From the IMG/VR virus record IMGVR_UViG_3300017917_002108, positions 1 through 64,000 of that record: DNA of 64,000 nucleotides; one strand, 5' to 3'. Source of the stretch: a virus. The notes beneath the pieces are model-generated. The model worked only from the letters and a program-made list of their open reading frames with translations. It made no database searches and was not told where the DNA came from. This document shows, piece by piece, positions 1 to 64,000 of this stretch; position 1 is the stretch's first letter; the number at the start of each line of letters is the position of its first letter. The translations under genes were made by a program, and so were the position numbers.

Positions 1-20
1 AGAATGCGTAAAAAGGTAGC

Positions 21-86
21 GTATTAAAGTGTTCTTCATTCAGCCCCTGACGCTGTCTAAAAGCATAGCGGAGAACATTTTAATAC
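21..86 (+). ncRNA. Small structured RNA candidate closed by a 17-bp stem
   Basis: gtattaaagtgttcttc (21-37) pairs with ggagaacattttaatac (70-86) with 2 G-U pairs; two small internal hairpins. Confidence 0.45.
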
Positions 87-113
87 ACACTCTCCTTACC
101 GCCTGAACAGTGG

Positions 114-142
114 TTGACAGACATAGTCGGAGAGTGTATAAT
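114..142 (+). promoter_or_regulatory. sigma70 promoter
   Basis: TTGACA (114-119)-17 bp-TATAAT (137-142), just upstream of tRNA-Tyr. Confidence 0.85.
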
Positions 143-151
143 TAATTCATT

Positions 152-236
152 GGATGTGTAGGAAAATTGGTAACCCCAGTGGACTGTAAATCCGCCGCCT
201 CTGGCACTGCTGGTTCGACTCCAGCCGCATCCACCA
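152..236 (+). tRNA. tRNA-Tyr(GTA)
   Basis: Cloverleaf; anticodon arm gtgga-ctGTAaa-tccgc; long variable arm; TTCGA T-loop; encoded CCA. Confidence 0.95.
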
Positions 237-401
237 TTAAGAAATAGCATTGACGGGTATCGTCTATGGACGCATAGACTTATGAAGGATAGGGCCATCT
301 TACCCTTCTGAGAAAACTGTGAACAATGGCTTATGAGGAGAATCGAACTCCACTCAGAAATACGTTTCATCCCATAGGGTGTAATGTTATTTTTTAATGG
401 T
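233..401 (+). ncRNA. ~170-nt multibranch structured RNA candidate
   Basis: 19-bp closing stem (233-251 with 383-401, 2 G-U); internal hairpins gtctatg/catagac, gaagg/ccttc, tctgag/ctcaga, ggag/ctcc. Confidence 0.5.
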
Positions 402-411
402 AAAAATTTAA

Positions 412-1294
412 GGGTAGTTTATTATCCTGTTGGCGGCTTGCCGTTGACGAAGAATAAGTTGAGTGATCAACCCAAAGGAGGTAAGCCTACGCAACTCCGC
501 CAGCAATGGTTCATGTAAACAAGCCTGCTCACTACCGTGAGGTAGCGTTCACTTATAAGACGGGTGGATGTAACAGCAAAGCTGATGTTAGGGAAAGAAT
601 GCGTATCGACTGGCCCGCAAGGGAACCAGGGTGCGTGAAAAGTAACAGGTGGTGCTGACTTCCTAACAAAACCAATCAGTCAGTTGGTATGAGAAAGGGT
701 AGTGTATTGGTTCGAAGGGTCGCACCTAAGAGCTCGTATGCAATGTAAATGGTTGGTGGGACACGTTGCGAAACGTTGTTACACTGGTCGTGAAACATCA
801 CTGAGTAGCTCGCGAGGCAAAAGGTATGTGGTGAGTTGTATCGTGTATTCCAAAAGAGTATGCGGCAACTGAGGCAGCTCATCGCGGTAGGTTGTTATAG
901 ATCAATGGTAGATCATTTCTCTGTTAAAGAAACTGCTGTAGGTTCAAATCCTACTAACAAATCAAAAATGCAAAGACTGCCTCGGTTATGTGTGAAAAGC
1001 ATCTAATGCTTGACACGCAAGTGAATCAAGTCTAATGAAGCTCGCAAGGTGACATTAGTTTATACTGGAAGTTTCGTAACGGTTTAGCGACTGTGAATGG
1101 CTCGCAAGGTCAACGGGATAGATGGTGTAGAATAGCACATAACGACAAGCCTACTGCCTGGCTTTAAAAACGGCGATGCTGATAGTGGACATAGATACAG
1201 TAATGGTCTATGTGGATGTCTAGAGAAGGTTTGCTCGCAAGGCGGACTATAATGCTAGAGGCACTATTGGCTAACGTGTAATCTCAGCGTTAGC
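412..1294 (+). ncRNA. GOLLD-like giant ornate RNA
   Basis: ~880 nt with no credible ORF, inside a tRNA cluster; many GNRA (GCAA/GAAA/GTGA) hairpins; 3' hairpin gctaacg-TGTAATCTCAG-cgttagc as I recall for GOLLD; embedded tRNA. 5' boundary approximate. Confidence 0.8.
891..962 (+). tRNA. tRNA-Asn(GTT)-like element embedded in the GOLLD-like RNA (no CCA)
   Basis: Acceptor ttgtta/taacaa; D arm gatc-aatggta-gatc; anticodon arm tttct-ctGTTaa-agaaa; T arm gtagg-ttcaaat-cctac. Confidence 0.8.
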
Positions 1295-1295
1295 A

Positions 1296-1361
1296 CTATT
1301 CTAAAACACATTCGCAACCAAATGGGAGTGAAATGTCCGCGGGGAGTGTGTTTCAGAATAG
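1296..1361 (+). ncRNA. Small hairpin RNA candidate (long closing stem family)
   Basis: ctattctaaaacacattc (1296-1313) pairs with gagtgtgtttcagaatag (1344-1361). Confidence 0.45.
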
Positions 1362-1367
1362 ATTTAC

Positions 1368-1446
1368 CCGAGTGTAGGATAGTCTGGTTCATTCCGCCTG
1401 CTTTGGGAGCAGGATGTCGCAGGTTCGAATCCTGCCACTCGGACCA
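1368..1446 (+). tRNA. tRNA-Pro(TGG)
   Basis: cctgc-ttTGGga-gcagg anticodon arm; ccgagtg/cactcgg acceptor; CCA. Confidence 0.95.
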
Positions 1447-1451
1447 AAAGC

Positions 1452-1526
1452 GCCTCGTTAGTTCACCGGTAGAACGTCGCCCTTACAAGGCGAATGCAGT
1501 TGGTTCGACTCCAGCACGAGGCACCA
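1452..1526 (+). tRNA. tRNA-Val(TAC)
   Basis: tcgcc-ctTACaa-ggcga; gcctcgt/acgaggc acceptor; CCA. Confidence 0.95.
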
Positions 1527-1532
1527 GTTAAC

Positions 1533-1621
1533 GGAGAGGTCCCATAATGGTATTGGAGCAGATTGCTAATCTGTCGGTCGCTAAAAACGTCTTCGGGGTT
1601 CGAGTCCCCGTCTCTCCGCCA
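1533..1621 (+). tRNA. tRNA-Ser(GCT)
   Basis: gcaga-ttGCTaa-tctgt; long variable arm; G73; CCA. Confidence 0.95.
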
Positions 1622-1645
1622 TTTCATTTTTAAGGAAAATAAAAT

Positions 1646-1831
1646 ATGCTAAAGCCAGGTCCGAATTATAGAATGAGTAAACAGGGTAAGAGAACATTAG
1701 CCACTAATCGAATGATTGATGCACACTATCGAGGTGCTATCAAGCGTTCTATAATTCAAGCAGAGTTGGCTGCCGCTATTCAACCTAAGCGTGAAAAGAA
1801 TCGTCGAGATTCTAATACCGCAGGAGAATAA
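1646..1831 (+). CDS. Small basic hypothetical protein
   Basis: 61-aa ORF with AAGGA SD after tRNA-Ser. Confidence 0.65.
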   Translation: MLKPGPNYRMSKQGKRTLATNRMIDAHYRGAIKRSIIQAELAAAIQPKREKNRRDSNTAGE

Positions 1832-1832
1832 C

Positions 1833-2090
1833 ATGTCTGATGGTGGAAAAGGGTCTAGACCCAGACCATTCAGTGTAAGTCAAGATACATTTTCCCAAAA
1901 TTGGGACCAGATTTTTACAAAGGAAAAATCCATGCAGGTAAGAGCAGATCAGATCAAAGAAGGTGGTGTAAGTTGTGGATGCGGTCGTAGTCCTACCGGT
2001 CATTGTATTGGTTGGCACGGTTTATCAGAAGCAGCATTCCAAGCCAAACTTCAAGAATACCTTAAAGAACAAAAGACAGCTGATAAGTAA
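1833..2090 (+). CDS. Small protein with CDGSH-like (3Cys-1His) Fe-S motif
   Basis: AGGAG SD before ATG 1833; CGCGRSPTGHCIGWH resembles CxCxxSxxxPxCDGxH. Confidence 0.65.
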   Translation: MSDGGKGSRPRPFSVSQDTFSQNWDQIFTKEKSMQVRADQIKEGGVSCGCGRSPTGHCIGWHGLSEAAFQAKLQEYLKEQKTADK

Positions 2091-2096
2091 TTCGTT

Positions 2097-2172
2097 GGGG
2101 GTTTAGCTCATCTGGGAGAGCATTAGCTTTGCAAGCTAAGGGTGATCGGTTCGAGTCCGATAACCTCCACCA
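2097..2172 (+). tRNA. tRNA-Ala(TGC)
   Basis: ttagc-ttTGCaa-gctaa; G3-U70 pair; CCA. Confidence 0.95.
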
Positions 2173-2176
2173 ACAT

Positions 2177-2252
2177 GCCCTTGTAGCTCAGTTGGTAGAG
2201 CAGTGGTTTTGTAAACCAAAGGTCGGGAGTTCGAGACTCTCCGGGGGCACCA
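2177..2252 (+). tRNA. tRNA-Thr(TGT)
   Basis: Anticodon loop ttTGTaa; canonical D and T arms; CCA. Confidence 0.95.
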
Positions 2253-2269
2253 AGATTACCAAAAATGTC

Positions 2270-2297
2270 TTGACAAAGACATAAAAGAATGTATAAT
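2270..2297 (+). promoter_or_regulatory. sigma70 promoter
   Basis: TTGACA (2270-2275)-16 bp-TATAAT (2292-2297). Confidence 0.75.
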
Positions 2298-2303
2298 ATT
2301 TTT

Positions 2304-2567
2304 GTTACAGTAGAAATACTGTAACCGGTGAAGCAGAAGGTAGATGAGGGTAGACGCTTGTATGGCTTCATTGCCGTACAGACTTAATCTGGCAAAGACG
2401 CTTGAAACGTCTCCGTGCTTGGGTGATCCGATTTTATCTAATGTCATTTGCTGATCGGAAATATTCAGGTCTCTGTCGCCTGTATATTGCACGTTGTCTA
2501 GACCGACGATATCGAACAATAGGTCTTGTCAATTGTCCGGTCTATTACTTGACCTTTTGCCGACCCG
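2304..2567 (+). ncRNA. Unassigned ~260-nt structured RNA or leader of rpoZ
   Basis: 9-bp GAAA hairpin (2304-2325); closing helix 2333-2341/2552-2560 plus 2351-2355/2540-2544 enclosing five hairpins. Confidence 0.55.
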
Positions 2568-2586
2568 TCACTTATTAAGGAAGCAC

Positions 2587-2832
2587 ATGGCTAGGATTTC
2601 AGCAGAAGAAGCAGTAAAGGCGATTGGAAACAGATTTGATCTGGTATTGGTCGCTAGTCAAAGAGCCAGAGAAATTAAAAACGGATCCAGACCTAAGATC
2701 TCGGATCAAGATTCAACGCCCTGTGTAGCGGCATTGAAAGAAATTGAAGAAGGCAAATATACCTACAACGATTATTTGAAAACTGTACAACGAAAGAAAA
2801 AAGGACAAAGAGATGAATATTTCCCTACGTAA
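2587..2832 (+). CDS. rpoZ: RNA polymerase omega subunit homologue
   Basis: MARIS..AIGNRFDLVLVASQRAREI..VAALKEIEEG is the typical omega signature; TAAGGA SD. Confidence 0.9.
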   Translation: MARISAEEAVKAIGNRFDLVLVASQRAREIKNGSRPKISDQDSTPCVAALKEIEEGKYTYNDYLKTVQRKKKGQRDEYFPT

Positions 2833-3385
2833 GGCCAATGCCATCCAGAATAACATCAACGAGGCTATCCGTGGTATCAAGATCGAAACCACAGTAGAAC
2901 TCAACGAGTTCCAAGATGTGGCTGCTGAGCTGCAAAAGGCCAATGACTTGGTAATCACCAATGATGCCCGCAGACAAAAACTGTTGTTGTCTCTGTACAA
3001 CATCAGAGGTCTAGTTGGCACAGCCAATGCCGGTTGTGGTATTGATTTGAATCTAGCCAAGGCCGCGTTTATTGACAAGCGTATTGGTCAGCTAGAAGAA
3101 CTAGCCAGCGTCAAGCCTGTGACTGCACTTGATGTTATTAAGGGCAAGCTAGAGAAGATTAAGAGTCTTAAAGACGAAGCTCGTAGCAGAATCTATGGGT
3201 ACGGAGATACTGTGAGTACCACAGTGGTCAGCCAAGATCAGATCGATCAGGCCAAGTCTGAGATCCTTAATCTCAAGAAACAGAAACAAAAGCTCAACGA
3301 TGAAATTCTTGAGCTCAACATCAAAACTGAGATTCCCCTCAGTGACGAAACGGTCAAACTTCTTCAGCAAGAAGGATTGATCTAA
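2813..3385 (+). CDS. Hypothetical coiled-coil protein
   Basis: 190-aa ORF overlapping the rpoZ end; heptad-rich. Confidence 0.8.
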   Translation: MNISLRKANAIQNNINEAIRGIKIETTVELNEFQDVAAELQKANDLVITNDARRQKLLLSLYNIRGLVGTANAGCGIDLNLAKAAFIDKRIGQLEELASVKPVTALDVIKGKLEKIKSLKDEARSRIYGYGDTVSTTVVSQDQIDQAKSEILNLKKQKQKLNDEILELNIKTEIPLSDETVKLLQQEGLI

Positions 3386-3588
3386 CAGACCCCGGGGTCC
3401 CTTCCTCGTTATTAAAGGGGGTAATTGACTTCACCAAAACGTCAGGGTGCAAACGGTAACGACCCCAAGGCCTTGTCGGCGACTTGAGACACCGTGGCGG
3501 CAGAAGCAGAACTGACGACAAAAACATAAATGCTGATCGACAGGGTAGACAACTCAGTCTAGGGCGGAACAGGGAACCGTGGCTAGAC
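3386..3588 (+). ncRNA. Unassigned ~200-nt structured RNA candidate
   Basis: GC-rich non-coding stretch; 12-bp palindrome gaccccggggtc; helices ccctt/aaggg, tgac/gtca, gggt/accc, ttgtcg/cgacaa, gtctag/ctagac. Confidence 0.45.
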
Positions 3589-3674
3589 ACTTTATTAAAA
3601 CGCACTGCCGAAGTTGGTTCGGTTAGGCAAGCTGCATCCAACGAGCTATGTCCGTGAGTGCGTTTTAATAAAGT
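3589..3674 (+). ncRNA. Small hairpin RNA candidate (long closing stem family)
   Basis: Perfect 18-bp inverted repeat actttattaaaacgcact / agtgcgttttaataaagt around a 50-nt loop. Confidence 0.5.
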
Positions 3675-3678
3675 TTAT

Positions 3679-3754
3679 GGTCAGGTGGCAGAGCGACTTA
3701 TGCGCTGGATTGCAAACCCAGACTAGGTAGGTGGAAATCCTACCCTGACCTCCA
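3679..3754 (+). tRNA. tRNA-Cys(GCA), atypical T-loop
   Basis: ttGCAaa loop; U73; CCA; T-loop TGGAAAT. Confidence 0.85.
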
Positions 3755-3759
3755 ATTAT

Positions 3760-3835
3760 CGCAGAGTATGGAAGTGGTCATCCGTCCGGTCTCATAAGCC
3801 GGGAATCGCAGGTTCGAATCCTGCCTCTGCAACCA
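3760..3835 (+). tRNA. tRNA-Met(CAT), initiator-like
   Basis: ctCATaa loop; C1:A72 mismatch; CCA. Confidence 0.9.
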
Positions 3836-3840
3836 ATCAC

Positions 3841-3915
3841 CTCGCTGTAGTTCAATGGACAGAACGAATTCCTCCTAAGAATTAGATCCAGGTTCGATTC
3901 CTGGTGGCGAGGCCA
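3841..3915 (+). tRNA. tRNA-Arg(CCT)
   Basis: aattc-ctCCTaa-gaatt; CCA. Confidence 0.92.
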
Positions 3916-3933
3916 AAGCGTAAATAATTCAAT

Positions 3934-4009
3934 GCGGGTGAAGTGTTTGTGGTTACACGTCAGTCTTCCAAACTGAAATAGACGAGTTCGACTCTCGCCT
4001 CCCGCTCCA
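3934..4009 (+). tRNA. tRNA-Gly(TCC)
   Basis: tcagt-ctTCCaa-actga; U73; CCA. Confidence 0.9.
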
Positions 4010-4015
4010 TATATT

Positions 4016-4591
4016 ATGAAAGTAATTGATCAAAACGATACCTTTAAAAAATTTGATTTCAGTTCTATTATCACAAAACAAGATAATGACACTGCGATAG
4101 GTATCATTCGCGATATTATCGCCAACGGAAATTACTTTACTAATAGTCCTAAATATCAAACCAAAGAGAATTTATTCGCAAGAACAGAATCTGTCTGGCT
4201 CAAATATCGAATGAGTTTTCTGTTTTCAGTATTCATGTATCTAGGTCGAGAAGTTAAAGTATCTAATATGATGGCCTGGAGTTTTATGACTAATCTTGAG
4301 GGTGCCGAAAATCGGGACAAATTATGGCACCATCACTGGCATCCGCAAAATCCAAATTCTCAAATGATTAGCGGTATATTTTATCTACACATTCCTGAGA
4401 ATGTAAAAGATCGAGATTACTGCGGAACTGAGATGGCTCCAAATGGTCCGGAAAATGAAGGCAAGTTTTTTGTAAAACCTACGGATTTTAATTGGTTGCT
4501 TTATCCGTCAAATCAATGGCACCGTCCAGGTATCGTACAAAGCAAAGATTATCGATTTATACTAGCAGTCGATATAGAATATCTAATCTAG
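4016..4591 (+). CDS. Putative 2OG-Fe(II) oxygenase
   Basis: HxH, SGIFYL, GTE, YPSxxWH and distal R pattern of the double-stranded beta-helix fold. Confidence 0.7.
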   Translation: MKVIDQNDTFKKFDFSSIITKQDNDTAIGIIRDIIANGNYFTNSPKYQTKENLFARTESVWLKYRMSFLFSVFMYLGREVKVSNMMAWSFMTNLEGAENRDKLWHHHWHPQNPNSQMISGIFYLHIPENVKDRDYCGTEMAPNGPENEGKFFVKPTDFNWLLYPSNQWHRPGIVQSKDYRFILAVDIEYLI

Positions 4592-4612
4592 GACCCATTC
4601 TTAATTCATCGG

Positions 4613-4641
4613 TTGACACTATTGTAAAATAGTGTTATAAT
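4613..4641 (+). promoter_or_regulatory. sigma70 promoter with palindromic spacer
   Basis: TTGACA-17-TATAAT; acactatt/aatagtgt inverted repeat between the boxes. Confidence 0.85.
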
Positions 4642-4668
4642 AACTTATTTAGGAACAAATGAGGTCAA

Positions 4669-4887
4669 ATGTCAAAAAACGATTTAATTGAATTAACAGG
4701 CACTATAAACGAAGTTTTACCAGGTAGCATGTTTAGGGTTAAACTAGATAACATGCCCAATGTTATAACTTGCTACACAGGCGGCAAACTCAAACAGCAT
4801 AAAATTAAAATTATATTAGGCGATCGCGTTAAAGTAGAAGTAAGTGCATATGATCTTACCAAAGGACGTGTGACTTATAGATTATAA
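4669..4887 (+). CDS. infA: Translation initiation factor IF-1
   Basis: 72 aa; [51 protein letters not shown]. Confidence 0.97.
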
Positions 4888-4894
4888 GTAAAGT

Positions 4895-5113
4895 ATGTAT
4901 GAAGTAAAATGGCAAGACACAGCGGGTAGAGGCTGTGTGGAAGAAGTAATAGATCTATCAGCAGCACTGGCATTGGCCACTGCACTAGGAATACCAGTAA
5001 CCATAAATGGAAACGGTATAGAGCTTGTAGGAACTTTTGGTTCCGCAGGCGTAGAAAATGGACGATTACCAAACGGTGATCCCTACACTTGGTACAAAAG
5101 GAGACGACCATGA
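4895..5113 (+). CDS. Hypothetical protein
   Basis: 72-aa ORF between infA and the release factor gene; ATGA overlap with the next gene. Confidence 0.75.
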   Translation: MYEVKWQDTAGRGCVEEVIDLSAALALATALGIPVTINGNGIELVGTFGSAGVENGRLPNGDPYTWYKRRRP

Positions 5114-5787
5114 AACGAGTGATTGAAATCCGTGCCGCAGAGGGCGGTGAAGATTCAAAACTATTTGTCAGCGATCTCGCGACCGCTTACCAGAAATTGG
5201 GAATGAAACTAGGTTGAACTACCCGCCTGATAGATGTACGTCTTGGCGAGTGTAGTTTACTTGTTGAGGGCGCAGATCTATCCGGCTTAGACAATGAGCC
5301 CGGAGGTCATAGAATACAGCGTGTTCCTCCCACGGAACGCAAGGGCAGAGTTCATACCAGCACCGTTACCGTCGCGGTCATAGACAGCGAGGATGCCTGG
5401 ACAGCACCAACTATACATAAGTCCGATCTAAAGATTGAATGGTATAGTGGTACTGGGGCTGGTGGACAATATCGCAACAAACATCAAAACAGTTGTCGTA
5501 TCACACACATTCCTTCAGGAATCGTAGCCAAATCAGAATGCCGTAGTCGCCAAAATAGTTTGGATTCCGCTATGGCGGAAATACAACAGCGCATTGACAG
5601 CGAAGCCAAAAGATCGTATAATAATAACATAGCCTGCAATAGAAAGCAGCAAGTTGGGTCAGGCATGCGGGGAGACAAAATCCGCACCTACAGATTCCAG
5701 GACGATTCTGTTCAAGATCATCTGACAGGCTGTAGAGCAAAATGTTCCGCAGTTTTGAAAGGCAATATAGATTTACTTTGGAGATAA
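5110..5787 (+). CDS. RF1-type class I peptide chain release factor lacking domain 1, with in-frame UGA at codon 36 (5215-5217)
   Basis: Manual translation: MKRVIEIRAAEGGEDSKLF..KLG*TTR..EPGGHRIQRVPPTERKGRVHTSTVTVAV..GTGAGGQ..RITHIPSG..RSRQNS..GSGMRGDKIRTYRF; one frame, one stop. Confidence 0.9.
5594..5622 (+). promoter_or_regulatory. sigma70 promoter inside the release factor gene
   Basis: TTGACA (5594-5599)-17-TATAAT (5617-5622). Confidence 0.75.
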
Positions 5788-5789
5788 AC

Positions 5790-6287
5790 ATGGCACCATG
5801 GATTCAGAATGTATCGCTCAGCGATGTACGTAAAGGTCATCACATCGATGCGGGCATCAATTCCATGTTGATCCAGATCGTAGATCCAGCAATGGAGTTT
5901 CCTGCACCGTCTTATCAGTTTCGAGAAGTTCATCAATTCGAGTTCTTGGATCTTGAAAAGAGCGATAATTGTATTAACGACGATTGGAAGATACAAGATG
6001 CGCAGGCCGCAGAACTTGTAAGGCTTCTACAACATGCTTTAGAGCATAAGATGAATGTGGTTGTTCATTGTGTAGCGGGCGTCTGTCGTTCGGGTGCTGT
6101 CTGCGAGATTGGAGTTATGATGGGCTTCCGTGATACTGAAGTTTTTCGTTCACCTAATCTATTAGTCAAGCACAAGATGATGAAGTGCCTGGGTTGGACC
6201 TATGATGAAAAAGAAGCTCATACGATCAATGGTGTGATTTTAGATTCCGGCCTTATTGTGCCAAAAAATTATGAAGGGGGTATTTAA
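5790..6287 (+). CDS. Cys-dependent (PTP/dual-specificity-like) phosphatase
   Basis: VVHCVAGVCRS (HCxxGxxR); GGAG SD before ATG 5790. Confidence 0.8.
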   Translation: MAPWIQNVSLSDVRKGHHIDAGINSMLIQIVDPAMEFPAPSYQFREVHQFEFLDLEKSDNCINDDWKIQDAQAAELVRLLQHALEHKMNVVVHCVAGVCRSGAVCEIGVMMGFRDTEVFRSPNLLVKHKMMKCLGWTYDEKEAHTINGVILDSGLIVPKNYEGGI

Positions 6288-6592
6288 TGAGAGACGAAAA
6301 TGAACTAGAAGTTCCTAGTCACACTATAGAAGCATTAGATCGGTATTGGACTCACGGTTACGAGCCAGGTAGCTTTTTAGGTATGTTACTTTGTGGTGAT
6401 GTCTACAATGCTGTTCTACGTGCCGATCGTTGGAACAAACAAGCATTAGGGCCTATTGTAGAATACATTGTTCGTAATGCCCCTCGGGGCAGCTACGGTA
6501 GTGTTCAGCTGTATCAAGATTGGGTGAATCACGGTGTGGCTTTTCAACAACACCAAAAGAATCGAGTAGTTGACATTTTGAGCACTCCCTAG
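6287..6592 (+). CDS. Hypothetical protein
   Basis: 101-aa ORF coupled to the upstream gene. Confidence 0.8.
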   Translation: MRDENELEVPSHTIEALDRYWTHGYEPGSFLGMLLCGDVYNAVLRADRWNKQALGPIVEYIVRNAPRGSYGSVQLYQDWVNHGVAFQQHQKNRVVDILSTP

Positions 6593-6598
6593 TATAAT
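6570..6598 (+). promoter_or_regulatory. sigma70 promoter
   Basis: TTGACA-17-TATAAT; the ATG at 6606 follows closely, so the mRNA may be leaderless. Confidence 0.8.
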
Positions 6599-6605
6599 AG
6601 ATACT

Positions 6606-7013
6606 ATGGAATACATTATTGAAGCCCGAAGCCAGAGGACTAAAAAGTTTATTGATATGATCTTACGATCTATGATTAAACAGCTGAAACTCAAAAACAG
6701 CAGAAAAGTCCTTTTTGTAAAAGTTAGCAGAGCCGATATTGACAATGACAATGACGGTCAGACCTGCTATATTCCGGGAGTTGATGGAATCGTTATCATA
6801 GTCAAGCCACAATCGCTTGAAAAGATGGGGATAACATTAGCTCACGAAATGGTTCATGCTAAACAAATGGCGTCGGGAAAACTCAAAACTATCGATGGTG
6901 TAAATTATTGGTGCGGCAAACGCTACACTAAAAGGACAAAGTATCTAAACAAGCCTTGGGAAATCGAGGCATTTTCAAAACAAGAACTTCTGTTTAGGAG
7001 ATCAATAGAATGA
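6606..7013 (+). CDS. HExxH zinc metallopeptidase-like protein
   Basis: LAHEMVHAKQ..PWEIEA. Confidence 0.75.
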   Translation: MEYIIEARSQRTKKFIDMILRSMIKQLKLKNSRKVLFVKVSRADIDNDNDGQTCYIPGVDGIVIIVKPQSLEKMGITLAHEMVHAKQMASGKLKTIDGVNYWCGKRYTKRTKYLNKPWEIEAFSKQELLFRRSIE

Positions 7014-7025
7014 AAGGAGGGCACT

Positions 7026-7628
7026 ATGCCTAGCGTGTTTTTAGTAAGTGATACGCACTTCGGCCATGCAGGCGTGTGTCGTTTCACTCGAGATGATGGT
7101 AGTAAGTTGAGACCGTGGGATTCGGCTGAAGAAATGGACGAAGCTATGGTCAAGGCTTGGAACGAGAGAGTTAAGCCTACTGACAAGGTGTATCACTTAG
7201 GTGATGTTGTTATTAATCGTAAGGCAATGAGCACATTAGCTCGTTTGAACGGAGACAAGGTTTTAATCCGTGGTAACCACGACATCTTTAGAGATGGCGA
7301 GTACAGACAGTACTTTAGAGAATTACGTGCATATCATGTTATGAACGGAATGATCTTAAGTCACATTCCTGTACACAGTGATAGTTTGGGTCGTTTTGGT
7401 GTTAACATTCACGGACACTTACACGCAAACCGTGTTAAGAAGGCTCGTGGAGTTGATGCTCGTACAGGAGAAATTTTGTACAGCGATGAGATCGATCCTC
7501 GTTACCATTGCGTCTGCGTAGAACAAACACCAAACTTTGCGCCTATCTTGTTTGAAGACGTTATCAAGCGTATTGAAGCAGAAGGCGGATCAGTAGGTTT
7601 TAGGAACGGTAACGGTCCTACAATGTGA
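7026..7628 (+). CDS. Calcineurin-like metallophosphoesterase
   Basis: DTHFGH, LGD, GNHD, HGHLH motifs; AGGAGG SD. Confidence 0.92.
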   Translation: MPSVFLVSDTHFGHAGVCRFTRDDGSKLRPWDSAEEMDEAMVKAWNERVKPTDKVYHLGDVVINRKAMSTLARLNGDKVLIRGNHDIFRDGEYRQYFRELRAYHVMNGMILSHIPVHSDSLGRFGVNIHGHLHANRVKKARGVDARTGEILYSDEIDPRYHCVCVEQTPNFAPILFEDVIKRIEAEGGSVGFRNGNGPTM

Positions 7629-7645
7629 CATTATCTACGTACTTT

Positions 7646-7673
7646 ATAGGGCTCTTCGGAGCCCTATTTTTTT
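7646..7673 (+). terminator. Rho-independent terminator
   Basis: atagggctc-ttcg-gagccctat followed by a T run. Confidence 0.92.
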
Positions 7674-7697
7674 GACTGAACGTTCTGGAACAAATGA

Positions 7698-7705
7698 TAT
7701 AAATA
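7698..7705 (+). promoter_or_regulatory. T4-like late promoter
   Basis: TATAAATA ~30 nt upstream of a tail fibre gene; related ATAAATA/TAAATA motifs precede genes at 10851, 19626, 27817, 32776, 34501, 55544, 58570. Confidence 0.6.
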
Positions 7706-7735
7706 TATGAGCTTGGTAAAGTTTCGGAGTCAAAT

Positions 7736-9463
7736 ATGCCCTTACAAATTAAAAGAGGCCCAACAGCAGATAGAACTACCTATACGCCGGTACAAGGCGA
7801 ATTGGTGTTTGATACTGATGAAAACAAATTATATGTAGGAGACGGTACTACTGTAGGTGGTATAGCTTCTACATCGATCAGCATCGAAGATGCGCAAGAT
7901 GCGGCAGCATCTCTATTAACCAGCGGTATTCATACCGGAATTTCATTCACGTACAACGACACTGCGGCCAGAATAGACGCTGTTCTAGGCACAGATCTAG
8001 TGACTGATATCAAAGGATCTGTATTTGCAGACGACAGCACAATTTTAGTAGACAGTGTATCTGCTCAAATCAATCTAGACGGAACTGTAAAAGGCGATAT
8101 CGTACCTGATGTAGATTCTGCCTATGATCTCGGCAGTGCCTCTTTTAAATTTAGAGACCTTTATCTCAGTGGGACCAGTATATATCTGGGTTCTGCACTG
8201 ATTACAGCTTCTGGTTCAATAGTTAATTTACCTGCCGGATCAACTATCGGTGGACTGGACATAGGTTCTGGCAGCGGAGTTACACCCGGAAGTAATTACA
8301 ATATCAATATCGTAGGCGACGACAGCACAGTAATTCTAAATTCGTCAACTAAAACAATTACCGCAGCCGGTGGTTTTGTGGGCAATATAACTGGTAATCT
8401 TATCGGTAACACCACAGGCTATCACACAGGCGATGTCAAAGGATCTATATTTGCAGATGATTCGACTATTCTTGTGGATGCGGTAGGCGCGGTTATTAGA
8501 GCCGATATCGCTACCGATGAAATTAAATTAGGAACTCCTAGTTCTTATGATCTAAGAATTTACAAAACTGTTCCAGGAGAAGTCACCTTTGATGTTAGCG
8601 GTCTTTTAGATTTTAGATTAAATGCAACAAACCTAAATCTAGGATCAAATACATATTCATCTAGACTCAACATATTCAGAAGCGGTTCAGTCGGTACTAT
8701 AGCTAATTTTTATACAGCAGTCACAGGTGGCGGCACTTCAGGAAACAATTTTAGTTTTTATAGAGCTAACGGCACACTAGGCAGTCCAACTGCTATGGCC
8801 GACGGTGAAAGAATTATAGATATTGACTTTCACGGCCATACAGGATCCGGTTATTTTTCCGCAGCCAATATTCGTGCATATGTAGATGGCACGCCTTCAG
8901 CTGGTGTTGTTCCAGGTGGACTTGTATTAATGACTAGATCTGCTGGAGGATCTATGCAGAACTCGGTCACCATAGATTCTACCAATGCAACTACTCTTAG
9001 AGGAAATCTTAATGTAGATTCTGGTAACGTAAACGTTACAGTTTATGGCAATAACCAAAGCGTAAAATCTGTAAACTTTTATAGAGCAAGAGGAAACATT
9101 TCAACGCCCACAACAGCATTGGCCAACGATCACTTGTATTCGTTAAAATTCAATGCCTATGACGGTTCGGCCTATCAGCAGAGCAGTCTGATCAGAGCTG
9201 AAATTGATGGCTCATTATTAGGTGGAGGAATAGTTCCAGGCAAGTTGGTTTTAATGACAGTTGGCACAGCAGGAACTATGACCACTGCCATGCAGATTAA
9301 TAAGGATCAAGTAGTTTCTGTTAACAAAGCTCTACAACTACCGGTGTATGCAGATTCGACTGCAAGATCAGCGGGTATACCAACACCAGCTACAGGCATG
9401 GTATGTATTACTGCTTCTAGTTTTACCTGGTATGACGGTACTGTTTGGCAGACTCTAACCTAA
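7736..9463 (+). CDS. Tail fibre / receptor-binding protein
   Basis: N-terminal LQIKRG..GELVFDTDENKLYVGDG module (Mtd-N/hyaluronidase-like); YDLGSASFKFRDLYLSG; duplicated C-terminal beta module. Confidence 0.85.
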   Translation: MPLQIKRGPTADRTTYTPVQGELVFDTDENKLYVGDGTTVGGIASTSISIEDAQDAAASLLTSGIHTGISFTYNDTAARIDAVLGTDLVTDIKGSVFADDSTILVDSVSAQINLDGTVKGDIVPDVDSAYDLGSASFKFRDLYLSGTSIYLGSALITASGSIVNLPAGSTIGGLDIGSGSGVTPGSNYNINIVGDDSTVILNSSTKTITAAGGFVGNITGNLIGNTTGYHTGDVKGSIFADDSTILVDAVGAVIRADIATDEIKLGTPSSYDLRIYKTVPGEVTFDVSGLLDFRLNATNLNLGSNTYSSRLNIFRSGSVGTIANFYTAVTGGGTSGNNFSFYRANGTLGSPTAMADGERIIDIDFHGHTGSGYFSAANIRAYVDGTPSAGVVPGGLVLMTRSAGGSMQNSVTIDSTNATTLRGNLNVDSGNVNVTVYGNNQSVKSVNFYRARGNISTPTTALANDHLYSLKFNAYDGSAYQQSSLIRAEIDGSLLGGGIVPGKLVLMTVGTAGTMTTAMQINKDQVVSVNKALQLPVYADSTARSAGIPTPATGMVCITASSFTWYDGTVWQTLT

Positions 9464-10735
9464 TCAACGATGCCATTCGGCATGTAATCTCTCAGAGTGC
9501 GCCACTGGTTCTTTTCGAACATTAGTTTGTTTAAAACCAAACTCAGTGGCGAATTCATCTAGCTTTTCAATAGTCCATGGAAAAAAATCAATTGACTTAC
9601 AATCTTCGTGTTGATGATCTTTGAATCCTGGATTCACCCGCCAATACATTCTTCCAGTTTCTTTCAAACAGCTGACCACTTTAGCTATCTGATTTCTTAT
9701 GTCCTGTTCTGATCCAAAATTGATACTTCCATAACAGACCGCTACATCAAATAATCTATCTGGTTCATAATCTTCAATAGTGGTCATGATATCTGCCTGA
9801 TCGAAAGCGGGATCAATACCTACAACATTCTTACATAATGTCTTAAATGGATTGTATCCGCAGCCGACATCCAGGACCCATTCGTCATCCGAAATTTTAG
9901 TAGCCAATTCTCTATGAGTGTAATCAGGGCATTCGCCATAGATAGGAGCCCATTTATTAGCAAAATAATTATTAAGAGCATCTTGATTTAATTGTCTTTC
10001 TTTCTTTTGCAGTACGAAATAGAATCTATTATTGCTGTCCTTTTTAAAGGTAACTAGATTCAGATTATATTTTTTTGTGAGTTCGTAAACTGTTTCAAAT
10101 GTCCAAGGGAATATATCAACATATGGTCCGTTAGGCCATGCTATTCCTGGGTTGGCACGGAAATAGATCTTGCCCAAAGGCATTAATAATTCTATAAGTC
10201 TTTTAAATCTAATCTCTATATCGTCGAGAGAATTAAAATTAAGGCTGCCAAAGGCAATGATATGATCAAAACTTTCATTTTCTATCTTGAAGTCTAGGAC
10301 ATCTATCATATAGTCCGCACAGTTATTAAAAGGATCAATGCCTATGAGATTGTTTATCCTGCCCTTGAACTGGTTAAACCCGCATCCGAAATCTAATACC
10401 GCCTTGGGATTTTCTTTATTAATTTCGTCGACTATGGTCCAACCAGAATACTGATATCTATCAGTGTTAGGTTTCCAAATTTCTCCAAAAAATCTCATCA
10501 TGTATCTTTGATCTAGATCGCCTATAAACTGTTTAAGTGTCCCTTTTAGGTTAATATCAGTTAATGACAATTCTGATTTAATATGATTTTCAAACTTCTG
10601 CAATCTAGCAGGAGTCCAAGGCAGGTCTGTTAAAAAAGTATCTGAATTTATATTTTCTAAAATGCTCTTATACTTGGGTAATCCAAATGCGATTTCTAAT
10701 TCTTGCCATACAAGTTGTTTGATTTTTTGATTCAT
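9464..10735 (-). CDS. Tandem class I SAM-dependent methyltransferase fusion
   Basis: Two motif-I copies (VLDFGCG, VLDVGCG), each followed by FD..GSxNF and RxNPG. Confidence 0.85.
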   Translation of the reverse strand: MNQKIKQLVWQELEIAFGLPKYKSILENINSDTFLTDLPWTPARLQKFENHIKSELSLTDINLKGTLKQFIGDLDQRYMMRFFGEIWKPNTDRYQYSGWTIVDEINKENPKAVLDFGCGFNQFKGRINNLIGIDPFNNCADYMIDVLDFKIENESFDHIIAFGSLNFNSLDDIEIRFKRLIELLMPLGKIYFRANPGIAWPNGPYVDIFPWTFETVYELTKKYNLNLVTFKKDSNNRFYFVLQKKERQLNQDALNNYFANKWAPIYGECPDYTHRELATKISDDEWVLDVGCGYNPFKTLCKNVVGIDPAFDQADIMTTIEDYEPDRLFDVAVCYGSINFGSEQDIRNQIAKVVSCLKETGRMYWRVNPGFKDHQHEDCKSIDFFPWTIEKLDEFATEFGFKQTNVRKEPVAHSERLHAEWHR

Positions 10736-10850
10736 AAGCTATCCGTGTGGAATTATAGTAGTATTTATTGACCTTGGAATTACCTAGATAATTTCTTGAT
10801 GCTCAGCATGATAAATACATTCATAGGTAACGTCTGTTTAGGAGAAAAAA

Positions 10851-11381
10851 ATGCCTAAAATTTATTTTTTAGTTAGTTCTTTGGGTACAGGAAGGAACGT
10901 CACGGTCAGTTTGATTGAACTTTATAAATCAAACAATAAGAAATGTATAGAAGAAAGACTAGGTGGTGCTCCGGGAATTTTGCAGTATGGGCAACGTACT
11001 TCGGAACATGTCCTATCAGGAATCAGCGAATATATAGGTCTTGTAGACGCTGATGCAATTATCTTTAACGGGTTCAGAATTGCTGAGCATATCGAAGCCA
11101 TTTATAATCAGTATAAATCTACAGCAACATTTATCTTCACAAGAGAAAGATATGAAGGTGCTGTATCAAATGAAATTAGAAACTTTCATAAGTACACCAC
11201 AGACGAGATCGTAGAACAAGTAGTACAAGATCAAAAATCAAAAATTGCTAAAGTTGTAGCAGATAATAATCTTGTTCTTACTTATAGACCTGTAAATTGG
11301 AATAGTTCTTTCTTCGAAGGTGCTGTGTTGAACAGTGAAGAAGGACTAACTGAAATAGCAATTTTAGGAAACTTAATCTAA
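10851..11381 (+). CDS. Hypothetical protein, degenerate P-loop-like
   Basis: AGGAG SD; N-terminal strand then SSLGTGR; resembles 32191-32721. Confidence 0.7.
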   Translation: MPKIYFLVSSLGTGRNVTVSLIELYKSNNKKCIEERLGGAPGILQYGQRTSEHVLSGISEYIGLVDADAIIFNGFRIAEHIEAIYNQYKSTATFIFTRERYEGAVSNEIRNFHKYTTDEIVEQVVQDQKSKIAKVVADNNLVLTYRPVNWNSSFFEGAVLNSEEGLTEIAILGNLI

Positions 11382-11948
11382 GGTATATAAACGGACCTGC
11401 ATATCGGTCGGTTTACTAACACCATCTTCAAAATAATCTTTTAGATCAAAGTCATGCCACTCACCGGCTCCGACTATGTCTGCCATCTTGTCTAATTCTT
11501 TGTAAGAGTGGATAAAGATCTCATATAAATGATCTTTATCCAACGGATACTTACCAAAATTATAGTGTTTAATCAGATATCTGTCTCGACTATAGGGTTC
11601 TAAAAATGTATAATGATCATTGATGACATAGTCAATATCTTTATGCTTGAAAAAATAAAATCTACTGCCCCTCGGAGCATAAGGTTTATACCATTTCATG
11701 ATTACATTTTGCTTTGCATCTTCTGCAAAGTTCTGAACACCTATGTTACATTCTTGCGCTGTAGTGTCGTTCCACATGATAGATTTTACAACATCGTCAA
11801 AACCTACTCTCTGAATAGCATTTCCATATAGACCCTTACCAATTTTAGTCAACGGCATTACAGGAGTTGAAATTCTAGGATCACCTGTTAAGATCTTTCT
11901 TACGAAATGCAGAGTTGGCCATAATCCTACAAAAAAATTTATTCTCAT
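11373..11948 (-). CDS. Hypothetical protein
   Basis: 191-aa ORF coupled to the upstream gene in a minus-strand operon. Confidence 0.75.
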   Translation of the reverse strand: MRINFFVGLWPTLHFVRKILTGDPRISTPVMPLTKIGKGLYGNAIQRVGFDDVVKSIMWNDTTAQECNIGVQNFAEDAKQNVIMKWYKPYAPRGSRFYFFKHKDIDYVINDHYTFLEPYSRDRYLIKHYNFGKYPLDKDHLYEIFIHSYKELDKMADIVGAGEWHDFDLKDYFEDGVSKPTDMQVRLYTLD

Positions 11949-12688
11949 TTTTTCTTTCCATCAAAAGCTCTGGGATTACCATATTTTATTGTTACAAAAC
12001 ATGTGTTACCTAAATTCCTTCCCATCGATACCTGTCCACAAACATTGTCAATACCGTCTGGATGACGAGGTCTTTCTTCATTCTGTCTTAGTAATAGAGT
12101 CGAAGGCTCACCGTAGTGTTGTCTAAAGAAATCAACATTAAGATGCTGTAATTTTAGATTATGCTTGTTGATCCATTTATCAATGTTATCGCATTGGGTC
12201 GTAACTTCGTTCCATACAGCTTCATAGTCTCGCTTATAAAAATCATATGCGTCGTGATGTATGTCGTGACCTTCACAGATTTGCCACCATAGCCAACATT
12301 TCTGAGGTTCTTGTCTAGTAGTAAGTATATCACATTCCGGAAATAATTTTTCGATATGATCAAAATAATAACTCCAATAATGACTTTTATGGAATCTTAC
12401 CACAAATGGTGTGACAGATTCATCCGGCGGTTCTTCTGCATAAGCAGAATCTAACATAGTTTCTATCTGCTCTCTATCATAATCCCTAAAATTAAGGACC
12501 CAATCATATCCTGGTTCATTTCCGGGATTCCAATATGCACCTAAATGTCCGTGCCAATTTCTTTTAGCATTCACATCTGTGTTATCAGTGTACGGAGCCC
12601 ATCCCGCTCTCAACCAACGATCGGTGCTGGACCACATAGCGCCTGGCGCTCCTGTTATGAAAATTCTTTTTATTTTTGCTTTTGCCAT
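11945..12688 (-). CDS. P-loop/sulfotransferase-like protein
   Basis: RIFITGAPGAMWS..H.GAYW.PG..KSH; paralogue of 19626-20321. Confidence 0.7.
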   Translation of the reverse strand: MAKAKIKRIFITGAPGAMWSSTDRWLRAGWAPYTDNTDVNAKRNWHGHLGAYWNPGNEPGYDWVLNFRDYDREQIETMLDSAYAEEPPDESVTPFVVRFHKSHYWSYYFDHIEKLFPECDILTTRQEPQKCWLWWQICEGHDIHHDAYDFYKRDYEAVWNEVTTQCDNIDKWINKHNLKLQHLNVDFFRQHYGEPSTLLLRQNEERPRHPDGIDNVCGQVSMGRNLGNTCFVTIKYGNPRAFDGKKK

Positions 12689-13233
12689 GTAAATGTATAC
12701 CTCAAACTATCTGTAAGTCTAACTGGTTTTATAATATCAAAATTATGTTTTCGTGTAAAATATGCGATATCGGCCATAGTCCATTTATAGACTGCGAATT
12801 TAGGAGGAGTGATTTCCTCCATTATAGGATTAACCCTCATGTATATTCTACCTCCAGGACGACACCAGTAATGTAGTTTTTCTATTTGTGATTCAATTAA
12901 TTCAAAAGAATGTAAGTTTGTCGCACCCAACGCGATCACAACATCAAATGATTCTTCTGCTGCAGAATAGTCAAGCATGTCAATTAATACATCAGCAGCA
13001 GGATTGTATTTGTCAATGCCTATTAAATTCTTGATTCTTCCCTTAAAAGGATGATATCCACAACCAACATCTAAAACTTTTTCATCGTCGCCGATTTCAG
13101 AAACTATTGTATCATACTCTAGTTTAGCCGTAGGGAACTTTTCCGGATCTTGGAATTTGGGTCTCCAATAACCTTGCTTCGATTTATCAAGATTATTAGT
13201 AAAATATTCTTTTAGATAATCTTCGTGATTCAT
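12670..13233 (-). CDS. Class I SAM-dependent methyltransferase
   Basis: VLDVGCG; SFDVVIALG; CRPGGRIYMRVNP. Confidence 0.88.
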   Translation of the reverse strand: MNHEDYLKEYFTNNLDKSKQGYWRPKFQDPEKFPTAKLEYDTIVSEIGDDEKVLDVGCGYHPFKGRIKNLIGIDKYNPAADVLIDMLDYSAAEESFDVVIALGATNLHSFELIESQIEKLHYWCRPGGRIYMRVNPIMEEITPPKFAVYKWTMADIAYFTRKHNFDIIKPVRLTDSLRYTFTWQKQK

Positions 13234-14141
13234 AGTAAGTTATATATCTTAGCAGCATTGGTGTAACCTAGTTTCATGGCTAGCTCAACATCCAATTGTC
13301 CTAGAATGTCTCTCCATATTCTTACTATTTTTTTATATGATTTCCACCTTAATCTCTTATGCGCATCAGTGGCCCACATGAACCTATCCTGATATTTTTT
13401 TAATAATTCTACCCATTCGGGTTTGATTACACCGTCCATATCTATGCAGGCTCCATCTACTTTTTCAAGAAAAGGCATATGAACTATATTGTATCCTCCT
13501 ATGTCGTCTCCTAGGTGAGATATCCAAAGAGTTTTGGTACGGATTAGTTCTCTTTTGCTTAGGGTAGGATATACATTCGGATACTTTGATAACACTAAAT
13601 CTATCTGTTCCACAGTGGCGAATCCGCAATGAGGCCAGATAAAATTTAACATAGGATAGCGATCTAGCATGATTTGAATATTAGGCCAATCTCTGTCCCA
13701 ATGATAAACCTCCCAATGAAACATCACAGGGATTGGATTTTTGGCTATTTCATCTAATAATCTCAAAACATTCGGAGATGATGAATTAACATATCTCTCA
13801 AATGTGTCGTTGACTTCACCTGCCTGTTTATCAGCATGCGTCAACATTAATTCACCTATGAATTTAACATTATCAATTTTCACACAATCTAATATTTGTT
13901 GAACGTAGTGATCGGTCAAATCATCTCTTTGATCAAATCTTTTGACTGATCCAGGTATGACTCTATGTTTACATTCATTCATTAGATTAACACCGTGATG
14001 TCCTGTTTCAACATAAGGCTTGGCTCTGGGGAATAGAGCTATGTATTCGATATTTGAATCGTCTAACATTGATAAAAATTTTTCAGACTGTAACTCAAAT
14101 TCTATCTGAGACATAGCATCTATAAGTTTATGTTCAAACAT
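13230..14141 (-). CDS. Amidohydrolase-family (TIM barrel) protein
   Basis: FIGEL, PVMFHWE, IWPHCG, DRFMWATD motifs. Confidence 0.8.
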   Translation of the reverse strand: MFEHKLIDAMSQIEFELQSEKFLSMLDDSNIEYIALFPRAKPYVETGHHGVNLMNECKHRVIPGSVKRFDQRDDLTDHYVQQILDCVKIDNVKFIGELMLTHADKQAGEVNDTFERYVNSSSPNVLRLLDEIAKNPIPVMFHWEVYHWDRDWPNIQIMLDRYPMLNFIWPHCGFATVEQIDLVLSKYPNVYPTLSKRELIRTKTLWISHLGDDIGGYNIVHMPFLEKVDGACIDMDGVIKPEWVELLKKYQDRFMWATDAHKRLRWKSYKKIVRIWRDILGQLDVELAMKLGYTNAAKIYNLL

Positions 14142-14143
14142 GA

Positions 14144-14995
14144 TTATATCTTATGAACTGTTTCTGCCGTAGAGTTATTAAGGATGTCAAAAGTTTCTTG
14201 TGTATTGACTCCGGTTATAACTAAAGTAGGTCTAGGAAATTTGCTGGCATTTGCGGTAGCATGAGGCACATTCGGCCAATCAAATATATGAATATCCCCG
14301 GCACGCCAATGACTATAATGATATGTACCGTATAGATAGAACTGGCCTGGCCTCCAATCTTCAAGAGGAATAACTATTCTAGAAACTGTTTCTGGTCTAT
14401 TAATATCTTCGACCTTTTCCCAAAGTTTATCAATGTGTAGGTTGAACATCTGTCCAGGCATCTGTACGTGTACCCAAGGTTTAAAATGTTCTTTCTTCAT
14501 TTTAAAGTAAGTGGTCATTTTCCATATAGTAGGATAATCCTCTAGAAAATCATATCTATTGGCCATTTCTAGATTTTCAGGTGCTCCTGATTTACGAAGG
14601 TCGTATAGTTCTTGTTCAAGCATATCAGAATATTGATCATTGCTATCTTTATAATTTTTACGGCTTTCCCATGTGACGATTTTATTTTTAGATTTTTCAA
14701 TTATATCAGCTACTTCCTTGGCCCAATCGCCTTCGAATCTACCTAAAGACCGAGTCCATTCTCCCCATTGATCGTGTCTCGTATCATCAAAATGATATTT
14801 GCTATGATCTTTAGCCCATTCCCAGCTACTAGCATAGTCATCCTTGTTCTTGAGTATCATTTTCTCATTCCTCTGTTCTCGTAATTTTGCATATTCTTTT
14901 TCCATTCTGATCATAAAAGACACGTCGTCTTCATGAGCACGAAACGCCCACTCGCCGAATTTTTTAAAATAATTTTTAATTTTCCCACTTGTCAT
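14144..14995 (-). CDS. 2OG-Fe(II) oxygenase-like protein
   Basis: QMPGQMFNLHID..W..GD...FDW.NVPHATAN...PR; start placed at MTSGK (14995) because the longer ORF overlaps the upstream gene. Confidence 0.75.
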   Translation of the reverse strand: MTSGKIKNYFKKFGEWAFRAHEDDVSFMIRMEKEYAKLREQRNEKMILKNKDDYASSWEWAKDHSKYHFDDTRHDQWGEWTRSLGRFEGDWAKEVADIIEKSKNKIVTWESRKNYKDSNDQYSDMLEQELYDLRKSGAPENLEMANRYDFLEDYPTIWKMTTYFKMKKEHFKPWVHVQMPGQMFNLHIDKLWEKVEDINRPETVSRIVIPLEDWRPGQFYLYGTYHYSHWRAGDIHIFDWPNVPHATANASKFPRPTLVITGVNTQETFDILNNSTAETVHKI

Positions 14996-15698
14996 CGTTT
15001 GGCCTATGATAAATTTTTTTGCTTTTATACCTAAATCTGTCACCTTGTCTCCTTGAAAGATCTTCCATGTAACCATCAAGCCAGTGATCGTTTACAAAAT
15101 GTATATATTTTGCATTGGCATTGTCTTTCAATATGTCTTTGAGTTTTTCTTCTGGAACTTCGATTGGAAAATCTAAAAGTTCGCTGATGTGTTGAAGATA
15201 TAGGTCTTCATACAGATAAAGAGACTCGGTGCTTAGTATAATAGGATTGTATTTTTTTAAAACGGTTCTGTAATTTTCTAAAAACATTTCGGTAGTTCGT
15301 TTGAGCCTAAGACGCATCTGCTGTTTTTCAAGTATATTTTTGTCTCTAGAAATAATAGCAACAACTACTTCAAATCCTGCTTGCCTAGCACAATTTATAA
15401 ATTCATCGTATTTAGGTATATGAGCTATCTTACTATCATCTAGTACCGAACCATTCGATGCTTTTTGTACATACGGACAACTGATACCTGTATGATAATA
15501 TTCGTGTGGCCATTCTAGATCATGGAAAATACTAGGATCTCTCCATATTTCTGAAAACGGTTCATGGGGGTGTCCTAACCAATACGTTTCTGTCAACTCT
15601 TTCCATCCTTGAACCTTAGGAGATTCAGCAAAGATCTTACTCCATAGATGGTTTCCAGATCCCTGTGGGCCAGTAACAATCAATAATTTTTTAGGCAT
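14976..15698 (-). CDS. P-loop/sulfotransferase-like protein
   Basis: LLIVTGPQGSGNHLWSKIF; paralogue of 16212-16886. Confidence 0.75.
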   Translation of the reverse strand: MPKKLLIVTGPQGSGNHLWSKIFAESPKVQGWKELTETYWLGHPHEPFSEIWRDPSIFHDLEWPHEYYHTGISCPYVQKASNGSVLDDSKIAHIPKYDEFINCARQAGFEVVVAIISRDKNILEKQQMRLRLKRTTEMFLENYRTVLKKYNPIILSTESLYLYEDLYLQHISELLDFPIEVPEEKLKDILKDNANAKYIHFVNDHWLDGYMEDLSRRQGDRFRYKSKKIYHRPNDDKWEN

Positions 15699-16215
15699 CT
15701 TTTTTACCTTTGACAAAACAACTATATCTATTGTTCTGATATGGGTCTTCTACGTTTCCATTAAACATTTCTATCTTCTTATCAGACAAAAAGTTTTTAA
15801 CCGTATCGAAATGATTTTCTATTCTGTGTTGTATTTTTTCTTTATTCAACTCGACCTTACTTCTTGCAAGTATATTTTCTAAGAGTTGTTGTCTAAAACT
15901 ATTAGAGGTCTTTAATGTTATAAAAAAATCACATTTATTAAAAGAAATATATAGCTGTTCTAAACATTCAACAAGTTCCCAACCATAATAGACAAATGTT
16001 GTATTAGAAAAAGTTTCAATATGTTCTTGTATAGTGAGACAAATTCTTTCAAAAGGATCGGTGTCTAAATCCATTCTAGAGTTAGCACCAAATTTAAAAA
16101 ATATCCTTTTACCTTCTAGATCGATATCGAAAATTTTATCTGCATGTTCTATGAGATAATCTTTTCCTTGCCCCATCGGAGAAATTATAAAAATTACTCT
16201 ATTGTTATTAATCAA
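15691..16215 (-). CDS. Hypothetical protein, degenerate P-loop-like
   Basis: VIFIISPMGQGKD N-terminus. Confidence 0.65.
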   Translation of the reverse strand: MINNNRVIFIISPMGQGKDYLIEHADKIFDIDLEGKRIFFKFGANSRMDLDTDPFERICLTIQEHIETFSNTTFVYYGWELVECLEQLYISFNKCDFFITLKTSNSFRQQLLENILARSKVELNKEKIQHRIENHFDTVKNFLSDKKIEMFNGNVEDPYQNNRYSCFVKGKKDA

Positions 16216-16886
16216 TTATCATTCTCCCTATTTTCCGAATTAAGTAAATCTTCTATGGCCACGCCTTCATTATTATATTCATCTAACCAGTAATAATCCA
16301 CAGGCCTAATATATTTTAAATTAGGACTATCTTCAATGAATCTTAAAATGTCTGGTTCATTATAGCCTATAGGAAAATCTAATAATTTTTCCAAATATTT
16401 TAGATATTCCAGTTTGTAACTAAAAAAAGATTCTAAACTTATGAAGTGTATTGGAAATTCGTTTCTCAATAAATTATTAATAAAATAATTTTTTGCTATT
16501 TCTAAAGTTGCGCCCGATCTAACTCTGTCTTGTTGCAGTCTGTTTATACCTTCATCTCTAGTTATAATACCAAAAGTCACATCTATGCCCCAACCCTTAA
16601 CTTTAGTTGCGAACTCGATTATTTTTGGGTTATATCTAACACCGTCGAAATTAAAAGGAAAACTCACATCAGTGACAAAGTATTTGTAATCATCAAAATA
16701 TTCTTTTTTAAGCAACTGAGGATAAAGCCAGCATTCAGCTAGTTCATCTCGGTTATGTTTGACCCAATACGTAGTTTTGAGTTCTTCCCATCCTTTGACC
16801 TCGGGATGCATACTGAATAATCTGGCGAATACATGATTTCCAGATCCCTGTGGGCCGGTGAGGATGAGCATTTTTTTATTTGTCAT
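16212..16886 (-). CDS. P-loop/sulfotransferase-like protein
   Basis: MLILTGPQGSGNHVFARLF. Confidence 0.75.
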   Translation of the reverse strand: MTNKKMLILTGPQGSGNHVFARLFSMHPEVKGWEELKTTYWVKHNRDELAECWLYPQLLKKEYFDDYKYFVTDVSFPFNFDGVRYNPKIIEFATKVKGWGIDVTFGIITRDEGINRLQQDRVRSGATLEIAKNYFINNLLRNEFPIHFISLESFFSYKLEYLKYLEKLLDFPIGYNEPDILRFIEDSPNLKYIRPVDYYWLDEYNNEGVAIEDLLNSENRENDN

Positions 16887-16941
16887 AAATGAAATAATAG
16901 CAGTTTACTGCTCTTATTTAAGTTGATTTAGCGATGTTATT

Positions 16942-18009
16942 TTACTTTCTGATGATCAGCTGAGGTTTGAATTCGCTCTTAAATCCGTAGGCGTTATCAT
17001 GCCAGTATACTAAAGTCTGAAGTTTCTTTTCAGTGACATCTTTTCTTAGAGAATCAACAACTTTATTACCTGCATCGCCGATTATCCATTCATATTTGCC
17101 TGTATCATTTTCAAGAGCTGCTGCTGCTTCCGGATCGTTGACCATACGTGTTAAAGCATCGCGGAGTCTTTTGGTATTAGGATTTCCTTTATTGACCCAA
17201 AGAGCTTTCTGAAGTACATCTCTGAACTCTCTGCTCAGTCTATATGCTTCATAGAATTCCCCCTTAGGAGCGACTCCGTGTAATTTTTTAAATTGTGTTT
17301 CAAAAGTATAACCAGGTTCAAAGTTTGGATCATCTTTAACTTGTCTAGTCTTTAGATCGTAGACTCCGTGATGGAACCATAACATATTATTTTTATCTTC
17401 TGCATAATATTTGTTCCAGGCCACGGTCGTTTCTCTTGTGGTATTGAGTTCACCGCGTTGAAACCCTAATCTTCTTTCAGGACCAGATAACCCATTAACC
17501 CATATTACCTTCTGTTTGAAACAGTTGAGATAGTCTTCTCTGCTGGGAAGATTTCCACATAGTAGCATGGTCACAGCCATACCGTCTGGTTCCATACCGC
17601 TACCGTTAGCAAATTTTAATTTGGTAATATTTGGATCTGTATCCTTTTTGATGCCGACCATAATATTAAGATTCTGCATACCGATGCTATCATAGTTCTT
17701 GTAGTCATATTCTACCTTGTCTACTAGATAACTAACTCCATTACCACCGTGGCTGACCATGATCGTTTTGTTATCAAATCTCAATTTATTATGCCATTCG
17801 TTGAAGCCTTGTATGTCTTTGGCTCCGGGAATATGTTGAATTACCACAGTCTCCCCTAGTTGTTTTTCTAGATGTTTAGCAATTATACCTGCCCAGACAG
17901 CAGTGCCTTGGCCTGGACCTTGAGGTACGATTAATCTAAATTCTGCATTGGCCGCGCTACAGATACCTAGAGATAAAAGTGCAGCGGTAATAAACTTAAT
18001 AATTTTCAT
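16942..18009 (-). CDS. Tripartite tricarboxylate transporter substrate-binding protein (TctC/Bug-like)
   Basis: Signal peptide ending ANA; RLIVPQGPGQGT..LEKQLGETVVIQHIPGA; adjacent to TctA. Confidence 0.8.
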   Translation of the reverse strand: MKIIKFITAALLSLGICSAANAEFRLIVPQGPGQGTAVWAGIIAKHLEKQLGETVVIQHIPGAKDIQGFNEWHNKLRFDNKTIMVSHGGNGVSYLVDKVEYDYKNYDSIGMQNLNIMVGIKKDTDPNITKLKFANGSGMEPDGMAVTMLLCGNLPSREDYLNCFKQKVIWVNGLSGPERRLGFQRGELNTTRETTVAWNKYYAEDKNNMLWFHHGVYDLKTRQVKDDPNFEPGYTFETQFKKLHGVAPKGEFYEAYRLSREFRDVLQKALWVNKGNPNTKRLRDALTRMVNDPEAAAALENDTGKYEWIIGDAGNKVVDSLRKDVTEKKLQTLVYWHDNAYGFKSEFKPQLIIRK

Positions 18010-18019
18010 TTCATTCTCC

Positions 18020-19468
18020 TTAATGATATTCTAATCCTCTGTTTGGTCTGGTAACACTGTATACTGCTATGCCTATGGCTATAGCTATCAATGATAGGAA
18101 CAACGGTCTTGTTAATAGATCTTCCGGTGTATACAATGTAAATGTTTGAAGTGTTAATTTTTCTAATCTTTCAGATAAGATAAATGACACCATAATAGCT
18201 GGTCGACTTATGCCAGTATACTTACAGACCAATCCCAACAAACTACATAAGATTAAGATGTAGATGTCATTTATAGTTCCTGTATATTCTAAACAACTCC
18301 ATATTATCACAGATAAAATAAGAATCGCATAAATCCAATAAGGTATCTCTAACAGTTTAACAACCAATTTGGTGGTAAACATGGCCATAATAGCAACTAA
18401 GATTGTGCTGATAATAAATGAAGCACCTAGGCTCCATAAGAATTTGGTGTCCTGTAATAAAGCAGGCGTGCCTAATTCAATACCAAAATACATACATATG
18501 GCCATCATCACCGCTGCGAACGGTGCAGCAGGAATACCAAATAAAACTGTAGGCACAAGACTGCCTGCTTTCTGTGCATTGTTGGCTCCTTCGCAACCTA
18601 AAAGTCCTCGGACATTACCATTTCCAAATTTTTCGTTAGGATATTTGGCCACAGTAGCACCATAGGCCATTATGTCCCCGATAGTCCCACCTATACCTGG
18701 TAATAGTCCTGTAAAAAATCCTATTACGCCTCCTCGCATCATATCTCGTCTATAGGTCCAACAATCTTTAAATCCTTGAAATAATTGTCCCCAATAATCT
18801 ACTATAGGTGCAGCCCTAAGTTTTTTATTTCTAAATCCTTCGACCACTTCAGGTATTCCAAAAAGACCTGCGATCAACGGAATGATTTGAATACCTGCTT
18901 CTAAATATGACCAGTCTGCGGTCCAGCGAGGCGAATTTGTTGCAGGATCTAAACCTATCATACCTATAAAGATGCCAACTATGATTCCTAAAATACTCAG
19001 CCAAAAATTCTTACTGGCAATAAAACCTACACAGGATAATGCAATTATCATGAATGCCAACATGTCGGGTATAGATAACATCATGATTAACTTACTGTAC
19101 AAGGGCATCATGGCAAAAGCTATCAATCCCCAGAATACACCGTTGATTGTAGAATCCATGATGGCCACACCTATAGCTCTAGCAGCTTGCCCTTGCAGAC
19201 TCATTTGATAACCATCTATGATAGATGCTGCCGTGGTGTTCGATCCTGGTATACCGGTTAATATACTGGTAAATGAATCTCCGGTACTAGAAGCAGCGAT
19301 AAGACTAGTTAAAAATACCACTCCTAGATAAGGATTGGCCAGGAATTGGTCAGACAGTGCAAACACTGTCAAAAGTCCAGTGGTAGCTCCTGCCATAGGA
19401 ATGATTCCAATGAGTAGTCCATAGGCGGTGCCTAGAAAAATCCACACTGCGTATAATAGTAGTTCCAT
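18020..19468 (-). CDS. tctA: Tripartite tricarboxylate transporter permease (TctA family)
   Basis: Polytopic; G..IGIIP, SILTGIPG..DGY, GLFGIPE, GLLPGIG, EGANNA...LVPTVLFGIP. Confidence 0.92.
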   Translation of the reverse strand: MELLLYAVWIFLGTAYGLLIGIIPMAGATTGLLTVFALSDQFLANPYLGVVFLTSLIAASSTGDSFTSILTGIPGSNTTAASIIDGYQMSLQGQAARAIGVAIMDSTINGVFWGLIAFAMMPLYSKLIMMLSIPDMLAFMIIALSCVGFIASKNFWLSILGIIVGIFIGMIGLDPATNSPRWTADWSYLEAGIQIIPLIAGLFGIPEVVEGFRNKKLRAAPIVDYWGQLFQGFKDCWTYRRDMMRGGVIGFFTGLLPGIGGTIGDIMAYGATVAKYPNEKFGNGNVRGLLGCEGANNAQKAGSLVPTVLFGIPAAPFAAVMMAICMYFGIELGTPALLQDTKFLWSLGASFIISTILVAIMAMFTTKLVVKLLEIPYWIYAILILSVIIWSCLEYTGTINDIYILILCSLLGLVCKYTGISRPAIMVSFILSERLEKLTLQTFTLYTPEDLLTRPLFLSLIAIAIGIAVYSVTRPNRGLEYH

Positions 19469-19625
19469 AGTATTAGGTTAAATTGTTTAGTCTTATATAG
19501 TAAGATGTTAAGAAAAAAATAAAATTCTTGGTTTTTTTCTTATAGATCGGAAAAAAATTTGTCTTTTAGAAAAATTTTCTGATCATATTATGGTCAATAA
19601 ATAGAAAGCTGACTAAGGACCAATT

Positions 19626-20321
19626 GTGGTAGACGAATCTAAAATTATTTTTTACACTGGCGCACCCGGTAGCAAGTGGAGTGCTACTGCACATCTAATA
19701 ACCATGAATCCAAAATATCCGATTAATACCTCGGATTATTCTAGTGAACGCACATATACTCACGAAAACCAACCTATAGCTCACCAAGGCGCATATTGGG
19801 GTCCGGGTAATGGAATCGGGGAAAACTTTCATAATCTTCCTTCTATGACTAAAGAAGAAGTTCTAGAAGAAATCGATAAGCCATATATGGACAAGTCATG
19901 GGACAAATATAGACTAGTCAAATGTCATCATTTTAGTTCCAATCTAGATTGGATTAAAGAAAACTTCCCAAGTAGTAAGATATTAATCGTACTACGTCCG
20001 GATATTATTTGTTTAAGAGGATGGTTAGTCACCGGCGGATTTCATAAGATTACCTATCCTAACTACAGTGTTTTTTACAAAAATAAATTTGTTTTAGAAG
20101 AAAAGATCTTCGAAGAAAATGCTGCGGCTAGAAAATTTATCTATCAAAATGATCTAGAACTCAACGTGGTTAGAAAAAAGTATTGGAAAAATTGGTGGGG
20201 TATAGACTGCGACACCGAAGAAAAAGAAACATATATGTATTCCCTAGAGGGCAAAATCGATCAACCCGATGTTGAGGATAGCCTTAGGTTTGATGTAACG
20301 ATCGCAGATTATAATTTCTAA
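19626..20321 (+). CDS. P-loop/sulfotransferase-like protein
   Basis: GTG start with TAAGGA SD; IIFYTGAPGSKWS..HQGAYWGPG..KCHHF. Confidence 0.75.
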   Translation: MVDESKIIFYTGAPGSKWSATAHLITMNPKYPINTSDYSSERTYTHENQPIAHQGAYWGPGNGIGENFHNLPSMTKEEVLEEIDKPYMDKSWDKYRLVKCHHFSSNLDWIKENFPSSKILIVLRPDIICLRGWLVTGGFHKITYPNYSVFYKNKFVLEEKIFEENAAARKFIYQNDLELNVVRKKYWKNWWGIDCDTEEKETYMYSLEGKIDQPDVEDSLRFDVTIADYNF

Positions 20322-20322
20322 T

Positions 20323-21576
20323 TCATCTGCGTAGATCAAAATATCTATCCTTATTCAACAACCAAATATTTTGCTCAACTTCAAATATTGTCTCGGTGCT
20401 ATGATGATTAACCATACCGTCTTTGGCCATAACATCGAAAGAACGATTAATTCTAGACATTCTTCCGCTGGCGTCGTTATGAGTATTAGTGGTAATATAA
20501 ACAGGTGTTGATCTACCTGAAATAGATTCGGCATATTCTATCTGCAAAGGTAGATGAGAGTGTATGCAGTACGACTGCATCTGATATTTGTTAAGACCTG
20601 TTATGGGTCTTGTTTGAATTTGTGCTCCCCTAAACACTGCCCGCCATCCGTCCATGAATGGGTGTATTCCGCTGACTGAAATTATCTTTTGGTCTTTGAT
20701 CGTGGCCCACCATGAACCGTTTTGTTCAAGGCACCAACTAAACTTCATAGCTGACAACGAAGCATTGTTATTGAATCCTAATCTATTGCAGGCATCACAG
20801 AATTCTTTTAACATCTGCATGTCTTTTCTTTCTATTCTTTTGGTTATAGAATCTGGAGAAAAACTATCCTCTTTGACAAACTCTTTAACCTTAGAATAGT
20901 TCTGTTCATTAAATTCTAGATCGAAATGGTCGCATAAATTTTCAAAAAAACTTTGATCTAGTAGCTGTTGAATATCGTCTATAACGAAATCATTTTCATC
21001 TAGGTTAGATTTATAATTATCTAGCAAAGATATGACGTACTGTCTTACCCAGTCTGTGTAGTCTGTATCTAAATCCAAATCTTTAAAATATTCATAGAAA
21101 GTTCTTTTTTTCGGATCTGAATAGGAATAGACAAAATTAGCAGTGGTCTTTATAAATCTCTGTACAAGATTTTCAATATTATCAGACAACACTACTAGAT
21201 GTTTTGCCTGCTTGAATAATTGTTTGCTGGCATCTAGACGGGAATGCAGAGGATATACAAAATAAAAAGGATCTAATTTCTTTGACCACAAATTCATGGC
21301 TTGGGTCTCGTCTAGATCATATTGATTCCGTTCTGCCATATCTAGCACAGGCGGAACCGTGTATTCGTCTATGCCCTGACCCACGGCGCCTCTAAATCTT
21401 CTATCAAAATGAAATTTGCTGATATTTCCCATTTCCATTCCCATAGCAGGTAGCCAAGGACGATCACCGTTTTTAAAATGATTAAACCATATGACATTGT
21501 CACAAGAAGATATCAATCGTCCAATCTGATGACCTTTGGCTCCAGGAACGAACGTTATGGGTATGATATTTTTCAT
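20323..21576 (-). CDS. Fusion of P-loop/sulfotransferase-like and GNAT-like domains
   Basis: N-terminal ITFVPGAKGH; C-terminal WW...DQKIISVSGIH..WRAVFRGA..VYITTN pattern. Confidence 0.6.
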   Translation of the reverse strand: MKNIIPITFVPGAKGHQIGRLISSCDNVIWFNHFKNGDRPWLPAMGMEMGNISKFHFDRRFRGAVGQGIDEYTVPPVLDMAERNQYDLDETQAMNLWSKKLDPFYFVYPLHSRLDASKQLFKQAKHLVVLSDNIENLVQRFIKTTANFVYSYSDPKKRTFYEYFKDLDLDTDYTDWVRQYVISLLDNYKSNLDENDFVIDDIQQLLDQSFFENLCDHFDLEFNEQNYSKVKEFVKEDSFSPDSITKRIERKDMQMLKEFCDACNRLGFNNNASLSAMKFSWCLEQNGSWWATIKDQKIISVSGIHPFMDGWRAVFRGAQIQTRPITGLNKYQMQSYCIHSHLPLQIEYAESISGRSTPVYITTNTHNDASGRMSRINRSFDVMAKDGMVNHHSTETIFEVEQNIWLLNKDRYFDLRR

Positions 21577-22308
21577 TTAACCTTTTCTAGGATCATAGAT
21601 ATCAATGTCTGTATTAGTCCTACCAAGATAAAATAGTGTTCCACCTACATCAATGACTCTGTCTTTAGTCCCATACCAGTCATCATAGATGCATATATCG
21701 CCCTTGACAAACAACTCTTGATCTCTAATTTCAACATCGCAAAATGCTGTATCTCCCATGATCGTAGATTTCAAAGGTCCCAGAGAAGCATATCTTTCTA
21801 CAAGATCTAGACAATCAAACGTCATGTTGATGGCCAAAGGTCCTATTTCTGTCATACCCCAATTGGTTATAAACTTGGCTCCTTGAGAAACAAATGTTGT
21901 AATAATATCCCAAGTAACTGGATCAGCGCCGCAGGTAATTGTTATCCCTTTAAGATTCAAATTATAAAAATTTTTGGTAGACATTATGGCCTTGGCATGC
22001 AGGGGGGTGATATGAGTGTGAGTATAATTTTGGATGTCTCTAACCCAATCATAGGCGCTGAAATTTACAATATCAACTTTTGCTCCAATTTCCAAAGCAG
22101 GCAGAGTCTGGGCCAAAAGTCCCCCTGCATGTGTGATCTTACAGCAGGTATAAATTCTGCTATGCTTGTCGATTTCTTGAATGTGTCTAGCGATATCATT
22201 GGCCACTTTAAGTTTTTGAGGCGGTTGAAAAAATCTTTTGGCCGTGCCGCTGGTGCCAGAACTTGATATGGTTATGCCATTTTGAAGTATAGATAGATGA
22301 TCGATCAT
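21577..22308 (-). CDS. Minimal ANL-superfamily AMP-binding (adenylating) enzyme
   Basis: SSGTSGTAK (A3), H.GG, WGMTE (A5), ELFVKG, WYGTKD, LFYLGR; only 243 aa. Confidence 0.85.
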   Translation of the reverse strand: MIDHLSILQNGITISSSGTSGTAKRFFQPPQKLKVANDIARHIQEIDKHSRIYTCCKITHAGGLLAQTLPALEIGAKVDIVNFSAYDWVRDIQNYTHTHITPLHAKAIMSTKNFYNLNLKGITITCGADPVTWDIITTFVSQGAKFITNWGMTEIGPLAINMTFDCLDLVERYASLGPLKSTIMGDTAFCDVEIRDQELFVKGDICIYDDWYGTKDRVIDVGGTLFYLGRTNTDIDIYDPRKG

Positions 22309-22381
22309 GTTTGGTACCCTAGATTAAATATTTAATGCATACAGGGTTGTTCTTATCAAAATAAGAATATATAATATCATT

Positions 22382-22493
22382 GTGGTCGTGAGTGGAATAC
22401 AGGCAGACCTGCCGCCTCTCCGAAAGGAAGGCTGGTGATGGGGCGCCGTCTTAGACAAAGCCTTTGTAGGTTCGAATCCTACCGACCACACCA
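22382..22493 (+). ncRNA. tRNA-like RNA without an anticodon loop (Leu-like body)
   Basis: Acceptor gtggtcg/cgaccac, A73, CCA; T arm gtagg-ttcgaat-cctac; D region GGCAGAC; anticodon arm replaced by a GAAA-capped extended helix; 112 nt. Confidence 0.75.
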
Positions 22494-22535
22494 AATTCTA
22501 TTATAAGTAGAATACTACTAACAAGAGGAACATAT

Positions 22536-22739
22536 ATGTCAAACACAGTAGAACAACTCAAAACCGCATTTGAAGAATTCCTTTCTGAAGATGCAAAATT
22601 CTCAGCAGGTAACGGTGCAGCTGGTACTAGAGCACGTAAGGCTCTACAAGAAGTAGCTAAACTAGTCAAGGCACGTCGTAATGAAATCACCGAAGAAAAG
22701 AACGCACGGAAAGAAGCCAAAGCCACAGCAAAGGCCTAA
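22536..22739 (+). CDS. Histone H1-like (Hc1 family) DNA-binding protein
   Basis: GNGAAGTRARKALQEVAKLVKARR signature; GAGG SD. Confidence 0.8.
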   Translation: MSNTVEQLKTAFEEFLSEDAKFSAGNGAAGTRARKALQEVAKLVKARRNEITEEKNARKEAKATAKA

Positions 22740-22740
22740 T

Positions 22741-23238
22741 ATGGACGATAAGGATAATTTCATCCTTACCGGCAGTGGCATAGACAGCATCACGACCACA
22801 GATTCAGTAGTTTTGGATCTGGGACTTGGTGCTGGTCAACCGGCACTGAATTCGGCGGATTTGGGTGCCATCACCCTAGATGATCTAACTACTTCTAGTA
22901 TATCAACTATCACACTACCATCCTCATATACAATATCCGGAGGTGTTGGTATTAGTAGCAATTATACTACTAATACTGCCTATACTTGGAATCAATCATT
23001 CACACCTACTGTGAATATAACTCAAGACGGAGTGAATATCAGTGATGGTGGGGATTTGAAGATCGGGAACAAAAGCCTTAAAGACTTCATCACAAAGATG
23101 GAACAGCGTTTGTCAATACTTGTGCCAGATCCAGAAAAACTTGAAAAATTCGAAGCACTACAAAAGGCCTACGAACATTACAAGACCATGGAAGCCTTGT
23201 GTTTTCCGGAAGATAAAGATAAAAAGAATGAATGTTAA
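22741..23238 (+). CDS. Hypothetical protein
   Basis: ATG right after the Hc1 stop; Ser/Thr-rich N-terminus, helical C-terminus. Confidence 0.75.
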   Translation: MDDKDNFILTGSGIDSITTTDSVVLDLGLGAGQPALNSADLGAITLDDLTTSSISTITLPSSYTISGGVGISSNYTTNTAYTWNQSFTPTVNITQDGVNISDGGDLKIGNKSLKDFITKMEQRLSILVPDPEKLEKFEALQKAYEHYKTMEALCFPEDKDKKNEC

Positions 23239-23899
23239 ACTTGTATCCTATTCACAACCAACAGGCGAATTTAGAAACATGGGCATCTCAGATGCGCAGG
23301 AACTCATTGCGTATTGCGCCCGTGTTTCCAATCCAGCCAATCAATTTAATACCGAGACATCAGAGAAGCTTATACGATATCTTGTTAAACATGCACACTG
23401 GAGCCCACTCGAAATGGTCTCAGCCTGCGTCGAAATCACAACCACCCGAGACATCGCAAGACAGATCCTTAGACACAGAAGTTTTAGTTTCCAAGAATTC
23501 AGTCAACGATATGCTGACCCTACTAAAGACCTCAATTTCGTTCTTAGAGAAGCAAGGTTACAAGACGTTAAAAACAGACAAAACAGCATAGACACAGAAG
23601 ATCACGAACTACAGTCTGAATGGAAAATCAAGCAGATGAATGTAATCGCTGCTAGTCGGGAAGCCTACAAATGGGCTATTGACAACGGTATTGCCAAGGA
23701 GCAGGCTCGTGCTGTACTTCCCGAAGGACTGATCGAAAGTCGCTTATACATGAACGGAACCCTGCGTTCGTGGATACATTTCATAGAACTACGTTCTGGT
23801 AACGGAACACAAAAGGAACATCAGCTGGTAGCATTAGCCTGTGCCAAAGCCATTGCTGAGATCTTTCCAATGACCGAAAGTCTAGTACAAAATGGATGA
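23228..23899 (+). CDS. thyX: FAD-dependent thymidylate synthase
   Basis: HWSPLE, RQILRHRSFSFQEFSQRY, EQARAVLP. Confidence 0.97.
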   Translation: MNVKLVSYSQPTGEFRNMGISDAQELIAYCARVSNPANQFNTETSEKLIRYLVKHAHWSPLEMVSACVEITTTRDIARQILRHRSFSFQEFSQRYADPTKDLNFVLREARLQDVKNRQNSIDTEDHELQSEWKIKQMNVIAASREAYKWAIDNGIAKEQARAVLPEGLIESRLYMNGTLRSWIHFIELRSGNGTQKEHQLVALACAKAIAEIFPMTESLVQNG

Positions 23900-24275
23900 A
23901 GAAGTAAAAAAATTCTGTGAAAACTATGAGGTTCGTGTCCTAAACGATACCAAACGCAGGGCACGATATCGTCCTCCTAGGTTCTTTACAGACCCAGAAC
24001 GTGCTGATATTATTCGAAATGATATAGTAGAATACGAAACAGAACGTGTGATTACTTTGGAAATTCCTGAAGGAAGATTACGAACTTTAGTTGAATTAGA
24101 AAAGCGTTTTTATAAATGGCAACATCATTCTAAGGGAGAAGTTGACCTGTTCCAAACTCTTATGGATAAAGAACGCGAAGAAGCACTCTATCGTCATACC
24201 AATCCTGCTGTCCAAAAAGCCTATGAGCAGTATTCTATCATGCTCAATTTAGCAGGATACCAAAGAAAATTTTGA
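23892..24275 (+). CDS. Hypothetical protein
   Basis: 127-aa ORF overlapping the thyX end. Confidence 0.8.
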   Translation: MDEEVKKFCENYEVRVLNDTKRRARYRPPRFFTDPERADIIRNDIVEYETERVITLEIPEGRLRTLVELEKRFYKWQHHSKGEVDLFQTLMDKEREEALYRHTNPAVQKAYEQYSIMLNLAGYQRKF

Positions 24276-24292
24276 ATCATTTTTGAATCATC

Positions 24293-24321
24293 TTGACAGG
24301 TTTTATAAAATATCGTATAAT
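24293..24321 (+). promoter_or_regulatory. sigma70 promoter
   Basis: TTGACA-17-TATAAT; preceded by a tandem ttttgaatcat repeat. Confidence 0.85.
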
Positions 24322-24358
24322 TAAAGTGTTCGACTACTAAGTCTGAAAAGGATTATAC

Positions 24359-25183
24359 ATGAGAAATTATTGGACCTGTTCAAAATTTGCCGATTGGATT
24401 CGTGGCACCACTAAGCTAAAGTGTGGCACCGGCAAGGAATGGGCGGAATGGGAGCGAGCTGCCAAAGCCCAATATCCAATCCGTTGGTGGATTGCTGAAG
24501 AAGGTTTGGACAAATTACAAGATGTTTGGTGCTATATCCCAGAAAGGTTAAATGATGTACGCTACTATATCAACAATCGCTGGGTCACTAAAACCCATGC
24601 TCTTACTGCTAGTCCAAGCGATATTCCTCGCGGCGAGTGGCGTGATGTTGGCAACCGTTTTCTTCCATGTCTTTTTAATGAGCTTGTTGACTTTGTTGAG
24701 ATAGAACAAGCATGGCATCATTGTATTTGGGACGATGAAGCACGTAAGAAATATCAGACTCCATGGTGGCGCAGCGGTTGGCTACGCTGGAGAACTTGGC
24801 GCTGTCCAGAAGCCGGACTTGCCTATCTAAATTGGGCCAGTACTCTGACCAACGAAGAATTTTTGGAAGAAGATGAAAAGCATAAGGCAGAACCTACCTA
24901 TCAAGCTAAAGCCGCTAAAGAAATTTTAGAACTCTACAATTGGTGGAAAGAAGTTTATCCAAAGCGTCCAGACGTACACGATGCCAGCGGTTGGCATGAC
25001 TATTGTGAAATGCGCCGTAACAAAGGCTATCATTTGTTAGACATGGAAGATAAGACACCAGAAGAAGCAGAAATGTGTCGAACTGCTCTAGACAAGAGTC
25101 GTGAGATCGAAGAAGCCTACAACAAAGAAGATGAAGAAATGATGATTCGTTTGATTAAAATTAGAGAATCTCTATGGACCTAA
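24359..25183 (+). CDS. Hypothetical Trp-rich phage protein
   Basis: 274-aa ORF with AAGGA SD. Confidence 0.85.
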   Translation: MRNYWTCSKFADWIRGTTKLKCGTGKEWAEWERAAKAQYPIRWWIAEEGLDKLQDVWCYIPERLNDVRYYINNRWVTKTHALTASPSDIPRGEWRDVGNRFLPCLFNELVDFVEIEQAWHHCIWDDEARKKYQTPWWRSGWLRWRTWRCPEAGLAYLNWASTLTNEEFLEEDEKHKAEPTYQAKAAKEILELYNWWKEVYPKRPDVHDASGWHDYCEMRRNKGYHLLDMEDKTPEEAEMCRTALDKSREIEEAYNKEDEEMMIRLIKIRESLWT

Positions 25184-25395
25184 CAGACAATTCATCTAGT
25201 GAATTAGACGACTTATATTCTAAATATTTGCAATTCACGGGTATCATGTTAGAACAGTACGATGCCATGGAGGTGGCTGCTATTATGGCTACTCAGGCCA
25301 TGAGCTTGTATCGAACTTGTATGAGCGAAGAAGACTACCAACTGATGACAAAATCAATCTATAATAATCGCAACGAGGTAAAAACTTTTGGATAA
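25174..25395 (+). CDS. Hypothetical protein
   Basis: 73-aa ORF in operon. Confidence 0.7.
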   Translation: MDLTDNSSSELDDLYSKYLQFTGIMLEQYDAMEVAAIMATQAMSLYRTCMSEEDYQLMTKSIYNNRNEVKTFG

Positions 25396-25792
25396 GATCA
25401 AATTACAAACACCTGCAGAAGGTATTTTAAAAACCAACGACTGGGGTGACTCTCGTTCATACCATATTGTATGCGACTGTGGATCAGATGATCACTCTCA
25501 TAATCTATGGATCGAAGCAGAGGACGTTGGCATCACTGTTACCATTTATGCTACGGTAAAATCGCCCTGGTGGTCTATGAATCGTTGGAAACAAATTTGG
25601 ACATTGATCACCAAAGGTTATTTAGAACATCAGACAGTGTTAACTATGAGTCCTCAGACGGCCTTGAACTACGCAGAAACACTCAAATCATCTATCAAAG
25701 ACGTAGCACAATTTAGACAAGAAAGATTATCTAAAAAAGACAATGCCAATCAAGCAGCATCTAAATTGGCACAACAAACAGACTGTGTATGA
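25388..25792 (+). CDS. Hypothetical protein
   Basis: TTG start with GAGG SD; CxC..H motif. Confidence 0.75.
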   Translation: MDKIKLQTPAEGILKTNDWGDSRSYHIVCDCGSDDHSHNLWIEAEDVGITVTIYATVKSPWWSMNRWKQIWTLITKGYLEHQTVLTMSPQTALNYAETLKSSIKDVAQFRQERLSKKDNANQAASKLAQQTDCV

Positions 25793-26337
25793 CTAATATC
25801 TCTAAAAGCCCTCAGCGGCATACCTTCCAAAAGGAAGGTTATATCAAACGTCAAACCGAAAAGAACGAGCCTATTAACGAAGCATATCTCGATATGTTTG
25901 ACCAAGTCTTAGAGCAACACGATCACAAGTTCGACGATCCCCAAAGCCGCATCAACAATCTAGAATACGATCTACTGACCACTGATTGGATTTTGGAGAA
26001 AGTTCGTACCAACAATGCCTATGCCCAAAACTTATATGCGGCAATGTGCAACAACGGATTTATCCGTTTGGAAGTCATTCCAGTATTAAAACAAGAAGAA
26101 TGGAGTTGCTCATGGCGTTATGCCGGTGGTATAATTGCCGACATGCAACAAAAGGGCGACTACATCGATTGGTACTGTTCAGGCATCCGAAATGATTATG
26201 AAGATGAAGATGCTGGGAAACTATGGGATGGTAGAAATTATGTCGGCGAAGGCTGCATAACCGACGAGATCCGGAATGATCTCCAACATCTTGGCTGGGC
26301 GGTGGCGCCCGGTGGAGATTGGGAAAACTTTAATTAA
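25789..26337 (+). CDS. Hypothetical phage protein
   Basis: 182 aa; ATGA overlap with the upstream gene. Confidence 0.8.
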   Translation: MTNISKSPQRHTFQKEGYIKRQTEKNEPINEAYLDMFDQVLEQHDHKFDDPQSRINNLEYDLLTTDWILEKVRTNNAYAQNLYAAMCNNGFIRLEVIPVLKQEEWSCSWRYAGGIIADMQQKGDYIDWYCSGIRNDYEDEDAGKLWDGRNYVGEGCITDEIRNDLQHLGWAVAPGGDWENFN

Positions 26338-26363
26338 TCTAAATAGGAGATAAGTGAGTCAAA

Positions 26364-26552
26364 ATGACCTGGGAACTCTATGAGGTCTGGTCCGATATCG
26401 ACGGACATGAAGAATTGGTAGACACTACCAAAAGTCGCAAAGAAGCAATTAATCTAGCCAAAAAAACTCTCAATGAGGGCGCAGACGAGGTCTGGGTCTG
26501 CAGAGAAACCGGAGACGGGGACTATGAAGAAATTGAGCGGTTGACATCATGA
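26364..26552 (+). CDS. Small acidic hypothetical protein
   Basis: AGGAG SD; 62 aa. Confidence 0.7.
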   Translation: MTWELYEVWSDIDGHEELVDTTKSRKEAINLAKKTLNEGADEVWVCRETGDGDYEEIERLTS

Positions 26553-26569
26553 CAAATTGGTGCTATAAT
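26541..26569 (+). promoter_or_regulatory. sigma70 promoter with extended -10
   Basis: TTGACA-17-TATAAT with TG at the extended -10 position. Confidence 0.85.
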
Positions 26570-26598
26570 ATATACATACAGTTAATTAATAGGAGCTC

Positions 26599-27786
26599 AT
26601 GATGCCCAAGGCAGCAACCAAAACTCGTGTTACTAAAAAACATGTAGCTGAACATCGTACAGCATCTAAGAGAGATCTAAGTCCAAAATGGGACGGTCAT
26701 GAATCTTGGAATGCAGATCAATTCAGTAAGCATTTTCGAGTCGCCATGGAATATTATAGGTTAGAAGGCAGCGGCAAAGATCTCAAACCCAAGGTAATTA
26801 ATTGGATGTCGGCCAACGGTTATACCAAAGATCAAATCAAGGCATTCAAAGATACCAAAGATTTTCGCTGTAATGTGACCATGGGTGCTATCGCTGCTAA
26901 TCTTCTCAGAGGAATGCCTCCTGTACGTGCTGATTTCAACGAGGGTCGAAATACAGCAGACTGGCTAGGACAGGCTATTCGAAAAACCATAGAAGAAGGC
27001 AAGGACGATGTTGAACCAGAAATCGTAGAAGAAAAGGCTGCGGTTCCCACAATTTCAATCCAGGATCGTGTGCGTGAAGCTACATTCGCTATGACTGAAG
27101 AAATCGAAGATACCATCGAATCGTTCAGCCAAGATCCCGAAGCATTTGACCCCAAAGCCTTTAAGGTTCTGAATCTGTTGAGAGGTAAACAGACTAAGGC
27201 AGCACATGCTCGCATTATCAAAGATTACTATCAGCGTCAATACAATGAATATCTAGAACTTCAAGAAGGCAAATGTGAGCAACTCAAAGAAGCATATAGT
27301 CATCGCACCAAAGCGCAGATCAAAAAAATCGTAGCCTTCTATCAAGAAATTCTATCAGCCTGCGATATGCTCATGCAGGAAGCAAAGGTTAATCGTAAGC
27401 CTCGTGCTAAAAAGGCACAGCCCGTAGAAAAGATCGTGGGTAAACTCAAGTATCTTAAACAAGACGACAAGCTAAAACTTGTATCTATTTCTCCTGCTGA
27501 TATCATTGGTAGCAAAGAACTATGGGTTTTCAATATCAAGACTAGAAAATTGGGCAAATATATGACCAGCGAATTCAGCGAACTCAGTGTAAAAGGCACA
27601 AGTATCACAGGATTTGATGAGCATAAAAGTGTACAAAAGACACTACGCAAGCCCGAGGAACAACTTAAAGAATTCAAGGCTGCGGGCAAGGTAGCTCTAC
27701 GCAAGTTCCTCGAGGACATTAAAGCAGTAGATATCAAGCTAAATGGACGTATCAACGAAGATACGATTCTATTGAAAGTTGTCTGA
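26599..27786 (+). CDS. Hypothetical Lys-rich phage protein
   Basis: 395 aa; AGGAG SD. Confidence 0.85.
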   Translation: MMPKAATKTRVTKKHVAEHRTASKRDLSPKWDGHESWNADQFSKHFRVAMEYYRLEGSGKDLKPKVINWMSANGYTKDQIKAFKDTKDFRCNVTMGAIAANLLRGMPPVRADFNEGRNTADWLGQAIRKTIEEGKDDVEPEIVEEKAAVPTISIQDRVREATFAMTEEIEDTIESFSQDPEAFDPKAFKVLNLLRGKQTKAAHARIIKDYYQRQYNEYLELQEGKCEQLKEAYSHRTKAQIKKIVAFYQEILSACDMLMQEAKVNRKPRAKKAQPVEKIVGKLKYLKQDDKLKLVSISPADIIGSKELWVFNIKTRKLGKYMTSEFSELSVKGTSITGFDEHKSVQKTLRKPEEQLKEFKAAGKVALRKFLEDIKAVDIKLNGRINEDTILLKVV

Positions 27787-27816
27787 TGTTTGGATTAGAG
27801 TTTGATAAATACTGGT

Positions 27817-28692
27817 ATGAACAATACCAATATAGACCAAACTCTAACTGACCTCAGCAAAGTACTCAAAGACCTTGTTGAAGCTGCTCATCAACCCGTA
27901 GCTCAAGAAGTCACCCAATTTCTAGAATTTAGAGCGAAAAAAGGCACTGGCAATTCTGGAAAAGGTATTATCTGGAGTGGCCAAGGGCATACTAAACAAT
28001 TCGTTTATAATCAGGAACCTGATAGATTTTTCTCTTCTGAGTCTATTGATCTAGACAAAGACAAGAATATTTCTATCGCAGGAGTAAAAGTTCTAGACAG
28101 CAAAGAGCTTGGTTCCGGAATTACTAAGAGTAATCTGCAGACAGTTGGTAGATTAAAAGGTCTTATAGTTGACGGTTCAGTCAGCATCAATCAATATCTT
28201 ATCTATAATGGTGCCAGTGATCGACTAGGTCTTGGTACTGAATCTCCCAATGCTGCGCTGTCAGTAGCGGAGATGGGTATTGAGGTTATGCTAGGCACTA
28301 CCGATGATCTACAGGGCATGGTAGGTACTTTTGCATCAACAGATTTCAATATCGTCACAGATAACACACCTCGAATCACCGTCAAAGCCAACGGTAATGT
28401 AGAACTAGGTAATTCTAATCGAAATCCAATTCAGGTTAAGGTCAATGGTAAAATGAGCATTGGTGTGCAAGTGCCAGATCCTAATGTTGATTTACACGTT
28501 GCCGGTCCGGTCAAGTTTAATGGACATCTTCAGATGTACGCATCTGCACCTCCAGAGTACGGTACTTATTCCCTAGGAGATATTTTTTGGAACGAAGCTC
28601 CTCGAGTAGGTGCTAATATTGGATGGGTGTGTCTAAGAGCAGGTAGTCCCGGAGCATGGTATCCGTTCGGAGAAATCAAAGAACGAGGCTAA
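27817..28692 (+). CDS. Probable virion/tail-fibre-like protein
   Basis: RLGLGTESPNAALSV and IGVQVPD..LHVAG repeats; C-terminal GWVC..GSPGAW. Confidence 0.7.
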   Translation: MNNTNIDQTLTDLSKVLKDLVEAAHQPVAQEVTQFLEFRAKKGTGNSGKGIIWSGQGHTKQFVYNQEPDRFFSSESIDLDKDKNISIAGVKVLDSKELGSGITKSNLQTVGRLKGLIVDGSVSINQYLIYNGASDRLGLGTESPNAALSVAEMGIEVMLGTTDDLQGMVGTFASTDFNIVTDNTPRITVKANGNVELGNSNRNPIQVKVNGKMSIGVQVPDPNVDLHVAGPVKFNGHLQMYASAPPEYGTYSLGDIFWNEAPRVGANIGWVCLRAGSPGAWYPFGEIKERG

Positions 28693-28693
28693 A

Positions 28694-29284
28694 TTGTCTG
28701 CGTTGGTAATAGGTAATGGTGAGAGTCGATCAACTCTAGACCTAGTTACACTGTCGCGTGATAACATCACTATCGGATGCAATGCACTGCATAGAGATTT
28801 CACTACCGATCATTTAATCTGTTGTGATGCCAGGATGATCAGAGAAGCCTTGGCAAATACCGAAACAGCTAATACCAAAATTTACGTAAGAGATTCTTGG
28901 TATCCTACTTTTAGAAAAATCCAAAAACATAAAAATATAAACCCGTTGCCGTCACTCCCTTACCAAGGAAATATGAGACCGGATAATCCTGTGCATTGGG
29001 GCAGCGGAAGTTATGCGGTATTACTGTCAGCTCTATTAGCAAAGGATATTATTCTTGTGGGATTTGATCTATACGGACAGCAAGATCGAGTCAATAATAT
29101 CTATAAGAATACCTGTAATTATGATAGAGATACATCACCGGCCGTCGATTACAGTTATTGGGTTTATCAAATCTCTAAAGTTTTTGACTCTTTTCCAGAT
29201 TGTAATTTTACGATCATGAACAATCACTACTGGTCTATGCCCGAAGAATGGCAGAAAAATAATGTAAAATTCGTTGCATTATAA
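28694..29284 (+). CDS. GT29/MAF-flag10-like nucleotide-sugar-utilising protein
   Basis: VIGNGESR..GCNAL..WGSGSYA..IILVGFD. Confidence 0.65.
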   Translation: MSALVIGNGESRSTLDLVTLSRDNITIGCNALHRDFTTDHLICCDARMIREALANTETANTKIYVRDSWYPTFRKIQKHKNINPLPSLPYQGNMRPDNPVHWGSGSYAVLLSALLAKDIILVGFDLYGQQDRVNNIYKNTCNYDRDTSPAVDYSYWVYQISKVFDSFPDCNFTIMNNHYWSMPEEWQKNNVKFVAL

Positions 29285-29302
29285 ATATTCTCACAGTATA
29301 AT
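29274..29302 (+). promoter_or_regulatory. sigma70 promoter for the queD leader
   Basis: TTGCAT-17-TATAAT. Confidence 0.65.
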
Positions 29303-29320
29303 AACTTACACACAGACAAC

Positions 29321-29368
29321 AGCGGTCTCCAATGGCATTCAACCCGCTTTATAAATTCTGCATGTCAT
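29321..29368 (+). promoter_or_regulatory. H-type pseudoknot in the queD 5' UTR (candidate preQ-type riboswitch)
   Basis: P1 agcgg/ccgct (29321-25/29344-48); P2 atggcat/atgtcat (29332-38/29362-68); A/T-rich linker. Confidence 0.5.
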
Positions 29369-29403
29369 CAAACTTACTCGCTTAATTTTACAGGAGGCAA
29401 GAG

Positions 29404-29952
29404 ATGGCGAAATTTTACTCAACAAAAACTTATGGCAATGACAGAGGACTGTCATGTTGCTTTAGACAATGGCGTGCCACACACAGTCATTGCTCAACAC
29501 TTCACGGTTATTCAATTGGCATTAAACTCGTATTTGAATGCGATACACTAGATGATAAAAACTGGTGCATGGACTTCGGTGGGCTCAAAGAATTTAAAGC
29601 GTGGGCCGATCACATGTTTGATCACACTTTGGTAATCGCTGAAGATGATCCGATGCTAGATCGATTCAAAGCAATGAGTGGCTGGAGTTCAAATCCAGAA
29701 CATGACGGTAATCCAGAACGTGTTCAAGTTGAACCATACCGTCGTCAAGGCATCTGCGATCTACGTATCGTTCCAGGCGTAGGCTGTGAAATGTTTGCTA
29801 AGATGTGCTACGACAAGATGGCCGAACTTCTAGCATCTGGCAATATGCGCTACCCAATCAATCCCACAGTGCGTGTCAAATCTGTAGAAGTATTTGAACA
29901 TGGTGCTAACTCAGCGACCTACGAGGGAGACTATCCAGTAATTCGAGGATGA
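29404..29952 (+). CDS. queD: 6-carboxytetrahydropterin synthase / PTPS family
   Basis: HCSTLHGY..MDFGGLK..FDH..CEMFA..VEVFE. Confidence 0.88.
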   Translation: MAKFYSTKTYGNDRGLSCCFRQWRATHSHCSTLHGYSIGIKLVFECDTLDDKNWCMDFGGLKEFKAWADHMFDHTLVIAEDDPMLDRFKAMSGWSSNPEHDGNPERVQVEPYRRQGICDLRIVPGVGCEMFAKMCYDKMAELLASGNMRYPINPTVRVKSVEVFEHGANSATYEGDYPVIRG

Positions 29953-30140
29953 ACAGTTTTGAAAAAATATGGGCTCGGGCAACCGGGCACTTGATGGGAC
30001 AAACGGACGACGATCGTCCTGTTGTTCCAATCCTAACCAAACGTGAAGCACGTATAGCATTATTTCTAAAAACATTTTGGGTTATAATACACGTGGTCAC
30101 ATGTTTTTTTATTATGGCTAACACTATTAGGCACTGGTAA
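29949..30140 (+). CDS. Small membrane protein
   Basis: 63 aa; C-terminal hydrophobic helix. Confidence 0.75.
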   Translation: MNSFEKIWARATGHLMGQTDDDRPVVPILTKREARIALFLKTFWVIIHVVTCFFIMANTIRHW

Positions 30141-30832
30141 TGATTAATGTAATCTGTGTTCGATTGGGCAACAAGTATGGCAGAGAGTATGTAGAGAAAC
30201 TACGTAATATGGTTTCTAGGCATCTTAGCCTGCCATATCGTTTTAATTGTCTCACAGACGATCAACACCCCATCGAAGGCGTTAATTTAATATATCTTCC
30301 TAGCCAAAGCTACAGCAAAATGTGGTGGCATAAAGTTCATCTATTTGATCCTAATCTAGGCTTAGAGGGTAGGATATTATACTTCGATCTAGATGTTATT
30401 ATACACGACAATATCAATAAATTAGTAGAAGGCTATAAAGATGAATTCTTGGGTATAAGAGATTTTAATAGAAAATTCAATCCCCAATGGAATATGTTGA
30501 ACAGTTCGGCAATGAGTTGGTCTTCGGGTTACCATCCCGATATCTTTACTGTTTTCAAAGATAATCTAAAGAATGCTCAAAGACTACATGGAGATCAAGA
30601 TTGGATTTGGCAAGTGGCCAAGAATAGAATAACATTCTGGCCTGAATCATGGATACAAAGTTATAAATGGGAAATCCGCAATAGGAATGATCTAGCCTAC
30701 GAAGGCGGTAAACGTTTTTTCAAAACAGTAAAGAATGTCAAGATACCAAACGAATGTAGTGTCTGTGTGTTCCACGGTGATCCAAATCCTCACGATATAC
30801 AAGATCCTTATGTACTTGACAACTGGCGTTGA
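30140..30832 (+). CDS. GT-A fold glycosyltransferase (GT8-like)
   Basis: CLTDD, WWHKV, YFDLDV (DxD), NSS, GDQDWI, VFHGDPNP. Confidence 0.85.
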   Translation: MINVICVRLGNKYGREYVEKLRNMVSRHLSLPYRFNCLTDDQHPIEGVNLIYLPSQSYSKMWWHKVHLFDPNLGLEGRILYFDLDVIIHDNINKLVEGYKDEFLGIRDFNRKFNPQWNMLNSSAMSWSSGYHPDIFTVFKDNLKNAQRLHGDQDWIWQVAKNRITFWPESWIQSYKWEIRNRNDLAYEGGKRFFKTVKNVKIPNECSVCVFHGDPNPHDIQDPYVLDNWR

Positions 30833-30844
30833 TTCTGCTATAAT
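30816..30844 (+). promoter_or_regulatory. sigma70 promoter
   Basis: TTGACA-17-TATAAT with extended TG; the ATG at 30850 suggests a leaderless mRNA. Confidence 0.8.
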
Positions 30845-30849
30845 AAACT

Positions 30850-31914
30850 ATGACAAATGTTAAACGTATCGGCTTTGCCTGTAAATGGATCGACAGTCAC
30901 GACCAAGTAGACGGTATTAAGCCCAAGGACGATTGTAAAAAATACAATACTGGATCGACTACTGTGGCCTGGTTAAATAGACAGACCAAGGATGCGGCCT
31001 GTGAAAAACTGTGGTCTCTGATGCAACAAAACATAGAAGCATCTCGCCTCCTTGTTGAACGAGTAGGAGAATTAGATGAAAATCTTAGAATGGTACGACT
31101 CAGCAGCGATATCCTGCCTGTCTACACTGAGCCGACTTGGAGCTGGTTTTGGCGGACTGCCGATGTGCGAGACTATTGCGAAAGAGCATTTGGACAAGTC
31201 GGAGCTACAGCTCGTTCGCGTGGTGTTCGCTTGTCTTTCCATCCTGGCCAGTTCACTGTGCTGGCTAGCGATAATCCAGACATCGTAGATCGATCTATTG
31301 AAGAATTCGAGTATCATGTAGACATGGCTCGATGGATGGGCTATGGTCAAAACTTCCAAGACTTTAAGATCAACGTCCACATCGCGGGTAGACGAGGCCC
31401 AGATGGTATACGTGCTGCCTTGAGCAGATTAACTCCCGAAGCTCGTAACACACTCACTATAGAAAATGAAGAAATTACACACAATCTTGATACCTGTTTG
31501 GAACTTGCAGATGTGGTTCCGATCGTCCTTGATATACATCACCACTGGATTAACTCTGGAGAATATATTGATCCTAACGAGGACCGTGTTAAAAGGGTCG
31601 TTGATAGTTGGCGCGGTGTGCGTCCTACTTGCCACTACTCTGTTTCTAGGGAAGATCTACTCGGAGGTCATCCCAGCGGATCACGTCCCTCTCTTCAGAC
31701 CCTCTTAGATTCCGGTCACAAGAAAGCTAAACTCAGAGCTCATTCAGATTACTACTGGAATACAGCAGTGAACGAATGGGCACTGAGTTTTAGGGATAGC
31801 TTTGATATCATGTGCGAGAGCAAGGCTAAGAATTTAGCCTCATTCGCACTTTATGAACAGGCTAAAGGACTTACTCTGCCTTTGGCTTGCGACCGCGAGT
31901 TGATACTTTCTTAA
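30850..31914 (+). CDS. uvsE: UV damage endonuclease (UvdE/UvsE)
   Basis: IGFAC, RLSSDILP, RLSFHPGQF, TIEN, LDIHHH, HYS, AHSD, DIMCESKAK. Confidence 0.93.
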   Translation: MTNVKRIGFACKWIDSHDQVDGIKPKDDCKKYNTGSTTVAWLNRQTKDAACEKLWSLMQQNIEASRLLVERVGELDENLRMVRLSSDILPVYTEPTWSWFWRTADVRDYCERAFGQVGATARSRGVRLSFHPGQFTVLASDNPDIVDRSIEEFEYHVDMARWMGYGQNFQDFKINVHIAGRRGPDGIRAALSRLTPEARNTLTIENEEITHNLDTCLELADVVPIVLDIHHHWINSGEYIDPNEDRVKRVVDSWRGVRPTCHYSVSREDLLGGHPSGSRPSLQTLLDSGHKKAKLRAHSDYYWNTAVNEWALSFRDSFDIMCESKAKNLASFALYEQAKGLTLPLACDRELILS

Positions 31915-32170
31915 CAGTTTCTTTGGCTTTTTTGGCTTTGGCCTTAACTTCGGTTTTGGCCTTTTCTACCACGACTGCTGCATCAACCTTGCCATCCTTG
32001 TTAACATCGGCATCTGCCTTGACACCTTCTACTGCTATTTGTACAGCAGCTTTAGCATCTTGTGCATCAACCTTGCCATCCTGATTTACATCAAAGCCTT
32101 TGCTGTTACGGTTATAGTACCAAACGGCCCCTACTGCTAAGACTACGATTGCTATGAGAAGTAATTCCAT
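31871..32170 (-). CDS. Membrane-anchored protein with two DxNxDGxVD calcium-loop repeats
   Basis: N-terminal TM helix; DVNQDGKVD and DVNKDGKVD; Lys-rich tail; AAGGAG SD. Confidence 0.8.
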   Translation of the reverse strand: MELLLIAIVVLAVGAVWYYNRNSKGFDVNQDGKVDAQDAKAAVQIAVEGVKADADVNKDGKVDAAVVVEKAKTEVKAKAKKAKETVKKVSTRGRKPKAE

Positions 32171-32190
32171 GAGTTTTTTCTCCTTGTAGG

Positions 32191-32721
32191 TTATTTATTA
32201 ACTGCTGATAAAATACTAATTTTATGAGCCCCGTTAGAGGGCATAATTCTCAAATTATCTATAATTGGCTCTAGATCTGCTGAAAACCAATGATGTTTAT
32301 CAGCATAAAAAGCTTCTAGTATCTGTGTCATTTCTTGTTTAACTGCTAGATGTGCCGGACTCTGATCCCAAGAATTTGAAAAGTATTTGCTGTCAATTAG
32401 ATGGTCATAGTCTTCGTTTAATTTGATACAGACGAATTCAGCAGTATTTTTGTAGAATTCAAATATATGTTTTATATGTTTATTGATTTCCCAACCACTC
32501 ATAATTAGGACATCGTATTCGTCTTGATAAAAATTAATGTAATCGCTGATATAAGCCAAAGTTTTTTCTATCGTAGATTCGTAATATAATCCAGCATCTT
32601 GTACTTTGGTACCTAACATCTGCTCGTAGATACTATACTCCGCTCGAGAATAAGCAGCAATTAATCTCTCTATCACTAGATGTTTGGTTCCCGAATTGCC
32701 CACAGCAAAAATTATTTTCAT
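32191..32721 (-). CDS. Hypothetical protein, degenerate P-loop-like
   Basis: MKIIFAVGNSGTK; same length and layout as 10851-11381. Confidence 0.7.
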   Translation of the reverse strand: MKIIFAVGNSGTKHLVIERLIAAYSRAEYSIYEQMLGTKVQDAGLYYESTIEKTLAYISDYINFYQDEYDVLIMSGWEINKHIKHIFEFYKNTAEFVCIKLNEDYDHLIDSKYFSNSWDQSPAHLAVKQEMTQILEAFYADKHHWFSADLEPIIDNLRIMPSNGAHKISILSAVNK

Positions 32722-32775
32722 ATTAGGCTCCTTGCTAATATAATTATTCTGTCCTAAAAAGACAATAAATATTTC

Positions 32776-33336
32776 ATGACCTTACATTTTATACGATCAT
32801 TAACAGAAACTTCAGACAAACGAGAAATCTATCAGGACAAGCTCAAATTTGATAAAAAAGAACTAGAGCCTGTAATGAGTGAAGCTACGGTCAAATACCA
32901 TTACGACGGATTGGCCAGCAAATATTCCGAGCGTTATAATAAGGGCGAAGGCGATCCAGATTTTAACTACGGTGGCGCCATGCTACACAATATTTTCTTT
33001 GCCAACTTAACCCCACCTAGAGCAGCTAATAAACCAGAGGGGCTCAGTAAATCTATCATAGATGAAAAACATGGCAGCTTTGACAAATTCAAAGCAGAAG
33101 TTGAAAAAACTGCTATGTCAATACAGGGCAGCGGTTGGCTATATATGGATACCACCGGTGAAATAAAAACCATTAGCAATCACGAATACAAGAAGAACAT
33201 GAAGATTGCTCTGTTGATAGATTGGTGGGAACACTCGTGGGCCTTAGACTATCAGCAGGACAAAGCCAAGTATCTAAACAACATTTGGCGTATCATCAAT
33301 TGGGAAACCGTTGATATTAGACTACAAGGAGCATGA
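32776..33336 (+). CDS. Fe/Mn superoxide dismutase
   Basis: LEPVMS..YHY, HNIFF, GSGW, DWWEHSW. Confidence 0.92.
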   Translation: MTLHFIRSLTETSDKREIYQDKLKFDKKELEPVMSEATVKYHYDGLASKYSERYNKGEGDPDFNYGGAMLHNIFFANLTPPRAANKPEGLSKSIIDEKHGSFDKFKAEVEKTAMSIQGSGWLYMDTTGEIKTISNHEYKKNMKIALLIDWWEHSWALDYQQDKAKYLNNIWRIINWETVDIRLQGA

Positions 33337-33337
33337 T

Positions 33338-33454
33338 ATGTTAGAAACATTATTTTGGTTAGCGTTAGGCGCATTTATTGGTTGGAATTTTCCTCAACCA
33401 GAATTTGCAAAAACTATACAGGCTAAAATCGTAACAATTTTTTCAAAGAAATAA
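33338..33454 (+). CDS. 38-aa membrane peptide (absent from the ORF track)
   Basis: MLETLFWLALGAFIGWNFPQPEFAKTIQAKIVTIFSKK; AAGGAG SD; fills the SOD-iscU gap. Confidence 0.7.
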   Translation: MLETLFWLALGAFIGWNFPQPEFAKTIQAKIVTIFSKK

Positions 33455-33455
33455 C

Positions 33456-33860
33456 ATGGCGTATTCAGACAAAGTAATCGATCATTACGAGAACCCTCGA
33501 AACGTAGGTAGCTTTGCCAAAGACGAACAAGGCATTGGCACCGGAATGGTGGGAGCACCTGCCTGCGGTGATGTAATGAAACTACAGATAAAGGTGGACG
33601 ATGATACAGGTATTATTACAGATGCGAAATTTAAGACGTATGGCTGCGGATCGGCTATCGCAAGCTCAAGCCTTGTCACAGAGTGGCTCAAGGGCCGTAC
33701 CCTCGACGAAGCAGGATCAATCAAAAACAGCCAAATTGCCGAAGAACTAGCATTGCCTCCCGTTAAGATACATTGTTCGATACTTGCAGAAGATGCGATT
33801 AAGGCGGCAGTAAAAGATTATAAGACAAAGTATGATATCTCTAACACCACTAGCAGCTGA
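33456..33860 (+). CDS. iscU: Fe-S cluster scaffold IscU
   Basis: YSDKVIDHYENPRNVG, APACGDVM, FKTYGCGSA, LPPVKIHCS. Confidence 0.97.
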   Translation: MAYSDKVIDHYENPRNVGSFAKDEQGIGTGMVGAPACGDVMKLQIKVDDDTGIITDAKFKTYGCGSAIASSSLVTEWLKGRTLDEAGSIKNSQIAEELALPPVKIHCSILAEDAIKAAVKDYKTKYDISNTTSS

Positions 33861-34152
33861 AAAGGTTAAGAAAAATATAGAGCGCAGAGGTAAAGGCCAC
33901 GGTATCAAAGTAGGTATTAAGACCACAGGCTGCTCGGGATTGGCCTATACGATCGAATATGTAGATGATCCTACCCAGGAAGATATGAGTTTTGTCAGCG
34001 AAGGCGTACATGTATTTGTAGATCCCAGAGCGTTGCCCTATATCAACGGTATGACCATGGATTGGTTCAAACAGGGTTTAAATGAAGGGTTTGATTTTAT
34101 CAATCCCAATGAACGAGATCGATGCGGCTGCGGCGAAAGTTTTAGAATTTAG
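33832..34152 (+). CDS. iscA: A-type Fe-S carrier IscA
   Basis: TTGCSGLAY..NPN..CGCGESF. Confidence 0.95.
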   Translation: MISLTPLAAEKVKKNIERRGKGHGIKVGIKTTGCSGLAYTIEYVDDPTQEDMSFVSEGVHVFVDPRALPYINGMTMDWFKQGLNEGFDFINPNERDRCGCGESFRI

Positions 34153-34429
34153 ATACTGGTAGCTCTACACTAGCGGGCATATCCCATATTTTCTTGCGTT
34201 CTACACCCTTGCGTTGTGCAAACCTCTTAGCATCACAATCTGTACAGCAGTGAAAATAATTATTGCTGAGACGTTTACTAGAGACCTTTTTTAGCTCTCT
34301 TTCAAAATTTTTATCACAATTATCACATCTAAAAACTGCTATAGTTTTTTTTCTAATATATGTATGCTCTATACCTAATTTACTGATTCTAACATACTGA
34401 CTTTGTTGTGATTTTGTTTTCAAGAACAT
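34142..34429 (-). CDS. Small zinc-finger-like protein
   Basis: CDNC..CCTDC; basic. Confidence 0.7.
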   Translation of the reverse strand: MFLKTKSQQSQYVRISKLGIEHTYIRKKTIAVFRCDNCDKNFERELKKVSSKRLSNNYFHCCTDCDAKRFAQRKGVERKKIWDMPASVELPVSKF

Positions 34430-34500
34430 AACTTATTTACGTTAGGCTTATAAAATTTTTAGATAAATACCATAGAAATCCAATTTAATCAGGATGAACT

Positions 34501-37500
34501 ATGGCACGTAAAATAATTGATATAGGTATTGTCGGCAATGACGGTACTGGTGATAGCATTAGAGATTCGTTTAGAAAAGTAAACGATAATTTTAGAGAAC
34601 TGTATAGTTCTCTCGGTTTAGGCGAGAAGCTGACCTTTATCAACCTCGACGATACTCCTGCAGATTATCTAGGGCAGGAAAATGCTATCTTATCTGTTAA
34701 TAATACTGAAACTGGTCTAGCATTCAAACAACTAGTACCAGGTTCTGGTATCAGCTTGGACTTTGCATCTAATTCCAGCGAAATTCGAATTTCTGCAGAG
34801 TTCTCTAGAGTATCGGCTGATCCTGCTCCGCAACTAGGTGGACCTTTAAATGCCTTTAGCGGTGATACCAGATATGCGATTGCTAATTTGCCGGATCTAA
34901 ACGATCCTGCAGAATTTTCTGCATCTTTCGCTAGAGTCACTAGTATATACGGCACAAACAATAACGTAGACGATCCAGATAGAGTAGCAGTTAATAAAGG
35001 TTACGCAGACAGCAAAATATCTCTAGCAGGTATAGACGGTATAGATCCGGTCACCGGAGATGCTAATCCTGCATTTGGACAGATGTCGGGTCCATTGATT
35101 TTATCTAGAGATCCTATACCAGATGATGATCTTGTTCACAATGGATTGATTGCTGCTACTAAAAGATATGTAGATAATTCCGCATTCGGTAGCAGCGTTA
35201 ATCTTTATGTTGCTACTTCAGGGCAAGATGATAGAATTGGAGTCAGCGCATCCTTACAAGGACGAGCTTTGGCCTATGCCTATAGGACCATTGAAGCTGC
35301 CTGTAAACGAGCAGAAGAAATATTATTAGAATCAAGACTAGAAATAGGTCCTTATAAAAAGCTATTGACCTTTAATCAAGGCGCAGATTTTTGTACTCTA
35401 GCAGGCATCACAGAAGCACCAGCTTCTGGATCTGGTTTCTTGGGTCATGCGTTGATGAGCGTAGATACGGCCACTGTTCGCAACGTTGGTGTGAATTATA
35501 AAATTAACGACATACTAACTATTACAGGGGGCACAGGCACCCAGCCAGCTAGATATCAGGTGCTGTCGATCACAGAAGCAGGCGGCATTATCTCAGTATT
35601 GCAATTGAGTTCTGGAGTCTATACTACATTACCTGGCTCTACAAATGTCGCTACCAGCGATAATAGTGCATTCGGAGACGGAGCAACCTTTGATTTAACC
35701 TATAAAGTAAACAATGTGATAGTAGATGCGGGAGGTAGCGGTTATGGACTGGTATCTGTTCGTATTATTCCTGCACTAGGCGATACCACTGGTTCGGGTG
35801 CTTTTGGAACTGCAGATGTTCTAAGCGGAGTGGTTCAGAGTATAACCATTACTGATCAAGGATCTGGATTTACAGATCTACCATCTGTGATCGTAAATCT
35901 ACCAAGATTCTTAATTAGAACAGATTTTTTTAGAACAGACTTTACCGGAGATGTATTAACCAATACACCCACTGCTATCAGAGGACGAGATATCAGAGAA
36001 GGTCTATATCTTAGAGGCGAGACTTCAGGAGCATTGGCTCAAATTCTAGCTCATCAGGGCGCATTGGACTCTGACGGTAACGAGATTTTTGATGTAGATA
36101 TCAAATACGGTTCATTCCAAGAAGATGAAATTATATCCTATGGCGATGTGGCCAAAAGAACGCAAATATCCATTTTGGTAGAATCTGGAATATATGAAGA
36201 GAATCTACCGATACGAATTCCTACAAATACTTCCATAGTAGGAGATGAATTTAGGCGAGTTATAATCAGACCTAAACCAGGACGTAGTTCAAGTCCTTGG
36301 GCATTTATTCACTTTCGCAGAGATCTCACTGTGGGAGAAAATAATACAGATCTGCTCACAATAGCTGATAGACTATTTGGTTACCACTACCTAACAGACA
36401 GCAGTCAACCTGTTTACCCTATCGTTAATAACAAAGGTTATTATCGTTCGGCAGCACAGCTATTGTACCTTAACAGACAATTCATTCAGAAGGAAGTCAT
36501 TGGTTGGATTGAATATCAGATCCAAAATAATATAGATCCATATACCAGTACCTTTACATATGATGCAGAATTATGTGAAAGAGATGTTGGTTTGATCATA
36601 GATTCTATGATCTTCGATCTCCGATATGGCGGATCGAACAGAAGTATTTCCGCAGCCCTTAAATATTTTGCCAACGCCAGCGGCCTAGTAGCTATTAATG
36701 ATCAATTATCAGAAACTGTAGCGGGTATAAGAAGAATTAATACTTTGGCTCAACTAGTGATTAGAAATGTAGAAGTTACAGAAATATATCAGACATCTAT
36801 CCCTCAGATCATAGACGGCGCATACATCTCCGAAGTGGGTGCGGGAGGATCATCCATTAATATATCACTGGTGACTAGCGCCAATCCTGTAGTAATCACT
36901 GCCAGCACTGCTCACGGATTATCCAACGGAGATCAAGTCTTAATCAGCGAAGTTGGCGGGACCACCGCTATCAACGGCAATGATTACTATGTTGATGTTA
37001 TCGACACAACATCATTCTATCTATACAATGATCTTGCTCTTACTGATGCAGTCGATGGTACAAACTTCGCTGCCTATACCACCGGTGGTTACATAACAAA
37101 CAACGGAGGAGTAATTGGAGCACTGACTGATCTTATAATTGATGTTATCAGTGGTTCTGCTTCTGTAAATTATCCTAAGAACAATAACGAAATGGATGTG
37201 TTCTTGTGCAATGATGCGGTTAGATTTCAAGCAGTTACCTTCCAAGGCCACGGCGGGTTTGCCATGGTGCTGGATCCGGAAGGACAGATCCTTGCTAAAT
37301 CTCCCTACGCACAGGAATGTGCATCATTTTCAAGAAGTACAGGACGTCAGACATTTGCTGGCGGTCAATATGTAGACGGTTTCACAGGAAATCTAAAATT
37401 TCGAATTCTAAGTAAAGATAGTAATACTTTTCTAAGAGTTGGTGATCTACGAAGATTACCACAATTGCCTGCTTCATTCATTGTTCGAGACACAGTATAT

Positions 37501-40500
37501 AGAATCAACTATGTTAGAGATTATGTATTTCATCCGTCCGGATCAACAGCATCTCTAGTATTAGACGAATCAACTCCTTGGCCATTTGATATATTCACAT
37601 ATAATTCTGCTATCTGTAGTAGAGATGTGGGATTAATCATAGACGGTCTAGGATATGATATAGTTCTAAATACAAACTATCATTCTAGAAAATCAGGTCT
37701 AAGTTATAGACAGGCTAATGCATCAGTGGTCATTGAAGACCAATTACAACTAACATTAGATGCTATATCCTATGCACATACCACAGCATTTGGCCTGTTA
37801 GATTCTTATCCGGCGGCACAGTCTACCGTACAATCCAGTGAACTAATAATTCTAGATATCGTAGAAAACGGTACGACATTTGCCCCTGCTCTAATTATCA
37901 CAGCTCCTACAGGTTTATCAGCTAATCTAGTCAAAGCTAAAAATCAATTAGAAAATAATATAGCTTATATAAAGGCAGAAGTTTTAGGATATATGAATAC
38001 CACATATCCAGCGTTGGGTCTAGATGAAGATAGATTTAATACCGATATTCAATATATCATAGAAGGTTTGATCTATGACCTAACCTATGGCGGAAACAGC
38101 GAAACTAGAAAATCTGGTTTGAGATTTTACGATGGAGTAGGTTCTGCCGTAGCTTTACAGATTCCTTCCGGTCAGTTAATTGAAACAAGTCAAGGTGTAT
38201 TGTATGCCAGCTATCTAGCACAACAAGTTGTTCGAAACCTTGCACCTGCGGTGACCTATTCGGCTGTTCCCAGAACTTCTGGCGCAGCAGCATCTGCCAC
38301 AGAGGCTACTTTAATAAACACCTTAGTGGCCAATGTCAACGGCATTCTACTAGGAGGTCCGGGTGCCGCGGCTGCTGAAGTGCTGCCGGACCTTACCGCT
38401 TATCCTTATACGGTCAACGATCTTAATGCTAGAACTATTCTTGTAACAGAAAAGTCAGATATACAACAGGCAGTGATAGATTATGTTGACGAAAACGCCA
38501 ATGTATATGAGGTATTGATGCCGGGCAATAGATCTATGTTAAGCAATGACTTTACACAGATCAATGACCTCGGTTATGGTATTGTGGTAAACAATGGAGG
38601 TCTGATAGAGGCTGTTTCTATGTTTACCTACTACTGCCATATATCATATTATTCTATGGGTGGTGGTCAGATACGTTCAGTGGCTGGATCTAGTGCTCAT
38701 GGAAATTATGCACTAGTGGCACAGGGTGCGGACCCACTAGAAGTTCCTACTCCGGTTACACTGTATTATAATCTAGCACAGGGCATAACCTGTTACTTTC
38801 CCTCTGGCTCATATGCTAACGCTGTAAGTGGGTTGGTTATCTTTGTTACCTACGATGACTATGTGCCTCTCGACGTCAGCGAATTAGAAATTGACCACGG
38901 ACTAGGCCAGGTGTATAGGTATCCAGTAGTATCTGTCAGCACTGCTGATCTTCCTGCAGGCGTTGCTAGACTGGGTCTAAGAAGCAGTGAGGGCACAGGA
39001 GTAGATGGACTTGCAGCAGTAGTACCAAACGGTACTAGAATGACCATAAGACAGAATGCACAGGTAGTACTCACAGGAGATGTAGTACAAGTGGCTGTGC
39101 GTCCTTCGACCGGTCTGGTACTTGCAGAAAGCGTAGATGTTTATCGTATTCTCCAGTTTGAAAATTATACTGATCCCGCCGGGGGAAGAATATTCACTAT
39201 CTCTATAGCATCACCTGCGGTAATTACCAGAACCTCACATGGTTTGAGGCCAGGTTATCAGATCAGTTTAACTACTACGGGAACACTTCCAACTGGGGTA
39301 GACACCTTAACTACTTATTATGTTGTATCTGATGGTTTCACAGCTAATTCTTTTAGAATTTCAACGACAAAAAACGGTTCTCCCATAACTACTTCAGGCT
39401 CACAATCAGGAGTTCATAGCTATATTGTAGAAGGACTGGCAAGAACTACTTTAAGAGAAAACTATAACTATGTCGATTTATCTCTGTGGAGCACACAAGA
39501 GTATAGTGGTTCGACTAACACCTGTACTATTACCATAGCGGCACCGGCTGTGGTCACCTGTGCCAGTCACGGATTTATTGCAGGGGATGTCATAAGATTT
39601 ACAACCACGGGCACATTGCCTGGTGGTATGAGTACGAATAAACATTATTTCGTCACTGCTACTCCGAGTCCGAACACATTTAGATTCACTGATGTGGCCA
39701 CAGGTGCAGGGGTTGATCTTGATACCTTTGGTACACAATCGGGTACTCATAGTGTAGGAAAAGTCAAAGGCTATGCCGGCGATAATGTATTGGCTATAAC
39801 TGCGCTAGGTACAGCTGATGCAGAAAGAGTTCTCAATACTAAATTTGTATGGAAAGGAACCACTCACACAGTAATTTCATACGAAAACGAAACTGTTACT
39901 GGTCAGCCTTATGCTAGAATAACCATAAGTCCTGCATTGTCTGACAGTGTGGTATATTTTACGTACCTTCCTACTTTAAAATCTGCTACATTAAAAGATG
40001 AACCGGGTACACTAACTATTAGAATTTCTTTAACTCGTGTTACATCACACGATTTATTAGAAATTGGTACAGGTTCTTATGCAGATACTAATTATCCTAA
40101 CGAAATCTATGGTCCTCCGGTAAATTCAATCAACGATGCCAATGAAACAGAAGAGCGAGGGGTTGGTCGAGTTTTCTATGTTACTACTGATCAATTTGGT
40201 AACTTCTCAGTAGGTCCATATTTCCGTGTAGACCAAGGCACTGGTACTGTTACTTTTGCAGCAGCTATCGCTCTAAGTAACCTAGATGGTATCGGTTTTA
40301 AACGTGGTGTACCAGTTTCAGAATTCTCTACAGACACTGGATTTTCGGATAACGCCACAGATACTGTACCTACAGAAAATGCCACTAGAGGTTATTTAGA
40401 TCGACGTTTGGGTCTTAGCCATACTGGAGATATAGTATCAGCTACTAGCCTTATTCCTGCGATAACAGGCGGATTCATGTCCTTAGACGGTCAACTGAGC

Positions 40501-41907
40501 ATGAAGGCCAATATGGATTTGGGCGGTAATAAAATAGAAAATCTCGGTGATCCTATTGGTCCTACAGATGCTGTGAACCTCCGAAGCCTTGTAGCGTCAA
40601 ATTTCCAAGAATTTACAGTGGTTGACCCCCGGGCTGGGGATCTATTGGTTTATACAGGGGCGGGCAACGATGCAGAAAATGCTTCAGTTGTAGGTGATAT
40701 TAGCCTAAGCCTGGACAGCACTGCGCATACTATTTCTGCACAGATCACACCGGGTGTCATAGTTAACACAGATATTAATTCAGCAGCAGCGATTTCTCAG
40801 AGCAAATTAAGTCTGCAGGCAGCCACTACCAGAGCTAATGCCACAGGTATCACACAAGCTGATAGAGGATTAGTGAGTTTTGATAGTGCTCAATTTGATG
40901 TTACAAGTGGTTGGGTCACCCTAAAAGATAATGGTATTACCCTAACAGATCTGCCACAGATAGCCACTAAAACTGTGTTAGGTAATTCAACTTTAATCAC
41001 AGGCAATGTCAGCGCAGTACCTTTCAGTGATGTGGTCAATGACGGTGGTGCTGTCAAGAAAAGTCAATACAGCAGCGGTACTGGATATCTCCGCAGAATT
41101 GGTTTTACATTTAACAACGACGGTGATTATTCTATTGTAGACGAATCCAGTGCTAACACACCCAGTACTTTGGTCAAGCGTGACAGCAACGGTGATTTCT
41201 CAGCCAGAAATGTCAGTGTAGAAAGATTGGTAGTAGATACAAAAACAGTATTAGATACCACAACTTCAGCCACCGGTGGTTACACTCAGGTATATGGTTT
41301 CACTGGCCAAGTAGGTATATTGATAGGCGACGGTTCAGTAGCCACAGATAAACGTTCATTTTATGATAATGACGGTCATGCATTTAGAACACAAAATGGA
41401 TTGGCCTATGCTCCTATAACCTGTTCTAGCGTACAGGCCACAGTATTAACTACTGGATCTACTGCTACAGCAGGAACAGTAACAGGCACATGGAGTCTCA
41501 GCTCAGGATCACGGTTCCAGGCTACCTATGCTGACCTAGCAGAGTACTACGAAGGCGATAAAGACTATGAAGTAGGAACTGTGTTGGTATTCGGTGGCGA
41601 AAAAGAAGTTACAGTTACAACAATGAAAATGGACAGCAGAGTGGCCGGAGTGGTCAGTGATACTGCGGCCTATACCATGAATTCAGCCTGTCCAGGATCA
41701 AAGAATTTAATTGCCTTGCAAGGTAGAGTAAAATGTAAGGTCGTAGGCAGGATCCGTAAAGGAGACATATTAGTCACTACCAGTATACCTGGTGTAGCAG
41801 GATTACCAGAAAGTCAGGCCCAGGCAGGAACTATAATCGGTAAGGCTCTACAAGACTATGATTCAGATCACATTGGCACCATTGAGGTAGCCGTAGGAAG
41901 GACATAA
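34501..41907 (+). CDS. Giant tail/baseplate structural protein (2468 aa)
   Basis: N-terminal IDIG..NDGTGDSIRDSFRKVNDNF module; RDVGLIID repeats; H-G-L/F beta-sandwich repeats; C-terminal ADLAEYY chaperone/autocleavage-like domain. Confidence 0.85.
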   Translation: MARKIIDIGIVGNDGTGDSIRDSFRKVNDNFRELYSSLGLGEKLTFINLDDTPADYLGQENAILSVNNTETGLAFKQLVPGSGISLDFASNSSEIRISAEFSRVSADPAPQLGGPLNAFSGDTRYAIANLPDLNDPAEFSASFARVTSIYGTNNNVDDPDRVAVNKGYADSKISLAGIDGIDPVTGDANPAFGQMSGPLILSRDPIPDDDLVHNGLIAATKRYVDNSAFGSSVNLYVATSGQDDRIGVSASLQGRALAYAYRTIEAACKRAEEILLESRLEIGPYKKLLTFNQGADFCTLAGITEAPASGSGFLGHALMSVDTATVRNVGVNYKINDILTITGGTGTQPARYQVLSITEAGGIISVLQLSSGVYTTLPGSTNVATSDNSAFGDGATFDLTYKVNNVIVDAGGSGYGLVSVRIIPALGDTTGSGAFGTADVLSGVVQSITITDQGSGFTDLPSVIVNLPRFLIRTDFFRTDFTGDVLTNTPTAIRGRDIREGLYLRGETSGALAQILAHQGALDSDGNEIFDVDIKYGSFQEDEIISYGDVAKRTQISILVESGIYEENLPIRIPTNTSIVGDEFRRVIIRPKPGRSSSPWAFIHFRRDLTVGENNTDLLTIADRLFGYHYLTDSSQPVYPIVNNKGYYRSAAQLLYLNRQFIQKEVIGWIEYQIQNNIDPYTSTFTYDAELCERDVGLIIDSMIFDLRYGGSNRSISAALKYFANASGLVAINDQLSETVAGIRRINTLAQLVIRNVEVTEIYQTSIPQIIDGAYISEVGAGGSSINISLVTSANPVVITASTAHGLSNGDQVLISEVGGTTAINGNDYYVDVIDTTSFYLYNDLALTDAVDGTNFAAYTTGGYITNNGGVIGALTDLIIDVISGSASVNYPKNNNEMDVFLCNDAVRFQAVTFQGHGGFAMVLDPEGQILAKSPYAQECASFSRSTGRQTFAGGQYVDGFTGNLKFRILSKDSNTFLRVGDLRRLPQLPASFIVRDTVYRINYVRDYVFHPSGSTASLVLDESTPWPFDIFTYNSAICSRDVGLIIDGLGYDIVLNTNYHSRKSGLSYRQANASVVIEDQLQLTLDAISYAHTTAFGLLDSYPAAQSTVQSSELIILDIVENGTTFAPALIITAPTGLSANLVKAKNQLENNIAYIKAEVLGYMNTTYPALGLDEDRFNTDIQYIIEGLIYDLTYGGNSETRKSGLRFYDGVGSAVALQIPSGQLIETSQGVLYASYLAQQVVRNLAPAVTYSAVPRTSGAAASATEATLINTLVANVNGILLGGPGAAAAEVLPDLTAYPYTVNDLNARTILVTEKSDIQQAVIDYVDENANVYEVLMPGNRSMLSNDFTQINDLGYGIVVNNGGLIEAVSMFTYYCHISYYSMGGGQIRSVAGSSAHGNYALVAQGADPLEVPTPVTLYYNLAQGITCYFPSGSYANAVSGLVIFVTYDDYVPLDVSELEIDHGLGQVYRYPVVSVSTADLPAGVARLGLRSSEGTGVDGLAAVVPNGTRMTIRQNAQVVLTGDVVQVAVRPSTGLVLAESVDVYRILQFENYTDPAGGRIFTISIASPAVITRTSHGLRPGYQISLTTTGTLPTGVDTLTTYYVVSDGFTANSFRISTTKNGSPITTSGSQSGVHSYIVEGLARTTLRENYNYVDLSLWSTQEYSGSTNTCTITIAAPAVVTCASHGFIAGDVIRFTTTGTLPGGMSTNKHYFVTATPSPNTFRFTDVATGAGVDLDTFGTQSGTHSVGKVKGYAGDNVLAITALGTADAERVLNTKFVWKGTTHTVISYENETVTGQPYARITISPALSDSVVYFTYLPTLKSATLKDEPGTLTIRISLTRVTSHDLLEIGTGSYADTNYPNEIYGPPVNSINDANETEERGVGRVFYVTTDQFGNFSVGPYFRVDQGTGTVTFAAAIALSNLDGIGFKRGVPVSEFSTDTGFSDNATDTVPTENATRGYLDRRLGLSHTGDIVSATSLIPAITGGFMSLDGQLSMKANMDLGGNKIENLGDPIGPTDAVNLRSLVASNFQEFTVVDPRAGDLLVYTGAGNDAENASVVGDISLSLDSTAHTISAQITPGVIVNTDINSAAAISQSKLSLQAATTRANATGITQADRGLVSFDSAQFDVTSGWVTLKDNGITLTDLPQIATKTVLGNSTLITGNVSAVPFSDVVNDGGAVKKSQYSSGTGYLRRIGFTFNNDGDYSIVDESSANTPSTLVKRDSNGDFSARNVSVERLVVDTKTVLDTTTSATGGYTQVYGFTGQVGILIGDGSVATDKRSFYDNDGHAFRTQNGLAYAPITCSSVQATVLTTGSTATAGTVTGTWSLSSGSRFQATYADLAEYYEGDKDYEVGTVLVFGGEKEVTVTTMKMDSRVAGVVSDTAAYTMNSACPGSKNLIALQGRVKCKVVGRIRKGDILVTTSIPGVAGLPESQAQAGTIIGKALQDYDSDHIGTIEVAVGRT

Positions 41908-44354
41908 TGGCACGAAGAACAATAGACCCCAAAAAGGCTCCGATATTATGGAGTACCATAGATCAGGCCTTCGAGGATATCAATTTAAATTTTACTGAGC
42001 TTTATGCTACAGTTGGAGGTCCCGGGGGTGTTGTTGATTTTGGTTCTCTTCCGACCGACGTTATCCCCAGCGATAGCGGAACCTACGATATAGGTTCTCC
42101 TACAAAACGTTGGAGAGATCTTTATCTCACTGGTTCAACCATTTATCTAGGATCGGCTGTTATTTCGTCAGTGGACGGGAAAGTTAATCTTCCTCCCGGA
42201 AGTTCTATTGGAGGATCAATATTAGATCAAGAATATTTTAGATCTATAGCGGTAGTTGGACAAACAGACATCGTAGCAGACGCAGGCGGCAACGATGTTT
42301 TAAATATAGCGTCCGGTAGTGGTATTTCTATAACTACAAATGCTAGTACTGATACATTGACCTTTACCAACAGCGGAGTAACATCCGCTATTGCTGGAAC
42401 TGGAATAAGCGTAAACACAGCTTCAGGAGCAGTTACATTTACTAATTCCGGAGTAACAGGTCTAGTCCAAGGCGCAGGTATAAGCGTCAGTGCTGCTACA
42501 GGAAATATTACCGTGGCCAACACTGGTGTGCTCAGTGTTGTAACAGATCCTGGATCTGGTATTACTCTAGATACCACAGTACCCGGAGTGGTTCGTGTAA
42601 CCAACAGTGCGCCAAATACCACTCAGAATTTATATAGAAATATCGCAGTTTCCGGACAGGTCACTCTTATTGCTGGAGATCCATTAGCGACATTGACATT
42701 AGTCAATGGTAACGGTATCAATATAACCACAACACCCGCCAGTGATTCTATTACAGTAACCAATACAGGTGTAACTAGTCTGGCTGTGTCTGCTCCAGGT
42801 CTAAGTATCACGGGTAGCACAGGTAGTTTAACTTTATCTAACACAGGTGTTACCGCTATATCAGCGGGTAATGGGATTTCTACTATTAACACTAGCACAG
42901 GTACAGTTGTTATTTCTAATACCAGATTCGGATTTACCAATATAGCGGTCACAGGCCAAAATCCCATCCAGGCAGACAACACCACAGATACATTTACTTT
43001 GATCGCAGGTGACGGTGTTGTGTTGACCACCAACGATGTCAATGACAGTTTGACCATAGACGTTAATTATGTCAAGGGAAATGTGTATTCCGAAAGTTCT
43101 ACAGTTTTAGTCAATGCTGCTCTAGGTAAAATTGTAGGCGACATAGAAACAGGTTCATTGAGAACATCTGCTACCGAAATAGCCTTAGGCGATGGGGCTG
43201 GTGAAGCTAACCAAGGATTTGCCGGTGTTGCCATAGGTAGATATGCTGGGGGATCCTCGCAGGGTAATAGATCGACCGCAGTTGGATTCAGTGCTGGTTC
43301 CTATTCTCAAGCAGCCTATTCTTTGGCTGTGGGCGATTCTGCAGGTAACATAAATCAAGGAACTAGATCAGTAGCTCTAGGAACACAAGCTGGTCAAAGT
43401 AATCAAGGCACCGCAGCAGTAGCCATTGGATATTCTGCAGGAGTGAATAACCAACCCGCAAACAGTATTATTATAAATGCTAGCGGAGTTGCACTAAACG
43501 GTAGTGCCTCAGGATTCTATGTAAATCCTGTGAGAGAGGTTACTGGTCCACAGGTTCTATATTATAATCCTTCTGACAAAGAAATAACATGGGGTCCTGT
43601 GCCAGCAGGAGGATCAGGAGGCAGCGGCGGTGGTGATTTTGAACTTAATGTTGCTGCAGACGATTCGACCATAAGAAGAATCTTCAACGGAGAAACATTA
43701 AAATTCGTAGGTGCATCTGGTATTAGTACAGCCACCGACGGTGAAGGCAAAGTAACTATCACAGGTCCGTCATTGTCCACTGTGGCCAATACTGGCAGTT
43801 ATAATGACCTTTTGAATTTACCCTCTATCCCAGCAGCCTACTCAGCTACCAGCATAGATGCACTATCAGACGTAGACACTTCCACTACACCGCCAACCAA
43901 TGGACAAAGCCTAGTATGGAGTTCTGTCAGCAGTAAATGGCTGCCCAGCACGATCAGTGGAGGTGGAGGTAGTCTACAATCAAGATCAACCGTTGGCACT
44001 TCGACAACTAATTTGGCCAATGGTGCTACCGGTAATATTACTATCACAGGTTATAAAGGATACATGTTGTATAAGATACAGACATCTGCAGCATCATGGG
44101 TTAGAATTTATACTGATTCAGCATCTCGAGCAGCAGATGCTTCTAGAGTAGAAGGTTCTGATCCTTTACCAGGATCAGGAGTTATAGCAGAAGTCATTAC
44201 TACAGGATCTCAAACAGTCTTAGTAAGTCCGGGAACCATAGGTTTCAGCAATGAATCAAGTCCTTCTACAAATATAGAAGTGGCTGTTACCAACAAGAGT
44301 GGTATCACTACAAATATCACTGTTACCCTTACTGTGGTACAGCTAGAGGCCTAA
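41907..44354 (+). CDS. Tail fibre-like protein
   Basis: GVTS..AG.GI repeats; YDIGSPTKRWRDLYL; YadA-head-like AIG..AG repeats; LSDVD motif. Confidence 0.85.
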   Translation: MARRTIDPKKAPILWSTIDQAFEDINLNFTELYATVGGPGGVVDFGSLPTDVIPSDSGTYDIGSPTKRWRDLYLTGSTIYLGSAVISSVDGKVNLPPGSSIGGSILDQEYFRSIAVVGQTDIVADAGGNDVLNIASGSGISITTNASTDTLTFTNSGVTSAIAGTGISVNTASGAVTFTNSGVTGLVQGAGISVSAATGNITVANTGVLSVVTDPGSGITLDTTVPGVVRVTNSAPNTTQNLYRNIAVSGQVTLIAGDPLATLTLVNGNGINITTTPASDSITVTNTGVTSLAVSAPGLSITGSTGSLTLSNTGVTAISAGNGISTINTSTGTVVISNTRFGFTNIAVTGQNPIQADNTTDTFTLIAGDGVVLTTNDVNDSLTIDVNYVKGNVYSESSTVLVNAALGKIVGDIETGSLRTSATEIALGDGAGEANQGFAGVAIGRYAGGSSQGNRSTAVGFSAGSYSQAAYSLAVGDSAGNINQGTRSVALGTQAGQSNQGTAAVAIGYSAGVNNQPANSIIINASGVALNGSASGFYVNPVREVTGPQVLYYNPSDKEITWGPVPAGGSGGSGGGDFELNVAADDSTIRRIFNGETLKFVGASGISTATDGEGKVTITGPSLSTVANTGSYNDLLNLPSIPAAYSATSIDALSDVDTSTTPPTNGQSLVWSSVSSKWLPSTISGGGGSLQSRSTVGTSTTNLANGATGNITITGYKGYMLYKIQTSAASWVRIYTDSASRAADASRVEGSDPLPGSGVIAEVITTGSQTVLVSPGTIGFSNESSPSTNIEVAVTNKSGITTNITVTLTVVQLEA

Positions 44355-44355
44355 G

Positions 44356-47043
44356 ATGTCTGAACTCCTACATCTCATAACAACTAGAAAATATCTAGTT
44401 ATAGCCAATGAATTTCAGGATCTAGATTCTATCTATGATGACCTCGAAACCCTAGGAAAATCACCTACAGGTCTAGATTTATTTAGAGATATAGAGTGTG
44501 TGGACAGGAAGCCTAGTAGTAGGAGCACCGTGTATAGGTTGACAGATTATGAAGCTGATCAATTAAAACAAGATCCCAGAATCAAAACTGTAGAAGCACA
44601 TCCCGATGAGCTTGGTATCACTGCTGGCACCACAGCTACTAGTCAAACATCATCAAATTGGGACAAATCAGGTTCTACAAGTTCGTCTATGAAAAATTGG
44701 GCCTTGCTACGTTGCACAGAAGGAACTCAACGAGCAGGTTGGGGTGGAGTTGGCTACGAAGGCAACGGCACCGGTACTGCTACAGAGTCAGGAACTATAA
44801 CACTAACGCAAACTGGTCGTAATGTAGATATAGTAGTCATTGATGAAAACGGACTAGTTTGGAATCATCCAGAATATGCTGTCAATGCAGACGGGACAGG
44901 CGGCACAAGAACTGTTCAATACAATTGGGAACAACATAATCTAGCAGTCAAAGGAACAGCGGCATCAAATTATGTCTATGGCACTGGTTCTCATTCCACC
45001 CATGTGGCGGGAACTGTAGCCGGTAATACACAAGGCTGGGCTAGAAATGCCAATATATATAATATCTATTATCTAGCTGGTGATTCAGGTAGTGGTGATT
45101 TTCAGTATGTTATAGATTATGTTAGACAATTTCATGCCAATAAAAGTATAAATCCTGCTACTGGAAGACGTAATCCTACTATTACCAACAACAGTTGGGG
45201 CATGAGTATATTTCCCAGCGAATGGAGTTTCTCGGATATAACTGCTGTGACCTATAGGGGTGTTAGATATGCTCCCGCAGGTACTACAACCTATCTAGGC
45301 ACCAGCGGTGTTTGTACAACCAATACAAAACTTGCCGATCTATTAGGTTACGAAAACTTTGGAAATAGAATCGTTACTTCAGGAACTGCTACAACACCAG
45401 GCGGAACAATAACTGCTAAACCAGCGTCATGGACTCAAGACAGCAGTCAAAGTGTTTATATAGCACAGTTGACAGCTCCCTCAGCCTCATATTCTGTGTC
45501 GTTGAATATTACAGGTGCTAATACTGTGGTAAATGTGCGCAGTGATGTTGCGTCCGGAGGATCATTAGGTATAACTACCTTAACTATAAGCATCCAGATA
45601 TTAAGAACATCAGACAACACTGTCGTGGCTAGTTTTACACAAGGTCCTACATCTTCAGACAATGGAGGTGAAATCGGTCTCGTCATAGACGAAAATGTTA
45701 CTCTATCGGCTACAGGAAATTATACAGTAACCTATACCACTGTTCTGCAAAACGGTTCGGTGTCAAATCCTCTAACTGCCTTTAATATGTTAACACATAT
45801 TAATACTATACCTGTCTCAGAAAATGCTACGGTTACTTCAATAACAAATTCTTTACTAGGAGCAGCTAGCCTAACTGCCTCTACATCACCCACTACCGGC
45901 AATAACGACGATGGATATTGGTCTTTGTCTTTGCCTTTCTCTATAGAATATCTAGGAATAACTTACAATACAGTATATCCCGGAACAAATTTCTATCTTA
46001 CTTTTGGCTCTGGTTCAGCAGTTTGGAGTGGGATAAACATTTCTAATCCGGGACTGCCTAAAATTATGTGGTGTGCTAGAGATAACTCGGTGCAGAGAAT
46101 TTATTATGGTACAGAAGGATCTGCGCCTAATAGAACCTATAGAATACGCATGGAAGGTACATCAGCTACTTCAGGAACCCTAGGATCTCCTAATATGGTC
46201 TGCGAATATATATTCTATGAAAATAATCCTAGCAGAATAGATTTACAATTAGGAACAAACAATGCCAAACAACTTACAGGCAGTTTTACCACACAACAAC
46301 TGAATAATTTTGGATTCATTTCAGGACAACGTATTCCTGCTAGAGTGGCCAGTCTTGATGTTGATATAGAAGACGCCATAGACGAAGGCATAATATTTGT
46401 TGGCGCAGCCGGTAATGGAAGATGGAAGCACTGCCTACCGGGCGATCCAGATTGGAACAATACATTTGAAATGTCTGTAAGATATCCTGCCAGTGTCAGC
46501 AGTCCTTATTATTACATGCGTGGTACTAGTCCTACTGCCAACGACAATACCATAGACGGTGACTATGATATACCTAATATCTGTGTAGGATCGATAGATT
46601 CTATCCAGATAGACCAAAAGGTATTGTATAGCGATTGCGGTACAGGAGTAGATATATGGGCACCAGGCACTAATATTATAAGTTCATTACCCAGCGGTAC
46701 TGCTGATCCAAGAAGCGTCAGCTACTATCTGGGCAAATACAATGGGACTAGCATGGCCAGTCCACAGGTGTGTGGTGTATTGGCCTGTGCCTTAGAAATT
46801 TATCCTCACTGGAAACAAGAAGATGCCAAGGCCTACATAACCGGAATAGCCAAAACGAATCAACTATCAGCCAGTGCTGGGGGCTCTACGGATGGTCAGG
46901 ATCTGCAGGGAGCTCCTAATAAAACCTTGTTTTACAAGCGAGAAAGAGAAGATTCAGGAAATGTATTTCCTAAGACAAATTATAATGTAAGACCCACAAC
47001 AGGATCTGTGTATCCTAGACCTAGAATACGAAGAACAATATAA
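44356..47043 (+). CDS. Subtilisin-like S8 peptidase with a large internal insertion
   Basis: DIVVID, HSTHVAGT, NNSWG, AAGN, DIWAPG, GTSMASP. Confidence 0.9.
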   Translation: MSELLHLITTRKYLVIANEFQDLDSIYDDLETLGKSPTGLDLFRDIECVDRKPSSRSTVYRLTDYEADQLKQDPRIKTVEAHPDELGITAGTTATSQTSSNWDKSGSTSSSMKNWALLRCTEGTQRAGWGGVGYEGNGTGTATESGTITLTQTGRNVDIVVIDENGLVWNHPEYAVNADGTGGTRTVQYNWEQHNLAVKGTAASNYVYGTGSHSTHVAGTVAGNTQGWARNANIYNIYYLAGDSGSGDFQYVIDYVRQFHANKSINPATGRRNPTITNNSWGMSIFPSEWSFSDITAVTYRGVRYAPAGTTTYLGTSGVCTTNTKLADLLGYENFGNRIVTSGTATTPGGTITAKPASWTQDSSQSVYIAQLTAPSASYSVSLNITGANTVVNVRSDVASGGSLGITTLTISIQILRTSDNTVVASFTQGPTSSDNGGEIGLVIDENVTLSATGNYTVTYTTVLQNGSVSNPLTAFNMLTHINTIPVSENATVTSITNSLLGAASLTASTSPTTGNNDDGYWSLSLPFSIEYLGITYNTVYPGTNFYLTFGSGSAVWSGINISNPGLPKIMWCARDNSVQRIYYGTEGSAPNRTYRIRMEGTSATSGTLGSPNMVCEYIFYENNPSRIDLQLGTNNAKQLTGSFTTQQLNNFGFISGQRIPARVASLDVDIEDAIDEGIIFVGAAGNGRWKHCLPGDPDWNNTFEMSVRYPASVSSPYYYMRGTSPTANDNTIDGDYDIPNICVGSIDSIQIDQKVLYSDCGTGVDIWAPGTNIISSLPSGTADPRSVSYYLGKYNGTSMASPQVCGVLACALEIYPHWKQEDAKAYITGIAKTNQLSASAGGSTDGQDLQGAPNKTLFYKREREDSGNVFPKTNYNVRPTTGSVYPRPRIRRTI

Positions 47044-47054
47044 CGGAGCGCAAC

Positions 47055-50000
47055 ATGGCCAAACAAACGATTAATGTAGGAACAACAGCTAATGACCGAA
47101 AGGGCGACAGCCTCAGAGCCGCGTTCCAAAAAGTAAATGCTAACTTTTCAGAACTTTATACTGCATTAGGTTTAACAGGGGACGCTACATTAAATTTAGG
47201 TGCATTTGAATTTACTGGTAGTACGATGAGTACTACAAACAGTTCGGCTATTGTTATTGATCAGGCAACTACCGTTACTAGTAATTTAACCGTAGGCGGT
47301 GACATATTGCCAAGCATCGATAATAATCAAGATATCGGTAGTCCCGCAAAACAGTGGCGACACATTTATATGTCAGGCGGTAGTATCTACTTAGACAACA
47401 TCAAACTGACCAACAACGCTGGTAAACTTGAGATCATCAAGGTTATCAATCCGGGCGAAGAAAACGAAGCACCAGACCCAGAAGACAGCAATGCCGGTAG
47501 CGCAGTTACAAATAAATTAGTTAACGGTGAACAAGAATTTATTTTAGAAACAGATGGTTCTGTGACTATACCTAATGGTGGAAAATTGGGTCCGGTACAA
47601 TTTCCTACAGGTAATGAAGTATACACAGAAGGAAACGACGGCTATAGTCAATTGAACTGGGATAATACTAACTTTGTTTGGACTGATAACGCAGGTGCTT
47701 CAGTTCAAGCAGGATCTAAAACATGGGCGTTTGGTAGTAGCGGTAACTTGACATTACCTCCCGGAGGTGATATCCTAGATAGTGCCGGTAATTCGGTGCT
47801 AGGAGGTGGTGGTGGATTCTCATTGCCACCTGATACAACATTTGATGACTTTTATGAAGACGGTGGCGCCACAATATACAACAGTGGTGGCAAGATACAG
47901 TTATATTCTCTTGTCAGCGAAGGCAATGACGGTGTTAATATTCGTGTCAAAGGTGACGGCGGCGACAGTACTTGGGAGTTTAAGAGTAATGGGTCTATAA
48001 CATTCCCAGACAATGAACTTAAAACATCTATAGATAATGATCTATCTATAGTAACTGAAAGTTCGCCAACAGAACCACCAACAACTATAGAGATAGTTGG
48101 TGCTGATTTTGTAGCAGTGAATCTAACCTACACTCAATCTATCAGTGATCCCAATGCTTGGATTCCTGCTAATTATAATCCTGCTACTGATCCTTACATA
48201 CAGTTTGATAACGGATATGGAATCTGGCATCCGGCGTTTGAACAACCAATATATGTCAACACAGGCACATTGAATGTACCATTGGAACAGTGGAACACCA
48301 ATCCTCCACTGGGCAGTGTGCCTCCTACAGGTGTTTATACCTATCCTAATACCTATACTAAAACTTGGACATTTGACAACGAAGGTGCTATCAACTTACC
48401 AGATCCTGGAACTATTAGAAACACCAGTGGAGCCGCAAATCTAGTAGCAACTGACTACGCTCAACTACAGTGGACTACACAGGCAGGTGCTAATGATCCA
48501 GATCCTAACGGTACACAAGAACCAAAGAACTGGGTTTATGTCGAAGTTGGCGGTGCATATATTGAAACCAACATAAATGGTCTAGGATCATCACACAGTT
48601 GGCATTTTGGCAACGATGGTGTTCTAACTCTACCACAAGGCGGTGACATTCAAAACAGCGCCGGAAACTCAGTATTAGGTGGTAGTGTTGTTGAACGATC
48701 AGTAGAATTTCCATTAGGTGAATCTGGAGACACTAGAGGCACAATCGCTCTAACACCCAACGGTACGACCTACATCTGTACAGCAGATTGGGTTGACGCA
48801 TCAACAGGTCTACAGGGCACATTTACTGCTGTAACTCTTGAATTATACGATATAGGTCAAGGGGGCGGAGTTTATAATAGTGCTATACTATCAATAGCAG
48901 ACGAACCAGAAATTTATAACATTTTAAGATACGGTAGTTGGACTGAAGGACAGTTCACCATTGATGCTGGTCCAACCTGGGGCGGTGCCAAGAACGTAAC
49001 CTCTACCGGTTACAACGATCAAGCAGGAACTATGAGTGTGTTGTGGGCAGTTGGCCCTGGAGACCCTCAACAGATTCCATTAGGAACCAGCGTAACTGTC
49101 GTGTATACTGGCGGTGGAACACAAACACCAATCTGGAAAAAACTAGTAGATCTAACCAGTGAAGGCTACGGTGATGGTACTATCAACTGGACCAACGAAG
49201 GCGACTTGACTATTGAAACACTACGTCCTCAAGGTTATAACGGTGACTGCGATGTCAACATCTATGGCGCTGACGATATTTGGATTGAAGCCAAAGGTGA
49301 TCAAGCAGAGATCAAGGCTTTTTCCGATGTTCGAATTGCCAGCGATGGCGGTAATCATCAATGGACTTTTACCAAAGCCGGCGCAGTACAACTACCATAT
49401 CTAAACAATATAGGTTATCAAAACGGTTACGGTCTAAACGGTCCCACACTACGTCTAGGTGGAGAAAACGATCCTAACGATCAAGTTATCATCACAGGTC
49501 CAGTGCCAGACAGCAACAATGCCAGCGCACAGCGACTGGTCATCCAAGGACAGCGTGGTTTCGGTGATTGGAATCAGCCTGCGGCGGGTGAAGGTGGCGA
49601 TGTCTACATCTGGGGCGGTACTGGCGGCGAAGGATCCAACGGCGGAAATTATTACGGTGGTTCAGGCGGTGACATCAAGATACGTGGTGGACAAGGACAG
49701 AACAATGCTGGTGGTTATGTAAAGATTGAAGGCGGTAGTGCCGCAGATTGGAACGGTGGATCACATACAGGTGGTTACATAGAAATCTCAGCAGGTGATG
49801 CTACTGGAGGGGCCAATGGCAACGGCGGTGATGTAAACATCCGTGGTGGTAGGAAACAGGGCACTGGCAACAACGGAGAAGTTAATATACGCACAGGAGC
49901 CAACTCAGAACACGAATGGCGGTTTGACAACGGTGGCGGATTAAATCTACCAACCAATGGCGGGCTCAGTTTTAATTACGGTTACATAGATCAAGATACA

Positions 50001-53000
50001 ACGTTTGACAATAACACCCTGCGTCTAAGCGGCGGTGACCAAGTTGGTATCTATAGCAACGAAGATAGTAAACGTTGGCTATTCAAAGCAGATGGTACAT
50101 TAGAATTACCTGCGGGCGGGGACATCGTAGACAGCAATGGCGACAGCGTATTAGGTGTTGGCGCTCCAACTATACCAAGCACAGTCAAAGGTTGGTATCA
50201 GATACAGGGTCCAAGACCCAATAACAATGATGAAGTAGCCTTTCAAACCGTGGCTGTCACTCCAGGCGGAGAAGCGTTCACAGCAGGCAAGAACTACTAT
50301 GCTGACAATCGTGGCGATGCTACCATAGTGATACAAAAGCACAGCACTTCAGGTGAAGTACTGTTGAGCAAGCGCATTGGTGCTGGCTACGGAGCAACAC
50401 TCACAGTGGTAGTTGCTGGTGGTGTGCTCAGCGTCACAGGTGTTACCAATCTTGGCAGTCAAAGATATCAGGTCAACGAAAAACTGGTAATGTGGGGCGC
50501 ACAATGGAACGACTACAGTTATAGTTCAATATGGACTGTAAATGTAGACAGCGTAGACGGTAATGGCGCGATTCTCACAGCCAGCGTAGTTGATCAACCT
50601 ATCACTCCTCCCGCAGACGGCACCTATAACTCTAACAGTCCTGTGAGACCTGATCTGACTCTGTATGCGAACTCTATGGTCTACAACAATGAGTGTGAGC
50701 AGGTGTTTTTAGTAGCAGAATATCAATCAGGTTACAAATCTCAGTATGACAGTAATGTTACCTGGGCTATGGTCTATGTGTTGGACAGTTCAACACTAGC
50801 AGTAATGGCAACATATCTATTGAGAGACGAAGCAGACCTACATCCTATCAGCATCACAGCCAACGACAATGGCGACATCGCCGTAGTAGGACAAAAGTTC
50901 AACGAGTATAGAACGATTCCAATCACTGGCTACACTGGCGGTAACCAGTATCTAGCGGTCAGCAAGACAGTAATGGGCGAGCATTTCCCCGAAAGTGGCA
51001 TCCCTGGCGATGAATACTACAACTTCTTTGTACAGGGCACAGGCATCACTGGTCAAGCACAGGTTGATTCTGTCAACTTATATCCCTCATTGGCTACCAC
51101 TGTGCGTGAAGGTTCAGGTGCGGCATTTAATATATGGAACAATGGTGATGGCACTTATGGGTGGAACGGTATAACCTATGGTACCAACTATCGTGTAGGA
51201 CACAAGATCAAACTGTTAGGCTCAGACCTAGGCGGCACCAGTCCTGCTAACGACGCTATCGTCACTGTGACCGGCATAAACAACGATGTACAAGGCGGTA
51301 TTTCTAATATATCAATCTCAGGATCAGCCGCAGGTGTTGGTCCTCAAGTAAACTATCCTAATGTTTCAGGCACTAACTATCAAGTTGGTAGCGGTGCTCG
51401 TGTGAACATAAACGTTGATCCAGTCACGGATTTGATAACTTCTGTTGGCACAGACAACTTTGGTGACTATCACTATGTGGTAGGAGATGTACTTACCGTG
51501 TCGGGTACGGTTTTCCCAGGTGGCACCAGTCCTGCCAATGATGTAGTATTGACAGTGACTGCTGTATATCTAGGTGGTCCTAACGGTTATACAGTGGTCA
51601 GCGGAACTCCGCCAACAGATATACTGAGATTAAACGTCAGCGGCTATGATTTTAGCACAGGTACCTACACGATGAGACAGAGCCTGAACAGCGAAGCCTT
51701 TGTGTGGACACCCGGTTGGAACAAGGCCATTGGCGGCGGCAGTGATGACTATTTCCAATCAGTGATCTTTGGTTCAGACGGCACACATATATATGCTGTG
51801 GGTAAAGGTCGCTACGAAGTCACTTATGATCAAGCCCTGGTAGTCAAGATGACCAAAGGCAACGGCACCATTGTCTGGAGCAAGTATGTAAACAGTTATC
51901 TATCACCAGGCAGTGAAGTTGGTGCCTGGGCATCCAGTGTGATACAGTTGAACAACAACAATATCGTGGTCAGTGTCTACCAGTACAACAACAGTTTCAG
52001 CAGTAATGAAATAGGTCTAGTGGCACTAGACACTGACGGGGTTCTACAATGGACACGAACCTACTTGTTAGACAACGGAAGTATGGATTCAGAACATCGA
52101 CTACTACGTGATGGCTCTGACAACATCTATATAGTATTCCGTGGCTACAACGCTCGCAATGGCGATGATGCCTACAACATCTTGAAGTTGGATAGCACAG
52201 GAGCCAAGATATGGGCTCGTGCTATAACCAACAACAGTATGTATATGGATTTCGCCTACAGTTGGGGCAACGAGTTTGCGGCTATCAGCAACACACACCT
52301 TTATATCGCAGGTTATACTTCCGCACCCAACGACAACTACTACAGCGGTCTACTGATACGTTTCCCCGTAGATGGCTACAAAGAATTTGCTGAAGAAGGT
52401 TGGGCTCGTGGAGAATCTTTTGGCGACCTCAGCCTGTTCAAACCTACGACTATTACTACTACACCCGTGGCCACACCGCAGACATTTACACCAGATGTAC
52501 ACAGTGATGGAATAACCACTGTGGCCAACTACAATATGGGCTATACCTATACAGATGATTGGCAGGTGCCTGCGCTGTTGGTCAAGATGACCCGTGATGA
52601 TCTAGGCTACCTAGAGTTTGGCGATGGTTCTAAACAGAGTTTTGCCACAGATCGCATTCCGCAGATTCTGGTTGGCAACAACCAACAGATCAAACTAAGT
52701 CCACAAGATTCAGGCAAGCACTATTTTATAGGGCCAGACCAAGCCGGAGTTGATTTTATCATTCCTGAGTATGACATAGAAGATCCATATCCAGTAGGCT
52801 ACACAGTGACTATCGTGAACTGTTCAGGTGGTGATGTCTATGTCAATATGTATGCTCCAACCGACGGCAACTACTATTATGGTAGCATCTGGGGTGCAGG
52901 ACGAGACATACAGACTCGCTATTGGGGCATTCCAGACAGTGGTTCAGGAAGCCTAGTCACGCTGATGAAGGTCAAGAATGCTGAGTTCACAGGCGGTGAA

Positions 53001-53060
53001 AATATTTCAGGCACGATCTGGATGATCGCTGGTCCAAGTGACATTTACAACAACGACTAA
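47055..53060 (+). CDS. Large tail fibre / adhesin (2001 aa)
   Basis: INVGTTANDRKGDSLRAAFQKVNANF N-terminus; W.F...G.L.LP.GGDI repeats; Gly-rich segment; beta-propeller-like C-terminal part. Confidence 0.85.
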   Translation: MAKQTINVGTTANDRKGDSLRAAFQKVNANFSELYTALGLTGDATLNLGAFEFTGSTMSTTNSSAIVIDQATTVTSNLTVGGDILPSIDNNQDIGSPAKQWRHIYMSGGSIYLDNIKLTNNAGKLEIIKVINPGEENEAPDPEDSNAGSAVTNKLVNGEQEFILETDGSVTIPNGGKLGPVQFPTGNEVYTEGNDGYSQLNWDNTNFVWTDNAGASVQAGSKTWAFGSSGNLTLPPGGDILDSAGNSVLGGGGGFSLPPDTTFDDFYEDGGATIYNSGGKIQLYSLVSEGNDGVNIRVKGDGGDSTWEFKSNGSITFPDNELKTSIDNDLSIVTESSPTEPPTTIEIVGADFVAVNLTYTQSISDPNAWIPANYNPATDPYIQFDNGYGIWHPAFEQPIYVNTGTLNVPLEQWNTNPPLGSVPPTGVYTYPNTYTKTWTFDNEGAINLPDPGTIRNTSGAANLVATDYAQLQWTTQAGANDPDPNGTQEPKNWVYVEVGGAYIETNINGLGSSHSWHFGNDGVLTLPQGGDIQNSAGNSVLGGSVVERSVEFPLGESGDTRGTIALTPNGTTYICTADWVDASTGLQGTFTAVTLELYDIGQGGGVYNSAILSIADEPEIYNILRYGSWTEGQFTIDAGPTWGGAKNVTSTGYNDQAGTMSVLWAVGPGDPQQIPLGTSVTVVYTGGGTQTPIWKKLVDLTSEGYGDGTINWTNEGDLTIETLRPQGYNGDCDVNIYGADDIWIEAKGDQAEIKAFSDVRIASDGGNHQWTFTKAGAVQLPYLNNIGYQNGYGLNGPTLRLGGENDPNDQVIITGPVPDSNNASAQRLVIQGQRGFGDWNQPAAGEGGDVYIWGGTGGEGSNGGNYYGGSGGDIKIRGGQGQNNAGGYVKIEGGSAADWNGGSHTGGYIEISAGDATGGANGNGGDVNIRGGRKQGTGNNGEVNIRTGANSEHEWRFDNGGGLNLPTNGGLSFNYGYIDQDTTFDNNTLRLSGGDQVGIYSNEDSKRWLFKADGTLELPAGGDIVDSNGDSVLGVGAPTIPSTVKGWYQIQGPRPNNNDEVAFQTVAVTPGGEAFTAGKNYYADNRGDATIVIQKHSTSGEVLLSKRIGAGYGATLTVVVAGGVLSVTGVTNLGSQRYQVNEKLVMWGAQWNDYSYSSIWTVNVDSVDGNGAILTASVVDQPITPPADGTYNSNSPVRPDLTLYANSMVYNNECEQVFLVAEYQSGYKSQYDSNVTWAMVYVLDSSTLAVMATYLLRDEADLHPISITANDNGDIAVVGQKFNEYRTIPITGYTGGNQYLAVSKTVMGEHFPESGIPGDEYYNFFVQGTGITGQAQVDSVNLYPSLATTVREGSGAAFNIWNNGDGTYGWNGITYGTNYRVGHKIKLLGSDLGGTSPANDAIVTVTGINNDVQGGISNISISGSAAGVGPQVNYPNVSGTNYQVGSGARVNINVDPVTDLITSVGTDNFGDYHYVVGDVLTVSGTVFPGGTSPANDVVLTVTAVYLGGPNGYTVVSGTPPTDILRLNVSGYDFSTGTYTMRQSLNSEAFVWTPGWNKAIGGGSDDYFQSVIFGSDGTHIYAVGKGRYEVTYDQALVVKMTKGNGTIVWSKYVNSYLSPGSEVGAWASSVIQLNNNNIVVSVYQYNNSFSSNEIGLVALDTDGVLQWTRTYLLDNGSMDSEHRLLRDGSDNIYIVFRGYNARNGDDAYNILKLDSTGAKIWARAITNNSMYMDFAYSWGNEFAAISNTHLYIAGYTSAPNDNYYSGLLIRFPVDGYKEFAEEGWARGESFGDLSLFKPTTITTTPVATPQTFTPDVHSDGITTVANYNMGYTYTDDWQVPALLVKMTRDDLGYLEFGDGSKQSFATDRIPQILVGNNQQIKLSPQDSGKHYFIGPDQAGVDFIIPEYDIEDPYPVGYTVTIVNCSGGDVYVNMYAPTDGNYYYGSIWGAGRDIQTRYWGIPDSGSGSLVTLMKVKNAEFTGGENISGTIWMIAGPSDIYNND

Positions 53061-53069
53061 GGATCGATC

Positions 53070-54461
53070 GTGAGTATAGTTCAAACAGTACAGGCCGCGA
53101 TAGTAACAGGCGCACCAGGAGAACCTCCTGCCCCACAACCAGTGGGTGTATACGCTTGGAACGGCGCGATGACTCCTTGGTATTCGCAGAGCAATCCCAC
53201 CCCTGCCGACTCTCCTGTGATATTTCCAGATGGCTTTCAGAGTTCAGCACTGACATTCAGTAATACCTGGACAGTGAGCCAGAATCTGGGACTGTGTAAC
53301 GAAATAGAAGTACAGATGTGGATCTATCCTACCAGCAACAACTGTATCATAGTCACTGAACAGGGACAGGCCGCTGAAAACACTGGTTATCACTATGCTA
53401 TGATAGAGATAGACAGCAGTAATCGTATCAAGGCTCGTAGTTGGCCACAGAATGGCCCTCAAGCATTGACCAGTGATCCTATCACGATAAATGCTTGGCA
53501 TCACATCTACTTCCGCCACAGCAGTGGTACAGCACGATTAGAAGTAGATGGTGTATTGGTAGGCACTGACAACTACGCAAGATCAGCACCTGGCAACTCC
53601 TTTATAGGTATTGGCTCATACTCTATCACAGGTATAACCAGTAACAATAGATATCAAGGTCGCATACACAATGTACAGATACGTAACTACAACTTTGTGG
53701 GTAGTGCTTATGCTGGTAGCAACACTACCTACAGACCCAGCATACAGTTTGATCTAGATGCTAACAAGAACTACGATCCTGCCACACCCAATATTTGGCA
53801 CAACTCGGCGTTCCCCGCCTATGACTGTACGCTCTACGGATCACCTACTTATGTAGCAGACGGTTCTGCTACAGGCACACCTGCGGCCTACTGGACCTTT
53901 GATCGCAATAATCTACAGTTTGGACAGATACAGAACATTCCTAACATAAATGTTTGGACCATTGAAGGACTGTACAGATTAAGTGCTTCCTATTCAACTA
54001 TCAATGCCACAGCAGTTATCACTACTATCTTTGATCTTGACGGAGGTGCTTCGCCAGACTATGGTGTGGTCAACTTCTGTTTAGGCACTAATGGTGATCA
54101 AGTCTTTAATGCCAACTGGTACGGTCAGTTTTTTGCTGGTGGTAACTGGCGCAAAAGTATCGGCAGTAATGTCAGTTATACGAACAGTTGGTACCACTTG
54201 ATGGCTACCTATGACGGAGTCTATCTACAACTGTACAAGAACGGACAGCCATTGGGTTCGCCAGCACAGTTTAACATAGCCAGTTCAGCCAACGGTGGTG
54301 CCATACGCATAGGTCGTCGTTGGGATGGTGCTGACTTTTCCTCTGACAACTACTTCCCTGGAGACATTGCCAAGGTTGGTCTATGGTATGGTGCTATGAG
54401 TCCTGGTGATGTCTACAAGAGATATCAAGAAGCAGTAGCACAGGGCTATCCACAGATCTAG
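53070..54461 (+). CDS. Tandem LamG/concanavalin A-like domain protein
   Basis: WHHIYF..LEVDG and WYHLMATYDG..LYKNG..IG...F.GDI motifs. Confidence 0.85.
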   Translation: MSIVQTVQAAIVTGAPGEPPAPQPVGVYAWNGAMTPWYSQSNPTPADSPVIFPDGFQSSALTFSNTWTVSQNLGLCNEIEVQMWIYPTSNNCIIVTEQGQAAENTGYHYAMIEIDSSNRIKARSWPQNGPQALTSDPITINAWHHIYFRHSSGTARLEVDGVLVGTDNYARSAPGNSFIGIGSYSITGITSNNRYQGRIHNVQIRNYNFVGSAYAGSNTTYRPSIQFDLDANKNYDPATPNIWHNSAFPAYDCTLYGSPTYVADGSATGTPAAYWTFDRNNLQFGQIQNIPNINVWTIEGLYRLSASYSTINATAVITTIFDLDGGASPDYGVVNFCLGTNGDQVFNANWYGQFFAGGNWRKSIGSNVSYTNSWYHLMATYDGVYLQLYKNGQPLGSPAQFNIASSANGGAIRIGRRWDGADFSSDNYFPGDIAKVGLWYGAMSPGDVYKRYQEAVAQGYPQI

Positions 54462-55055
54462 TTATCTAATACCCTGCTTGCGTAGTTCTAGACAACTATG
54501 ACACTTGCCGCAGGGCAGTATCTGTGTTTCCTTGTACTGCGGTGTGCGGCAACTCCAAAACAGATCACGTAGTGTTTCTGGCAACATCAGATGTATTTGT
54601 TGTTTGGTCATAGTCAACACAGGAAATATCTTTTCCGCTCCCGTGAATGCTGAAAATATGATGTTGGCTCTACGACGTCGATCTTCTAGACGCTGATTGG
54701 CATCGTTGGCTGTCATTCCCATTGCCACTTTCTTTATGCGACTATCGTTAGAGCAGATAAATCCCGCAAAGAAATTCATAGTGTCTGTGTCGTAGAGAAA
54801 CCCTGGGCCTATGTGCGGACTGCGTATTTCGCTTTCTGTGTACTCAAAATCATAGCCCAATCTCCGTATTTCTTTAAGTGCTAGATCCACAGTGATGGCT
54901 TCGGCCTTGGCTCTATTTTCCACGTTGTTGTTATGTACGTGATGTACGTGTAGGTCATAGTGCTTGTACAGGGGATTGGTCAAGATAGTCCACACAGTAC
55001 CAAGACTGTCTAGGCCTCCTGAATACATCACTAGGATTTTGTCTTTTGATTCCAT
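54462..55055 (-). CDS. QueC-like PP-loop ATPase
   Basis: MYSGGLDS; WSCRTP..PCGKCHSC zinc site. Confidence 0.8.
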   Translation of the reverse strand: MESKDKILVMYSGGLDSLGTVWTILTNPLYKHYDLHVHHVHNNNVENRAKAEAITVDLALKEIRRLGYDFEYTESEIRSPHIGPGFLYDTDTMNFFAGFICSNDSRIKKVAMGMTANDANQRLEDRRRRANIIFSAFTGAEKIFPVLTMTKQQIHLMLPETLRDLFWSCRTPQYKETQILPCGKCHSCLELRKQGIR

Positions 55056-55492
55056 ATGTAAAATGTATAAACTTCGTTGACGGGGTGTTCTTCGGGTTGC
55101 GGAGTAAGTTCGTCAGCACGGGGAAAATACACAGCATACTTAGTAGGCCAGTTAGGGTTTAAGAAAGCACGGGCTACAAATCTATCACAACGAGGTAATA
55201 CCACTGCTAATAGGTCTCTACAGAATTGCTCACCAAATGCTAGTCCGCCGTCTATTATCACTGTATCCCAATGCTCGTCTAAACTAAACCAGTCACGCTG
55301 ACGTAGTTTAGCGTCATTGTATAAAGGATGTAGATCCCAGGCTTCTGTACACAAGGGTAATAATAATCTAGTACTACCTAGCAGCAAAACTCTTCCCTCG
55401 CAGTAGTTTTCAAACACCCTATAGTCATCTTCGTTAGGAGCTGCTGGCCATTTTAAGGCTGTCCAATACGAATTATCTGCGTGTATATTCAT
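55031..55492 (-). CDS. Hypothetical protein, possible degenerate Rossmann/methyltransferase fold
   Basis: RVLLLGST..WD..WDTVIIDGGL. Confidence 0.6.
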   Translation of the reverse strand: MNIHADNSYWTALKWPAAPNEDDYRVFENYCEGRVLLLGSTRLLLPLCTEAWDLHPLYNDAKLRQRDWFSLDEHWDTVIIDGGLAFGEQFCRDLLAVVLPRCDRFVARAFLNPNWPTKYAVYFPRADELTPQPEEHPVNEVYTFYIWNQKTKS

Positions 55493-55543
55493 CCGATTAT
55501 TTATTGTTCAGTATCCTGCTAAATATACTAAAGAGAACACATT

Positions 55544-56098
55544 ATGGCCATACAAACAATAAACATTGGAAATGTAGTAAACGACGGACTGGGCGACGAT
55601 CTACGCACCGCGTTTCAAAAAGTAAATGCTAATTTTGCAGATCTAAATGCATCGTTGACTGTGACTGCTAGTAATGTAGGAGCCACAGGTGTTGGCATAT
55701 TCAAAGAAAAAAACGGTCTAGATTTAAAATTTAAAAAATTAGTATCTGGAACTAAAATACTACTATCGGAATATCAAGATACAATCGTAGTTAATAATCA
55801 ACAACCTGATGGATTCGTGAGGATCGATACCAACAACGGCACAGTGCTAGGGGATGATTATCTTAATATAACCCTTCAAGGTGCGAATGGTGCTGAAAAT
55901 ATTTCTACCAGTGTTGTGGACAGTGTTATATCCATAGACACAGTATTGCCTGTTACTGAAATATTAACTTATTACGATTTTGGTACTATTGATCAGGATT
56001 TTACCAATGTCATGCAATTAGCTTTATCTGCAGCCAATATCGATTTTGGAACCATAGCCAATCCAGGAACTGTAAGTTTAGATCTAGGTACCTTATAA
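55544..56098 (+). CDS. Baseplate/tail adaptor protein
   Basis: INIGNVVNDGLGDDLRTAFQKVNANF (gp9/gp10-like N-terminus); DFGTI repeats. Confidence 0.8.
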   Translation: MAIQTINIGNVVNDGLGDDLRTAFQKVNANFADLNASLTVTASNVGATGVGIFKEKNGLDLKFKKLVSGTKILLSEYQDTIVVNNQQPDGFVRIDTNNGTVLGDDYLNITLQGANGAENISTSVVDSVISIDTVLPVTEILTYYDFGTIDQDFTNVMQLALSAANIDFGTIANPGTVSLDLGTL

Positions 56099-56107
56099 GG
56101 ATCATAT

Positions 56108-58573
56108 ATGGCCGTAACATGGATCACTTCAGCCGGAAATCTAGGCATCATAACTGAAAGAGTAACCATTAATATACCATTAATGGCTGTTTCTCCGGTG
56201 GGTCCTGTTTCATTCTCGCTCATAGCCGGAAGCCTTCCTAGGGGAGTAAAATTATTAGACGGGGTCATAAAAGGTTCCCCGGTCGAAGAAAAAAAATATA
56301 CAGAATATAAATTCGTGATCAGAGCCGATGACGGTCAAGATCTTGAAGATCGAACATTTGTCTTGTCTGTGGACGGATCCGATATACCCTATTGGTTGAC
56401 CGTTGAGGGTTTTTTAAAAGTCGGAGACGGTGATAACTATTTTGTATTAGATAATGCTTATGTTAATTTTCAATTAGAGGCCGATGACACTGATCTAAAT
56501 GCTGGGGATACATTAGAATATTTTCTAGTCCCTGCAGGGGGAGAGTTACCGCCAGGATTGTCATTGAGTAGGTCGGGATTGATTTCAGGTTTTACAGATC
56601 CAGTATTTTCCATTGATTATCAAGAAAATCAAACCGGGTCGTATGACACAGCCGCATTTGATGTAGTACCGTTAGATCTAGTTCATAAGAAAGACAACGG
56701 TTTTGATTCTTTTCTTTATGATAATACTACCTATGATTACAATGAACCGAGCCGTACTCCTAGACGCCTAAGTAGATTTTATACCTTTGTTGTCGCAGTA
56801 TCAGACGGCATTAACGAGATACGAAGAGTTTTCAGAATATGGGTAGTCACCGAAGAGTTTCTAAAAGCAGATAATAATCTTCTAGAAGTTGATACCAATC
56901 TGTTCAGGGCCGATAATACCGGTGATAGGATACCTTTATGGATCACAGAAAGTTATCTAGGAAGATTTCGAGCAAATAACTATGTGACTATCTATCTTGA
57001 TGTATACGATCCTCCCAGTCTGCCAGGAACCATAACTTATTTTCTACTAGATATCAATCCCGACGGCACGAGCAGTCAATTGCCACCAGGCATGGAGTTA
57101 GATACAATCACCGGAGAAATAGCAGGTAAAGTACCTTATCAAGCAGCCGTTACTAAGACCTATCAATTCACCATGCAGGCAGTTAATTTTCCTGCAATAT
57201 TGGCGGAAATAAATTACACGCTGGTAGGAGATTGGAGTTCTACAAGAATATACAGAGTCAACGAAGCGGTCAGATATAAAGGATTTATCTATATCTGTAT
57301 ACAGGATCATCGCAACGTGCAGCCTGTGAATGGCGCCTATTGGAATCTCGGAGTTTCAACTTCTGAAAAAACTTTTACCGTAGATGTCATAGGCGAGATT
57401 GAAAGTTCTATAGAATGGATTTCGGACAGCGACAGAGGTATAATCAAACCCAACCAACCTAGCCTATTAGAAGTCAAAGCCACTAGTTTACTCTATGGAG
57501 GTAAAGTGGTATATGAAATAGTTTCAGGTACGTTACCTCCCGGTCTAAGTCTGTTATCTACTGGTATCATCCAAGGCAAAGTAAAACAGTTTGCAGATAA
57601 TTTTGGACCAGGACTTACTAGATTTTTTGATCATGATTCCAGCCTTATTGATTCAACCGGCTCAGTTTCATACAATACCACTTTCGATGGTGCAGATACT
57701 AGTTTTGATCAAAAATTTACTTTTGAAATCAAAGCCAGAGACACCGCCAATTTTGCAGAAAGTATCAAAACATTTTTTGTAACGGTATCGGCTAACAATA
57801 CCAAAACATTTGCCAATCTATATGTCAAAGCTCTACAAACCAAACAGAAACGACTAGACTGGTATAATTTTATAACCGATTCAAATATTTTTGCTGCGGA
57901 CGAAATATATCGCTACGGTGACGCAAACTTCGGTGTACAGCCAGAATTAAAAATGTTATTATTTGCAGGTATCGAAAGTGTAGAAGCAGTCAAATATATT
58001 CAGGCCATGAGTAGAAATCATTACAGAAAACAACTTAGATTTGGCAATGTAAATTATGCCGTGGCAAATGATCCGGAAACTCAAGAAGCTCTATATGAAG
58101 TCATATATGTAGATATAATCGACGAATACGAAATAAATGGTAAAAGCATTTCAAGTGAAATAAATTTAACAGACAATATAAACAGTAAAGTATTAATCAG
58201 TTATGATGCTATCAAGGTTGACAGCGATATACCCTTTGTCAGTGACAGCGATCATCAACGCATCTTTCCAAATTCTATAAAAAACATGAGAAATAGAATC
58301 AAACATGTGGGTCAAAATGACAGAGAATTTTTACCTTTATGGATGCGCAGTATACAACCTAATAATTTTGTAGAGACAGGATTTGTTAAAGCTGTGGTAT
58401 TATGCTATGCCAAACCTGGTAATTCTAAGGCAATTCTAAGTAGGATCAAAAGCAAGGGCTATGATTTCAAATCTATCAATTTTACCGTAGATAGATACGT
58501 CATAGATATTCTAGACGGGGAGATAGAGGATAAATATCTAGCATTTCCGCAACGTGGAGAAAAATTACCGTGA
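56108..58573 (+). CDS. Virion protein with putative Ig (He_PIG-like) repeats
   Basis: Repeated LPPGL.L...G.I.G; CBM5/12-like W....Y...E.V.Y.G..Y.C..H insert. Confidence 0.8.
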   Translation: MAVTWITSAGNLGIITERVTINIPLMAVSPVGPVSFSLIAGSLPRGVKLLDGVIKGSPVEEKKYTEYKFVIRADDGQDLEDRTFVLSVDGSDIPYWLTVEGFLKVGDGDNYFVLDNAYVNFQLEADDTDLNAGDTLEYFLVPAGGELPPGLSLSRSGLISGFTDPVFSIDYQENQTGSYDTAAFDVVPLDLVHKKDNGFDSFLYDNTTYDYNEPSRTPRRLSRFYTFVVAVSDGINEIRRVFRIWVVTEEFLKADNNLLEVDTNLFRADNTGDRIPLWITESYLGRFRANNYVTIYLDVYDPPSLPGTITYFLLDINPDGTSSQLPPGMELDTITGEIAGKVPYQAAVTKTYQFTMQAVNFPAILAEINYTLVGDWSSTRIYRVNEAVRYKGFIYICIQDHRNVQPVNGAYWNLGVSTSEKTFTVDVIGEIESSIEWISDSDRGIIKPNQPSLLEVKATSLLYGGKVVYEIVSGTLPPGLSLLSTGIIQGKVKQFADNFGPGLTRFFDHDSSLIDSTGSVSYNTTFDGADTSFDQKFTFEIKARDTANFAESIKTFFVTVSANNTKTFANLYVKALQTKQKRLDWYNFITDSNIFAADEIYRYGDANFGVQPELKMLLFAGIESVEAVKYIQAMSRNHYRKQLRFGNVNYAVANDPETQEALYEVIYVDIIDEYEINGKSISSEINLTDNINSKVLISYDAIKVDSDIPFVSDSDHQRIFPNSIKNMRNRIKHVGQNDREFLPLWMRSIQPNNFVETGFVKAVVLCYAKPGNSKAILSRIKSKGYDFKSINFTVDRYVIDILDGEIEDKYLAFPQRGEKLP

Positions 58574-59157
58574 CAAGCGCAATAAATTATTCAGCAATAA
58601 ATGAAAACTTTCCTGTAGCAGGGCAGGATAACGACACACAGGTGTTCAGAGATAATTTCGATACCATCAAAACTAGTCTACAAACAGCTCAGTCTGAGAT
58701 TACTGATCTCCAGACCAATGTTGCTAGAACAGATCTAGATAATGATTTTAATTGGAAAATACAGAATAGGGCAGTTTTTCAAAACACCTATGAAGCTAAA
58801 TTCGACGGCGGCACGGTAACAACCCCACTTGTTGTAGATTATGAAAATGGTAGTTATCAAATTTTTAGATTCGGTGCCAATACTACCGTAGAATTTTTGA
58901 ACTTCCCCGACGACGACACTATTCCCGAAAGTGTAGGCAAAATCACTCTAGAGCTATACGGTGACGGTACAGCTAGAACTATTACATTTATTACTACAGG
59001 CGGCACAGTACTAAAAAAATCTGCAGATTTTCCTTCCCCGTTTACTATTACCAGTGCAGAACTCGCAGGTGGTGCTGGCAACCCGATAATCGTAGAAGTT
59101 TGGCGTCACAAAACCGATAGGATTTTCTTAAATTATATTGGTACATTTAGTTCATAA
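58570..59157 (+). CDS. Probable virion structural protein
   Basis: INENFPVAGQDNDTQVFRDNF N-terminus plus a short coiled coil. Confidence 0.75.
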   Translation: MTSAINYSAINENFPVAGQDNDTQVFRDNFDTIKTSLQTAQSEITDLQTNVARTDLDNDFNWKIQNRAVFQNTYEAKFDGGTVTTPLVVDYENGSYQIFRFGANTTVEFLNFPDDDTIPESVGKITLELYGDGTARTITFITTGGTVLKKSADFPSPFTITSAELAGGAGNPIIVEVWRHKTDRIFLNYIGTFSS

Positions 59158-59393
59158 TGTTTCACCCCCTGGAAGAAGATCTAACCAAACTAACAGATGC
59201 TCAGGTAGAGCAACGAGTACAAGATCTATCAAAAAAATATTTTACAGCACAGCGTTTAGGGAAACCTGAACTATTGACACAAATCGCTACTTTTGTTACA
59301 ATATACAGAGAAGAGATGTCTAAGCGTTATAGAGAAAAAACTAAAAACGAGTTAGATGGCGATTTGGATCAATTAATTAATGTCAATAACTAA
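59157..59393 (+). CDS. Hypothetical protein
   Basis: 78-aa coupled ORF. Confidence 0.75.
   Translation: MFHPLEEDLTKLTDAQVEQRVQDLSKKYFTAQRLGKPELLTQIATFVTIYREEMSKRYREKTKNELDGDLDQLINVNN
59274..59302 (+). promoter_or_regulatory. sigma70 promoter
   Basis: TTGACA-17-TACAAT. Confidence 0.6.
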
Positions 59394-59859
59394 ACAGAAC
59401 GAGCAAGATCTAATAGAAGGTGTGCTAAGGCACGGCCCTAATATTATAGAAAAATGCCTTGTTGATTCCAATGACATTGAATCATATCTACAAAGATTAA
59501 CTACAGAACATCTTAGATATCCGATCCCCAAGGAAACATTAGACACTAATCATTGGAATATTCCTCACGAATATCAAACCATGGATATTGAACAATATCT
59601 GATAGATCAATGTCCTAAAGAAAATCTTGGAAGATTGACCCAAGAATTACAGCTTTATAATCAACACAATATGCTTATGGTTCTCAGAGCTATGAAGTAT
59701 CTAGTAGACTCTTTAAGGTCTAATAGCATAATATGGGGTGTTGGACGTGGCAGCAGTGTGGCCAGCTATACGCTCTATTTGTTAGGGGTCCATAAGATCG
59801 ATAGTGTTAAATATAACTTACCAATAGAAGAATTCTTCAAAGGAGAACAAAATGGGTAA
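59380..59859 (+). CDS. DNA polymerase III alpha (DnaE) fragment, split polymerase piece
   Basis: R...EL..WGVGRGSSVASYTLYLLGVHKID...Y.L..E.F. Confidence 0.85.
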   Translation: MSITKQNEQDLIEGVLRHGPNIIEKCLVDSNDIESYLQRLTTEHLRYPIPKETLDTNHWNIPHEYQTMDIEQYLIDQCPKENLGRLTQELQLYNQHNMLMVLRAMKYLVDSLRSNSIIWGVGRGSSVASYTLYLLGVHKIDSVKYNLPIEEFFKGEQNG

Positions 59860-60082
59860 AACTTATACAAGCATGCAGGGTAAACAAATTGACATGGAAA
59901 AACTAAATCTAGTTAACGAATTAACTCCTGCTATCGGAAATATGAAAGTAAATGCCAGAGGCGACGAATTGGGCCCTGGAGGTAAAATCGTCCGCACAAG
60001 AGAACAGATATTACAGGATTACTATCAAAACAATCCCAGAGCTATTAAAGAAGAAATAGCTACCAGAGGAAGCAAAAGGTAA
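59852..60082 (+). CDS. Hypothetical phage protein
   Basis: AGGAG SD; GNMKVNARGDELGPGGKI. Confidence 0.8.
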   Translation: MGKTYTSMQGKQIDMEKLNLVNELTPAIGNMKVNARGDELGPGGKIVRTREQILQDYYQNNPRAIKEEIATRGSKR

Positions 60083-60085
60083 AGC

Positions 60086-60445
60086 ATGTCAACAGCCTAC
60101 GACGTTAAACATATAAAAATAAGAGCTATTCACGATTGGGTCATAGTTTCCGATATGGATTTCGGAGAGATGAAAACCTCTTCGGGCATAGTTCTTAGAT
60201 CGGACAATGGTCAAGCTCACGGAGTCAAACCTAGATGGGGTAAGGTATATTGCATTGGTCCTAAACAACATGATGTCAAAGTTGGTGATTGGATACTTAT
60301 CGAGCACGGAAGATGGACCAGAGCTATGCATATAAACGACGGTGAACAAGAACTTAAGGTGCACCGAGTAGATACCTCGGGCATTATGGCCATTTCCGAC
60401 TCTCCTCCCAGTGCAGAAGATGTATTGATAGGTAACACTCTGTAA
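60086..60445 (+). CDS. groES: GroES-like co-chaperonin
   Basis: IRAIHDWVIV..KTSSGIVL..GKVYCIGP..VKVGDWIL. Confidence 0.85.
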   Translation: MSTAYDVKHIKIRAIHDWVIVSDMDFGEMKTSSGIVLRSDNGQAHGVKPRWGKVYCIGPKQHDVKVGDWILIEHGRWTRAMHINDGEQELKVHRVDTSGIMAISDSPPSAEDVLIGNTL

Positions 60446-60684
60446 TGGGTTTCAAAAAAAGCTGGGACACAGGGGACATAGCTAACCAAATACACGCCCT
60501 AGCTCGTGAGTGTTCCAGCAGCTACACAGACGGTTTTACAGCATTTGAATGTAAGAAAGATCTTTATCAAATCAAAGAAATCATCGATCAGGCTATCAAA
60601 TTATCTCCGAATTTTGGAGAACTGGAACAGCAGTGGTTGACAGAACAAGAACAAAAGCGTATCATTAAGATTCTAAAGTCTTAA
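60445..60684 (+). CDS. Hypothetical protein
   Basis: 79-aa coupled ORF. Confidence 0.75.
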   Translation: MGFKKSWDTGDIANQIHALARECSSSYTDGFTAFECKKDLYQIKEIIDQAIKLSPNFGELEQQWLTEQEQKRIIKILKS

Positions 60685-60694
60685 GGAGATACGA

Positions 60695-61099
60695 ATGACT
60701 AACCCTTTCCGCGACCAAGAAAAATTCATGCGGGCATGTGATCAATCTGTAGAAGGTTGGAATCAAGAACAATTCAATCTTTACGTTAATTTAATCGACG
60801 AAGAATATAACGACGAATTAAAAACAGCCATTGCAAATTGCGATCCGGTAGAGATCGTAGATGCACTTACCGATATCTTAGTCGTAACTATTGGTGCTTT
60901 ACATTCCATGGGAGCAGACCCAGAAGGTGCTTGGAAAGAAGTCATGAAGACCAATTTTGCTAAGATTGACAAAGATACTGGCAAAGTTCGCAAGCGTGAA
61001 GATGGCAAAGTACTAAAGCCGTTGGGATGGACTCCTCCCAATCTTTCTGAGTATACCACTAAAGAAAAAACTATCCTAAAACAAGGATACGAACAATGA
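60695..61099 (+). CDS. MazG-like/all-alpha NTP pyrophosphohydrolase
   Basis: LIDEE..E..EIVDALTD..EV..TN..K..REDGKVLKP. Confidence 0.85.
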   Translation: MTNPFRDQEKFMRACDQSVEGWNQEQFNLYVNLIDEEYNDELKTAIANCDPVEIVDALTDILVVTIGALHSMGADPEGAWKEVMKTNFAKIDKDTGKVRKREDGKVLKPLGWTPPNLSEYTTKEKTILKQGYEQ

Positions 61100-61518
61100 G
61101 GAAAGGATTCACTTGTTCGACATTTGATCTATTTCATGCTGGGCATATTATGATGCTTAAAGAAGCCAAAACACAGTGCGATTATCTCATTGTAGGTCTT
61201 CAAACAGATCCCACTATCGATCGCAAAGAAAAAAATAAACCTGTACAAAGTGTTTTTGAACGCTACGAACAACTCAAAGCCTGCAAATACATAGATGAAA
61301 TCATAGTCTATGAAACCGAAGAAGATCTCTTGAACATCTTGCTTTCTTATCCCATCGATGTTAGAATATTAGGTGATGAGTACATGCAAAAAGATTTTAC
61401 AGGTGCACATCTACAACACATTGAATTATATTTCAATACACGAAGACATAATTTTTCAACAACTGAATTACGACAGCGAGTTATCGCTGCACAGATTAAT
61501 AAAGGTCTCACAGAATGA
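61096..61518 (+). CDS. Cytidylyltransferase (TagD-like)
   Basis: FDLFHAGH, LIVGLQTD, STT motif. Confidence 0.9.
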   Translation: MRKGFTCSTFDLFHAGHIMMLKEAKTQCDYLIVGLQTDPTIDRKEKNKPVQSVFERYEQLKACKYIDEIIVYETEEDLLNILLSYPIDVRILGDEYMQKDFTGAHLQHIELYFNTRRHNFSTTELRQRVIAAQINKGLTE

Positions 61519-61721
61519 CTATGGATCAAGCGGCTGTATTTTTAGCCGGAAGTATTTTGATAGCAATCGGATTCACTGTAATGATTGCAGCGGTGGTGTT
61601 TATTAATAATATGCTTCACAAATATTGGAAACCAGTGAGTTTATTCACCCCCGATAGTTGGAAGGCATTCAACCCACCACCGCAATTTATAGATCAAGGA
61701 ATAAACAAGGATAAAAAATGA
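61515..61721 (+). CDS. Small membrane protein
   Basis: Single hydrophobic helix. Confidence 0.7.
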   Translation: MTMDQAAVFLAGSILIAIGFTVMIAAVVFINNMLHKYWKPVSLFTPDSWKAFNPPPQFIDQGINKDKK

Positions 61722-62632
61722 AAGAACTATGGGTTGAAAAGTATCGCCCTAAAAATATCGAGGGTTATGTATTTAGAGATGATCATCAAAGAAGGCAAAT
61801 TGAAACTTGGATAAAGGATCAAAGTATTCCTCACCTATTGCTCAGCGGTTCAGCAGGTATTGGTAAAACCACACTGGCTAAGATTCTTATTCACGAGCTA
61901 GGTATTGAGGATTATGATGTCTTAGAAATCAATGCAAGTCGTACTAATTCTGTTGAAGATGTCAGAGATAAGATCACAAACTTTGTTCAAATGATTCCAT
62001 TTGGTCCGTTTAAAGTAGTCTTACTTGACGAGGCCGATTATCTGTCACCAAACGCACAGGCAGCACTCCGCGGTGTAATGGAAGAATATCATGCAACAGC
62101 TCGCTTCATTCTTACTTGTAACTATCCCAATCGTATTATTCCTGCTATACATTCGAGGTGTCAAGGATTCCACGTTGAACGTACTGATAATACTGAGTTT
62201 ACTGCACGGGTGGCTACTATCCTTGTCAATGAATCTGTGGACTTCGATCTCGATACCTTGGATGATTATGTAAAGGTCGCATATCCTGATCTTCGCAAAT
62301 GTATCAATCTTGTCCAACAAAACATAAACGAGGGTCATTTGAATCCTCCTAATAAGAGTGATAGCGGAGAAGCTGATTGGAAGTTTGATATGGTCGAACT
62401 TTTCAAAGCAGGTAAAATACAAGAAGCAAGAAAACTGCTGTGCGGTAAGTTACGTGCAGAAGAAATGGAAGAAGTATATCGCTGGTTATATGACCATGTT
62501 GAAATTTTCGGTAGTGATGAGAATCAAGACAAAGCTATTCTTATTCTTAAACAAGGACTAGTAGATCACACATTGGTAGTAGATGTAGAAATTAATCTAG
62601 CTGCTGTGTTGATTAAACTAGCGAGACTCTGA
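61718..62632 (+). CDS. Clamp loader AAA+ subunit (RFC small/gp44-like)
   Basis: [26 protein letters not shown]. Confidence 0.95.
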
Positions 62633-62955
62633 TGAGTTATCTGGTCACTGAAAATTGTATAAAATGCAAACATACAGATTGTGTTAATGTTTGTCCGGTT
62701 GATTGTTTCTATGAAGGCCCAAATTTTCTAGCTATTAATCCTGACGAATGCATTGATTGTGGTGTTTGTGTACCGGAATGTCCTATCGATGCCATTAAAG
62801 CAGATTCTGATAAAAATATCGACGGTATATTTTGGACCGACTTAAATAGACGACTAAGTCTAAAATGGCCTAACATCACAAGATCTAAACTGCCTTTGCC
62901 TGATCACGATCAGTGGACCGATCAACCAGATAAAATAAAGTTTCTAGAAGAATGA
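62632..62955 (+). CDS. fdxA: 7Fe-type ferredoxin (FdxA family)
   Basis: [30 protein letters not shown]. Confidence 0.92.
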
Positions 62956-63443
62956 CCGATAAAGAAAGCAATGTCGCTAAAGGCAAAGACAGCTATGATG
63001 CTAATATCGGCGACGGTCTAGTTGCTTTCTTTAATAGAAATGTCACTGCTTATCCCACAGAAGTAGGGGGTCCTGCTTTTGATCTAATACCTGTAGAACG
63101 TCAAAAAGACATAATGATTAATGTTGCCCGAATGCACGGTCAACAAGAGTATAATCGTATCATGGAATTAGTATCTGTCTTACAAAAACAAGCCGCTAGT
63201 ATCAAACGTAGATTAGAAATCACCGATTGGATACATTCGGCTGTGTATCAATTTCAGATAGCCCATGGCCAATGTTATTGGTTGGCTTTTGATACACGCA
63301 AGGGCGGAACCATTTTAACCATGCATGGTCCACAAGATTGGTCTACCGGAGCTCCGGATTGGTATGATTACATCTGTAGAGTAAAGTGGTTAGGTGATTA
63401 CACCTGGAGTGAAGTTGACAACGATGGAAATCCTGTATCATGA
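62952..63443 (+). CDS. Hypothetical protein (DUF2452-like)
   Basis: [10 protein letters not shown], coiled coil, G..YWL..P..W..D.TW. Confidence 0.6.
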
Positions 63444-63676
63444 GATATATGATAGTAACCTATATCAAACGTCCCGACGGCAAGCATGACGAATTGACAG
63501 AATTTAAGAGTAGTGTAAAATTAAAACACTATCAAAGTGCAAAAGTAATTTTAGACCTTAAGAAAAAACAATGTCTTAAGAACGGGTTAAACCCGCAAGC
63601 ATCATATCAAGATATGATAGATTTCTATAAAAAGATGTTAGGGGATCGATTGACCCCCTACCTCCCTAAAGATTAA
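63440..63676 (+). CDS. Hypothetical protein
   Basis: 78-aa coupled ORF. Confidence 0.7.
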   Translation: MRYMIVTYIKRPDGKHDELTEFKSSVKLKHYQSAKVILDLKKKQCLKNGLNPQASYQDMIDFYKKMLGDRLTPYLPKD

Positions 63677-64000
63677 GAATCACCATATATTGCAAGTATC
63701 TCCTTTACCGCCTCGTGGCGTTCGATGTCACTAATATCAAAGTGACAAATATCAACATATCTGTGATTTACAAAGTTGTTATACAACTTAAGGAATTCTA
63801 GCAGTCCATTATTTGAAGGTCGATCTGCTTGTTGTAAATCACCCGTTACGATCATCTTTGATCCTTGACCTAACCTAGTAAGCAGCATTTTCATTTGACT
63901 AGGTGTAGCGTTTTGCATTTCATCAGCTATGATGACTGCATTCTTAAAAGTTCTTCCTCTCATATATGCTAAAGGACTGGTTTCAATCACCCCCTCAGTT
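63673..64000 (-). CDS. phoH: PhoH-family ATPase, C-terminal part (runs off the window)
   Basis: PLAYMRGRTF..ADEMQN..LLTRLG..GD..Q.D..GL..RH. Confidence 0.95.
   Translation of the reverse strand, partial: TEGVIETSPLAYMRGRTFKNAVIIADEMQNATPSQMKMLLTRLGQGSKMIVTGDLQQADRPSNNGLLEFLKLYNNFVNHRYVDICHFDISDIERHEAVKEILAIYGDS

What the first reader, a model, noticed from the sequence alone, without database searches (positions are those of the whole stretch)
412..1294. GOLLD-like giant RNA carrying a tRNA-Asn-like passenger inside a closed helix
Seen: ~880 nt of GNRA-capped hairpins. Helix aactgaggcag (867-877)/ctgcctcggtt (977-987) encloses a full cloverleaf (891-962, GTT anticodon). It has a mismatched first acceptor pair and no CCA, unlike every free tRNA here. 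Established: GOLLD RNAs occur in phage tRNA clusters, sometimes contain tRNAs in a variable region, and have been shown by cryo-EM to assemble into RNA-only cages; their function is unknown. Inference: the element may be a displayed or protected cargo, a decoy for anticodon nucleases or modification enzymes, or a processing signal. GUN anticodons are queuosine substrates, and this phage has queD and queC-like genes.
Basis: partly seen in the sequence, partly recalled or inferred. Interest (0 to 1): 0.75.

Follow-up and report, generated by a model that had tools for sequence, protein, structure and literature searches.

The report
GOLLD phage RNA with tethered tRNA mimic
This gene-free 0.9-kb stretch in a large phage's tRNA island is a full-length member of GOLLD, a known family of giant cage-forming RNAs, and carries in its central linker a tRNA-Asn look-alike clamped at both ends; this is a known feature of the family, so it is a good example and not a new kind of element.

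Summary
Window 828-1290 matches Rfam GOLLD (215.6 bits, cut-off 150). Positions about 409-827 form a covariation-supported 5' domain. Positions 891-962 form a high-scoring tRNA-Asn(GUU) cloverleaf in the linker.

The enclosing helix is real, but its conserved core is 8 bp (870-877/977-984).

Comparison with 28 related tRNA-bearing GOLLDs shows:
- The D, anticodon and T stems are kept by compensatory changes.
- The acceptor end is degenerate.
- CCA is encoded in 1 of 25 embedded modules against 249 of 255 free tRNAs in the same loci.
- Asn identity base G73 is absent.
- Seven loci also carry a normal free tRNA with the same anticodon.

The "mismatched" G891 is the last base of a second clamp: GUAGG 887-891 pairs with CCUAC 486-490 in a 5'-domain loop (135/135 cells paired, three pairs with compensatory changes).

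The most likely reading is a non-chargeable tRNA mimic that stays tethered, probably facing the cage interior. Its function is unknown.

GOLLD RNAs with linker tRNAs are already published (Kretsch 2025 and others). This scan has reported the same thing at least 28 times on other DNA. Interest is modest.

The parts
114..142 (+). Perfect sigma-70-type promoter (TTGACA-17-TATAAT) upstream of tRNA-Tyr (152-236). It is a possible read-through source of the GOLLD transcript.
   Evidence: 12 of 12 consensus matches. Its link to GOLLD is inferred only.
368..397 (+). Terminator-like hairpin plus T-run just upstream of the GOLLD 5' end. A weak extended -10-like TGgTAAAAA follows at 398-406.
   Evidence: for the hairpin; sequence read. 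Relatives L169, L183 and L131 have TTGACA-17-TATAAT-type boxes at the equivalent place. The window's own promoter is weak and uncertain.
409..827 (+). GOLLD 5' domain. It is variable across the family and conserved within this clade.
   Evidence: Alignment A3. RNAalifold predicts 122 pairs, 75 of them with compensatory changes. nhmmer finds full-length matches to L005 and L032.
477..498 (+). 5'-domain hairpin (stem 477-480/495-498). Its apical-loop bases CCUAC 486-490 pair with GUAGG 887-891.
   Evidence: The stem is 97% paired with 3 of 4 pairs covarying. The loop-junction helix is paired in 135 of 135 cells, with 3 of 5 pairs changed on both sides.
828..885 (+). First hairpin of the conserved 3' region (start of the Rfam model; P13/P14 in the published numbering). 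It has the A-rich loop CAAAA at 851-855 and a 9-nt internal loop at 870-878.
   Evidence: Rfam alignment. Pair counts: 98% and 93% of cells paired, 14 of 21 pairs covarying.
870..877 (+). 5' strand of the pseudoknot helix that closes the linker. It pairs with 977-984.
   Evidence: helix 3: 96.1% paired, with pair types such as AU 17, GC 9, UA 2, CG 1.
887..891 (+). GUAGG, the 3' strand of the long-range helix to 486-490. G891 is also 'position 1' of the cloverleaf.
   Evidence: Compensatory variants are GUGGC with GCCAC (L179), GUAGA with UCUAC (L122) and AUAGG with CCUAU (L192).
891..962 (+). tRNA-Asn-like cloverleaf with anticodon GUU at 923-925. It has canonical U8, G18G19, U33, A37 and a TTCAAAT T-loop. 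It also has a G1.A72 mismatch, U73, no CCA, and an acceptor stem of 21% G+C.
   Evidence: Stem covariation (D 94.8%, anticodon 94.5%, T 96.5% paired).
963..976 (+). A-rich single-stranded tail of the linker (CAAAAAUGCAAAGA). The GCAAAG part is nearly invariant in the clade.
   Evidence: Alignment A2.
977..984 (+). 3' strand of the pseudoknot helix that closes the linker.
985..1294 (+). Remainder of the conserved GOLLD 3' domain. It includes helix 985-993/1135-1143, three GCUCGCAAGG GNRA hairpins and the terminal hairpin 1267-1294, whose loop holds the invariant GUAAUCUCAG.
   Evidence: Rfam alignment, alignment A2 and (helix 9: 98.9% paired, 8 of 9 pairs covary).

Best explanation
Identity. 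Window 409-1294 (+) encodes one full-length GOLLD RNA of about 885 nt, transcribed within the phage's tRNA island.

Expected assembly. By homology with the solved env-38 and Streptococcus agalactiae GOLLDs, it should fold into separate 5' and 3' domains and self-assemble into a closed 12- to 14-chain RNA cage, with the central linker pointing into the lumen.

The linker. In this clade the linker is not disordered filler. It is a tRNA-shaped module clamped at both ends. Its 5' end runs straight out of a 5-bp helix formed with a 5'-domain hairpin loop (887-891 with 486-490). Its 3' tail leads into an 8-bp pseudoknot helix (977-984 with 870-877) that stacks between the first 3'-domain hairpin and the next helix.

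What the module is. It keeps a tRNA body and a canonical anticodon loop but has lost what a working tRNA needs at the acceptor end. I therefore think it is not released or charged. It most likely stays covalently tethered, one copy per chain, as a tRNA mimic that presents an Asn-type anticodon stem-loop to some tRNA-reading partner. Candidates are an anticodon nuclease, a modification enzyme or the ribosome.

Shown here: family membership, both clamps, the conserved cloverleaf and the acceptor-end defects. Inferred: cage formation, interior location, absence of excision, and the bait role.
For: Membership.
- Rfam GOLLD scores 215.6 bits in the window.
- 12 of 12 tested relatives also pass the gathering score.

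Structure.
- The named structure is 93.2% paired against 73.8% in shuffles, with 0 of 500 shuffles reaching the observed value.
- The pseudoknot clamp is 96% paired with 4 covarying pairs.
- The long-range clamp is paired in 135 of 135 cells with 3 covarying pairs; 0 of 500 shuffles reach its cell counts and 2 of 500 its number of covarying pairs.

tRNA body under selection.
- The D, anticodon and T stems are 94-96% paired, and 12 of their 14 pairs change on both sides.
- 21 of 29 aligned anticodon loops are 7 nt with U33 and a purine at 37.

Acceptor end not under tRNA-type selection.
- The five distal acceptor pairs are only 64% paired.
- CCA is encoded in 1 of 25 embedded modules against 249 of 255 free tRNAs in the same loci. 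Free acceptors are 68% G+C, and 224 of the 249 that end in CCA are fully paired.
- The window module has U73. Free tRNA-Asn genes in L131, L193 and L204 have G73, which is an AsnRS identity element by established knowledge.

Redundancy. A normal CCA-bearing tRNA with the same anticodon is present in L131, L193, L204, L130, L032, L160 and L168.

Anticodon bias. GUU, UUU and UCU make up 17 of 25 embedded modules against 18 of 255 free tRNAs (not corrected for phylogeny).

Persistence. tRNA-bearing GOLLDs cluster on the 3'-domain tree: 7 changes of state against a shuffled mean of 24.

Literature.
- The linker flanks point to the cage interior, and tRNAs sometimes lie in the linker (PMC12286853).
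- A northern blot did not detect the pseudo-tRNA embedded in a mycobacterial GOLLD (PMC6582537).
Against: - Excision is therefore not excluded.
- The window's module is one of the better tRNAs of the clade: 62.5 bits, 6 of 7 acceptor pairs, and every core tertiary base present.
- Hosts have CCA-adding enzymes, and phage T4 is known to encode some tRNAs without CCA.
- No other tRNA-Asn is seen in this record, but the contig begins at the tRNA cluster and the record is only 41% complete.
- Covariation for the long-range clamp comes from only three lineages.
- Cage assembly and interior placement are extrapolated from two solved homologues whose linkers lack a tRNA.
- The anticodon bias could simply reflect descent with one-step mutations (GUU, UUU and UCU are neighbours) and not selection for particular targets.
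Confidence: 0.55

Rival explanations
1. The module is a genuine tRNA-Asn gene nested in GOLLD. RNase P and 3' trimming release it, the host CCA-adding enzyme completes it, and it serves translation of the phage's AAY codons. The two GOLLD halves stay together through the pseudoknot and tertiary contacts.
For: - The module scores 62.5 bits with Rfam tRNA, as high as the free tRNAs.
- It has a canonical cloverleaf and anticodon loop.
- No second tRNA-Asn is found in the held record.
- L169 (19 tRNAs) and L194 (24 tRNAs) likewise show no other Asn tRNA.
- The two clamps could hold a nicked RNA together.
Against: - The module has U73 in place of G73, a G1.A72 mismatch and no CCA, while 98% of free tRNAs encode CCA.
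- Acceptor ends are degenerate across the clade.
- Seven loci already carry a normal tRNA with the same anticodon.
- An embedded 'Ser GCU' module lacks the long variable arm.
- The 5' leader is locked in a helix.
- A mycobacterial GOLLD pseudo-tRNA was not detected by northern blot.
Confidence: 0.2
2. The cloverleaf is a processing signal, like the tRNA-like element of MALAT1/mascRNA. Host RNase P or RNase Z nicks GOLLD there to separate or mature the 5' and 3' domains, and the anticodon has no role.
For: - The module sits exactly at the boundary between the domains.
- The T arm is the best-conserved part of the module (66-76% identity).
- The 3' domain alone can oligomerise in a solved homologue (PMC12990946).
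Against: - RNase P needs mainly the acceptor and T arms, yet the acceptor end is the least conserved part.
- The D and anticodon stems, and the canonical U33/R37 loop, are maintained.
- Most GOLLDs manage without any tRNA: 76 of 88 distinct ones in my sample.
Confidence: 0.1
3. The module is a neutral passenger: a decaying tRNA gene that landed in a linker able to tolerate insertions, with no role of its own.
For: - The linker is variable and disordered in the solved env-38 structure.
- Some clade members have degenerate or truncated modules (L005, L205, L199, L125).
Against: - Compensatory changes keep three stems at 94-96% pairing, although the module diverges faster than the scaffold: 65% identity against 83%.
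- The module is retained throughout a deep clade.
- Its anticodon set is strongly non-random.
Confidence: 0.05

Closest known systems
GOLLD RNA (Rfam RF02032). Solved examples are env-38 (14-chain cage, PDB 9MEE) and Streptococcus agalactiae (12-chain, PDB 9L0R).
   Same: - The conserved 3' domain, including the invariant terminal loop GUAAUCUCAG.
- A-rich L14-type loop.
- GNRA-capped hairpins.
- A separate and more variable 5' domain.
- A location in a phage tRNA island.
- A central linker between the domains.
   Different: The env-38 linker is a 42-nt disordered stretch. Here the linker is 91 nt and folds as a tRNA-like module clamped on both sides. The 5' domain is specific to this freshwater-phage clade. 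Oligomeric state is not known for this member.
GOLLD RNAs with a tRNA or pseudo-tRNA in the J13/15 linker. Examples are the mycobacterial tRNA-array GOLLDs; see also the 'covalently linked tRNAs' figure in Kretsch 2025 and the 'inhibited storage' idea in PMC12990946.
   Same: A tRNA-shaped insert at the same position, proposed to point inward. In one case it is reported as a non-expressed pseudo-tRNA.
   Different: - The anticodon differs: Asn GUU here, Phe reported there.
- This analysis adds clade-wide evidence: loss of CCA and identity elements, redundancy with free tRNAs, a bias towards GUU/UUU/UCU, and a second clamp that uses the first 'tRNA' base.
ROOL RNA (phage and prophage cage-forming RNA).
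   Same: A large ornate RNA-only cage, found in tRNA-island neighbourhoods, with an interior disordered linker.
   Different: Sequence and fold are unrelated. No ROOL model hit was found in the window.
tRNA-like structures that are not translation tRNAs (plant-virus 3' TLS, MALAT1 mascRNA, tmRNA).
   Same: A tRNA fold reused inside a larger RNA to engage tRNA-recognising machinery.
   Different: Those elements keep a functional acceptor/CCA end, or are excised by RNase P. This module has both ends buried in helices and keeps the anticodon loop. The comparison rests on general knowledge and was not tested here.

Membership tests
GOLLD RNA (RF02032) | Covariance-model score above the curated gathering threshold, over the full model. 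| tested here: met
   215.6 bits against a threshold of 150, model positions 1-416, E 1e-59. Relatives score 159-323 bits.
GOLLD RNA (RF02032) | Conserved 3'-domain helices supported by covariation, and the invariant terminal loop GUAAUCUCAG. | tested here: met
   Helix 985-993/1135-1143 is 98.9% paired with 8 of 9 pairs covarying. The first hairpin is 93-98% paired. The loop motif at 1276-1288 is invariant in 29 of 29 sequences. This invariance carries no weight, because every homologue was collected with a search pattern that contains this motif.
GOLLD RNA (RF02032) | A structured but less conserved 5' domain, giving a total length of about 800 nt or more. | tested here: met
   Positions 409-827 are aligned with 9 relatives. 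75 of 122 predicted pairs show compensatory change. Total length is about 885 nt.
GOLLD RNA (RF02032) | Phage or prophage origin, close to tRNA genes. | tested here: met
   The source is an IMG/VR virus record of 146.6 kb. Ten free tRNAs lie within 4 kb.
GOLLD RNA (RF02032) | Self-assembly into a closed homo-oligomeric RNA cage. | not testable with these tools
   Known only from cryo-EM of env-38 and S. agalactiae GOLLD.
Functional elongator tRNA-Asn | Cloverleaf with canonical core bases and a GUU anticodon in a 7-nt loop. | tested here: met
   Rfam tRNA 62.5 bits and an ARAGORN call. U8, G18G19, U33, A37 and the T-loop were read.
Functional elongator tRNA-Asn | Fully paired acceptor stem, discriminator G73 (an AsnRS identity element, by established knowledge), and a 3' CCA encoded as in the phage's other tRNAs. 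| tested here: not met
   G891.A961 mismatch, U962 at position 73, no CCA. Free Asn tRNAs of relatives have G73 and CCA. CCA is encoded in 1 of 25 embedded modules against 249 of 255 free tRNAs.
Functional elongator tRNA-Asn | Release from the precursor and aminoacylation. | not testable with these tools

The most novel reading that the evidence does not exclude
The linker modules of this GOLLD clade are multivalent anticodon-loop baits. Each cage would carry 12-14 tethered, non-chargeable mimics of the tRNAs most often attacked by host anticodon nucleases (Asn-GUU, Lys-UUU, Arg-UCU). The cage would then act as a phage counter-defence sponge, or as a sequestering device for a tRNA-modifying enzyme. 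Rapid swapping of the anticodon arm between related phages would be the trace of an arms race. One relative (L140) has a linker reduced to a bare CUUUUAA anticodon-arm hairpin, which fits the idea that the anticodon arm is the active part.
Probability: 0.15. Interest if true: 0.8.

Novelty: new member of a known kind. Interest (0 to 1): 0.3.

Why it matters
GOLLD is one of the few natural RNAs known to build protein-free cages, and its function has been open since 2009. The linker tRNA is the only part of the RNA that hints at a partner.

This window gives a clean full-length example from a large freshwater-type phage. Together with its relatives, it narrows the question in three ways:
- The tRNA-shaped module behaves as a tethered mimic and not as a spare tRNA gene.
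- Both of its ends are built into the GOLLD fold.
- Selection appears to act on the body and the anticodon loop, not on the acceptor end.

This points experiments towards factors that read anticodon loops.

None of it changes the classification. The element is a known RNA family with a known, published feature, and earlier reports of this scan reached very similar conclusions on other genomes.

Tried and rejected
- GenBank phage search with the whole element: one weak 153-nt match only, to Xanthomonas phage X1. Homologues had to be collected by motif scans instead.
- Queuosine/Tgt-substrate idea: rejected as a general explanation.
- Alternative partner for GUAGG 887-891 in the 3' domain (CCUAC 1151-1155): rejected. 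That site varies without compensation, and a scan for covarying partners of the linker flanks returned only the known helices.
- Embedded module as a recent copy of the phage's own free tRNA with the same anticodon: rejected, because the sequences are unrelated outside the loop.
- RNA-repair genes near the element that might support an anticodon-nuclease context: only a DSP-type phosphatase-like ORF and a metallophosphoesterase were found, with no ligase or kinase. This is not informative.
- Protein-coding reading of 412-1294: only chance ORFs of 50-68 aa are present, and the substitution pattern is compensatory base-pairing.
- Weinberg 2009 and Morgado 2020 are not held in the library. I could not check whether the two clamps are already drawn in the published consensus.

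Full report
**1. What is there**

Rfam cmscan of the whole window finds one GOLLD match (RF02032) at 828-1290 on the + strand. It scores 215.6 bits against a gathering score of 150 (E 1e-59) and spans the full 416-position model. It is the only copy in the 146.6-kb IMG/VR virus record that holds the window (CheckV completeness 41%).

The Rfam model covers only the conserved 3' region of GOLLD. The sequence upstream, from about 409, aligns over its whole length with relatives found in IMG/VR and JGI metagenomes. On 10 sequences, RNAalifold predicts 122 pairs, 75 of which keep pairing through changes on both sides. The MFE z-score for 400-1300 is -4.5.

Rfam tRNA (62.5 bits) and ARAGORN both call a tRNA-Asn (GUU) at 891-962.

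**2. Surroundings**

The element lies in a tRNA island: Tyr, then GOLLD, then Pro, Val, Ser, two small ORFs, Ala, Thr, and further on Cys, Met, Arg, Gly.
- A perfect TTGACA-17-TATAAT promoter precedes tRNA-Tyr (114-142).
- A terminator-like hairpin with a T-run (368-397) and a weak -10-like box lie just before the GOLLD 5' end.
- Several relatives have consensus promoters at that spot.

The rest of the window encodes phage proteins. These include a tail-fibre-like protein with an Mtd_N domain, UvdE, very large structural proteins, and a protein with its best matches in jumbo Pseudomonas phages.

**3. The enclosing helix**

The quoted strands are at the stated coordinates. I aligned 29 tRNA-bearing GOLLDs from the first 3'-domain hairpin to the 3' end (A2) and counted pairs for a structure I named.
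- The structure as a whole is 93.2% paired against 73.8% in shuffles (0 of 500 shuffles reach it). Sliding the 3' partners drops pairing to 35-51%.
- The helix 870-877/977-984 is 96.1% paired, and four of its eight pairs change on both sides (for example AU 17, GC 9, UA 2, CG 1).
- Those bases belong to the middle stem of the first hairpin and to helix 985-993/1135-1143, which is 98.9% paired with 8 of 9 pairs covarying.

The 5' strand of the conserved helix lies in the internal loop of the first hairpin, so this is a pseudoknot that closes the linker. The corresponding consensus positions of the Rfam model (ggcGgAG and CUucguc) are also complementary. This suggests a family-wide element. I could not check the published drawing.

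**4. A second clamp explains the 'mismatched first pair'**

The bases GUAGG (887-891) are almost invariant in the clade, whatever the 3' strand of the acceptor stem looks like. They are complementary to CCUAC (486-490), which sits in the apical loop of a covariation-supported 5'-domain hairpin (477-480/495-498).

On a 28-sequence alignment that spans both sites (A4), all 135 cells of this 5-bp helix are paired. Three pairs show changes on both sides, in three lineages:
- GUGGC with GCCAC or GUCAC (L179, L180)
- GUAGA with UCUAC (L122)
- AUAGG with CCUAU (L192)

In the shuffle control, 0 of 500 shuffles reach the observed number of compensated cells and 2 of 500 the number of compensated pairs. 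Slid controls give 25-51% pairing.

G891, which tRNA finders count as position 1 and which faces A961, is the last base of this helix. The acceptor stem proper starts directly after it. A scan for any other covarying partner of the linker flanks found only the helices already named.

Whether this pairing is within one chain or between chains cannot be told from sequence. In env-38 a pairing of the linker region with loop L20 turned out to be intermolecular.

**5. Is the module a tRNA gene or a mimic?**

In an unbiased sample of 88 distinct IMG/VR GOLLDs that share the two 3' motifs, 12 have an ARAGORN-callable tRNA at the linker position and one has a degenerate module.

On a tree of the post-linker 3' domain, the tRNA-bearing RNAs cluster strongly: 7 changes against a shuffled mean of 24. 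The three apparent exceptions inside the clade are two degenerate modules (L205, L199) and one truncated linker (L125).

Across 25 distinct embedded modules:
- The D, anticodon and T stems are 94-96% paired, with 12 of their 14 pairs changed on both sides.
- 21 of 29 aligned loops are 7 nt with U33 and a purine at 37.
- The five distal acceptor pairs are only 64% paired, and many modules have 4-5 bp acceptors.
- Only 1 of 25 encodes CCA, against 249 of 255 distinct free tRNAs in the same loci. Of the 249 free tRNAs that end in CCA, 224 have fully paired acceptor stems; mean acceptor G+C is 68%. The window's module has 21% G+C in its acceptor.
- The window's module has U73. Free tRNA-Asn genes in three relatives have U1-A72 and G73. 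G73 is an AsnRS identity element by established knowledge.
- An embedded 'Ser GCU' module lacks the long variable arm that its free counterpart has.
- Seven loci carry both the embedded module and an unrelated, normal, CCA-bearing tRNA with the same anticodon, including a free amber-suppressor tRNA in L032.

In the window's own record no second tRNA-Asn is seen. However, the contig begins at the cluster and the record is less than half complete.

**6. How the module evolves**

The module evolves faster than its scaffold. For pairs whose 3' domains are 80-90% identical, the modules are 65% identical, the anticodon arm 60% and the acceptor 52%.

The pattern is mosaic:
- The window shares a 100% identical anticodon arm with L184, but only 79% of the 3' domain.
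- It shares 89% of the 3' domain with L186, but only 47% of the anticodon arm.

Anticodons in the clade are GUU (7), UCU (5), UUU (5) and single cases of CUA, UUA, UGG, GCU, UAU, a degenerate CCA and two 8-nt loops. The three commonest make up 17 of 25 embedded modules against 18 of 255 free tRNAs (Fisher p 4e-12). That test ignores phylogeny, and the three anticodons are one-step neighbours.

**7. Reading**

The identity is secure: a full-length GOLLD RNA with a tRNA-like module in its J13/15 linker.

For mechanism I favour a tethered, non-chargeable mimic (about 0.55). A released genuine tRNA (0.2), a processing signal (0.1) and a neutral passenger (0.05) are the rivals.

Interior placement and cage assembly are extrapolated from the env-38 and S. 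agalactiae structures. The literature already proposes cargo or 'inhibited storage' roles for linker tRNAs and reports one non-expressed pseudo-tRNA in a mycobacterial GOLLD.

The queuosine idea is not supported. GUN anticodons are a minority. QueD is present, but QueC is only a sub-threshold fragment and no TGT-family match exists in the record.

**8. Novelty**

This is a new member of a known family, showing a known feature. The scan's own index lists at least 28 earlier findings of GOLLD with a linker tRNA in at least 25 genomes. Follow-up reports there reached the same 'mimic, swapped like a cassette' reading.

I could not compare that clamp with the published consensus drawing.

Noticed in passing
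window 1296-1361: A long hairpin closed by a 17-18-bp AT-rich stem follows the GOLLD 3' end directly (MFE -23.7 kcal/mol, z -3.7). Its start is shared with close relatives (L108, L184). Another first-stage note describes a family of such cassettes between the tRNAs.
   Followed up: partly
window 3760-3835: The free tRNA-Met is initiator-type. It has a C1.A72 mismatch and G29-C41 and G30-C40 in the anticodon stem. The phage therefore seems to carry its own initiator tRNA.
   Followed up: partly
L032:2835-2913 and L032:6491-6565; L147 and L149 linkers: One relative carries both a free, CCA-bearing amber-suppressor tRNA (CUA) and an embedded CUA module in its GOLLD. Two other relatives embed a UUA (ochre) module. 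These phages may reassign stop codons.
   Followed up: no
L108 (contig end), L204 (contig end), L200 (contig start): Three independently assembled contigs break 3-7 nt before the embedded tRNA-like module, at the conserved GUAGG junction. This would fit strain-level mosaicism (different 5' halves joined to the same 3' half) confusing the assemblers.
   Followed up: partly
L140:322-754 (linker): This GOLLD's linker holds no cloverleaf. It has only a hairpin, UUUGC-CUUUUAA-GCAAA, that looks like a bare tRNA-Lys anticodon arm.
   Followed up: no
L002:5276-5693 (- strand): A tmRNA gene (Rfam 73.6 bits) lies about 110 nt downstream of a GOLLD without a linker tRNA, on the opposite strand, in a 100-kb viral contig.
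   Followed up: no
window 29452-29928 and 54465-54626: A QueD/PTPS-family ORF is present (59.7 bits). A 16.7-bit sub-threshold QueC-like fragment also occurs. No Pfam TGT match exists anywhere in the 146.6-kb record.
   Followed up: partly
window 7736-9463: A 575-aa ORF begins with a Major tropism determinant N-terminal domain (Mtd_N, E 5e-12). This domain is typical of receptor-binding proteins diversified by retroelements. No retroelement was looked for.
   Followed up: no
window 5742-6287 and 7026-7628: A dual-specificity-phosphatase-like ORF (below the Pfam cut-off) and a calcineurin-like metallophosphoesterase (PHROG 547, E 3e-49) lie just downstream of the tRNA island. A role in RNA-end healing is conceivable but untested.
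   Followed up: no

Follow-up and report, generated by a model that had tools for sequence, protein, structure and literature searches.

Introduction

The A1 protein of phage Q-beta is made by UGA readthrough with tRNA-Trp. To our knowledge, hairpins that stimulate readthrough are established for eukaryotic viruses and not for bacteria. In alphaviruses and several plant viruses, the readthrough UGA is followed after 7-9 nt by an extended stem of at least about 12 bp, where synonymous changes are suppressed and compensatory substitutions occur (Firth et al., 2011, PMC3159437). These are RNA viruses of eukaryotes, in which readthrough yields C-terminally extended polymerase or coat fusions (PMC3159437). 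The gene described here has the same features and lies in a 64,000-nt stretch of phage DNA (the window; positions 1 to 64,000 of IMG/VR record IMGVR_UViG_3300017917_002108). In this dsDNA phage, by contrast, only 35 codons of the gene precede the stop, and the truncated product is probably a by-product.

Among release factor genes, the closest described case is prfB, the class-I factor gene of RF2, which carries an early internal UGA and gives the full protein only when RF2 fails there. Autoregulation of prfB works by a +1 frameshift with a Shine-Dalgarno(SD)-like element, a 3-nt spacer and the sequence CUU UGA C. The gene in the window likewise encodes a class-I factor with an early UGA, and its full-length product would depend on RF2 failing at this codon. 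Unlike prfB, it keeps its frame, so that readthrough would be needed, has GGY instead of CUU before the UGA, and carries a 3' hairpin instead of a 5' SD-like element as putative stimulator. Since an RF1-type product cannot read UGA, this would be cross-regulation by another factor and not autoregulation as in prfB. A control circuit in which weak termination lets ribosomes pass an early in-frame stop was proposed before release factor genes were sequenced and later reported as unknown in nature (PMC5009743), and a 2016 review of recoding lists the readthrough design as not known for either RF2 or RF1 genes (PMC5009743). Our literature search also found no published description of an RF1-type gene with UGA readthrough.

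Three further systems share parts of the design. Mimivirus and Megavirus encode a class-I release factor whose gene is recoded past internal stops, one of them by readthrough (Jeudy et al., 2012, PMC3521657). That factor is of the eRF1/aRF1 type, belongs to a eukaryotic giant virus, combines frameshift and readthrough and was described as autoregulatory (PMC3521657), whereas the factor described here is a bacterial RF1 type without domain 1, comes from a tailed phage and has a single UGA that its own product could not read. TGA-recoded 'Jade' phages also carry an RF1-type factor beside tRNA genes (Borges et al., bioRxiv 10.1101/2021.08.26.457843). Their RF1 is in standard code and part of a code-change module with suppressor tRNA and TrpRS (bioRxiv 10.1101/2021.08.26.457843). 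In contrast, the phage studied here is not recoded and lacks a suppressor tRNA; an in-frame TGA occurs only in its RF1-type gene. Finally, PrfH (RF-H) of the RtcB2-PrfH ribosome-rescue pair is a class-I homologue that lacks domain 1 as well (PMC1586002); its codon-reading elements are altered and it is paired with RtcB, whereas the protein in the window has kept the RF1 elements and has no RtcB among the ten neighbouring ORFs scanned.

Results

A short RF1-type gene with a single in-frame UGA

The gene runs in one frame on the plus strand from ATG 5110 to TAA 5785-5787, and its only break is the TGA at codon 36 (LG*T; Table 1). The ATG overlaps the TGA of the upstream open reading frame (ORF) as ATGA. 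EIRAAEGG, PPT (5326-5334), GGQ (5461-5469) and IRTY are all present in the frame. A preliminary description made from the letters alone had called this frame together with its coupling, these motifs and the single TGA, and we recovered every one of them at the same positions. It had also pointed out that the ORF list misses the gene, which indeed appears there only as the fragments 5089-5217 and 5560-5787.

Table 1. Coordinates of the short RF1-type gene, its putative recoding signals and its neighbours in the window.
Feature	Position	Strand	Evidence or remark
tRNA array, 11 tRNAs (no Trp, no UCA anticodon) and GOLLD RNA	152..4009	+	ARAGORN; Rfam
Translation initiation factor IF-1 homologue, same module	4669..4887	+	Pfam eIF-1a/IF-1, 64 bits
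Upstream 72-aa ORF, translationally coupled (ATGA)	4895..5113	+	In 65 family loci, of 88 with >1 kb upstream
Shine-Dalgarno-like GGAG	5100..5103	+	6 nt 5' of the start codon; read from sequence
Short RF1-type gene, codons 1-35 (beginning of RF domain 2, EIRAAEGGEDSKLF)	5110..5214	+	dN/dS 0.10, 100 distinct relatives
In-frame UGA, codon 36, putative recoding site	5215..5217	+	Aligned to Trp of bacterial RF1
7-nt spacer ACUACCC between UGA and hairpin	5218..5224	+	Synonymous sites almost frozen
Codons 37-225 and TAA: rest of domain 2, domain 3 (GGQ), domain 4	5218..5787	+	Pfam, NCBIfam; dN/dS 0.14
Conserved RNA hairpin, 17 interrupted bp, candidate readthrough stimulator	5225..5286	+	Covariation, MFE z, low pS
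Dual-specificity-phosphatase-like gene, downstream neighbour	5790..6287	+	Weak Pfam DSP/PTP matches below cut-offs

The IF-1 homologue lies on the same strand as the release factor gene in 39 family loci, and the phosphatase-like neighbour is kept in 93 of the 101 loci with >1 kb downstream. The tRNA array and the GOLLD RNA are located just upstream of the IF-1/release-factor module.

Profile searches point to an RF1-type protein that lacks domain 1, as the preliminary description had proposed. Pfam reported PCRF (positions 103-194 of 194) and RF-1, and the NCBIfam prfA models (347-361 positions long) are matched only from position 107-115 onwards. Domain 1, the contact to RF3 and the L11 stalk, is absent judging from the spans of both models, because the prfA match begins only at about position 115. 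By sequence, the protein is a prfA homologue and not an equivalog, since its scores of 189.4 and 191.3 bits stay below the respective cut-offs, 423 and 400 (TIGR00019 / NF001859). RF1 models outscored RF2 models (189 vs 113 bits), and RIQRVPPTE...HTST and GGQ, the RF1 codon-reading elements and the catalytic motif, were invariant in 17 of 17 diverse members. As a separate possibility, we considered that the upstream 72-aa ORF supplies domain 1 in trans; this was rejected, as the ORF has no PCRF similarity.

The best structural match of an AF2 model was ribosome-bound RF1 in its open shape (TM 0.78-0.80), above the PrfH structure (TM 0.58). The PrfH model TIGR03072 gave 39.9 bits, below its cut-off of 166.65, and a scan of ten neighbouring ORFs, among them IF-1, the 72-aa ORF and phosphatase-like genes, revealed no RtcB-family gene. 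Domain 1 was reported to be required for RF3 but not for release (PMC1586002). The comparison supports a putatively functional RF1-type factor without domain 1. As its PxT, Gln and Thr codon-reading elements are intact, ordinary termination at UAA/UAG is a more plausible role than PrfH-like rescue.

The UGA is conserved at the position of a tryptophan

A single in-frame stop in one sequence resembles a fresh nonsense mutation and could come from a pseudogene, a private mutation or a sequencing error. We compared codon 36 among the relatives. The codon is TGA in all of the approximately 126 relatives in which it is covered (41/41 and 116/116 in two sets, plus 10 further loci); TGG, TAA or TAG was never seen in this clade. 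These loci represent 100 distinct genes with 60-92% amino acid identity and synonymous sites near saturation (pS 0.68). Near codon 36, synonymous sites vary freely while the TGA stays fixed, so that its conservation is far beyond chance on the sequence comparison. The dN/dS values of 0.10 upstream and 0.14 downstream of the UGA, in the same frame and over 100 distinct relatives, demonstrate purifying selection on both sides. As the same TGA recurs in independent assemblies with saturated synonymous sites and these dN/dS values, the comparative data refute a pseudogene or sequencing error, to which we assign a negligible probability. Two of the checks proposed in the preliminary description, TGA versus TGG among relatives and dN/dS around the stop, came out in favour of a conserved gate. 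A conserved in-frame stop with same-frame constraint on both sides and extra constraint and structure on the 3' side is the pattern of a readthrough site.

Codon 36 aligns with a W of T. maritima RF1. The same position holds Trp in 68 of 79 bacterial RF1 loci (F or Y in the other bacterial RF1s) and TGG in two deep relatives (L153 and L158), in line with the tryptophan that had been expected there. TGA itself extends to the deeper lineages L154, L160, L161, L162 and L168, spanning 28-60% GC. The three other Trp codons of the gene in the window are all TGG. That TAA and TAG never occur at codon 36 is expected if a leaky, Trp-readable stop is required. The comparison therefore supports the UGA as a putative gate at a Trp position. 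The leaky UGA-A context emphasised before is present in the window and in 100 clade loci but is not universal: G follows in 16 clade loci and C in deeper lineages. Because the +4 base varies between A, G and C, this context is not essential. Full-length versions of the protein with W are present in databases; for all five clade copies that we checked, which represent three proteins, translation is possible only if TGA is read as W, and these entries are artefacts of gene calling with code 4.

The phage uses the standard code

We mapped the ORFs of the 146.6-kb phage genome. A greedy code-11 map covered 95% of it, with 57 of 157 ORFs ending in TGA and 100 in UAA or UAG. As more than a third of the ORFs thus use TGA as terminator, the genome is not recoded, in agreement with the preliminary description. 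Opening TGA lengthened ORFs no more than opening TAG or TAA, and the hallmarks of recoded phages (many in-frame TGA, loss of TGA terminators, a suppressor tRNA) are missing here. The ORF map and extensions of TGA-ending genes revealed no other interrupted gene in the genome. A codon-usage scan for such genes was too noisy to be used: it missed the short RF1-type gene and returned mostly antisense frames.

ARAGORN and Rfam detected no tRNA-Trp, no UCA-anticodon tRNA, no tRNA-Sec and no sel genes in the phage, so that the proposed search for a tRNA with a TCA anticodon elsewhere in the genome came back empty. A tRNA-like sequence of unusual form at 22382-22493 is free of TCA triplets, which rules out a UCA anticodon. 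Editing of UGA to UGG by TadA (A-to-I), which needs a TACG loop motif, was set aside since the motif is absent.

The UGA might nevertheless be an ordinary terminator that is passed only where UGA is decoded efficiently, in a code-4 host, during co-infection with a TGA-recoding phage or with a suppressor or altered tRNA-Trp of phage or host. On this view the gene would be silent in the usual host and would act as a switch tied to the genetic code or to the host instead of gauging RF2. RF1 genes have been described in TGA-recoded phages (bioRxiv 10.1101/2021.08.26.457843), and seven relatives carry a phage tRNA-Trp(CCA) near the gene. This explanation is unlikely in our view: the genome lacks tRNA-Trp and UCA tRNA, a UCA tRNA is found in the flanks of 0 of 162 related loci, and 57 phage genes end in TGA. 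Moreover, the conservation of spacer and hairpin speaks for a readthrough signal in cis, and the prfB-type cassettes of homologues (see below) respond to RF2 and not to suppressors.

A conserved hairpin follows the UGA

The region directly 3' of the UGA shows a second layer of constraint. Synonymous change reaches its lowest level of the gene right after the UGA: the two spacer codons are ACT in 72 of 83 Thr codons and ACC in 79 of 81, with a codon-choice entropy of 0.4-0.5 bits compared to a gene mean of 1.2. Starting 7 nt after the UGA, a hairpin is formed by the pairs 5225-5227/5284-5286, 5229-5235/5276-5282 and 5237-5243/5268-5274. Its spacer length matches that of UGA-readthrough stems tested experimentally in eukaryotic viruses (PMC3159437). 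The hairpin has an MFE of -30.2 kcal/mol (z -3.55), and pS is 0.39 across it compared to 0.68 elsewhere in the gene. Across relatives, 92.8% of the cells pair, and double-sided changes were counted in 175 cells, compared to 59 +/- 12.5 after shuffling and 5-37 for slid controls, counts that are inflated by shared ancestry and refer to a structure derived from the same sequences. The deep lineage L160 shows compensatory changes and retains 15 of 18 pairs; the register is lost in L038, L071 and L036, the clade members that diverge most, with 6-10 of 18 pairs left. RNAalifold gave only weak structure on a 75-nt alignment, and the 17-bp stem was seen with a longer region.

This is not the hairpin of the preliminary description, which was drawn as starting at the stop itself (5215-5222 with 5252-5259). 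The complementarity exists, but among 90 sequences only 71% of the cells pair, and covariation does not exceed that of the slid controls. Its idea of testing hairpin covariation was thus fruitful for 5225-5286, where covariation is strong, and failed for the stem over the stop.

A conserved hairpin just 3' of a conserved in-frame UGA is also the general layout of a bacterial SECIS, at which tRNA-Sec and SelB would insert selenocysteine. The amino acids found at codon 36 point elsewhere: relatives have W (TGG), L, I, F, A or H, and Y and M join this list when relatives and RF1s are taken together. As no relative has Cys at this position, a SECIS is unlikely, a view already taken before and borne out here for both relatives and RF1s. 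In addition, tRNA-Sec and sel genes were not found in the phage, the apical loop of the hairpin differs in sequence between relatives, and the design occurs in phages of 28-60% GC and so probably in many hosts. Homologues that shift +1 at CUU UGA in the same place do so with no need for Sec. Altogether, we regard selenocysteine insertion as very improbable.

Related phages probably gate the same gene in different ways

Among 80 diverse short phage RF1-type genes, recoding is needed in 74: 59 have in-frame stops, mostly TGA, and 15 a +1 frameshift cassette. Gating is not obligatory for function, since six of the 80 are uninterrupted and some relatives have TGG. The SD-like-NNN-CUU-UGA(/UAG) cassettes sit where other homologues have the stop and were found in L210, L248 and 15 IMG/VR loci; one example, from L265, reads CGGAGG-NNN-CUU-UGA. 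The gene in the window has no such cassette, as its frame stays 0 and the codon before the UGA is GGT. The cassettes of the homologues point, by analogy and independently, to RF2-dependent expression, and the earlier idea of RF2 dependence gains from their position at the same spot.

Gene callers on long contigs give products of 182-189 aa that start just past the stop, which would fit release of a 35-residue peptide followed by re-initiation to a C-terminal product of ~183-189 residues, acting alone or with the peptide. However, no start codon or SD is conserved past the stop, and the called starts are TTG or CTG within conserved coding sequence. Any stop would allow re-initiation, yet only TGA is found. 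The first 35 residues are under strong selection and include a conserved GG-E/D motif at the tip of a helix in RF domain 2, TGG in deep relatives shows a continuous protein, and the frameshift cassettes of homologues likewise give one polypeptide. Split expression therefore appears hardly credible to us.

Megablast of the region against a phage collection returned no match, and the nearest records by protein are ~40% identical. A bacterial genome collection contained no close relative and only 2-3 distant short forms in MAG contigs. The nearest cultured PolB homologues belong to Sinorhizobium and Agrobacterium jumbo phages (45-50%).

Discussion

We consider it likely that the phage encodes a short release factor of RF1 specificity whose synthesis needs programmed UGA readthrough at codon 36. 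The full-length factor probably arises only if ribosomes pass the UGA, i.e. when host RF2 falls short. With GGAG and ATGA coupling, initiation is likely to be efficient. Most ribosomes would stop at the UGA through host RF2 and release a 35-residue peptide, and a minority would decode it by near-cognate tRNA-Trp(CCA), restoring the Trp of the RF1 type. A ribosome with the UGA in its A site would have the 7-nt spacer and the 17-bp hairpin at its mRNA entrance, and both elements probably determine or increase the frequency of readthrough. RF2 and tRNA-Trp would thus contend for codon 36; given this competition and a product that is itself unable to read UGA, output would rise whenever less RF2 activity is available per ribosome. 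UAA and UAG, which make up 100 of the 157 phage stops, would be the codons at which the product terminates, without RF3-assisted recycling. Taking over these codons may free RF2 for UGA stops and thereby close a negative feedback loop.

What the phage gains from a gated factor is a matter of conjecture, and the sensor and ribosome-rescue functions proposed in the preliminary description are inferred, possible roles. More tentatively, and with somewhat less than even confidence, we propose a homeostat run by the phage in trans, in which the short RF1 is made in proportion to the shortfall of RF2, covers UAA and returns RF2 to UGA. Sister lineages would have met the same demand independently, with UGA readthrough and a 3' hairpin, with double stops or with +1 frameshifting of the prfB kind.

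For databases, the gene has practical consequences. Gene callers split it, or apply code 4 on short contigs, which leaves truncated or false 'W' versions, and such miscalls can mislead genetic-code prediction for phage contigs. A natural and apparently active RF1 without domain 1 would also allow the contributions of domain 1 and of RF3 recycling to be tested in vivo. Confirmed readthrough would make the gene a clear example of programmed UGA readthrough assisted by RNA structure in a dsDNA phage, and the first such example in a release factor gene of bacterial type, a design that has been listed as not found (PMC5009743). The UGA, the 7-nt spacer and the 62-nt hairpin would then form a compact natural cassette to measure or engineer RF2-dependent expression. 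Such confirmation would also show that phages monitor and adjust the termination capacity of their hosts, beside encoding their own tRNAs and an IF-1 homologue.

The gene under study encodes an RF1-type factor without domain 1

The short release factor gene forms one frame whose sole interruption is the TGA at codon 36, which we call the gate, in line with what had been described from the sequence alone. Its start codon overlaps the TGA of the preceding ORF and lies 6 nt 3' of a GGAG, as read directly from the sequence, and its three other Trp codons are all TGG.

Features of the viral sequence (window positions) and of related loci
Feature	Position	Strand	Remarks
GOLLD RNA	828-1290		Rfam RF02032, 215.6 bits (gathering score 150); encloses tRNA-Asn 891-962
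IF-1 homologue	4669-4887		Pfam eIF-1a/IF-1, 64 bits; two genes upstream of release factor
Coupled 72-codon ORF	directly 5' of release factor gene		in same module
Short RF1-type gene	5110-5787	+	ATG 5110 to TAA 5785-5787; TGA 5215-5217 (codon 36)
Conserved hairpin, 17 pairs	5225-5227/5284-5286, 5229-5235/5276-5282, 5237-5243/5268-5274	+	alignment folding
135-codon ORF	6606-7013		ends TGA-A; metallophosphoesterase gene 7026-7628 starts 4 codons on, same frame
Tail-fibre-like protein	7736-9463		N-terminal Mtd_N domain (major tropism determinant, 46 bits)
tRNA-like sequence	22382-22493		perfect acceptor stem, T arm, CCA
Frameshift-type short RF1 genes	L210:3001-3664, L248:~110-796, 15 loci within L258-L326		SD-like GGAGG, 3 nt, CTT TGA

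Read with TGA as Trp, the product (P0001, 225 residues) matches Pfam PCRF (positions 103-194 of 194) and RF-1. It scored 189 bits against NCBIfam prfA, from model position 115 on and below the equivalog cut-off of 423, compared with 113 bits for the RF2 model and 40 bits for PrfH. Because the prfA and PCRF matches start this late and the RF2 and PrfH scores are lower, P0001 is an RF1-type class-I release factor lacking domain 1. Diverse relatives show no change in the codon-reading motifs RIQRVPPTE and HTST or in the catalytic GGQ. An AlphaFold2 model (pLDDT 82, pTM 0.68) superposed most closely on ribosome-bound RF1 (TM 0.78-0.80), followed by RF2 (~0.74) and PrfH (0.58).

The in-frame stop is conserved and aligns with a tryptophan

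To follow the stop, we compared 40 full-length IMG/VR relatives (60-92% identity), all 40 of which carry TGA at the equivalent of codon 36, and 80 additional loci from a metagenome scan. TGA was found in 116 of 116 motif-matched loci, a stop also in 10 further loci checked by eye, and every one of 100 distinct gene sequences has TGA at the gate. Among these 100, the Gly codon 5' of it varies between GGT and GGC, other codons are free to vary, and pS is near saturation (0.68). The dN/dS test proposed in the preliminary description indicated purifying selection on both sides of the stop (0.10 for codons 2-35, 0.14 for codons 37-224); both parts are translated in one frame and selected as protein. 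The comparison thus shows that the TGA is conserved and no accident.

Public gene calls contain uninterrupted-looking 'W' proteins of 222-231 residues, which stem from short contigs. We looked up five copies, representing three proteins, and each requires TGA to be read as W for its translation, i.e. the gene caller picked code 4. Across the database relatives (P0002-P0121), contigs of ~1-5 kb yielded such full-length code-4 calls and long contigs truncations of 182-189 residues. Both forms are artefacts that the gate causes in annotation.

In an alignment with Thermotoga maritima RF1, codon 36 falls on the Trp of its KGW motif. That RF1 typically has Trp here was borne out by 79 bacterial genome loci, of which nearly all are ordinary RF1 genes (W 68, F 6, Y 3, M 1). 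In deeper short-form lineages, TGA recurs at the homologous spot in L154, L160, L161, L162 and L168 (GC 28 to 60%), and L153 and L158 have TGG, a codon that is absent from this position in the close relatives; the remaining ones have Leu, Ile, Phe, Ala or His, and none has Cys. An alternative reading of the UGA as selenocysteine is argued against by the missing Cys and by the fact that TGA swaps with TGG alone, and does so only across deep divergence. Since this is the only alternation, the pattern fits decoding as Trp, and the SECIS-like role already considered less likely for the hairpin is further disfavoured.

A conserved hairpin lies downstream of the stop

Synonymous variability was lowest at codons 33-48 (0.4-0.5 bits vs a mean of 1.2 in a whole-gene codon analysis), and pS was 0.39 for codons 37-60. 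The hairpin initially proposed over the stop (5215-5222/5252-5259 with an inner cgcc/ggcg) is present in the window, but was rejected as a conserved element: 71% of cells pair in 90 sequences, and covariation was no better than in slid controls.

Folding of a longer alignment, followed by refinement, resulted in an extended hairpin at 5225-5286. Here, 92.8% of cells pair (shuffles 85.0 +/- 0.5%, slid controls 25-46%) and in 175 cells both partners are changed (shuffles 59 +/- 12.5, slid controls 5-37), with double changes at 11 pairs, in a structure derived from the same sequences and with counts that include shared ancestry. Codon 42 (first base G/A, Asp/Asn) and Leu codon 57 (first base C/U) pair through these bases as GC 30, GU 25 and AU 36, with one mismatch; at Val43, the synonymous third position faces the middle base of codon 55 (GC 31, AU 17, UA 12, GU 3, UG 1; 28 of 92 cells unpaired). 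In this shape the window sequence has -30.2 kcal/mol (z = -3.55). In L160 (59% identity), 15 of 18 pairs persist, with compensatory changes; the register is absent from the most divergent members, which form separate hairpins at similar distances. The stem starts 7 nt 3' of the UGA, behind a nearly frozen spacer (ACUACCC). The UGA-readthrough stimulators tested for alphaviruses and several plant viruses have this layout, a 7-9-nt spacer ahead of a long stem (PMC3159437).

The genome uses the standard code and places the gene next to a tRNA array

The virus record (146,604 bp, 38.7% GC) gave a greedy table-11 map of 157 ORFs covering 95% of the genome, with TAA (91), TGA (57) and TAG (9) as stops. 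Genome-wide, ORFs lengthened no more with TGA as sense than with TAG or TAA. Coverage, the TGA-ending ORFs and this comparison all agree with the earlier statement that the genome is not recoded. Behind TGA-ending genes the next stop follows at a median of 6 codons, and no second TGA-split gene was found among such extensions in the whole genome. The 135-codon ORF has an in-frame extension of 204 codons past its TGA; its layout with the metallophosphoesterase gene is probably a coincidence, because the match of the esterase to its family already begins at its residue 1.

All 11 tRNAs of the genome lie at window 152-4009, and the suppressor search suggested earlier (ARAGORN, Rfam) detected neither tRNA-Trp nor a UCA anticodon among them. 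The tRNA-like sequence was called neither by ARAGORN nor by the Rfam tRNA model at gathering score and is ruled out as a UGA suppressor, containing no TCA triplet.

The release factor gene directly follows this array, which includes the GOLLD RNA. Its module comprises an IF-1 homologue (also up- or downstream in 39 related loci), the coupled ORF, a phosphatase-like gene on the downstream side (in 93 family loci, where 101 have >1 kb downstream) and a metallophosphoesterase (in 61 loci). Across 162 loci (related ones together with more distant RF-domain hits), 98 have tRNA genes in their flanks and none a UCA tRNA. Seven relatives have tRNA-Trp(CCA) near the gate gene (L005, L025, L027, L081, L112, L113, L156), ending 22 nt before its start in L156. 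The neighbour of one deep lineage (L153:1-1613, 23% GC), a kinase-phosphoesterase-T4 RNA ligase fusion (AAA_33, Metallophos, RNA_lig_T4_1), suggests a link of short RF1 genes with RNA-repair modules.

Among PolB proteins, those from jumbo phages of Sinorhizobium and Agrobacterium are nearest to that of this phage (45-50%); no close relative was found in bacterial genomes. The Mtd_N domain hints that the tail-fibre-like protein might be the target of a diversity-generating retroelement.

A possible readthrough mechanism and convergent devices

We infer each step of the following mechanism. Initiation at ATG 5110 would be efficient, and at codon 36 RF2 and near-cognate tRNA-Trp would compete for the UGA, with the conserved hairpin at the mRNA entrance favouring or tuning readthrough. 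The full-length factor would be a minor product that increases as RF2 activity per ribosome decreases. Because an RF1-type product cannot read UGA, it would not directly shut off its own synthesis; its termination at UAA and UAG, the stops of 100 of the 157 ORFs here, would spare RF2 for UGA stops, an indirect negative feedback. Release factors reportedly can do without domain 1 in recognising codons and releasing peptides, but require it for RF3 (PMC1586002); the factor should thus work yet recycle slowly, in itself a possible reason for keeping its level low.

The gene is classed as putative programmed readthrough joined to release-factor gene recoding. According to a 2016 recoding review, an early in-frame stop with readthrough was not known for RF2 genes and an RF1 counterpart likewise unknown (PMC5009743); the sole example cited is the Mimivirus release factor (PMC5009743; PMC3521657). 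In TGA-recoded Jade phages, RF1 genes are described as standard code (bioRxiv 10.1101/2021.08.26.457843). Our literature search found no description of a UGA-gated short phage RF1.

Two distant homologues require a +1 shift at about the gate position (L210: CGGGGG CAC CTT TGA C; L248: GGAGG GGT CTT TGA C), after which they encode continuous 220-odd-residue proteins with PPT and GGQ; L300 has an amber version (CTT TAG). The same SD-like/CTT-TGA cassette in prfB is an established RF2-sensing device (PMC5009743). Our survey covered short RF1-type genes of viral contigs (the best 80, diverse but with redundancy included), and stops were counted regardless of each contig's genetic code. One TGA at the Trp-equivalent codon was found in 35, one stop ~10 codons later in 7 (6 TGA, 1 TAG), a TGA ~20 codons later in 2, an in-frame CTA TGA in 1 and two in-frame stops in 14 (first TGA, second TGA or TAG); 15 carry the +1 cassette (mostly CGGAGG-NNN-CTT-TGA, one with TAG) and 6 are uninterrupted. 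Loci with two stops, or with the TGA at another place within the first 60 codons, include L156/L157, L169 and 14 others, e.g. L264, L278 and L297. Lineages of one gene family have thus reached differing recoding devices, all hinging on failed UGA termination. As these diverse devices, the prfB design among them, converge on this failure, they provide the best argument that RF2-dependent output, beyond merely low output, may be what is selected.
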